Source: a virus (Duplodnaviria > Caudoviricetes). Taken from it: 37,537 nucleotides of DNA. Below are positions 1 to 37,537 of this stretch, in pieces; the first letter of the stretch is position 1, and each line of letters begins with the position of its first letter. A program made the translations under genes and the position numbers. The DNA lies in the IMG/VR virus record IMGVR_UViG_3300036793_000056, positions 1 to 37,537 of that record; one strand, given 5' to 3'. The notes beneath the pieces are model-generated. The model was not told where the DNA came from. It saw nothing but the letters and a program-made list of their open reading frames with translations, and ran no database searches.

Positions 1-327
1 GGTCAGGCCGCCGGTGGTGGTATTGCCCGGCGCGCCGACGTCGTGGTTGATCGCGTTTTGACATATGTCACGCACATGGCGCAATCGCCCGGCGGCGATC
101 GCCGCCTTGCCGACACCGGCCTGCATGGTGTAGCTGTAGCCCAGCATCGACCGGCCGCTGTCGGTCTGCGTGATGCGGTGCAGGGTAAACGCCGCCAGCT
201 TGCCGGTGCGATTGAGACTGGCCACCTGGTCGGCGACGGCCTGGCGCTGCCGATCGGTGTACGTCGACCATCGCTGCGGCACGTAGCACTGCACGTCGTG
301 CAGTTCGATGATCAGCCGCCCGCTCAT
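1..327 (-). CDS. Hypothetical protein, runs off the window edge (MSGRLIIELHDVQCYVPQRW...NTTTGGLT)
   Basis: Translated by hand. ATG at 327 overlaps the previous stop (ATGA) and the frame is open to base 1. Not in the ORF track because there is no stop in the window. Confidence 0.7.
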   Translation of the reverse strand, partial: MSGRLIIELHDVQCYVPQRWSTYTDRQRQAVADQVASLNRTGKLAAFTLHRITQTDSGRSMLGYSYTMQAGVGKAAIAAGRLRHVRDICQNAINHDVGAPGNTTTGGLT

Positions 328-455
328 TGGTCGACCACCAGGTGCAGGCCCAGCGCATTTTCCACCGGCGTCGGGTCAAAAGTGGCTGGGTTGGGGCAAT
401 CGCAGCCGTAAGCCTCACCACAAAAAATGCACGGGAGCGACGGTGACCTGCTCAT
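324..455 (-). CDS. 43-aa Cys-rich protein (MSRSPSLPCIFCGEAYGCDCPNP...)
   Basis: ATGA overlaps at both ends fill the gap between neighbours exactly. CxxC...CxC motif. Confidence 0.6.
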   Translation of the reverse strand: MSRSPSLPCIFCGEAYGCDCPNPATFDPTPVENALGLHLVVDQ

Positions 456-745
456 TTGGCGCGCACCAGGGGCATGTTGCCGTGCACATAGCTCAGGGGC
501 GGGTGCGGGTTGATGGTGACCGGCGTGTCGGGGTCAAGCACCTGCTCTTTGGCGGCGTGCTCGCCGACGTGCACCGTCGTGCGGCCACCGACGTGGTAAA
601 TCTGCCGCAGCTCAGCCTCGACCACAATGTCGATGACCGTTTCGTCGTTCATCACCATGAACCTGACCTGCTTGCCGATGTGCTTGCCGTGCAGCTCAGC
701 GGCGCTGACCACCACGGGGTTGTCGTCAAACGGGCTGCCGGTCAT
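452..745 (-). CDS. Hypothetical protein, 97 aa
   Basis: ORF track. ATGA coupling on both sides. Confidence 0.8.
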   Translation of the reverse strand: MTGSPFDDNPVVVSAAELHGKHIGKQVRFMVMNDETVIDIVVEAELRQIYHVGGRTTVHVGEHAAKEQVLDPDTPVTINPHPPLSYVHGNMPLVRAK

Positions 746-1212
746 GCGTCCTCACCGCCGATGCCGAAAAAGTCACGCACGATGGCTCGCTGATCTTTGA
801 GCTTGCCCAGCTCACGGGCCGTGCGGGTGAAATCGTCACTCTGACGCCTGATCACGATGTTGTAGTGGCGCAGCCACTCGGCCACCTTGGCCATCGCGTT
901 GGGGTCGCCGACGCGCGGCACGTCGATCGGTACCAGGCCGCCAAATGGCGCTTTGCTCAGATGGCGCAGTATCACGGCCAGCGTCGGGTTGGCGTAGACC
1001 TCATGCGGCCCGATGACCTCGGCGGTGCCGACCTTGCCGTGCCAGGGCTCGACCGGCGGCCCCTCGCTGTAGTCGTGCGCGGCGGCCTCGGGGTCGGGGT
1101 AGAGCTTGTCCATGTCGTCGGCGCGCAGGTACTCGCGCGGGGTGGCCGCCAGGCGGGCTAGCTCATCGTCGTCGGGGTCATAGCCGTGGTAGGCCAGGCT
1201 GTCGTCGCTCAT
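742..1212 (-). CDS. Hypothetical protein, 156 aa (MSDDSLAY...), C-terminal coiled-coil-like segment
   Basis: Start moved to ATG 1212, which overlaps the stop of the upstream gene (ATGA). Confidence 0.75.
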   Translation of the reverse strand: MSDDSLAYHGYDPDDDELARLAATPREYLRADDMDKLYPDPEAAAHDYSEGPPVEPWHGKVGTAEVIGPHEVYANPTLAVILRHLSKAPFGGLVPIDVPRVGDPNAMAKVAEWLRHYNIVIRRQSDDFTRTARELGKLKDQRAIVRDFFGIGGEDA

Positions 1213-1607
1213 GTCAGCGCCCGCACGATCGTGACGGGCACGGGCTGCGTGCTGGGCAACGGGGCGCTCACCGCGCCCTGAGGAATGAACTGCGGGCACA
1301 GGTCGACCACGGCCAGCACGACGATATCGGTGGCGATATCGGTGGTCGCGCCGGTCTGGCCCATAAACTGCCGCACGGCGGTGACGATCGGCATACCCTT
1401 GGCCAGGTTGTCGCAGACCGTTTCGCCGACCAGGATTTCTTTGTACGGCGTGCCGGTGATGCCCACGCGGGCCAGGTCGACGGTGTAGTAAAACTGCGCG
1501 TTGCCGTGATCGGTACCGGGGTCGGCGTGGCCGGTTGGGGCGCTAGCGATGAGTGCGCCCGCTAGGCCCAGGCCGCCGATCAGGCGGCGGGCGGTGATGA
1601 TGCTCAT
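1209..1607 (-). CDS. Secreted DUF732-like protein
   Basis: Signal peptide ending GHA-DP. G..VC..L..G...LCP pattern typical of mycobacterial DUF732. ATGA-coupled start at 1607. Confidence 0.75.
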   Translation of the reverse strand: MSIITARRLIGGLGLAGALIASAPTGHADPGTDHGNAQFYYTVDLARVGITGTPYKEILVGETVCDNLAKGMPIVTAVRQFMGQTGATTDIATDIVVLAVVDLCPQFIPQGAVSAPLPSTQPVPVTIVRALT

Positions 1608-1810
1608 GGTGTTCCCCTGTCGTGTTGGATAGTGGCTATTTTGTCGCGGCAACGGCCGCAAATCGGCACATCGCCCAGTGTCGGGTGAGATTGGGTGGTC
1701 ACGGCCCAGCGAGTACAGAGTGCAAACCACTGGCAACTGATCGGCACCAGGTCAGGACCGCATTGGTAAAACACGCCCTGGTCGGTGATGGTGACCTCAA
1801 CAGTTGCCAT
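1604..1810 (-). CDS. Small Cys/His-rich protein, 68 aa (CQWFALC...H...CGRC), probably leaderless
   Basis: ATG at 1810 lies 7 nt downstream of a TATTGT -10 box. Confidence 0.7.
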   Translation of the reverse strand: MATVEVTITDQGVFYQCGPDLVPISCQWFALCTRWAVTTQSHPTLGDVPICGRCRDKIATIQHDRGTP

Positions 1811-1817
1811 GTGGCTC

Positions 1818-1845
1818 ACAATACCTACTGTTACGGGGTTGTCAA
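1818..1845 (-). promoter_or_regulatory. SigA-like promoter TTGACA-N16-TATTGT
   Basis: Minus strand -35 at 1840-1845 and -10 at 1818-1823, in a locally AT-rich patch. Confidence 0.7.
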
Positions 1846-2151
1846 CAATTGATTTGCATACCGCGCGGCGTAGTCGACAGCCGCAAGTGATTTTGCCGCC
1901 TCAAGGTCAGGCGCAGGTCCGACCCTGATTTTGTCACCGCCGCACGTCTTGCAGTTGATCAGGTAGACCACACGTTTGGGCGCGCTGGGCATGACGCGCT
2001 CAATACGGTAGTAGGGCGGCATGGAAGCGTCAGGGTCCAGCAGCGTGGCCCACGCCTTGACGCCGGTCACGACACGCTTGTGTCGGCCCGGCCGGTACTC
2101 GCGGTGCCAGCTCAGTTGGCCGGTGTCGTCAATGGGCTGTATGCGGCTCAT
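1831..2151 (-). CDS. Hypothetical protein, 106 aa (MSRIQPIDD..., CKTC motif)
   Basis: GAGAGG SD-like sequence upstream of ATG 2151. The upstream part of the 240-aa track ORF crosses a regulatory region and another gene. Confidence 0.7.
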   Translation of the reverse strand: MSRIQPIDDTGQLSWHREYRPGRHKRVVTGVKAWATLLDPDASMPPYYRIERVMPSAPKRVVYLINCKTCGGDKIRVGPAPDLEAAKSLAAVDYAARYANQLLTTP

Positions 2152-2241
2152 GGTTGTGGCCTCTCGGTTGTGCGCCGGTCGATCCGGCGTCAGCACCATT
2201 TTATCAAGTCGGTGTTTGCCAGTATTAAAGCCGATAGCGTC

Positions 2242-2285
2242 TGACCTGCGGCTTTCATAAATCATGTTGTTAACTCCGCAGGTCA
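2242..2285. repeat. Perfect 10-bp inverted repeat TGACCTGCGG / CCGCAGGTCA with a 24-bp AT-rich spacer
   Basis: Arms at 2242-2251 and 2276-2285 in an intergenic gap. Confidence 0.85.
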
Positions 2286-2306
2286 AAATTGGGGCTTGAC
2301 ACGGGT

Positions 2307-2477
2307 TTAGGCGCTCTCTTGCTGGCCGTCGTCGTGGTCGGCGATCGCCTCGGAAATCTCGAATCCCAGCGCCACCGGCGGCAGCAGCAGATTGTCGATG
2401 ATCTGATCGGTGACGGCGTTGATCGCGCGCAAGATCACGTCGAGCCGGGCCAGCCGGGCGATCAATCGGGCGATCAT
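2307..2477 (-). CDS. Hypothetical protein, 56 aa (MIARLIARL...)
   Basis: ATGA overlap with the lipoprotein stop. Confidence 0.6.
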   Translation of the reverse strand: MIARLIARLARLDVILRAINAVTDQIIDNLLLPPVALGFEISEAIADHDDGQQESA

Positions 2478-2776
2478 TCGTTGTCCTCTGGGTCGCAGCT
2501 GCACTGAGGCCAGAGCGCGCCACGCTTACAGCGGTTGAACACGTCCTGATCAACTTCGACGTCGCCCTTCCAGTTCGGATTATGCGTCGCGGTGATGGTC
2601 AGGGTCCACGACTCTGGCCACGGGATTGACGTGACGCAGCCCTTGCCGCAGCTGATCACCTGCGTCCATGCGTCGCTGTGATGGCGTTTGGTGACCGTGC
2701 CGTCGGGCGGCACCGGGTGATCGCCGCAGCCAGCAAGCATCGCGGCCAGAGCGGCGATCGCCAGTGCGCGCCTCAC
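2474..2776 (-). CDS. Lipoprotein, 100 aa
   Basis: GTG at 2776 (GTGA overlap) gives MRRALAIAALAAMLAG-C, a canonical lipobox. Confidence 0.8.
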   Translation of the reverse strand: MRRALAIAALAAMLAGCGDHPVPPDGTVTKRHHSDAWTQVISCGKGCVTSIPWPESWTLTITATHNPNWKGDVEVDQDVFNRCKRGALWPQCSCDPEDNE

Positions 2777-2916
2777 CGGGCCACGCCCATCACCAGCAGG
2801 GTCATCAGTGGGGCCAAGGTCGCCGTGGCGGCCAGCAGCTCGTCGACGGTGTGCCGGGTCGTGTGACGCAACCACGCGGCCCCGGCCAGCGACATGCCCA
2901 ACAGCGCGACGATCAT
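2773..2916 (-). CDS. 47-aa membrane protein (MIVALLGMSLAGAAWLR...LLVMGVAR)
   Basis: Translated by hand. ATGA and GTGA overlaps at both ends. Two hydrophobic stretches. Confidence 0.65.
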   Translation of the reverse strand: MIVALLGMSLAGAAWLRHTTRHTVDELLAATATLAPLMTLLVMGVAR

Positions 2917-3230
2917 CGGCTCATCGGGTGCTGGTAGGGCGCGGCGACGATGATGTTGCGTCGGCCCTGGCGATACTCATCGACCGCCTTGACCAGTAGG
3001 TCGGCCTCCCACGGGTCGGCACCCGTTTTCAGCAGCTCACGGCGCAGTATGGCCAGGCGGTTACGTTGGTGCACCCGGTCGCGCATGAGCAGATTGCGGA
3101 AGTAGGCCATGTCACCGCCCGCCTGGGCGTCGGCGACGTGCTCACGGCGTCGCCGCTGCACAAACGGGTTGCAGGTGCGGCACCACAGGTCGTGGGTCAG
3201 GAAATGCAGCAGTTGTTTCACGGGAAACAT
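2913..3230 (-). CDS. Hypothetical protein, 105 aa (HDLWCRTC motif)
   Basis: ORF track. First gene after the promoter at 3278-3307. GAGAGG upstream. Confidence 0.7.
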   Translation of the reverse strand: MFPVKQLLHFLTHDLWCRTCNPFVQRRRREHVADAQAGGDMAYFRNLLMRDRVHQRNRLAILRRELLKTGADPWEADLLVKAVDEYRQGRRNIIVAAPYQHPMSR

Positions 3231-3277
3231 CGCCTCTCATGGTGGCGGGTCAGGCCGCCGGTGGTTGTGATCGGGTC

Positions 3278-3307
3278 AGACTAGGCCGACTATGACGGGT
3301 ATGTCAA
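3278..3307 (-). promoter_or_regulatory. SigA-like promoter TTGACA-N18-TAGTCT
   Basis: Minus strand -35 at 3302-3307 and -10 at 3278-3283, at the divergence point of the two arms. Confidence 0.7.
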
Positions 3308-3332
3308 CGACGACATGGGCGGCCAGACGCGC

Positions 3333-3338
3333 TAGGAT
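3333..3338 (+). promoter_or_regulatory. -10 box TAGGAT for a leaderless ParB-like gene
   Basis: 7 nt upstream of ATG 3346. Confidence 0.55.
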
Positions 3339-3345
3339 GCCGGTC

Positions 3346-4209
3346 ATGGCCTCTGAGACTGCACCGAACCCGTTTGACAAGGGCACCAAAGCCCGTGAGC
3401 CAGCCCTAGACGGGGCGGCGGTGCGCGCCGCGATCAACGACCTGACGGTGCGCAAGCACGTCCCACCGGCGACGCTCAACACGTTCCACCGCAACCCGCG
3501 TAAGGGCGACGTACCGGCGATCATGGCCAGCCTCAAGGCCCATGACCAGTACAAGCCGATCGTGGTCAACATCGGCACGCACACCGGCCGCCCGCATGAG
3601 GTTTTGGCCGGTAACCACACGCTGATGGCGGTTCGTGAGCTGGCAGAGAAGTACCCCGACGACCCGCGCTGGGAGAACGTGCTGGTGCACTGGCTTGACG
3701 TCGATGACGACCGCTGTAACCGCATCGTGGCCGCCGACAACCAAACGGCCCAGCTGGGCGGGTTCGACATGGAACAGCTGGCCGGGCTGCTGGAAGATAT
3801 CGGCGAGGTCAACCTGGGCGATATCGGATTCAGCGACGACGACCTGGCCGATATCAAGGCCAAACTGGAAGAAAACGCCCTCAATCTGCCGCCCCGGCCC
3901 GAAGGGCTGCACGACATTTCCAACAATCCCAACACCGGCAGCGATGAGCGCCACGGCAGCTATGAGCAGACCGGCACCCGCGCGATGATCTTGACGCTGC
4001 CGATCGCCCAGTTTGTCTGGGTGCAAGAGCAGCTGACCGCTCTGCGCGAGGAGTATGCAGTCGACAACAACGTCGACATGGTGCTGCACCTGGTCGCCGA
4101 CGCCAGTGAAACCGAAGTTCCGGCCGCCGACGCTGAGGTCAGCGCCGACGCGATCGACCAGGCCGACAACCAAGCCGCCAACGGTGCGGCCGACCCCGAG
4201 GCGGAATGA
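3346..4209 (+). CDS. ParB/Srx-like N-terminal domain protein
   Basis: NPRKGD...I.ASL...QYKPIVVN...VLAGNHT..A...IVAADN is the phage ParBc-type pattern. Acidic C-terminus. Confidence 0.85.
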   Translation: MASETAPNPFDKGTKAREPALDGAAVRAAINDLTVRKHVPPATLNTFHRNPRKGDVPAIMASLKAHDQYKPIVVNIGTHTGRPHEVLAGNHTLMAVRELAEKYPDDPRWENVLVHWLDVDDDRCNRIVAADNQTAQLGGFDMEQLAGLLEDIGEVNLGDIGFSDDDLADIKAKLEENALNLPPRPEGLHDISNNPNTGSDERHGSYEQTGTRAMILTLPIAQFVWVQEQLTALREEYAVDNNVDMVLHLVADASETEVPAADAEVSADAIDQADNQAANGAADPEAE

Positions 4210-5051
4210 TGACCATTGTGTGGCGCACTCTCACTGCCCTGCTGATGCTGTTGACCTTTGGGCCGTGGCACATCGCACCGGCGCACGCCGACACCCCGAT
4301 GACCTACACCGTTGAGCCGTTCGATTTCGACGGTGCGGGCATGACGATGACCGTCACGCAGTTGCAGTTCAACGGCAAGATGTGCCCCTGCACCAAGATC
4401 GCCTACCCGGCCGATGGCCTGCACAACCAGCAAGGCGCTGACGCCATCTGGAAGGCCGTACAACAGGGCATCATCAAACCCGGCGACACGCTGATGGGTT
4501 TCAGCCTGGGAGTGCAGGTGATTTCGTTGTTCCTGTCCCAGCACAGCCTGCCCGCCGGTGTACACGTCGTGCTGGCGGGTGACACCGAGGCCCGCAACAC
4601 CGCGCTGGTCAACGCGCACCAGGGCATTCCGGTCGACATTGCCAACGACGTGCTTGCCGTCGTGAACGAGTACGACGGTTGGTCTGACGCCCCGGTCAAC
4701 ACCACCGCGCCCGGCTACAGCCTGGCGTGGATCACCGCCGGGATGGGCACCCAGCTGTTGCACTACTACCGCAACGCCGACCCGTCTGATCCGGCCAATG
4801 TGCGCTACACCAAAGGCAACATCACCTACGTGCTGATCCCGACCGTGCATCTGCCGCAGTATGCCTACCTGCGCGCGGTCGGCCTGGCCCCCACGCAGGC
4901 TCAAGAGGACGCCCAGCGCGTGCAGATCAACACTGCCTACAACCGGCCCGGCTCAGGCATTCCGCAGCGCGCGGCGGCGGCCAGCCAGCAAGTGCCGTTC
5001 CCGCCGCCCGCGTGGGTCAACGGACCTGAGCCCGCAGCGGCGATCAGGTGA
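4206..5051 (+). CDS. Secreted PE-PPE-type alpha/beta serine hydrolase (cutinase/esterase-like)
   Basis: Signal peptide ending AHA-D. GFSLG nucleophile elbow, EYDGWSDAP Asp motif, LLHYY His, and ITYVLIPT..LP as in PE-PPE domains. Confidence 0.8.
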   Translation: MMTIVWRTLTALLMLLTFGPWHIAPAHADTPMTYTVEPFDFDGAGMTMTVTQLQFNGKMCPCTKIAYPADGLHNQQGADAIWKAVQQGIIKPGDTLMGFSLGVQVISLFLSQHSLPAGVHVVLAGDTEARNTALVNAHQGIPVDIANDVLAVVNEYDGWSDAPVNTTAPGYSLAWITAGMGTQLLHYYRNADPSDPANVRYTKGNITYVLIPTVHLPQYAYLRAVGLAPTQAQEDAQRVQINTAYNRPGSGIPQRAAAASQQVPFPPPAWVNGPEPAAAIR

Positions 5052-5944
5052 CCCTCACGCACATTGAGGCCCGGCGCGTCATGTCACCCAAAGACGCCGG
5101 TGACCTGGTGGGCACGATGGTGCCCGGCGACGTGGTGGTCGGTGAGACACTGCACCCCGGCACGGTCATACATGACTGGGAGACGGGTGAGCCCGTGCTG
5201 GCCTACACCGCGCTGGTCGACCCCGGCCCACTACGCCGGGCGCTGCTGGAAGTGCGGCCCACCTGCGCTGAGCAGCAGGTCGCCCGGTCAAAGAATTACC
5301 GCAGCTACAGCCGCACGTTCGGCTACTCGCCCCGGCGGCCGGTCATGGGGCGTGAGGCGTGCCATGTCACCAGCCTGACCCGTGACTTTCCGCATGTCGC
5401 GGCGCTGCTGGAACGCTACGCCGACCAATTCAGCGATTGGATCAGCGCCGTCGACCCGGCGATCGTGCGGGCCGGGCAGGCCGCGCTGGCCGAGGTTCTA
5501 CCCGATTGGAGACTGGGCGATGCACAGCTCTGGACCTCTGGTGTCATCAATGACACCGCTCAGTTGCCCTATCACCGCGACGGGTTCAATTTCCCCACCT
5601 GGTCGGCCATGCCTGTCGTTCGGCGCGGCACACGCGGCGGGCATCTGCATCTACCGGAGTATGGGCTTGTGGTTCCTTGCGCGGATGCCACGGTGACGTA
5701 TTTCGAGGGGCACCGGCTAGTCCACGGCGTGACGCCGATCACCCGCGTCAAGCCCGGTGAGGGCTATCGCATCAGCGTGGTCTATTACGCCCTGCGCGGT
5801 ATGAAAACGTGCCGTGAGCACGCCGAGGAGACTTCCTACGGCCTGACCGCGCGCACCCAGCGTGAGCAAGAGATGGCGGCCCGGCTCAAGACGGGCAACA
5901 CGGCGATACCCAGCAAGGTGACAATGCCGACCGGGGCGGTATAG
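5048..5944 (+). CDS. TET/JBP-like 2OG-Fe(II) dioxygenase
   Basis: TSGVIN...LPYHRD (HxD), GGHLHLPEY, distal HGVTP, and RISVVYY (2OG-binding Arg). Confidence 0.85.
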   Translation: MTLTHIEARRVMSPKDAGDLVGTMVPGDVVVGETLHPGTVIHDWETGEPVLAYTALVDPGPLRRALLEVRPTCAEQQVARSKNYRSYSRTFGYSPRRPVMGREACHVTSLTRDFPHVAALLERYADQFSDWISAVDPAIVRAGQAALAEVLPDWRLGDAQLWTSGVINDTAQLPYHRDGFNFPTWSAMPVVRRGTRGGHLHLPEYGLVVPCADATVTYFEGHRLVHGVTPITRVKPGEGYRISVVYYALRGMKTCREHAEETSYGLTARTQREQEMAARLKTGNTAIPSKVTMPTGAV

Positions 5945-5945
5945 T
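5940..5945 (+). promoter_or_regulatory. -10 box TATAGT, leaderless
   Basis: 6 nt upstream of ATG 5952. Confidence 0.55.
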
Positions 5946-5951
5946 CGCGGC

Positions 5952-6503
5952 ATGACCGATTACCGCATGATCTATATGGTGGGCCAGCCCGGCTCAGGCA
6001 AATCGACGCTGATGCGTCGGCTGACCGCTGGTTATGACCGGCTGGCCACCGATATCCCGGTGCCGCACGATCAGCTGATTGAGGGTGTGACCGGCGCGGT
6101 GCTGCACGCCGAGATTGGCCGTCAGCGCGGCGATTTCAGTGGCACCGACGCGCTGGCGTCGTCCATCATCACCCGTGCTGAGCCGTGGATATTGTCGCGG
6201 CCGTACCCGGTGGTGCTGGGTGAGGGCGCGCGGCTGGGCAATCATCGGTTTCTGACGGCGGCGGCTGAGGGCTACGACGTCGTGCTGGTGGTGCTTGATC
6301 ACCCCGACGCCGAGGCGTGGCGCGAGATTCGTAGCAAGCAGTTGGGCAAGTTTCAAAACGCTGGCTGGGTCAAGGGCCGCCTGACGGCCAGCCGCAACCT
6401 GGCCGACAACCCGCCTGACGGTGTGACCGTGCTGCGCGGGCACCCCGATGAGCTGTACACGTCGCTGGCCGATTTCGCTGACCTGCGGGGTATCGCCGCG
6501 TGA
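5952..6503 (+). CDS. P-loop nucleotide kinase-like protein
   Basis: N-terminal Walker A GQPGSGKST, then SGTDAL and VLGEGARL. Confidence 0.85.
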   Translation: MTDYRMIYMVGQPGSGKSTLMRRLTAGYDRLATDIPVPHDQLIEGVTGAVLHAEIGRQRGDFSGTDALASSIITRAEPWILSRPYPVVLGEGARLGNHRFLTAAAEGYDVVLVVLDHPDAEAWREIRSKQLGKFQNAGWVKGRLTASRNLADNPPDGVTVLRGHPDELYTSLADFADLRGIAA

Positions 6504-6760
6504 GATGGGACGCCAACGTCGTCTGCACGCACTGCGTCGCGCTGGGCGAGGTCACCTGCGCGACGTGCGGCCTGACCGGCGTGCCGCTCTGGGACGATGA
6601 GCACCCCGACGGCACGCGCTATACGGTGCCCAACCACAGCACACCGCTCAATGAGCGGTGTCACGGCAGCTATGCCGAGGTCGTGGTGGCCCCTGTGGCC
6701 GTTGCTGTTGAGTCTGCGCCACCGGCCCCTACCAAGCGCAAGCGGCGAGGTCGCCGATGA
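6500..6760 (+). CDS. Small zinc-finger-like protein with a basic tail
   Basis: CTHC, CATC, H...C and terminal KRKRRGRR. GTGA overlap. Confidence 0.65.
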   Translation: MRWDANVVCTHCVALGEVTCATCGLTGVPLWDDEHPDGTRYTVPNHSTPLNERCHGSYAEVVVAPVAVAVESAPPAPTKRKRRGRR

Positions 6761-6846
6761 GCGGTCAAGAGCTACTGATGTGGGAGTGCTTCGCTGTCCC
6801 TGTCGGCATCGTGATCGCGGTGTTCGTCATGTGGCTATTGCGCTGA
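6757..6846 (+). CDS. 29-aa single-pass membrane peptide (MSGQELLMWECFAVPVGIVIAVFVMWLLR)
   Basis: Translated by hand. ATGA overlap. Ends just before the terminase -10 box. Confidence 0.55.
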   Translation: MSGQELLMWECFAVPVGIVIAVFVMWLLR

Positions 6847-6853
6847 TCTGCTC

Positions 6854-6859
6854 TAACCT
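6854..6859 (+). promoter_or_regulatory. -10 box TAACCT, leaderless terminase transcript
   Basis: 6 nt upstream of ATG 6866, no SD. Confidence 0.65.
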
Positions 6860-6865
6860 GGGCTG

Positions 6866-8653
6866 ATGGCGCGTCGATCTGAGGCTGATGACCTCAAGGC
6901 GTCGGTCTATAACGCCGACGGCAGTTTCAGCACTGAGCGCGCCGAGCTGATCTATCGCGAAATCAAGCGCGCCAAGTGGCCTGACGAGCAAAAAGTCGCC
7001 ATGATCACCTGGCTGCGGTCGGCGGCCCGGCGCGAGGAAATCAAGACGCGCTACGCCAATGCCGCCGACCTGGCGGCCAGCGTCGATCCCGATTTTGTGC
7101 GCACCCCGGCCATCGGGCTGATCAGCGACGAGATTGAGGCCGGGCCGCTGTCGCACCCGCAGCGCAACCTGATCATCACCATGCCCCCGCAGGAGGGTAA
7201 ATCGACCCTGGCGGCGGTATGGACGCCGATCAGGGCGTTGCAGCTCAATCCCAACCGGCGTGTCATCTTGGCCGCCTACGGCGACACGCTGGCTGAGGAG
7301 CACAGCTCCAAGATCAGGACGATTATCGGCAGCCACGGCACCGACGTGGTGGATTCGATCACGGGCATCAGGGTCGAAGACAAGATCGGCCTGAAACTCA
7401 GCTCGACGGCAAACCGGGTCAGCAGTTGGGGCATCGACGGTGGCATCGGCGGCCTCAAGGCCGTCGGTATCGGGTCGGCGATCACCGGCCGCGCGGCCGA
7501 CCTGTTCATCATTGACGACCCATTCAAAAACATGATGGAAGCCGACTCACCGGCCCACCGGCGCAAGATCAACGAGTGGATGAACACGGTCGCCAAGACA
7601 CGTCTCAGCCCGCAGGCGTCGATGATACTTATACAAACCCGGTGGCACCCCGAAGACCTCGCGGGCACCGTCATCGCTGGTGAGCGCGCCATGTTGCCCG
7701 AGCATCGCACTTGGAAGCTGATCAACATTCCCGCCATCGCTGAGGACAACGCCGACGCGACAAAGCACGGCCGCCCGGTCATCATCGACGCGCTCAACCG
7801 GCCGCCGGGTGAGGCGATGATCAGCACCCGTGGCCGCACCAAAGAACAATTCCTGGCGACCCGGCGATCGGTCGGTGACCGCACGTTCTACGCGATGTAC
7901 CAGGGCTCGCCGACCAACCCGGCCGGTGGCCTGTTTGCCCGGTCCTGGTTTGAGCCCCGGCTTGAGGCGGTGCCACCGATGCCGGTCGCGGCCGTGGTCG
8001 CCGTCGACCCGGCCGACAGCGGCGAGGGCGACGAGGTGGGCATCATCGGTGGCTATCTGGCGCAAGACGGCACGCGCATCTTGGCCGAGGACTGGTCAGC
8101 TCAGCTGAGCAGCGACGCCTGGGGCCAGCAGGTTGTGCGCCTGGCGCTGACGATGGGTGCGCGGGAAATAGCAATGGAGGCGTATGCGGCGGCAAACGCC
8201 TACGTCAACGTGATCAAGAGCGCGTGGCGGGCGATTCACGCCGACGCGCTGGAAAAGGCCGCCGCCGGTGCCGTGCTCGACCCCGTTGAGCAACGCGCCT
8301 GCGCGGCTGACATGCCGTTCACGATCTACAAATGGCGCACGCCCGGCGACCCGGTGGGCCGCGCCGCACAGCTGCGCCAGGCGCTTGAGACGCACCGTTG
8401 TCGGACGGTTGAGTACAAACTGGGCGTGTTTGAGTCGCAGGCGGCCGACTGGCAGGCCGGGCAGCACTGCCCTGACCGGGTGAGCGCGGCGATCATCTGT
8501 GATCATCGGCTGGCGGCGCTGGGCAGCGGTCAGATGAGCCTGGCCGCGCCGGTCACCCAACGGCCGACCGACGCGCCCGAGTGGATGAAACGGCGTGTTA
8601 CCGATCGGCCTCTCAACGCCAACCCGTTTATGCGCCGCAGTCTGGTGCGATAG
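6866..8653 (+). CDS. Terminase large subunit
   Basis: MPPQEGKS Walker A, FIIDDP Walker B, QTRWH motif, YQGSP linker, AVDPA nuclease motif, PDRVSA. Confidence 0.95.
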   Translation: MARRSEADDLKASVYNADGSFSTERAELIYREIKRAKWPDEQKVAMITWLRSAARREEIKTRYANAADLAASVDPDFVRTPAIGLISDEIEAGPLSHPQRNLIITMPPQEGKSTLAAVWTPIRALQLNPNRRVILAAYGDTLAEEHSSKIRTIIGSHGTDVVDSITGIRVEDKIGLKLSSTANRVSSWGIDGGIGGLKAVGIGSAITGRAADLFIIDDPFKNMMEADSPAHRRKINEWMNTVAKTRLSPQASMILIQTRWHPEDLAGTVIAGERAMLPEHRTWKLINIPAIAEDNADATKHGRPVIIDALNRPPGEAMISTRGRTKEQFLATRRSVGDRTFYAMYQGSPTNPAGGLFARSWFEPRLEAVPPMPVAAVVAVDPADSGEGDEVGIIGGYLAQDGTRILAEDWSAQLSSDAWGQQVVRLALTMGAREIAMEAYAAANAYVNVIKSAWRAIHADALEKAAAGAVLDPVEQRACAADMPFTIYKWRTPGDPVGRAAQLRQALETHRCRTVEYKLGVFESQAADWQAGQHCPDRVSAAIICDHRLAALGSGQMSLAAPVTQRPTDAPEWMKRRVTDRPLNANPFMRRSLVR

Positions 8654-8657
8654 ACCC

Positions 8658-8906
8658 ATGTGGCGATTCAGAATGGGCGTGCTGGTGCCGCTGGCGCTGT
8701 TGGCGGTGTCGGTCGGCATTCGTGTCAAGAGTCACGCCGATTACTGGCACCCGTGGGAACTGCCGTGGACGTTTTGGCTGATCATCACCGTGATCAGCTC
8801 TATGTTCGTCGGCGTCGGGGCGGCGATGGTCTGGCGATGCGAGCCGCGCAAAAAGCCGTTTGACCACGACGCGGTGCAGCTCGACGCCGACAACAATGCC
8901 GACTAG
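8658..8906 (+). CDS. Small two-TM membrane protein, 82 aa
   Basis: ATG 8658 just after the terminase stop. Two hydrophobic segments. Confidence 0.6.
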   Translation: MWRFRMGVLVPLALLAVSVGIRVKSHADYWHPWELPWTFWLIITVISSMFVGVGAAMVWRCEPRKKPFDHDAVQLDADNNAD

Positions 8907-9100
8907 CGGTTCAAGTGCTCAGTGAGCGCGTCACGTAGACGCTCGATATCGGCGCGATTGAGAAAGCCATCGCCGCACTCGCCGGTGTAGACGCGCAGTT
9001 CTGCACCCTCAGGGTAGTAATCGCGGTCGCGATCGTCGGGACTGGTAAACGTCACGCCCTCGCCGTTGTGCGGGTAGTCGTCAAAGACGATGTGCGTCAC
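8903..9100 (-). CDS. Hypothetical protein, 65 aa (MTHIVFDDYP...)
   Basis: GTG at 9100 overlaps the RuvC stop (GTGA). Confidence 0.65.
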   Translation of the reverse strand: MTHIVFDDYPHNGEGVTFTSPDDRDRDYYPEGAELRVYTGECGDGFLNRADIERLRDALTEHLNR

Positions 9101-9663
9101 GCCGCGACCTTGCTCATAAATTCGAGGTTGACCTTGGGCACGCTGTCGATCGGGCAGCCCAGATACCGGCAACCGATCGCGCAAATGACGGTGGCGTCGG
9201 CCTCGTTGTTGTTGGTGATGCCCACGTCGGGATAGCGTCGGCTGGCGGCCAGCAGCACGGTGTCTTTGTCAGCGTTGCCCTTGCCGGTGGCGTACTTTTT
9301 GACGCAGGTGACGTTGACAATCACCAGGTCGACGTCGTGCTTCTCGCACAGCCTGATGATTTCGCCCCAAATCCACGGCAGCACCCATGCCGCCGACCCC
9401 TTGGCCCCGTAGGCCAGTTCTTCCAAGGCCACCAGGTCGACGCCCTCTAGTGCGCCCTCAATCTGGTCAAGCAGCGCGGTGACCCGGCGCGCCATCGCGC
9501 GCTTGCTGGTGTCGGCCTTTTTGGGGCCGGGGGCGCTGACGGTGCACACGGCCACGTCGGCCAGCCAGGGCGTGCCGGGATTGGGTCTGTTGGCGGTGTG
9601 CACGTCGGCGCGGCACAGGCCGGTCGCCGTCAGTGAGCTGTCGATACCAAGTACGCGGGGCAT
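9097..9663 (-). CDS. ruvC: RuvC-like Holliday junction resolvase
   Basis: VLGIDSSLTATG, VALEE, VKKYATGKGNADK, NNEADA. Confidence 0.93.
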   Translation of the reverse strand: MPRVLGIDSSLTATGLCRADVHTANRPNPGTPWLADVAVCTVSAPGPKKADTSKRAMARRVTALLDQIEGALEGVDLVALEELAYGAKGSAAWVLPWIWGEIIRLCEKHDVDLVIVNVTCVKKYATGKGNADKDTVLLAASRRYPDVGITNNNEADATVICAIGCRYLGCPIDSVPKVNLEFMSKVAA

Positions 9664-9669
9664 GGTGCC

Positions 9670-9697
9670 ACCTTAATGCCATCGGGGTCGGTATTGT
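9670..9697. promoter_or_regulatory. Back-to-back leaderless promoters: TAAGGT (minus, 9670-9675) and TATTGT (plus, 9692-9697)
   Basis: 6 nt to the RuvC ATG (9663) and 7 nt to ATG 9705. Confidence 0.6.
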
Positions 9698-9704
9698 CGA
9701 CGCC

Positions 9705-10106
9705 ATGCTATTGACACTCGTCATCTATGTGCTGGCCGTTGCCCGGCTCACCCGGCTGATCAACGGCGACACGATACTGGACCCGGCCCGGCTCTGGCTG
9801 GCCACGCGGCAAAAGCAGCACTGGTCGATCGCTCACGGGTTGCAGGCCAACCTTGACCAGGCTGAGCTGTACGACCATCACCGCGACGTCGCCCGGCGCT
9901 GGCAGACGGCGCTCTACTTTGTGCAGTGCCCGTGGTGCGTGGGCATGTGGCTGACGATGGCGACCGCGTGGTTGCCGATTTACTACAGCGACAACCCGGT
10001 AGTGCGCTATGTCGGCATCGCCCTGGCGACCAGTCACCTGATCGGCGTGTTCGCTTTCGCGGCCGACACCGAAGAGGTCGACTACGAGGACGAAACCGTC
10101 AACTGA
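9705..10106 (+). CDS. DUF1360-like membrane protein
   Basis: LAVARLTRLINGD.I.D..R and CPWCVGMW motifs. Start moved to ATG 9705. Confidence 0.8.
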   Translation: MLLTLVIYVLAVARLTRLINGDTILDPARLWLATRQKQHWSIAHGLQANLDQAELYDHHRDVARRWQTALYFVQCPWCVGMWLTMATAWLPIYYSDNPVVRYVGIALATSHLIGVFAFAADTEEVDYEDETVN

Positions 10107-10119
10107 CACGCTGAGCCGC

Positions 10120-10125
10120 TAACCT
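10120..10125 (+). promoter_or_regulatory. -10 box TAACCT, leaderless portal transcript
   Basis: 6 nt upstream of ATG 10132. Confidence 0.65.
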
Positions 10126-10131
10126 GAGCCA

Positions 10132-11997
10132 ATGGCTGGTGCCCTTCGCGTGGTTCGTCGTCCCAAGGGGCAAGCAGCCCGGCGCACGTCGCTGACGGCA
10201 GCCAGTCAGCCGGTCACCGACTCGTCGCAGATGTTCAAGCCGACGGTTGGCGTTGGCGTCGGCACCAGCAGCAACGCCTGGCAGGAAATCGCCTGGGAAA
10301 TGCTTGATCTGGTCGGTGAACTGCGCTACTACGTCGGCTGGGTCGCCGCGTCGTGCTCGCGGGTCAAGTTGATCGCCTCAGAGCTAGACGACGACGGCGT
10401 GCCGACCGGCAAGTGCAGCAACACCCGCGTGCAGGAAATCGTCGCCGCCATCGCGGGCGGTCGACTGGGCCAGGCGCAGATGATCAAGCGCGCCGTTCCC
10501 TGCCTCAAAGTGCCTGGTGAGACGTGGATAGCGATCATCATGGGCCTGCCCGGTGGGCCGCCTGCGGGCACCTGGCTGGCGCTGAGCCGCGATGAGATAC
10601 AGACCAAAGGCAAGATCGTCACCGTTACGCTGCCCGACGGCAAAAAGCGTGATCTGAATTTCAACGGGGCCAACGCCGACTCGCTGTTGCGCGTTTGGGA
10701 TCCGCGACCGCGCCGGGCCTATGAGCCCGACAGCGCCGTGCGCGCCGCACTTGACCCGCTGCACGAAATCGTGCGAACCACCAAAACCATTGCCAACGCC
10801 AGTAAGTCGCGTCTGATCGGCAACGGCATCGTGCTGGTGCCAACCGAGATGAGCCTGCCCACGCAGGCCACGCCGGTCAGCGCAGGCAAGCCCGGCGACC
10901 CGACGGTGCCCGTCGCCAATCAGCCTGCGGTCACCCAGCTGCAAGAGCTGCTGTTTCAGGTCGCGCAGACCGCCTACGACGACCCCGACAGCATGGCCGC
11001 GCTCATCCCGATCTTTGCCGGTGTGTCGGCTGAGCACATCAAAGACATATCGCACGTCAAGTTCGACAACGAGGTCACGGTCCTCGCGATTCAGACCCGT
11101 AACGACGCGATCACCCGGCTGGCGATGGCGCTCGACGTCTCACCTGAGCGCCTGCTGGGCCTGGGCAGCAGCACCAATCACTGGTCGGCCTGGCAGATCG
11201 GCGACACCGATGTGCAGATTCACATCAGCCCGGTCATGGAACTGCTCTGCGCGGCGATCACCAGAGACATTCTCAGCGTGGTGCTTGAGCGCGAGGGCAT
11301 CGACGCCAGCAAGTATGTGCTCTGGTATGACCCATCGGGCCTGACCAGCGACCCCGACAAGTCAGATCAAGCCAGCGACGCCTTTGACCGTGGTGCCATC
11401 ACCGCCGAGGCATACCGCGAGTTTTTGAACCTGGGCGACACCGGCTACGACCTGGTAAACGGCGGCCTCAAGGAATGGCAGCGTTGGGCCGCCGACCGGG
11501 TGAGCCAGGACCCGACACTGCTGCAACCGCTGATGCCGCTGCTGCCCTCAGCCATCGAAGGGCTCGACTTCCCGGTGCCGGTACCGGCGCTGCCGCCCGC
11601 GCCCGCCGACAACACCGACGTCGAGGACGACTCAGACACCCAGAGCGACGGCCAGCCCGGCAGCGCCAACGACGACCCGCCCAGCGAGCGCGAGACGCGC
11701 GCCGTCGATAACGTCAGCGCCTTTGAGCGTGTGTTTGTCACCAGGGCGCTTGACCTGGCTGGTAAGCGCCGCGTCACGCGGTCTGATCGCGGTCGGCTGT
11801 CGGCCTACAAACCGCACGAGTATCACCGCATGATGCCGCCGGTCGACCCAACCCAGATACCTGAGCTGATCAGAGGGTGGGACGACACGCTGGAAGATGC
11901 CGTCATCGAAATGATCGGTGCCGACAGCGAGGCGTTCCGCGCGCGGGTACGTGCCGAGGTACGCCGCCAGCTCACGACACAGGTGGTCAACGCCTGA
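10132..11997 (+). CDS. Portal protein
   Basis: 621 aa, position after terminase, cluster B-type motifs (WQ..AW...D.VGELRYYVGW, SRLIGNG, NHWSAW). Confidence 0.9.
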   Translation: MAGALRVVRRPKGQAARRTSLTAASQPVTDSSQMFKPTVGVGVGTSSNAWQEIAWEMLDLVGELRYYVGWVAASCSRVKLIASELDDDGVPTGKCSNTRVQEIVAAIAGGRLGQAQMIKRAVPCLKVPGETWIAIIMGLPGGPPAGTWLALSRDEIQTKGKIVTVTLPDGKKRDLNFNGANADSLLRVWDPRPRRAYEPDSAVRAALDPLHEIVRTTKTIANASKSRLIGNGIVLVPTEMSLPTQATPVSAGKPGDPTVPVANQPAVTQLQELLFQVAQTAYDDPDSMAALIPIFAGVSAEHIKDISHVKFDNEVTVLAIQTRNDAITRLAMALDVSPERLLGLGSSTNHWSAWQIGDTDVQIHISPVMELLCAAITRDILSVVLEREGIDASKYVLWYDPSGLTSDPDKSDQASDAFDRGAITAEAYREFLNLGDTGYDLVNGGLKEWQRWAADRVSQDPTLLQPLMPLLPSAIEGLDFPVPVPALPPAPADNTDVEDDSDTQSDGQPGSANDDPPSERETRAVDNVSAFERVFVTRALDLAGKRRVTRSDRGRLSAYKPHEYHRMMPPVDPTQIPELIRGWDDTLEDAVIEMIGADSEAFRARVRAEVRRQLTTQVVNA

Positions 11998-14534
11998 TGT
12001 GGCCGCAGAGCAAAGGCGAGGCGCTAGATCACACGCTGGCGGCTGAGCAGGCGATCAGCGACCTGGTGAGCGCGGCGCTGAGTCAATGGCTTGACGGGCC
12101 GCTACACCGGGAAGTCTTGCCGACCCTGGCCAGCCAGCTGGCGGCGTCGGGGTCAAGCTACAACGGCGACCCGAATCAGCCGCCACCCGATAAGCAATTT
12201 TTGCCGCCGAACATTGCGGCTTTCACATCTGCCACCAGCGCGGGGCGTTGGGATCAGTTGTCCTCAGACCTGATCCTAACGGGCCTGGCCGTCATTTGGG
12301 CGTTAGCGTTTACACAGACTCGATCCTCCCTCCACAACGGAGACGATGACGGGGTTGTCGGCGTGTCGCCCGGCGACGTGGCTGCGGTCAGACCGCCCGC
12401 CGATGTGCTCAAAGTGGTCGCGCGGGCGACGTCGATGACCCCTGACCAGATCGCTCAGGCGGTGGCTGAGACTGAGCACACCACCGGCGCGCCGACGTCG
12501 CGTAACGATCTGCTGGCTCAGTTCCAGACCTACATCAACGACATACCGGCGCTGGTCGCCCGATCGGTGCAGGCTGCGGTCAACAACCTTGACCAGGCGG
12601 CTGCGGCCGATGAGCGCCAGGTGCGCGTGACGATCAGCCAGACGATGAACCCGGCCAGCGTAGAGATGCGCGATCTGGCCCGCGACCAGGGCTATCAGGC
12701 TGCGGGCGTGCAGAACCATGCGGTGCTGGCAGCGGCACGATCAGGTGACGACGCCGACGATCTGGAAAAGGTATGGATAGCCACCATCGACAGCCGCACG
12801 CGCGATACCCACTTCGCCGCCGACGGCCAGCGGGCACCGCTGCGGGGTAAGTTCACCGTCGGTGGAGTGCAGCTTGATCGACCGGGTGACCCTACGGGGC
12901 CAGCGCGCGAGGTACGGAACTGCCGGTGTCGTGTTGGCGTGCTGGCAGCTGGCGAGACACTGCCTGACGAAATTGACCGACACACTGAGCGATTGGCTGG
13001 TCGCGATGCTACGGCGAGCCGTCGAACGGGAAGCCAGCAAGACGAGATTGACCGGCGCGCCGACAAGGGCGTGGTACGGGCGCGTGAGGACGACGACGGC
13101 ATCGGCAGAACAGCATCAGGAGGTACGGAAATGGGCAACGTGACAGCAGCAGTCGGGGATCAGACCGCCGACGGCGGCACCATCGTCGCTGAGGGCATCA
13201 TCACCGACGACGGCACCACGGTGTTTACCGACACCGGCGACGACACTGACGCTGAGATGTACCGCACGTTCACCGACCAGCCGGTGGCGCAGATCGGTGT
13301 GCCGACCAGCGATGGTCGCCTGATCGCCAGCGACGTCGACATGACCATGCGCGAGATGCCGCTGCCGCTCATGTGGATGAAGCAGACCGGCAGCGGTTTC
13401 GGTGGCCACACTGAGGCGTTCACCGTCGGCGTCATTGAGTCGGCCAAGGTCGACGGCGCGGTGGTCAGCGCCAGCGGCTATTTGCTCAACACGCCGGAAG
13501 CCGACGAGGCCGCAGGCGAGCTGGCCCACGGGGTCAGCGGCCCGTCGGTTGACCTGGCCGCCACCGAGTGGAAGCTGACCGACGCCGACGGCAAGGAAAT
13601 CAGCGAGGAGGATTGGTACGACCTACCAATTGACGCTGAGGTCTACCAGACCATCACCGCTGCTGAGCTGATCGGCACCACGCTGGTCGCGACGCCAGCG
13701 TTCGGATCGACCAAACTGGCGCTTGACGCTGAGCGCCAGTCGCGCAACGTCGCGGTGGTCGCCAGCGCGGCGGCCGACTTCCGGCCACGGGTGTACCCGG
13801 CCCGGTTCTTTGCCGACCCTCAGCTGACCGGGCCGACGCTACCCACGATGGACGACGACGGCCGAATCTTCGGTCACCTGGCCTGCTTTGGTGAGTGCCA
13901 TCGGTCGATCCAAAGCCAGTGCGTGATGGCCCCACGCAGCAAGACGGGCTACAGCCACTTTCACACCAGCCCGGCGGTACGCCTTGACGACGGCAGCAGC
14001 ATTCCCGTCGGCCGCCTCACGGTCGGCACCGGCCACGCCGACGATCGCATCAGCGGGGGCGCGGCGATGGCGCACTACGACAACACCGGCACATGCTTTG
14101 CCCTGGTGCGCGTCGGTGAGGACGCACACGGTGTGTGGTTCTCAGGCGTGGCTAACCCGACGGCGACCGCTGAGCAGGTCGAGGCCGGTATCAGCGCGCC
14201 GCTGTCGGGCGACTGGCGCAGCTTTGGCGCGGGCCTTGAGCTGGTGGCGGCGCTGGCCGTTAACACGCCGGGCTTCGCGGCCCGTGGCCGTGAGGACGAT
14301 CGGGGTCGCCCGGTGACCCTGGTCGCCAGCCTGGGACCGTCGCCCTTGAGCAAGACGGCACTGCGCGGCCCGTCGCTGACGCTGGCCGATATCCGCAACG
14401 CGGTCAAGGCCGCGCTGGACGAGCGCGACCGCGCAACCGAGACAATGGAACTGCTCAACCGGGCACGCTTGACCGTCGGCGACCCGCCGACACCCAATGA
14501 GGAAATCGCCGCACTACTGGGAGGCCGAAAGTGA
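11997..14534 (+). CDS. MuF-like / capsid maturation protease fusion
   Basis: ATG 11997 overlaps the portal stop (TGATG). MuF motif KVWIATIDSRTRDTH..ADGQ...PGDP...NCRC, followed by a protease-type region (PTSDGR, GGH, GPSVDL, TLVATPAF). Confidence 0.88.
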   Translation: MWPQSKGEALDHTLAAEQAISDLVSAALSQWLDGPLHREVLPTLASQLAASGSSYNGDPNQPPPDKQFLPPNIAAFTSATSAGRWDQLSSDLILTGLAVIWALAFTQTRSSLHNGDDDGVVGVSPGDVAAVRPPADVLKVVARATSMTPDQIAQAVAETEHTTGAPTSRNDLLAQFQTYINDIPALVARSVQAAVNNLDQAAAADERQVRVTISQTMNPASVEMRDLARDQGYQAAGVQNHAVLAAARSGDDADDLEKVWIATIDSRTRDTHFAADGQRAPLRGKFTVGGVQLDRPGDPTGPAREVRNCRCRVGVLAAGETLPDEIDRHTERLAGRDATASRRTGSQQDEIDRRADKGVVRAREDDDGIGRTASGGTEMGNVTAAVGDQTADGGTIVAEGIITDDGTTVFTDTGDDTDAEMYRTFTDQPVAQIGVPTSDGRLIASDVDMTMREMPLPLMWMKQTGSGFGGHTEAFTVGVIESAKVDGAVVSASGYLLNTPEADEAAGELAHGVSGPSVDLAATEWKLTDADGKEISEEDWYDLPIDAEVYQTITAAELIGTTLVATPAFGSTKLALDAERQSRNVAVVASAAADFRPRVYPARFFADPQLTGPTLPTMDDDGRIFGHLACFGECHRSIQSQCVMAPRSKTGYSHFHTSPAVRLDDGSSIPVGRLTVGTGHADDRISGGAAMAHYDNTGTCFALVRVGEDAHGVWFSGVANPTATAEQVEAGISAPLSGDWRSFGAGLELVAALAVNTPGFAARGREDDRGRPVTLVASLGPSPLSKTALRGPSLTLADIRNAVKAALDERDRATETMELLNRARLTVGDPPTPNEEIAALLGGRK

Positions 14535-14665
14535 TCACTCTGGGAATCTTGCTGCTGGTGCTTTACCTGTTTTTCCGGCACCCGGTGCTGTGGATGACCG
14601 GCGGCCTGCTGCTGGTGATCGGCGTTGTGCTGATGGTGACCGCCGGTCATTACGCCTACTACTGA
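14531..14665 (+). CDS. 44-aa two-TM membrane protein, DUF6131-like (MITLGILLLVLYLFFRHPVLWMTGGLLLVIGVVLMVTAGHYAYY)
   Basis: Translated by hand. GTGA and TGATG overlaps at both ends. Confidence 0.7.
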   Translation: MITLGILLLVLYLFFRHPVLWMTGGLLLVIGVVLMVTAGHYAYY

Positions 14666-14880
14666 TGGGCTGCAACTGCGGCAAAAATCGGGTCGGTGCC
14701 CGCACGACCGTGAGTGGCACTAACGGGCAAAAGGCCACGTTTCTGGGCTACCAGGTGTGCTACCCCGACGGCACCTGCACGCCCAAAGATCAGCCGATCT
14801 TTTCGATGGTCGAGTGCCGAACCAAGATTCGTGAGGCTGGCGGCGGCACGGTGCATCGGCTACTCAAGCCGGTCGCCTGA
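14665..14880 (+). CDS. Small MGCNCG-start actinophage protein, 71 aa
   Basis: ATG overlaps the previous stop. The MGCNCG N-terminus recurs in genes before actinophage capsid genes (recall). Confidence 0.75.
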   Translation: MGCNCGKNRVGARTTVSGTNGQKATFLGYQVCYPDGTCTPKDQPIFSMVECRTKIREAGGGTVHRLLKPVA

Positions 14881-14889
14881 TCGGGCGTT

Positions 14890-14910
14890 TGCACGCCGTT
14901 CTCCTAACGT
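14890..14910 (+). promoter_or_regulatory. Putative late promoter TGCACG-N9-TAACGT
   Basis: Intergenic. Near-identical element at 20995-21015. Confidence 0.6.
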
Positions 14911-14994
14911 CTGCGAGCAGAGAGTTACCGCTGGCTACGGGCCGAGTGACGATCGCCGAACGACCGATATGTCCGATGAGACAGGAGCACGCCA

Positions 14995-17067
14995 GTGCGA
15001 TTCCAACTGCCTGAGCAGCTGCCCGAAACCGTAGCTGAGCTTGACGTGCTACGTGGTCAGGCCCGCGCTCAGATCAACGTCATTCAGGCCCGCCACGCTG
15101 CTGGCGAGACTTTGACACCCGACGACGCGGCTGAGCTGCGTCGGCTGCTTGAGGCTGACGACACCATCACCGCCGCCCGCGACGAGGCCGCCACGGCTGA
15201 GGCCGCGCACGCCGATGAGCTGAATGAACTGCTCAATCGCGTGCCCAGTGCCGACACCGACCAGGCCGACGACGACACCGACGCCGACGCGCAGGAGGGC
15301 GGCGAGGCTGCCGACCAGGCTGACGACGACGCTGGTGACGCCGATGCAGGCGACGGCAGTGCTGACGCCGATCAGGCCGACTCGCTGGCCGCCGGTGCGG
15401 GCAAACGCCCGGTGAGTTTTGGGGGCACCGGCAACGGTGACGCCCCTCAAGACACCGGCCCCGGCTGGCTCATGGCCCCCGGTACACCGGGGTTCAAGCC
15501 CGGCAAGGTCGGCTTCAAAGACCTGGGCCTGGCGATCGACAGCGTGCGACCCAAGAGCCTGGCGTCACGGCGGCCTAACCGTTCGCCGATGGTGCGCGAC
15601 AACGTGAGCTATGACCGCCAGGTCGTGGCCACCCTTGGCCGTGAGGTCGAGCTGATCGAAGACAGCCACGCGCTGGTCGCCGCGATCGAAAAGGCCACCA
15701 CCGAACTCAACGGTGAGCCAGTCACCGCGCAAGCCCTGACGGCCGCCGGTGGCTGGTGCGCACCGTCTGAGCAGCTGTACGACTTCTGCGACGTGCCCGA
15801 CGCGACCGACCTGGTGTCGTTGCCGGAAATCACGATCAACCGTGGCGGCATCCGCTGGCCGGTCGAGCCTGACCTGAGCAGCATCTTTGAGTCGTTCCAG
15901 TTCTTTTTCACTGAGGTCGACCTTGAGGCTGAGGACGGCGGGGGTAACCCGACGGCGATCAAGCAATGCGTCAGCATCCCCTGCCCCGACGAGTTCGATG
16001 AAATCCGGCTCAACGCGGTCGGTTACTGCGTCGAGGCTGGCATTTTGCAGACGCAGGGCTGGCCTGAGCTGATCACTTGGTTCATGCAGCACTTGACGCA
16101 GGAGCACTTGCGCGCCATCAGCCGCCGCACGATCTTGGACGTGGTAAACGGGTCTGGTGCGCCGATCGTGACGCCCCCGGCCAGCGTCATGGGGTCGGTG
16201 GCATCGGTACTTAACAGCCTTGACCTCAACGCGACCAACATTCGGCTGCGTCGTGGTCTGAGCCGTACCGCCACCATTGAGGGCATCGCGCCGTCGTGGT
16301 TCCCGGCGGTGCTGCGGGCTGACCTGGCCTACCGCGACGGCAAGGACGCGCTCAACACCACCGACGCCGAGGTCAACGCCTGGCTGACGGCCCGCAACAT
16401 TGCGTTGCAGTACGTCGGTGACTGGCAGACCCGCGACCCCGGCTACCCCGGCGCGCTCGACACGCTGGCGTGGCCTGCATCGGTCGACGTGGTGCTCTAC
16501 CCGGCGGGCACATGGTTCCGTTCCATGTCGCCGGTGATTGAGCTGGGCGTTTTCTACCCGAAAGAGCAGTTGCAGGTCAACCGCTACACCCGGTTCTTCA
16601 CTGAGGACGCCATCGCCGTCGGCCGTCGCTGCAACGTCAGCGTCGTGTCGCGCATCCCGCTGGCCGTCACTGGTGCGATCGGGCCGCGTATCGACCTGAC
16701 CAGCTACTACACCACGGCGCGCAGCACGCTGACGATCGGCGATCAGGAAACTGAGGTTCCGATCACCACAGCGGGCAGCCAGACCAACGTGCCGGTGACC
16801 AAGACGCTGGCGACCAGTGGCACCCCGACTGCGGGCACCGTCGACATTCACGTCGGCACCCTGACCGCAACCGGCGTGGCATGGAACGCCAACGCCGCAA
16901 CGGTCAAGGCCGCGATCGTGGCTCTGGACACCGGGTTCGGTGCGAACGACTTCACCGTCACCGGCGGCCCGTTGTCGACCGCACCGTTGCAGATCACGTT
17001 GCCGCAGGAGGCTGGCGCTCTGAGCGTCACGCCGCACCTGACCGGCGGCAGCGCGACTGTCTCGTAA
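14995..17067 (+). CDS. Major capsid (hexamer) protein with N-terminal scaffold region and C-terminal extension
   Basis: AGGAG SD. Acidic/coiled N-terminus, then ALTAAGGWCAPSEQLYDFC, typical of cluster B capsid proteins. Confidence 0.92.
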   Translation: MRFQLPEQLPETVAELDVLRGQARAQINVIQARHAAGETLTPDDAAELRRLLEADDTITAARDEAATAEAAHADELNELLNRVPSADTDQADDDTDADAQEGGEAADQADDDAGDADAGDGSADADQADSLAAGAGKRPVSFGGTGNGDAPQDTGPGWLMAPGTPGFKPGKVGFKDLGLAIDSVRPKSLASRRPNRSPMVRDNVSYDRQVVATLGREVELIEDSHALVAAIEKATTELNGEPVTAQALTAAGGWCAPSEQLYDFCDVPDATDLVSLPEITINRGGIRWPVEPDLSSIFESFQFFFTEVDLEAEDGGGNPTAIKQCVSIPCPDEFDEIRLNAVGYCVEAGILQTQGWPELITWFMQHLTQEHLRAISRRTILDVVNGSGAPIVTPPASVMGSVASVLNSLDLNATNIRLRRGLSRTATIEGIAPSWFPAVLRADLAYRDGKDALNTTDAEVNAWLTARNIALQYVGDWQTRDPGYPGALDTLAWPASVDVVLYPAGTWFRSMSPVIELGVFYPKEQLQVNRYTRFFTEDAIAVGRRCNVSVVSRIPLAVTGAIGPRIDLTSYYTTARSTLTIGDQETEVPITTAGSQTNVPVTKTLATSGTPTAGTVDIHVGTLTATGVAWNANAATVKAAIVALDTGFGANDFTVTGGPLSTAPLQITLPQEAGALSVTPHLTGGSATVS

Positions 17068-17086
17068 GGTCGCATAACAGCAGACT

Positions 17087-17144
17087 GAAGGCGGGTGACG
17101 TGGACAAACATGAGGCCGTCCGCGTCGCCCGCCTTCGCCTTTTT
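17087..17144 (+). terminator. Long hairpin plus U-tract between the capsid genes
   Basis: GAAGGCGGGTGACGTGGAC / GTCCGCGTCGCCCGCCTTC (19 bp with G-U pairs), then gccTTTTT. Confidence 0.8.
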
Positions 17145-17158
17145 GACAGGAGCGCAGC

Positions 17159-18283
17159 ATGACGTCACCGCCTGGCGTTTCGCCGATCGACACCGACCTG
17201 CCCGTACTGGGCCAGGACGGCCTGTCGACGCTGACCACGCCGATGCCTCTGCCGTCGATTCCGTTCGACGCCCCGCTGGTGAGCCCGGCGCAGATCGGCC
17301 TATACCCCCTGGTCGACTGGGACGAGGCCAACGGCCCGTCACGGTTCCTAGGTGAGGGCGTCTACGTGCGGCCGTTCAACTACGGCGGCGCGGCGGCGTT
17401 TGGCATCTGGGGCGCGGCCTGGTGCGGCGACGTCGAGCAGATCACCGTGTCGGGCACCGGCGGCACCTGGACCTACACCTACGATGGCGCACCGACCGGC
17501 GCGCTGGCCAACAACATCAGCGTCGACAACCTGCAACGGGCGATCGACGCGCTGCCCAACGTCGATGACGGCCAGGTCTACGTCAGCAGCCCCGGCGCGG
17601 GTGTCTACCTGGTCAGCCACAGCATTCCCGGCACGACCAGCGTCAATGGCGCTAGCCTGACCGGCCCGGCGGCGGGGGCTAAGACTGAGCCCGTGCGCAA
17701 GCAGGGCGAGCGCCCAGAGGACGGTGACCCGTTCCCGCCGATCACCGCCTGGGGCGCTGACGAGTGTGGGCCGGGCCGCGACAGCGAGGCTGAGCAGATC
17801 GTGCGCGCTCAGCAGAACCTCAAGCTGCTGGAACCGATCGCCGTCGAGCGCGAGCTGGCCGAGCGGATGCTGGCCGACGCCGCCGCCAACAGCGCCATCG
17901 CCACCCGCAGCAGGCTGGCCAGTGGTATTGCCTACCTTGAGGGCCTGCTGGCCGAGACGGGCACCGTGGGCATCATTCACGCCAGCGCGCAGTGGGCGGC
18001 GATCGCCGCCAACCAGCAATTGCTGCCCTACCAGCAGACCGTCGGGCTGAAAACCCGCCTGGGTCACCAGTTTGCCTTTGGCGGCGGCTACGTCGACGGC
18101 CTGGGCCTGACCCTGGTCGCGACGTCGGCGGTCTACGGCTGGCGCGACACCGTGATGGTGCGCACTGCCATGTCGTCAAGCCCGTATGACAACCGGGTTA
18201 TTGCCATCGCAGAGCGTAGCGTTTGCGTTGCTTATGAGGAACTGATCGGCGCAGTCACCATTCCGTCGACCGAACTGGACTAG
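17159..18283 (+). CDS. Capsid pentamer protein (second capsid protein)
   Basis: Follows the hexamer gene. Motifs FDAPLV.P...GLY, N.GG...FG.W...WC, T.LGH...FGGGY, N....IAERS. Confidence 0.8.
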   Translation: MTSPPGVSPIDTDLPVLGQDGLSTLTTPMPLPSIPFDAPLVSPAQIGLYPLVDWDEANGPSRFLGEGVYVRPFNYGGAAAFGIWGAAWCGDVEQITVSGTGGTWTYTYDGAPTGALANNISVDNLQRAIDALPNVDDGQVYVSSPGAGVYLVSHSIPGTTSVNGASLTGPAAGAKTEPVRKQGERPEDGDPFPPITAWGADECGPGRDSEAEQIVRAQQNLKLLEPIAVERELAERMLADAAANSAIATRSRLASGIAYLEGLLAETGTVGIIHASAQWAAIAANQQLLPYQQTVGLKTRLGHQFAFGGGYVDGLGLTLVATSAVYGWRDTVMVRTAMSSSPYDNRVIAIAERSVCVAYEELIGAVTIPSTELD

Positions 18284-18291
18284 GAGAGGTC

Positions 18292-18882
18292 ATGCCTACT
18301 GGTGTTGAGACATACATCGCTGACGGGTTCGCCACCGTCGACTTTGTAAACCCGTCGCTGCGTGGCCCCGGCCTGGCCAAGCTGGCCGAGATTGGCGGCG
18401 CTGAGTCGGTCGAAACGATCACCCGCGACGGGCCGCGCCGCAAGTACCGCGTGCCTGAGGGCAACGCCCGCGAGGCGGGCCTGGTCGACACCCCGATTGA
18501 CACGGCGGTGCGCGGTGACGCGGGCTGGGCGCAGGCACTCGCCGACGCCGACCCGATCGCCGACGGCGGCGAGTTTCGACCCGACGTGCCGTCGGTCAAG
18601 GGCGCTAACGACGCCGGGCCGGTACAACAGGCTCAGGTCGTCTCTAATCAGTCGGTGAGCACCACAGAGTCAGACGCACCGGCACCGGCCGTTGCCGTCG
18701 CACCGGCTCACACAGAGGTACAGGCGGCCGTCAAAAAGGCGCGGCCCAAGCCCGTCAAGCGGGCACCCGCAAAGCGACCTGGTAAATCAGGCGCACCCAC
18801 GATCGCCGCCCAAAAGGCGGCGCTGGCCACCGACCCGCAGTCACGGCCAGAGGTCACATCGGAAGCAGAGGGTAAATCGTGA
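18292..18882 (+). CDS. Virion-associated hypothetical protein, Ala/Lys/Pro-rich C-terminus
   Basis: GGAGAGG SD. GFATVDFV..SLRGPGL motif. Position after the capsid genes. Confidence 0.75.
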   Translation: MPTGVETYIADGFATVDFVNPSLRGPGLAKLAEIGGAESVETITRDGPRRKYRVPEGNAREAGLVDTPIDTAVRGDAGWAQALADADPIADGGEFRPDVPSVKGANDAGPVQQAQVVSNQSVSTTESDAPAPAVAVAPAHTEVQAAVKKARPKPVKRAPAKRPGKSGAPTIAAQKAALATDPQSRPEVTSEAEGKS

Positions 18883-19154
18883 CACAGCCTGCCAGCACGG
18901 CCGGTCTGCCGACTGAGTTCTCGGCGATCAAAAAGGCCGTCATCAACGTCCTGACTTTGATCGTCGCTATCGGGGCACCGACGCTCGACTACCTGGGTGT
19001 CATTCATGTGCCCGGCAACGTGGTGCTGATCTTCTCAGGTGTCATCGGCGTCGCCGGGACGATCTTGCACTACCTGGTGCCCAACACGACCACCAACCCG
19101 GCGGTTGCGGCAGCTCAGTCGGTCAAGCTTGTCTCCCCGAGCGTCGCAGCCTAA
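18879..19154 (+). CDS. Putative holin
   Basis: 91 aa, two TM segments, KKA near the N-terminus and VPN after TM2. Confidence 0.65.
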   Translation: MTQPASTAGLPTEFSAIKKAVINVLTLIVAIGAPTLDYLGVIHVPGNVVLIFSGVIGVAGTILHYLVPNTTTNPAVAAAQSVKLVSPSVAA

Positions 19155-19159
19155 CGGCT

Positions 19160-19702
19160 GTGACAAGCCCCTGGAACGGGCCAAGGCATCGGAGTTGGGC
19201 CAGTGACACGATCATCACGGCCGTCATGTTTCTCGTCGTCCTACTGGCGACGGTCATCACTGACGCTCTGAATGGCCCGGCCCCGGCACCGACTTACCTG
19301 ACAGGTCTGCTGGGTGCCACGGCGACGGCATTTTTTGCCGCCGCCAGCAGCGACAAAAACAAGCGTGAGCGCGAGGTCAGCGACACCGCGACCCGCGCTG
19401 AGTCAAAAGCCGACACGGCGCTTGGCCAGTCGGCGGCGGTGAGCAGCATGGCTGACAGCGTTCTCGCAGTTCAAGAGCGCCAGCTGCTCGCTGAGCGGGC
19501 CGCATTGCAGGCGATGTATGACGCGGTGGAGGCCAAAGAGGCACAGGGTATTCCGGTACTTCGGGAAACCCGTGTGACGATCGAGCAGATGGAACGTCAG
19601 ATCAAGCTGCTCGACGCGGAGGTCGAGCAACGGCGTGCTCATGCCAGCTCGCCAGCCGAGCACGCCCAGGTCGATCTGGGTGATTCAGGTGGTGAGCCGT
19701 GA
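19160..19702 (+). CDS. Two-TM membrane protein with C-terminal coiled coil
   Basis: Hydrophobic N-terminal pair and heptad-like tail. Confidence 0.75.
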   Translation: MTSPWNGPRHRSWASDTIITAVMFLVVLLATVITDALNGPAPAPTYLTGLLGATATAFFAAASSDKNKREREVSDTATRAESKADTALGQSAAVSSMADSVLAVQERQLLAERAALQAMYDAVEAKEAQGIPVLRETRVTIEQMERQIKLLDAEVEQRRAHASSPAEHAQVDLGDSGGEP

Positions 19703-20301
19703 TGACGTCGGTTCTACACACCTACGTCTACTCAGGGCCGCCCGCTGTCGGGGCGCTGGTGGCCCTGATTGTGTGGCACATTTACTGCCACCAAAAAGCC
19801 AGGTGGGAGGACCGTCACCACCCGTTGAGCGACGGTCAGAAGCACTACGTCGCGCACATGAACCGGGTCTGGGTTTCCGGTGTGGTGGGCGTGTTGGTGA
19901 TCGGCTATGTGCTGCTGACCGCCCAAGAGGCGCAGGATCAGGCGGTCGCCGTGGCCAAAGACGCCGCGCGGTGCTGGTCTGAGGCGTACAGGTCAACCAA
20001 GGCCCAGATCGACCTCAACGCGCAAAACGACAAAATCAGTCGCCAGCAGCAGCAATTGCAGCGTGACTACGACCGCGACACGTCGGACTGGCTCAAGGAT
20101 TTGGTTGCCCCGCCCGGTGAGCTGGCGGCGCAAGACACCAACAGCCCGGCGCGGCAGCTGTACGGTCTACAACGCACCGCCGTGTACCAATCGCAGATTG
20201 ATGACTTAGGCCGTCAGTTCGACACGCTGGTGGCTCAACGGGTGAAGCTTGACGAGGAGCGTCAGGCCCATCCTCTACCGTCTGTGACATGCGGAAAGTA
20301 A
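19699..20301 (+). CDS. Two-TM membrane protein with coiled-coil ectodomain and two flanking Cys
   Basis: GTGA overlap. TM pair, then ARCW...TCGK. Confidence 0.75.
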   Translation: MMTSVLHTYVYSGPPAVGALVALIVWHIYCHQKARWEDRHHPLSDGQKHYVAHMNRVWVSGVVGVLVIGYVLLTAQEAQDQAVAVAKDAARCWSEAYRSTKAQIDLNAQNDKISRQQQQLQRDYDRDTSDWLKDLVAPPGELAAQDTNSPARQLYGLQRTAVYQSQIDDLGRQFDTLVAQRVKLDEERQAHPLPSVTCGK

Positions 20302-20993
20302 TTCTTGCCCTGCTGATGTTTGTCACGGCGCTGGGCTTTATGTCGTCACCCCCGGCGCACGCCGACTACTTCCAATACCCGTGCAACTACCCTTTCGTCG
20401 GCACCAGTTTCGACGCAAAGCTGCTGGTAGTCGACGCGGGCGGGCAATTCTGCGACGGGCCGACTGAGGTCAACTGGACCCACTATCACTGCTGGTCAGG
20501 TGGTGCCACCGTCAACATCGGGGCGTTTGCCTTTGCGCCGGTCGGCCCCCTCTCACTGGGTGGGTTCGGCGGCAGCGGTGCTGGCGGCAATGGCGGCCAG
20601 TGCCGTTACGTGTGTCCCGATGGGCTCATCGCTCCGTTTCCCAATCCCCCGGCCGCGTGGATCAAAGAGCTGCATTTGGATCCCAAAAAAAATGACTGCG
20701 TGGGCCACGCGGGGATTCGGGGCGACACCAGCACGCCGCTGGCCAATCAGCTGCCCGGCAACATGCAGCCCGGCGAAGACCCGCCGCCCGGCGTAGCGGT
20801 GCCCGCGTTCCCCGGCGGCCTGCCTGAGGGCGAGCACAACCCCGACGCCAAGCCGGGACCGCCACCGGCCACGCCACCAGGCGTGCAAGGCCCCGACGGG
20901 CCACCGATGCCCAGCGGGCACCCAGTCACCCCTGCGGGCGGCGACGACGCGCCGTCTCCGTTGACGCCTGGCTCACCGATGGCGCTGCCGTAA
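20289..20993 (+). CDS. Secreted CDGP-domain-like protein with Pro-rich tail
   Basis: Signal peptide ending AHA-D. GGQFCDGP.....H.HC. Six Cys. Confidence 0.7.
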   Translation: MRKVILALLMFVTALGFMSSPPAHADYFQYPCNYPFVGTSFDAKLLVVDAGGQFCDGPTEVNWTHYHCWSGGATVNIGAFAFAPVGPLSLGGFGGSGAGGNGGQCRYVCPDGLIAPFPNPPAAWIKELHLDPKKNDCVGHAGIRGDTSTPLANQLPGNMQPGEDPPPGVAVPAFPGGLPEGEHNPDAKPGPPPATPPGVQGPDGPPMPSGHPVTPAGGDDAPSPLTPGSPMALP

Positions 20994-20994
20994 C

Positions 20995-21015
20995 TGCACG
21001 GCCGTTCCCTAGTGT
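20995..21015 (+). promoter_or_regulatory. Putative late promoter TGCACG-N9-TAGTGT
   Basis: Intergenic, followed by an AGGAGG SD and the major tail start. Confidence 0.6.
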
Positions 21016-21053
21016 CACTACCAGCCTCATCGGACAACTAGGAGGACCGGGCC

Positions 21054-22133
21054 GTGTCCCAATACCCACTCGTATTTGGAGTGAAGTTGCGGCTGACCAA
21101 GGTGAACAGCTGCGGTCTACCGCTGGCCGGTAATGGCAACCGCATCGTCACCAAGGGCTTTGTCACCGCCAACTTCACCCCGCAGATGAAAGACGCTGCT
21201 GACCTTGACCAGAACAACGCCGAGGGCCTGATCTGCGTCACTGAGCGCACGGCCCCTCAGCGCAAGCGATGGAACATGGCGCTGGAGCTCTGCAACGTCG
21301 ACACCGGCGTGATCGCACTGCTCACCAGCTGGGAGCAGCTGCTTGACTATCTCGACAACCCAAACGGGTTCCAAGACTCTGAGTCGGTGGAATCTGAGCT
21401 GGGTGTCGCCATCGAAATCTGGACCGGCGGCAAGGCGGCCGATGACTGTCCGGCACCGACGACCGACGACATTTTCACCAACCCTGGCACCGGCAAAAAG
21501 TACGGCTACACGCTGGCCTTTGGCACCGAGTTCCAGCTGGGCAATGTCAACATCGGCGCGCAGGTGTCGACCCTGACTCTGACCGGCATCACCTTTGCCG
21601 GGCCGCAGTGGGGTCGTGGCCCGTACAACGTGGCTCAGATCGACGGCAACGGCACCGCAGGCCGGATGCTCACGCCGACCAACAACGACAGCCATCTGCG
21701 CATGTTCCGCACGCCGATCGCGCCGCCCGATGACACCCCGGCGGGCGTCCCGGCCGCACTGGCGATCGACACCTTGTTCACCGCGCCGAACTTCTACTTT
21801 GGTGGACCGGCCAACGCGGCCCCCGCCGACGTGGCACCGGAGCAAGGTTCGTCCGAGGGCTGGAATGTCAGCTTCGGTGCGGCGAGCGCCGGTACCGGCA
21901 CGCTGGTGGTCGATGGTCTACCGACCGCGCCTATCGCCTTCAACGCCAACGCGGCGGCCGTCAAGGCGGCCATCGTGGCGCTGGACGATGGGCACACCGC
22001 CAACGACGTCACCGTCACCGGCGGCCCGCTGCCCGCAGCGGTGCACGTCGCCACCGATTGGGATGCCACCGTGGAGCCCGGCACTGCGACCGGCCTCACC
22101 GGCGGCACGATCACGGTCACGCCGACCGCCTGA
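21054..22133 (+). CDS. Major tail protein with C-terminal extension
   Basis: G.KLR.TKVNSCG.P, NA.G..CV, WGRGPY motifs. Strong SD. Followed by a terminator. Confidence 0.9.
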   Translation: MSQYPLVFGVKLRLTKVNSCGLPLAGNGNRIVTKGFVTANFTPQMKDAADLDQNNAEGLICVTERTAPQRKRWNMALELCNVDTGVIALLTSWEQLLDYLDNPNGFQDSESVESELGVAIEIWTGGKAADDCPAPTTDDIFTNPGTGKKYGYTLAFGTEFQLGNVNIGAQVSTLTLTGITFAGPQWGRGPYNVAQIDGNGTAGRMLTPTNNDSHLRMFRTPIAPPDDTPAGVPAALAIDTLFTAPNFYFGGPANAAPADVAPEQGSSEGWNVSFGAASAGTGTLVVDGLPTAPIAFNANAAAVKAAIVALDDGHTANDVTVTGGPLPAAVHVATDWDATVEPGTATGLTGGTITVTPTA

Positions 22134-22149
22134 CCCGCTACCACGCGGT

Positions 22150-22190
22150 AAACGACGAGCGCCGGGCGATCCCCGGCGCTTCGTCGTTTT
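22150..22190 (+). terminator. Rho-independent terminator
   Basis: AACGACGA-GCGCCGGG / CCCGGCGC-T-TCGTCGTT stem ending in TTTT. Confidence 0.85.
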
Positions 22191-22205
22191 CGCCCCCTGA
22201 CCCGT

Positions 22206-22211
22206 TAACCT
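22206..22211 (+). promoter_or_regulatory. -10 box TAACCT, leaderless
   Basis: 6 nt upstream of ATG 22218, immediately after a terminator. Confidence 0.7.
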
Positions 22212-22217
22212 GATCGC

Positions 22218-23030
22218 ATGGCGTTCACCTGGGATATCGACCGCAGCGCGTTCCCGCCGCTGCCGACGCTGAGCGACCCGCCTACCCCGACTGAGCAGGC
22301 CGCCTACGACGAGGCGCTGGCAATCCAGAGCGGGTCTGAGGACGTCGCCGTCGCGGTGCTCTGGGCGCTGTCTGGCCGCCAGTACGGCCTCAACGACGTC
22401 ACGGTGCGGCCGTGCCGATCTGAGCGCAGCTTTGGCATGGGCAGCACCAGCGGCCTGGGCTACCGCGACGGCTACGCCTATGGCGGCCTGGGCAGCGTGT
22501 TTTGGAACATGTTCATCTGGAACGGCGACGACTGGCTGGCCGACGGCAGCCTGGGCTGCGGCTGTGTCGGCCAGTGCCGGGTCAGCGGCCCGCGCATGAT
22601 CCACCTGCCCGGCCCGGCGCAGACGATCACCAGCGTCACGATCAATGGCACCGTGCAGGATGCGTCGACCTACACCCTTGAGGGTGACGTGCTCTATCGC
22701 ATCGGCGCGGTCTGGCCGTTCCAAGACTTGGGCCGCCCGGCCGGTGAGCGTGGCACTTGGACCGTCGAGTACCAGCGCGGCATCCCGGTGCCCAACGGCG
22801 TCGCCCAATTGACCGGCCAGTTGGCCCTTGAGATGTTCAACGCGGTCAAAGCACCGGCAAAATGCCGACTGCCGCGCAACGTGGTGGCGACGTCGCGCAA
22901 CGGTGTCACCTACCAGGTCTATGACCCGACGACGTTCTACGAGGCGGGCAAGACGGGTATGCCCGAGATCGACCTCTGGCTGATGAGCGTCAATCCCAAT
23001 CACATCATGCAGGCCCCGAGCGTGCTATGA
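22218..23030 (+). CDS. Head-to-tail adaptor
   Basis: LWALSGRQYG....VRPC, CRLP, TG.PEIDLWL.SVNP motifs and synteny. Confidence 0.8.
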   Translation: MAFTWDIDRSAFPPLPTLSDPPTPTEQAAYDEALAIQSGSEDVAVAVLWALSGRQYGLNDVTVRPCRSERSFGMGSTSGLGYRDGYAYGGLGSVFWNMFIWNGDDWLADGSLGCGCVGQCRVSGPRMIHLPGPAQTITSVTINGTVQDASTYTLEGDVLYRIGAVWPFQDLGRPAGERGTWTVEYQRGIPVPNGVAQLTGQLALEMFNAVKAPAKCRLPRNVVATSRNGVTYQVYDPTTFYEAGKTGMPEIDLWLMSVNPNHIMQAPSVL

Positions 23031-23560
23031 CGTCACCGCCTGTCTGCGTCGACCCGGCCAGCGACGTCATCGACGCCTTTAAGGCCGGGCTGCTGGCCGC
23101 CTACGACGTCGGCTCAGCGTGCCCGCCTGATGGCCTCACAGCCACGCCGCCGGTGTACTTCTTTGGCGGCGAGAGTGCACCCCTTGAGGCGTGGAACGCG
23201 CACAGCACCGACCCCGGCTGCGACGTGCCGTTTCTCTGGGTGCGGTTTGCCGGGCGGTATCAGACCCGCCGGTTCCCTGAGCCGGTCAGCGACGTGGTGG
23301 ACTGCGACATACCCAGCGCGATGGAAGTCGAAATCGGCGCGGGCTGGTGCTGCGTGATCGCCAGCGACGCGGCCCCCGCCGACTACGCCGTCGACGCCGA
23401 GAAAAGTCTGATCAACAGTTGGCGCATCGAACGTGCCCGGTGTGCGGCGATGGCGACACTCCGCGCCAAGGACCACAAAGTCGCCATTGACCTGATCACG
23501 CCGTATGGTCCAGAGGGCGGGATTATGGCGTGGATGACGCTCACCCGCGTGTCGATCTAG
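23027..23560 (+). CDS. Head-tail joining / tail terminator-like protein
   Basis: Synteny. P.LWVR and PYGPEGG motifs. Confidence 0.6.
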   Translation: MTSPPVCVDPASDVIDAFKAGLLAAYDVGSACPPDGLTATPPVYFFGGESAPLEAWNAHSTDPGCDVPFLWVRFAGRYQTRRFPEPVSDVVDCDIPSAMEVEIGAGWCCVIASDAAPADYAVDAEKSLINSWRIERARCAAMATLRAKDHKVAIDLITPYGPEGGIMAWMTLTRVSI

Positions 23561-23569
23561 GAGGTAATC

Positions 23570-23905
23570 GTGACTCAGATGGTCACCATTGAGGGCAGTG
23601 TCACCCCGTCGTCTGAGCTGCCCAAGGGTCAGCGCCAGACGGTGCAGTACACCGATCGCATCGCGCGCCTGGTCGAGCGTGGCTACGTCGTGATCGTTGA
23701 CGGCCCGCACGACACCGACGCGCCCGTCGAGACTGAGCTGACGCCGATCCCCGAGGCCAACCAGCTGCCGCCCGCCGACGGGCAGCTGCACACGGCTGAG
23801 GGCACCGGCGAGGTCAACGTCGGCGTTGAGGCTGAGCCTGACGGCAGCTGGCATGAGCTGGCCCCGCAACACCCCGACGAAAGCGCACAGCCACACGATG
23901 GCTGA
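23570..23905 (+). CDS. Hypothetical virion-region protein, 111 aa
   Basis: AGGAGGT SD. VTIEGS..PS..L..G.R.TV motif. Confidence 0.75.
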   Translation: MTQMVTIEGSVTPSSELPKGQRQTVQYTDRIARLVERGYVVIVDGPHDTDAPVETELTPIPEANQLPPADGQLHTAEGTGEVNVGVEAEPDGSWHELAPQHPDESAQPHDG

Positions 23906-24338
23906 GGCTCACGCCCACGCTGAGTTCCACGTAGACGAGGCGGCGCTGAGCGGGGCGATACTGCCGATCTTGACCCGCAAGGGCAACAGCCTGGTGCGGC
24001 GCACAGCCAATCAAGCCAGGGCTGACGTGCCAGTGCGCACCGGCAACATGGGTCGCACCATCGGTGAAGACCCCGTGCGACCGACTGGGCCATTCAGTGT
24101 CAGCGGTGGTGTGCACGCCGGTGGCCGCCAAGCGCCCTACACGATCCCGGTACATGAGGGGTCACGCCCGCACAAGATTCGCGCCAGGCGCGCACCGATG
24201 CTGCGGTTTTTCTGGGAGCGCGTCGGCCGTAACGTCGCGTTCCGGTCGGTCAATCACCCCGGCGTCGCGGCGCGACCGTTCCTGCGCAACGCGGCGATCC
24301 GCACAGTGGCGACCGATCCTGACGTCAAGATCGGCTGA
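23898..24338 (+). CDS. Neck / tail completion protein (HK97 gp10-like)
   Basis: VPVRTG.M.R.I, VHEG.RPH.I, V.HPG...RPFL. Start moved to ATG 23898. Confidence 0.75.
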   Translation: MAEAHAHAEFHVDEAALSGAILPILTRKGNSLVRRTANQARADVPVRTGNMGRTIGEDPVRPTGPFSVSGGVHAGGRQAPYTIPVHEGSRPHKIRARRAPMLRFFWERVGRNVAFRSVNHPGVAARPFLRNAAIRTVATDPDVKIG

Positions 24339-24356
24339 TCAACGTCGGCGCGGTGG

Positions 24357-24362
24357 TATTGT
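24357..24362 (+). promoter_or_regulatory. -10 box TATTGT upstream of the tail chaperone
   Basis: Intergenic, same GG-TATTGT-CG context as 9692. Confidence 0.45.
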
Positions 24363-24394
24363 CGCGCCGGATAACTCCTGATGAAGGGCCTCAA

Positions 24395-25036
24395 ATGACA
24401 CAACCAAGCGGGTCAGTCCCGTTGACCGATGACCAGGTGTTCGGCCAGCAGCAGCCACGCCCCGTCGAAGACCTGGTAGCTGAGTCGCAGGGCCAGGCCA
24501 ACAACGCGCCGATCGTGCAGCTCGACGCTGAGGTCGCCAGTGCGCCGTCGCTTGACCCGGTGCCCAGCGCGCCGCCGCCAGCGCCGACCCCGCCCGCGCC
24601 GCCGGTCGCCGACCCGACGCCCGCGCCGGTCGACCCTGAGCCAGAGGTCATCCCGGCTGAGCAGCCGACGACCACGGCGGGTGTCGACTGGTCGCAGAGC
24701 GAAATTCAACCGGGCACTGAGCTGGCGGTGCCCTCCAACGTCGAGATGGAAGTCTGGACCAACGACGAGCCGTGGGAGCACGAGACGATCGAGTTTCGTG
24801 GCGACACGCTCAACGTGCGTCGGCCCACCGACCAGGCGTTGGCGGGGTTGTCACTGAGCAGCAGCAAGTACGTCAAGATGACGACCCGCAACGACATTAC
24901 GGGCCTGTTTATCGCGCGCCACCTGTCGCCGCAGAGCTACGATCGCGTGTTCGCCAGGCTGATGGACCCCGACGACACCGGCTACACCGTCGAGACGATC
25001 GGCGAACTTATGGGCGAGATAGTCGGTAATCGCTAG
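24395..25036 (+). CDS. Tail assembly chaperone with Pro-rich N-terminal extension
   Basis: Directly before the tape measure. W.H...EF.GD.L.VR.PT.QAL...HLSP.SY.RVF.RLMDPDD. Confidence 0.75.
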   Translation: MTQPSGSVPLTDDQVFGQQQPRPVEDLVAESQGQANNAPIVQLDAEVASAPSLDPVPSAPPPAPTPPAPPVADPTPAPVDPEPEVIPAEQPTTTAGVDWSQSEIQPGTELAVPSNVEMEVWTNDEPWEHETIEFRGDTLNVRRPTDQALAGLSLSSSKYVKMTTRNDITGLFIARHLSPQSYDRVFARLMDPDDTGYTVETIGELMGEIVGNR

Positions 25037-25060
25037 GCCAATAACGGCAGCTCTCTGCGT

Positions 25061-32773
<7,713 letters not shown>

Positions 32774-32780
32774 GAGGGCC

Positions 32781-34220
32781 ATGCCTTTTCGCGGGTACTT
32801 CGCCCTCAACGGCGTGGAAATTTCCAACAGCAGCCGTGTCGTCGCTCACCTGACCAAAGACGTGCCGACTGATGACTCAGTGTTCGGTCTGGCGGCCGGT
32901 GGCGATTGCAGCCAGACGCCCAACCCCGACGACCCCGGCCTGGGCCTGCTGCCGCCCAGTGAGGTCGATCTGGGTAACGGCCTGGGCACCGTCGCCAACG
33001 GCACCCGGCTCTATGACCCCGGCCTGGGCATCGTCGGCGACTGCTGGCAGCCGTCGGCGTTTTGCGGCTGCCGCGACCAGATTCAGTACGACGACAGCTG
33101 GCCCGGCTTGCAGGACTACATCGGCGACTCGCCGTACCGGGTAGAGCTGGCCCCCTGGTACAACAGCCGACTGCCGCAGAGCGGTGAGTTCGGCGGTATC
33201 TGGGTGATGGACGCCAAGGGATTCGGCCCGCTGACCGTCAACCGGGCCGTCACTGAAAACATCGGCAGCGGGGCCAGCGCCGGGCCTAACCGCGACACGT
33301 CACGCAAGCTGACGTTTGACGCGCTGCTGCTGGCCTGCACCAACGCCGGGCTTGAGTACGGCCTGCAATGGCTGGCGTGTGAGCTGCGCTCGACCATCGG
33401 CCGGGCCGACTCAGTGCTGATGTATTTCACCGCGCATCCGCAAGACACAGCCGCCAACGCCAACACGCTGGTGCGCGAGCTGCACGGCGTCGTGATGACG
33501 GGCTCGCCGACGATCACCGCCCAGAGTCAGGCTGGTAAAAAGCCCTGGCGTCAGGCTGACCTTTACCGGGTCAGCTGGGAGCTGACCGTGCTCAATCCCT
33601 ACGTGTTTTTGCCGGTCATCGACCTGGGCACCGTCAGCTGGAAGACCATTGCCGTCGAGCCGATCACCTGGGCGCACGCCCCGATGTGCGCGACGCCGCC
33701 CAGCTGCGACCCGATGCCGGTGCTATTCAGCGACACCTGCCCACCTGAGACGATCAACGTCGGCACCAATACGCCGCCGCCGGTGTGCGGCGGCTGTCTG
33801 CCGGTTTGCGCGATCGACCGCTACACCTACGCGATCCCGTCGCTCAGCGAGTACCCGGCGCAGTGCTCAGACACGGCGGCGACGGTGACCATCACCAACA
33901 ACAGCACCACCGAGTCGCTGACCGTGCAGGGCTACTGGAAGCTGTGCAACGTCGCTGAGGCGTGTGACGACGATCAGTACCCGGTGCAGATCAACGGGCT
34001 GCCCGCCCAGAGTTCGATCACCCTTGACGCCGTGAGCGGCCAATTTTGGGCCACCGTGGGCGACCACCAATACGTCGCTATGGGCATCGTGTCGACGCCC
34101 AACGGCGCGCCGTGGGTGCCACCCATCATCGACCGCACCATGTGCTGGGAGTTCGTCATAGTTGCGCCTGAGGCAGTCAACTTTAGCGTCGACATTGCGC
34201 TGGCCGATCGGGAGGCGTAA
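32781..34220 (+). CDS. Minor tail protein (distal tail-like, Cys-rich)
   Basis: GGAGG SD. First gene after the tape measure. FRGYF.LNG.EI.NSSR motif. Confidence 0.85.
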   Translation: MPFRGYFALNGVEISNSSRVVAHLTKDVPTDDSVFGLAAGGDCSQTPNPDDPGLGLLPPSEVDLGNGLGTVANGTRLYDPGLGIVGDCWQPSAFCGCRDQIQYDDSWPGLQDYIGDSPYRVELAPWYNSRLPQSGEFGGIWVMDAKGFGPLTVNRAVTENIGSGASAGPNRDTSRKLTFDALLLACTNAGLEYGLQWLACELRSTIGRADSVLMYFTAHPQDTAANANTLVRELHGVVMTGSPTITAQSQAGKKPWRQADLYRVSWELTVLNPYVFLPVIDLGTVSWKTIAVEPITWAHAPMCATPPSCDPMPVLFSDTCPPETINVGTNTPPPVCGGCLPVCAIDRYTYAIPSLSEYPAQCSDTAATVTITNNSTTESLTVQGYWKLCNVAEACDDDQYPVQINGLPAQSSITLDAVSGQFWATVGDHQYVAMGIVSTPNGAPWVPPIIDRTMCWEFVIVAPEAVNFSVDIALADREA

Positions 34221-35302
34221 TGCCGATCATCGAGCCTGACCAGATCGTGTCGGTGCACTCAGTCAAGGGCGTGCTGATGTACCAGTTCCGCGCTGAGCAG
34301 CAGACCCAGCTGCAATGGGGCCGCACGCTGCGCGACGTCAGCAAGGCCACCTTGACGGCTGGGCCGATGCTGGTCAGTGGCAAGATTCCCGATATCTACC
34401 CGTGGGCGCATTGGATGAGTGTCTGGTCGCCCGACGCCAAAAACCTGTACTGGACCGGCCCGATTCAACGATTCGTCGCCAACCGCTTCGGCACAGAGAT
34501 TGACGCCGCTGACCCGGCCGCCTACCTGGGCCGCACGCGGGTGCCCATCACCAAGTCGTGGGACGGCGTTGACCCGTGCATCCCGATGAACGAAATGTGG
34601 CGGGCACTGTGCGATCACCACGGCCTCACCGCCTACCCGATCATGCGCCGCGACCCGTGGATCGACCTGTTCACGCTCGACGTCACCACCGACTCAGAGA
34701 CGATGGACAAGACGATCAAAACCTACGAGGGCTACGGCCTGCGGTGGACGGTCATTGCCGGTGTGCCCATCATCGGCCCGATGCCGTTAGAGCCGATCGC
34801 CAGCCTGGGTGAGCAGCATTTTTTGGGCGACGGGTTGCAACTGGTGCGCGACGGCACCAACACCTACAACGACATTCTGCTCAAAGGCCCTGACGACCTG
34901 GCGCGGGCGCGCGTCGACCTGGGCGCGGGTGTCAACCTGCAAACCATCGTCACGGTCAACGACATGTTTGGCGTGTCAAACGTGCAGCGTGCGACCAGTC
35001 AGTACGTGCGCCAGGTCGGCATGATCAAGACTGATATCGACGTGCCCAACAGTGCGGCCCTGCACCCCGACGCGCCGGTGGCGCTCGACCACCTGGTGCC
35101 GTCGGCGCGGTTTGCGATTGAGGCATACGGCGTGCGGTTGCGCATGGAACTTGAGACGATCCAAGTCACGGCCACCGGCAATAACGTGCAGGTCGTGCCC
35201 ACATTCAATGAGGTACCCAACTGGACTGAGCTGGGCAAGCTGCAACAGAACGGCGGCCAGCTGTCGATGCAGGCGGGTGTCCATGAGGTCACGAGCCCGT
35301 GA
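34220..35302 (+). CDS. Minor tail protein (baseplate hub-like)
   Basis: TAATG overlap and synteny. Confidence 0.8.
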   Translation: MPIIEPDQIVSVHSVKGVLMYQFRAEQQTQLQWGRTLRDVSKATLTAGPMLVSGKIPDIYPWAHWMSVWSPDAKNLYWTGPIQRFVANRFGTEIDAADPAAYLGRTRVPITKSWDGVDPCIPMNEMWRALCDHHGLTAYPIMRRDPWIDLFTLDVTTDSETMDKTIKTYEGYGLRWTVIAGVPIIGPMPLEPIASLGEQHFLGDGLQLVRDGTNTYNDILLKGPDDLARARVDLGAGVNLQTIVTVNDMFGVSNVQRATSQYVRQVGMIKTDIDVPNSAALHPDAPVALDHLVPSARFAIEAYGVRLRMELETIQVTATGNNVQVVPTFNEVPNWTELGKLQQNGGQLSMQAGVHEVTSP

Positions 35303-35961
35303 GCGGCGTCCTGGCGGGCAAGATGCCGCGCACCGACGAGCAGTGGGCGCGCGATGTGCAGCAGCGTCTCGACCAGCTTGAGCACCCAAAGACGCAGCGC
35401 GTAGCTGACTGGGTGTTCTCCCAAGACACGACCGGCGCATTGCAGGCGACCAAGCCGGGCGCGGGGTCGGTCATCATCGACAGTGACGGCAACCTGATCA
35501 GTGCGGCGATCAGTGCAGGAGCTGTGCCGGTCACCGTCACACAGCCCTTGACCTGGCAGGCCATCTGGAACCTGTTCACCGGCAGCGCGACCAGCACCAG
35601 CACGTCAAGCTCACCGGCCAGTGAGTGGATCGCTGAGATACAGGCGTGGCTCACCGCTCAGTGGAACAAATTCCTGACGCCTGATTCGACGCAGATCACC
35701 GACCTGCAAACGGCACTTGATCAGCTGGGCCAGATTTACAACAACGAGGTCGTCGTCCCGATCACTGAGGCGGTGAGCCAGGCGCAGGCCGGGTGGAACA
35801 GTCTGCTGTTCAAGGTCGGCCTGGTGCAGTCCAATGGGTCAAACTTGGTTCTCGACCCAAGTTTCACAACGCCGACATTGTGGGCAGGCGAAGCCGGGTC
35901 GCAAACGTCGGCACAAGCACACAGCGGGATATATTGCTGGCAACTAGAAGGGCAGGGATAA
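35299..35961 (+). CDS. Minor tail protein ending in the N-terminal half of a CBM-like domain
   Basis: PRTD.QWAR.V..RL..LE N-terminus. Ends NLVLDPSF...W...AHSG...W.L.G.G-stop. Confidence 0.8.
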   Translation: MSGVLAGKMPRTDEQWARDVQQRLDQLEHPKTQRVADWVFSQDTTGALQATKPGAGSVIIDSDGNLISAAISAGAVPVTVTQPLTWQAIWNLFTGSATSTSTSSSPASEWIAEIQAWLTAQWNKFLTPDSTQITDLQTALDQLGQIYNNEVVVPITEAVSQAQAGWNSLLFKVGLVQSNGSNLVLDPSFTTPTLWAGEAGSQTSAQAHSGIYCWQLEGQG

Positions 35962-35965
35962 CGCC

Positions 35966-37219
35966 GTGGCCGTAGTGACCATGCACCTGATCAATAACGA
36001 CGTCGGTGCCCAGACCCTCAAGACACGGCCCGGTGATGTGTTCACCCTTGGGGCTTACGTCTTCCCCAAGACGGGCAACACCGGCGGCGGCACGCTCAAG
36101 CTGGTGCTGCACTGCACCAGCACCGTCGCCAGTCCACCGGCCCCGGTCGACGTGGTGGTGGCGACTGAGACGGTGCCCGCCACCGGGTCGTGGACCAACT
36201 TCACCGGCACCGGCATCATCCCGGCGGGCTACGACACGGTGGACCCACAGCTGACCCTGACCAGCGTGCCGGTCACCGACACCATCTACGTTGACGATCT
36301 GCTATGCCGTGAAACAACGGCCGCGCAAAACGTCCTTGACCAGCTCTATCAGTCGATCACCGGCACCGGCACTGCCAATAACAGCCTCGCCACACTGGGC
36401 ACGCAGGTCGCCAACTGGATAAACAAGCTGTTCGGCACGACCTCGGTGCAGAACACAATCCAGACCCCGGCCGTGCCGTCGCTCGACGCCAGCAAGATCA
36501 CCACGGGTACCTTTGCCCAGACGTTCGTGTCGGGCCTGACTAGCCTCTGGAACAGTTGGTTCGGTACCACGACCCCGACCGGCGCATCGGTGTTGAACGC
36601 CGCCAACGTGGCCAACCTTGACGCCAGCAAGATCACCACGGGTACCTTTGCTCAGAGTTTCGTGTCGGGTCTGCAATCGCTGTGGACGAGCTGGTTCGGT
36701 ACCGCGACGCCGACCGGGGCGTCGTTGCTGAATGCCGCCAACGTCGCCTCGTTGGACGCCAGCAAGATCACCACGGGTACGTTTGCCCAGAGTTTCGTCA
36801 GCGGCCTGCAATCGTTGTGGAACAGCTGGTTTGGCACGACTACGCCGACCGGCGCATCGTTGCTGAATGCGGCCAACGTCGCCTCGCTTGACGCCAGCAA
36901 GATCACCACCGGCACGTTTGCCCAGACGTTCATCACCGGCCTGACGACACTGTGGACAGGGTGGTTTGGCACGGCCACGCCGACCGGCTCGACGCAGCTT
37001 TTGCCCGCCACGGTGCCCAGCTTGGACGGTTCTAAGATCACCACGGGTAATCTGTCCTCGGCCCTCATTCCCGCCTTACTCGGACTTAGCACCGCGCCGA
37101 ACATGGTGCTTGCCCCTGACTTTGAATCCACGACATTATGGGCGGGAGCTACCGGCTCACAGAGCGCACTGCAAGCGCACTCTGGCACACATTCCTGGGC
37201 ACTGGTTGGTGCGGGATAA
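35966..37219 (+). CDS. Tail fibre-like minor tail protein: C-terminal half of a CBM-like domain, 45-aa repeats, then another N-terminal half
   Basis: Starts AVVTMHL...TRPGDVFTLGAYV...W....G...IPAGYD...IYVDD. LDASKITTGT repeats. Ends NMVLAPDF...AHSG..SW.L.G.G-stop. Confidence 0.85.
   Translation: MAVVTMHLINNDVGAQTLKTRPGDVFTLGAYVFPKTGNTGGGTLKLVLHCTSTVASPPAPVDVVVATETVPATGSWTNFTGTGIIPAGYDTVDPQLTLTSVPVTDTIYVDDLLCRETTAAQNVLDQLYQSITGTGTANNSLATLGTQVANWINKLFGTTSVQNTIQTPAVPSLDASKITTGTFAQTFVSGLTSLWNSWFGTTTPTGASVLNAANVANLDASKITTGTFAQSFVSGLQSLWTSWFGTATPTGASLLNAANVASLDASKITTGTFAQSFVSGLQSLWNSWFGTTTPTGASLLNAANVASLDASKITTGTFAQTFITGLTTLWTGWFGTATPTGSTQLLPATVPSLDGSKITTGNLSSALIPALLGLSTAPNMVLAPDFESTTLWAGATGSQSALQAHSGTHSWALVGAG
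36479..37050 (+). repeat. 135-bp (45-aa) in-frame tandem repeat, four full copies plus a partial fifth
   Basis: The Asp codon of LD(A/G)SKITTG recurs at 36485, 36620, 36755, 36890 and 37025. Confidence 0.95.
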
Positions 37220-37240
37220 CAGATAAGGGAGAATGGAAAA

Positions 37241-37498
37241 TTGAGCGAAATCTTCGTCTCGCCCGATCGCAAGTCGGTAGCGATCAAGACCGGCGACCCT
37301 CGCCCCGCGTTTGCTTACGGGGTAATGACCAGCGACAACGGCGGTCATCACTCGGCTGCTGAAGCCCTCGCAGGCTGGGCACCGCTTGACGTGCCCGCCC
37401 CTGAGCCTGAGCCGCAGTGCCGGGTGCTGTCGCGTCGCCAACCGGGTTTGAGCCCGCCAACCCCGAATTGGATTCTGCTCACTAGAGCGACCAGCTAG
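37241..37498 (+). CDS. Hypothetical protein, 85 aa
   Basis: TTG start with GGGAG upstream. SPD..SVAIKT...Y.VMT..NGGH motif. Confidence 0.6.
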   Translation: MSEIFVSPDRKSVAIKTGDPRPAFAYGVMTSDNGGHHSAAEALAGWAPLDVPAPEPEPQCRVLSRRQPGLSPPTPNWILLTRATS

Positions 37499-37537
37499 AG
37501 CGGTGTTTGGGCGTGCCTGCGTGGATCGCGGGCACGC

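Follow-up and report, generated by a model that had tools for sequence, protein, structure and literature searches.

The central tail fibre of the soil phage studied here is encoded in pieces, with one carbohydrate-binding-like (CBM-like) beta-sandwich divided between two neighbouring genes, A and B. This split is real and conserved, and all three types of part, anchors, links and tips, occur among its relatives. The DNA analysed, referred to as the window, is a 37,537-nt viral contig (IMG/VR record IMGVR_UViG_3300036793_000056) that carries the virion module of a cluster-B-like actinophage, running from terminase, portal, capsid, tail tube and tape measure to minor tail genes of 479 and 360 aa. 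The last two match in size gp28 (477 aa) and gp29 (362 aa) of phage Mysterious, as given in the available part of PMC13252515, and the 360-aa hub protein is 45-48% identical to its best matches in cultured Mycobacterium phages. Gene A lies directly 3' of the hub-like gene, and the contig ends 318 nt past the stop of B. The relevant features are the following, where the front part of the divided domain is called the plug and its rear part the socket, or head.

32781..35302, + strand: two genes of a cluster-B-type tail, one distal-tail-like (479 aa) and one baseplate-hub-like (360 aa) (PHROGs 838 and 837)
35299..35961, + strand: gene A, 220 aa, GTG start, anchor piece of the central tail fibre, ending in the plug of the split domain
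35299..35490, + strand: residues 1-64 of A, predicted trimeric stalk plugging the baseplate hub, from homology to cluster B5 gp30
35842..35958, + strand: plug of A, comprising the N-terminal segment and two strands (~40 residues) with which the CBM-like sandwich begins, with an unusually low GC3 (20/37)
35954..35968, + strand: A/B junction, read from the sequence, with a Shine-Dalgarno-like AGGGA over the last codon of A, TAA, a 4-nt gap and the GTG of B
35966..37219, + strand: gene B, two-ended link, 417 aa, GTG start, composed of socket, stem repeats and plug; seven other links have the same start and stop
35966..36319, + strand: socket (head) of B, the rear ~115 residues of the jelly-roll, from the model and Foldseek
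36482..37048, + strand: stem of B, five LD[AG]SKITTG motifs with a 45-residue period
37100..37216, + strand: plug of B, a second copy of the front ~40 residues, GC3 low (18/36)
37241..37498, + strand: gene C, a small conserved ORF 3' of the fibre, not a head half, C-terminus uncertain

The C-terminus of A reads NLVLDPSF...WQLEGQG up to the stop, and B, which lies in the +1 frame relative to A after the 4-nt gap (CGCC), opens with (M)AVVTMHLINN and has NMVLAPDFE...WALVGAG at its end. A previous sequence-only reading of this DNA had noticed that A and B end in homologous 39-residue segments that stop at the same residue, and this holds, with 22 of the 39 residues shared. At the DNA level, these ends are identical at 27/39, 27/39 and 17/39 of the first, second and third codon positions, respectively, and since the divergence is highest at the third positions, they are old, diverged copies. 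The window contains the string GGGATAAC at two positions only, 35955 and 37213, where A and B stop. It consists of the final GGA codon, TAA and one base, and at A its GGGA is also contained in the AGGGA located 7 nt before the GTG of B; the sharing of this string requires no special signal. A role as recombination site was considered and rejected, since the stop lies inside the string and recombination would not fuse the frames. An intron, reportedly present in cluster J tail genes, was dismissed at A/B because the gap is only 4 nt. The calculated anti-Shine-Dalgarno duplex is -7.1 kcal/mol at the GTG of B versus -1.5 kcal/mol at the downstream ATG. The GC3 of the two plug-coding segments compares with 0.81 for 15 genes and is among the lowest of 1,562 windows of sequence, and both segments are rich in rare codons and end in GGA, the rarest glycine codon (2.7%). 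This composition may reflect import, a need for unstructured RNA ahead of a start codon, or slowed decoding.

That one CBM-like beta-sandwich is divided between A and B, as the same reading had proposed, was borne out by comparison with intact relatives: A contributes the first ~40 and B the other ~115 residues of a CBM16/22-like jelly-roll. The intact domain of one relative (L002:10016-10519) models at a pLDDT of 90 and shows the jelly-roll beta-sandwich fold of CBM4/16/22-like modules. The cut point falls after its second strand (38-42) and before its third (49-53), in a loop that in L002 reads GAG-SGN-TTTLRLIN. This model matches CBM16, CBM22 and residues 162-325 of the central fibre protein gp20 of phage Douge with Z scores of 14.6-15.2 and rmsd values of 2.7-3.1 (for Douge, Z 14.6 and rmsd 3.1 over 158 aligned residues), and Foldseek returned CBM16, CBM22 and CBM4 modules (PDB 2ZEW, 4XUP, 1GUI; E 4e-8). 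The head of B was modelled with a pLDDT of about 56-87 per block, and its best Foldseek match was again Douge gp20 (E 1e-5). The fold is that of CBM16, CBM22 and CBM4 modules but the identity to these is only 15-21%, and sugar binding here is putative; moreover, natural CBMs are single chains, whereas the domain here is split over two. Neither A, B, the head of B nor the L002 domain matched Pfam CBM_4_9 (PF02018) at its cut-off, and only one relative (P0012) passed it.

To see how the halves fit, we used covariation and complex prediction. Of the 45 strongest covarying pairs in an alignment of 258 intact domains, 15 have one residue in the plug and the other in the socket. The complex prediction of the tail (residues 372-417) with the head (residues 1-125) of B scored 0.91 versus 0.00 for the best of three controls, in agreement with the suggestion that the tail of B could complete a B head. 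Contact agreement between the runs was at least 89% and partner pLDDT at least 89; calcium, for which a structural site is typical of CBM modules, was included and left unscored. In the predicted complex, strand 410-415 of the tail is donated and pairs with the last strand of the head, 105-110. Among solved pairs, 116 of 157 reached the mark used, compared with 2 of 215 among mismatched pairs; these numbers are only roughly valid for the present case, and the method does not distinguish close cousins, as 10 of 12 colicin cousins pass. Since the halves of split genes often pass because they resemble solved folds, the B-tail/B-head result indicates compatibility, not binding. In the model of full-length B as a monomer, based on a shallow alignment of 7 rows, the tail is undocked with a pLDDT below 50. 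Taken together, it is very probable that separately made pieces are held together by a plug-socket joint in which the fold is completed.

Relatives keep the split, as seen in 3 anchors, 7 links and 7 tips, all divided at the same residue, and intact one-gene fibres also exist. A protein search with B gave 14 proteins: B itself, 6 links (P0002-P0006 and P0008, with the same start and stop as B; P0003 and P0005 are near copies), 2 head-only proteins, 3 with an intact domain and 2 with the stem motif only. A profile-wide search with 286 matches, the best 150 of which were examined, and look-ups of clusters brought in a seventh link (P0162), a further five head-only tips (P0015, P0019, P0054, P0056 and P0059) and P0108, a tail-only anchor of another family. 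The P0162 cluster also contains two short fragments, P0046 and P0163. A search with A gave 2 orthologues (P0160 and P0161), both of which end IYCWQL.GQG at the stop residue of A. Thus, with the window included, 4 anchors and 8 links stop at the identical residue. All 11 tail ends compared stop at position 40-41 of the intact-domain profile, and the heads of the links and the 7 tips start at position 43-44; the collection's own gene call of B starts at the downstream ATG, which corresponds to position 46. Four other proteins (P0034, P0097, P0098 and P0138) also start mid-domain, but at other positions. The split proteins all come from metagenome-type collections, mostly with one contig each. 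The links measure 316-446 aa and vary in repeat number and repeat unit, and their mean conservation is 76% in the plug, 74% in the head and 46% in the stem (6 links; the near copy P0005 was left out). Tips carry normal fibre ends, and 4 of the 6 scanned (P0019 was left out) match fibre-tip PHROGs 737/746.

In Onyinye and PLot-type phages, the gene at the fibre position is a match to the anchor P0108, whose residues 2-510 align to residues 19-494 of the one-gene fibre of L003, to which the tip heads align from residue 497 on. The plug is thus found on two unrelated anchor families, the cluster-B-type A and the Onyinye/PLot-type P0108, which indicates that it is a module that has moved between tail types. 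The longest contigs of P0006 and P0059 have the same length (24,447), as have those of P0002 and P0108 (7,054), and these equal lengths, the one basis for the comparison, suggest that link and tip (P0006/P0059) and anchor and link (P0108/P0002) occur together. The intact-domain profile was matched by 111 of 161 proteins, of which 22 have no whole domain, 42 have one and 47 have 2-15 per chain; the intact domain, in up to 15 copies per chain, is also part of the relatives' one-gene fibres. B is one repeat unit of such a multi-domain fibre in permuted phase. At the DNA level, an alignment search for split relatives in viral contigs gave 3 loci, all intact, DNA-pattern searches gave 0 matches and a search with P0108 none, a further viral-contig search gave 2 loci, both without the domain, and others gave single proteins; metagenome contigs yielded 1 locus, intact, and genome contigs none. 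B had no tblastn match at 1e-3 in cultured phages, and the intact domain had 97 weak matches there, of which the 40 listed all fall under single annotated genes.

An assembly or sequencing error, or a decaying gene, could in principle mimic such a break, and the window is an uncultured contig, while the closer relative L008 and the cultured cluster B phages examined have a one-gene fibre (that of L008 without the split-type domain). The sequence-only reading had argued against error from the shared break point, rightly so, as the same stop recurs in 3 other anchors and 7 other links, and records from JGI, Logan, NCBI and ENA all show the break at this place. A Logan contig (run X1, possibly the window's own source sample) has 0 differences from the window over 35686-36286, so that the break is reproduced in a second assembly, and the plug is under conservation. 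Error or decay is therefore hardly credible. A second strain (X2) is represented by a contig that covers 36995-37537 with 13 differences from the window. Among the sequence holders listed, none was an RNA data set.

A programmed +1 shift at GGA-UAA-C would fuse A and B and make a trans joint at A/B unnecessary. The frame of B is open upstream of its GTG (R-D-N-A-V-A-V...), intact domains often have G-N at the cut loop, the rarest glycine codon precedes the stop at the end of plugs rich in rare codons, and AGGG stands 3 nt ahead of GGA, an arrangement loosely similar to RF2 frameshift sites. Against this, a shift from GGA to GAU re-pairs poorly, the -1 frame stops within 5 codons, and the GTG of B has its own Shine-Dalgarno sequence 7 nt upstream. 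No frame past the stop of B encodes a head, yet the plugs of links are as conserved as their heads. A itself has V for its GTG in the JGI record, whereas the JGI heads P0002, P0008, P0009, P0015, P0046 and P0162 start with M at the position of B's GTG. Judged from the proteins, ATG and GTG thus probably alternate at this position, as they would at a start codon. Neither re-pairing nor a landing codon that would support a frameshift or bypass into the downstream domain was found, and the A/B junction has no unusual RNA structure (z 0.32). We consider recoding highly improbable.

B might instead be circularly permuted and close on itself, or its plug might stay unpaired or be blocked by a tiny stopper such as P0138, in which case the chain would go no further than B. 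The tail of B does fit its own head in the model, no tip gene lies 3' of B in the window, and P0138, a 139-aa head-only protein, exists; in the ESM Atlas it matches clusters of 127-135 aa at 0.93-0.94, one of them with 18% CBM_4_9 (matches of B scored below 0.9 and are a lead only). But P0138 sits on a long branch and its placement is uncertain. Self-closure would leave the conserved plug of A without a partner, seven full tip proteins begin with a socket, and the homologous stems of Douge form a straight trimer in the available part of PMC13033339. These alternatives thus appear improbable. A cap gene carrying the head half only, which the sequence-only reading had proposed to look for downstream, exists in the relatives as the 7 tips; within the window no tip gene was found, and a six-frame profile search of the whole window detected no third head or tail half.

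The reading that we favour, at close to even chances, is an ordered anchor-link-tip fibre, usually with one link, in which the spacer length and the tip are separately exchangeable. The central fibre gene is cut twice at the same residue of the CBM-like beta-sandwich, and the pieces would join end to end, each ~40-residue C-terminal plug completing the socket with which the following piece begins. A would represent arm and plug, the tip protein socket, stem and tip domain, and B an inserted unit with both plug and socket. That A is the anchor, an earlier proposal, agrees with its N-terminus, since residues 1-64 are 45-46% identical to gp30 of the cluster B5 phage Phelemich, and according to the available part of PMC13252515, gp30 of Mysterious (B5) is a trimeric central fibre in which residues 1-64 make up a trimeric stalk and plug the hub. 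A would likewise trimerise and plug the baseplate hub, B would be translated from its own GTG, coupled to the stop of A, and three A plugs would enter three B sockets and rebuild a domain equal to Douge gp20 165-321. The stem of B would add roughly 18 nm, by proportion to the 878 aa and 38.8 nm of Douge, and its plugs would receive a tip protein encoded past the contig end and carrying the receptor-binding end.

In a tree of heads, the links (7) and the tips (6) fall into two distinct groups (98/94 and 92/92); P0059, whose head is interrupted by a LamG domain, was left out. D385/E387 are found in 7/7 link tails compared and in 0/4 anchors, and positions 385, 387-389 and 409, two of which lie in the predicted interface, distinguish the plugs of links from those of all 4 anchors. 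With link and tip heads separate and link and anchor tails different, a fixed anchor-link-tip order fits about as well as an open polymer. The variation in stem length within the link gene (316-446 aa) suggests one ordered link. Weighing slightly against ordered specificity, none of the 38 predicted interface positions separates link from tip heads, versus 13 of 80 positions elsewhere (Fisher p 0.009), a weak contrast whose p-value is inflated by sequence relatedness and general interface conservation.

If the joint were generic, so that the plug of B also fits the socket of B, as in the sequence-only reading, a fibre of the form anchor-(B)n-tip would result, with n set by the supply of B and tip, and with a beaded appearance and variable length. 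This is a serious possibility, though we doubt it somewhat. The B-tail/B-head pair passes the complex prediction, but the latter is blind to close cousins. Like the interface positions, the 14 socket positions coupled by covariation do not distinguish the heads of links from those of tips, and the differences between these heads include an intra-head covarying patch outside the interface; interface residues are, however, conserved anyway and the sequences are related. The P0108 plug groups weakly with link plugs (87/89, 43 columns, too few for a plug tree to resolve classes), but its identity to link plugs (59%) hardly differs from that to A-type plugs (57%). The 47 of 111 matching proteins with 2-15 whole domains per chain have the architecture that a chain of B would copy. 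On the other hand, there is no sign of high B expression, no chaperone was identified, and fixed stoichiometry is the rule in solved tail tips. It is accordingly possible, but rather doubtful, that B is a self-polymerising subunit, with trimeric links chained between a hub-bound anchor and an exchangeable tip, the CBM rebuilt at each joint, and fibres of variable length.

The ordered fibre can be compared with several known systems. According to the available part of PMC13033339, the Douge fibre is a 38.8-nm trimer composed of an N-terminal arm, a CBM-fold domain (165-321), a stem, a tip and a C-terminal domain. The genes of Douge gp20 (PDB 8ZDO/8ZDP) and Mysterious gp30 have the same position after the distal-tail and hub genes as A and B, and the order arm, CBM, stem and tip of Douge gp20 is kept across the pieces here. 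A has the gene order and hub-anchoring N-terminus of a central fibre protein, and the CBM-fold domain follows the N-terminal arm. The known proteins are single polypeptides of 753-878 aa that run from hub anchor to tip, whereas here the chain is cut twice in the CBM domain, at the ends of A and of B, and the tip is, in relatives, a separate gene. The A/B fibre is thus central-fibre-like in its working, but not canonical, as it is not a single chain. By analogy with Douge and Mysterious only, we infer that it would form a homotrimer in the virion.

The split is a variant of the fold-completion joints known between phage tail proteins, and the nearest solved precedent is that of phage Tuc2009, where a 25-residue beta-hairpin C-terminal extension of BppU completes the beta-sheet of BppA to give one composite domain (available part of PMC4742702). 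Here, a C-terminal extension is likewise predicted to complete the sheet of a partner in trans, with support from covariation. The Tuc2009 joint differs in being titin/Ig-like, not jelly-roll, one-ended, and accessory at the baseplate periphery, with no subunit that has both plug and socket, and it does not lie in the fibre axis.

Chaperone-usher pili (Fim, Pap) are built from monomeric Ig-fold pilins with an N-terminal donor strand, assembled by a periplasmic chaperone and an usher. They resemble the present system in having incomplete-fold subunits that receive a donated piece, and anchor, repeating and tip subunits. The likeness to donor-strand complementation that had been drawn stands as an analogy only, since the fold here is a jelly-roll lacking its first ~40 residues, and the donor comprises the C-terminal ~40 residues instead of one N-terminal strand; also, the subunits are presumably trimers, assembly would take place in the cytoplasm, and no chaperone was identified. 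Searches of the open-access literature turned up no description of phage fibres with a split CBM joint or with a link that is two-ended. One paper with both 'donor strand' and 'tail fiber' (10.64898/2026.09.13.751334) concerns, in its available part, host fimbriae.

Receptor-binding fibres set the host range of phages, and each central fibre known from actinophages is one long trimer. With a natural plug-and-socket cut, anchor, spacer and tip could each be exchanged independently of the others, and the pair of ~40 and ~115 residues would amount to a naturally evolved split-domain tag. If links chain, the expression ratio and not the gene length would set the length of the fibre, for which searches of the open-access literature turned up no report. 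If B chains with itself, a gene of 417 residues would build the long multi-CBM fibres that relatives encode in genes of 1,500-3,800 residues, and the phage tail tip would contain a pilus-like polymer.

A sigma-70-like site at 35908-35935 is at chance level (1 found versus 0.5 expected). Gene C shares one frame with B across the stop of B, but it is not a head, and an extra base is present there in the X2 contig. In the second-study contig, extra bases follow 37239 and 37413. The product of gene C is 33% identical over 51 residues to the ORF that follows the intact fibre in L001.

The two segments that encode the plugs, i.e. the first ~40 residues of the split CBM-like domain at the C-termini of the fibre anchor (gene A) and the two-ended link (gene B), show a GC3 of 0.50-0.54 (35842-35958 and 37100-37216), compared to 0.81 in the structural genes, and in three intact domains the GC3 of the plug-equivalent segment was not markedly low. 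Downstream of the second plug, gene C (37241-37498), a small conserved open reading frame, shares the frame of gene B, from which only one TAA divides it (37217-37243). In a contig from a second study, one additional base is present behind each of the positions 37239 and 37413, and the annotated C-terminus of gene C may therefore be wrong.

The socket comprises the rear ~115 residues of the domain. P0138, a protein of 139 aa whose longest contig measures 33,586 nt, is a divergent stand-alone socket, which begins with MSVLTLHL and terminates at the domain end, and is a candidate chain stopper. A LamG/ConA-like domain is inserted into the socket of tip P0059, interrupting it, and into the stem of tip P0015. 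In P0047, P0017 and P0071, a single gene encodes the fibre (3,100-3,800 aa), and the CBM-like domain is repeated in tandem to give 11-15 copies.

The motif TAACCT-N6-start codon was found four times in the window (0.13 expected), immediately upstream of genes of the virion module:

6854, + strand, upstream of the terminase gene
10120, + strand, upstream of the portal gene
22206, + strand, upstream of the head-tail adaptor gene
25061, + strand, upstream of the tape measure gene

These motifs are likely the -10 boxes of leaderless transcripts. The tape measure gene itself (25073-32773) is very long, encoding 2,566 aa, compared to 1,997-2,070 aa in the cluster B5 phage Mysterious and in LilMcDreamy. 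The capsid (14995-17067), the product of the next gene (17159-18283) and the tail tube (21054-22133) have a ~90-110-residue segment in common. This segment, with matches to PHROG 10909 and to the C-terminus of PHROG 792, likely represents Ig-like decorations.

Beside the lysis region lies a possible DNA-modification gene:

4206-5051, PE-PPE-domain gene, adjoining the oxygenase-like gene
5048-5944, match to Tet/JBP-like 2OG-Fe(II) oxygenases (E 1.4e-6, below the Pfam cut-off), the possible modification gene
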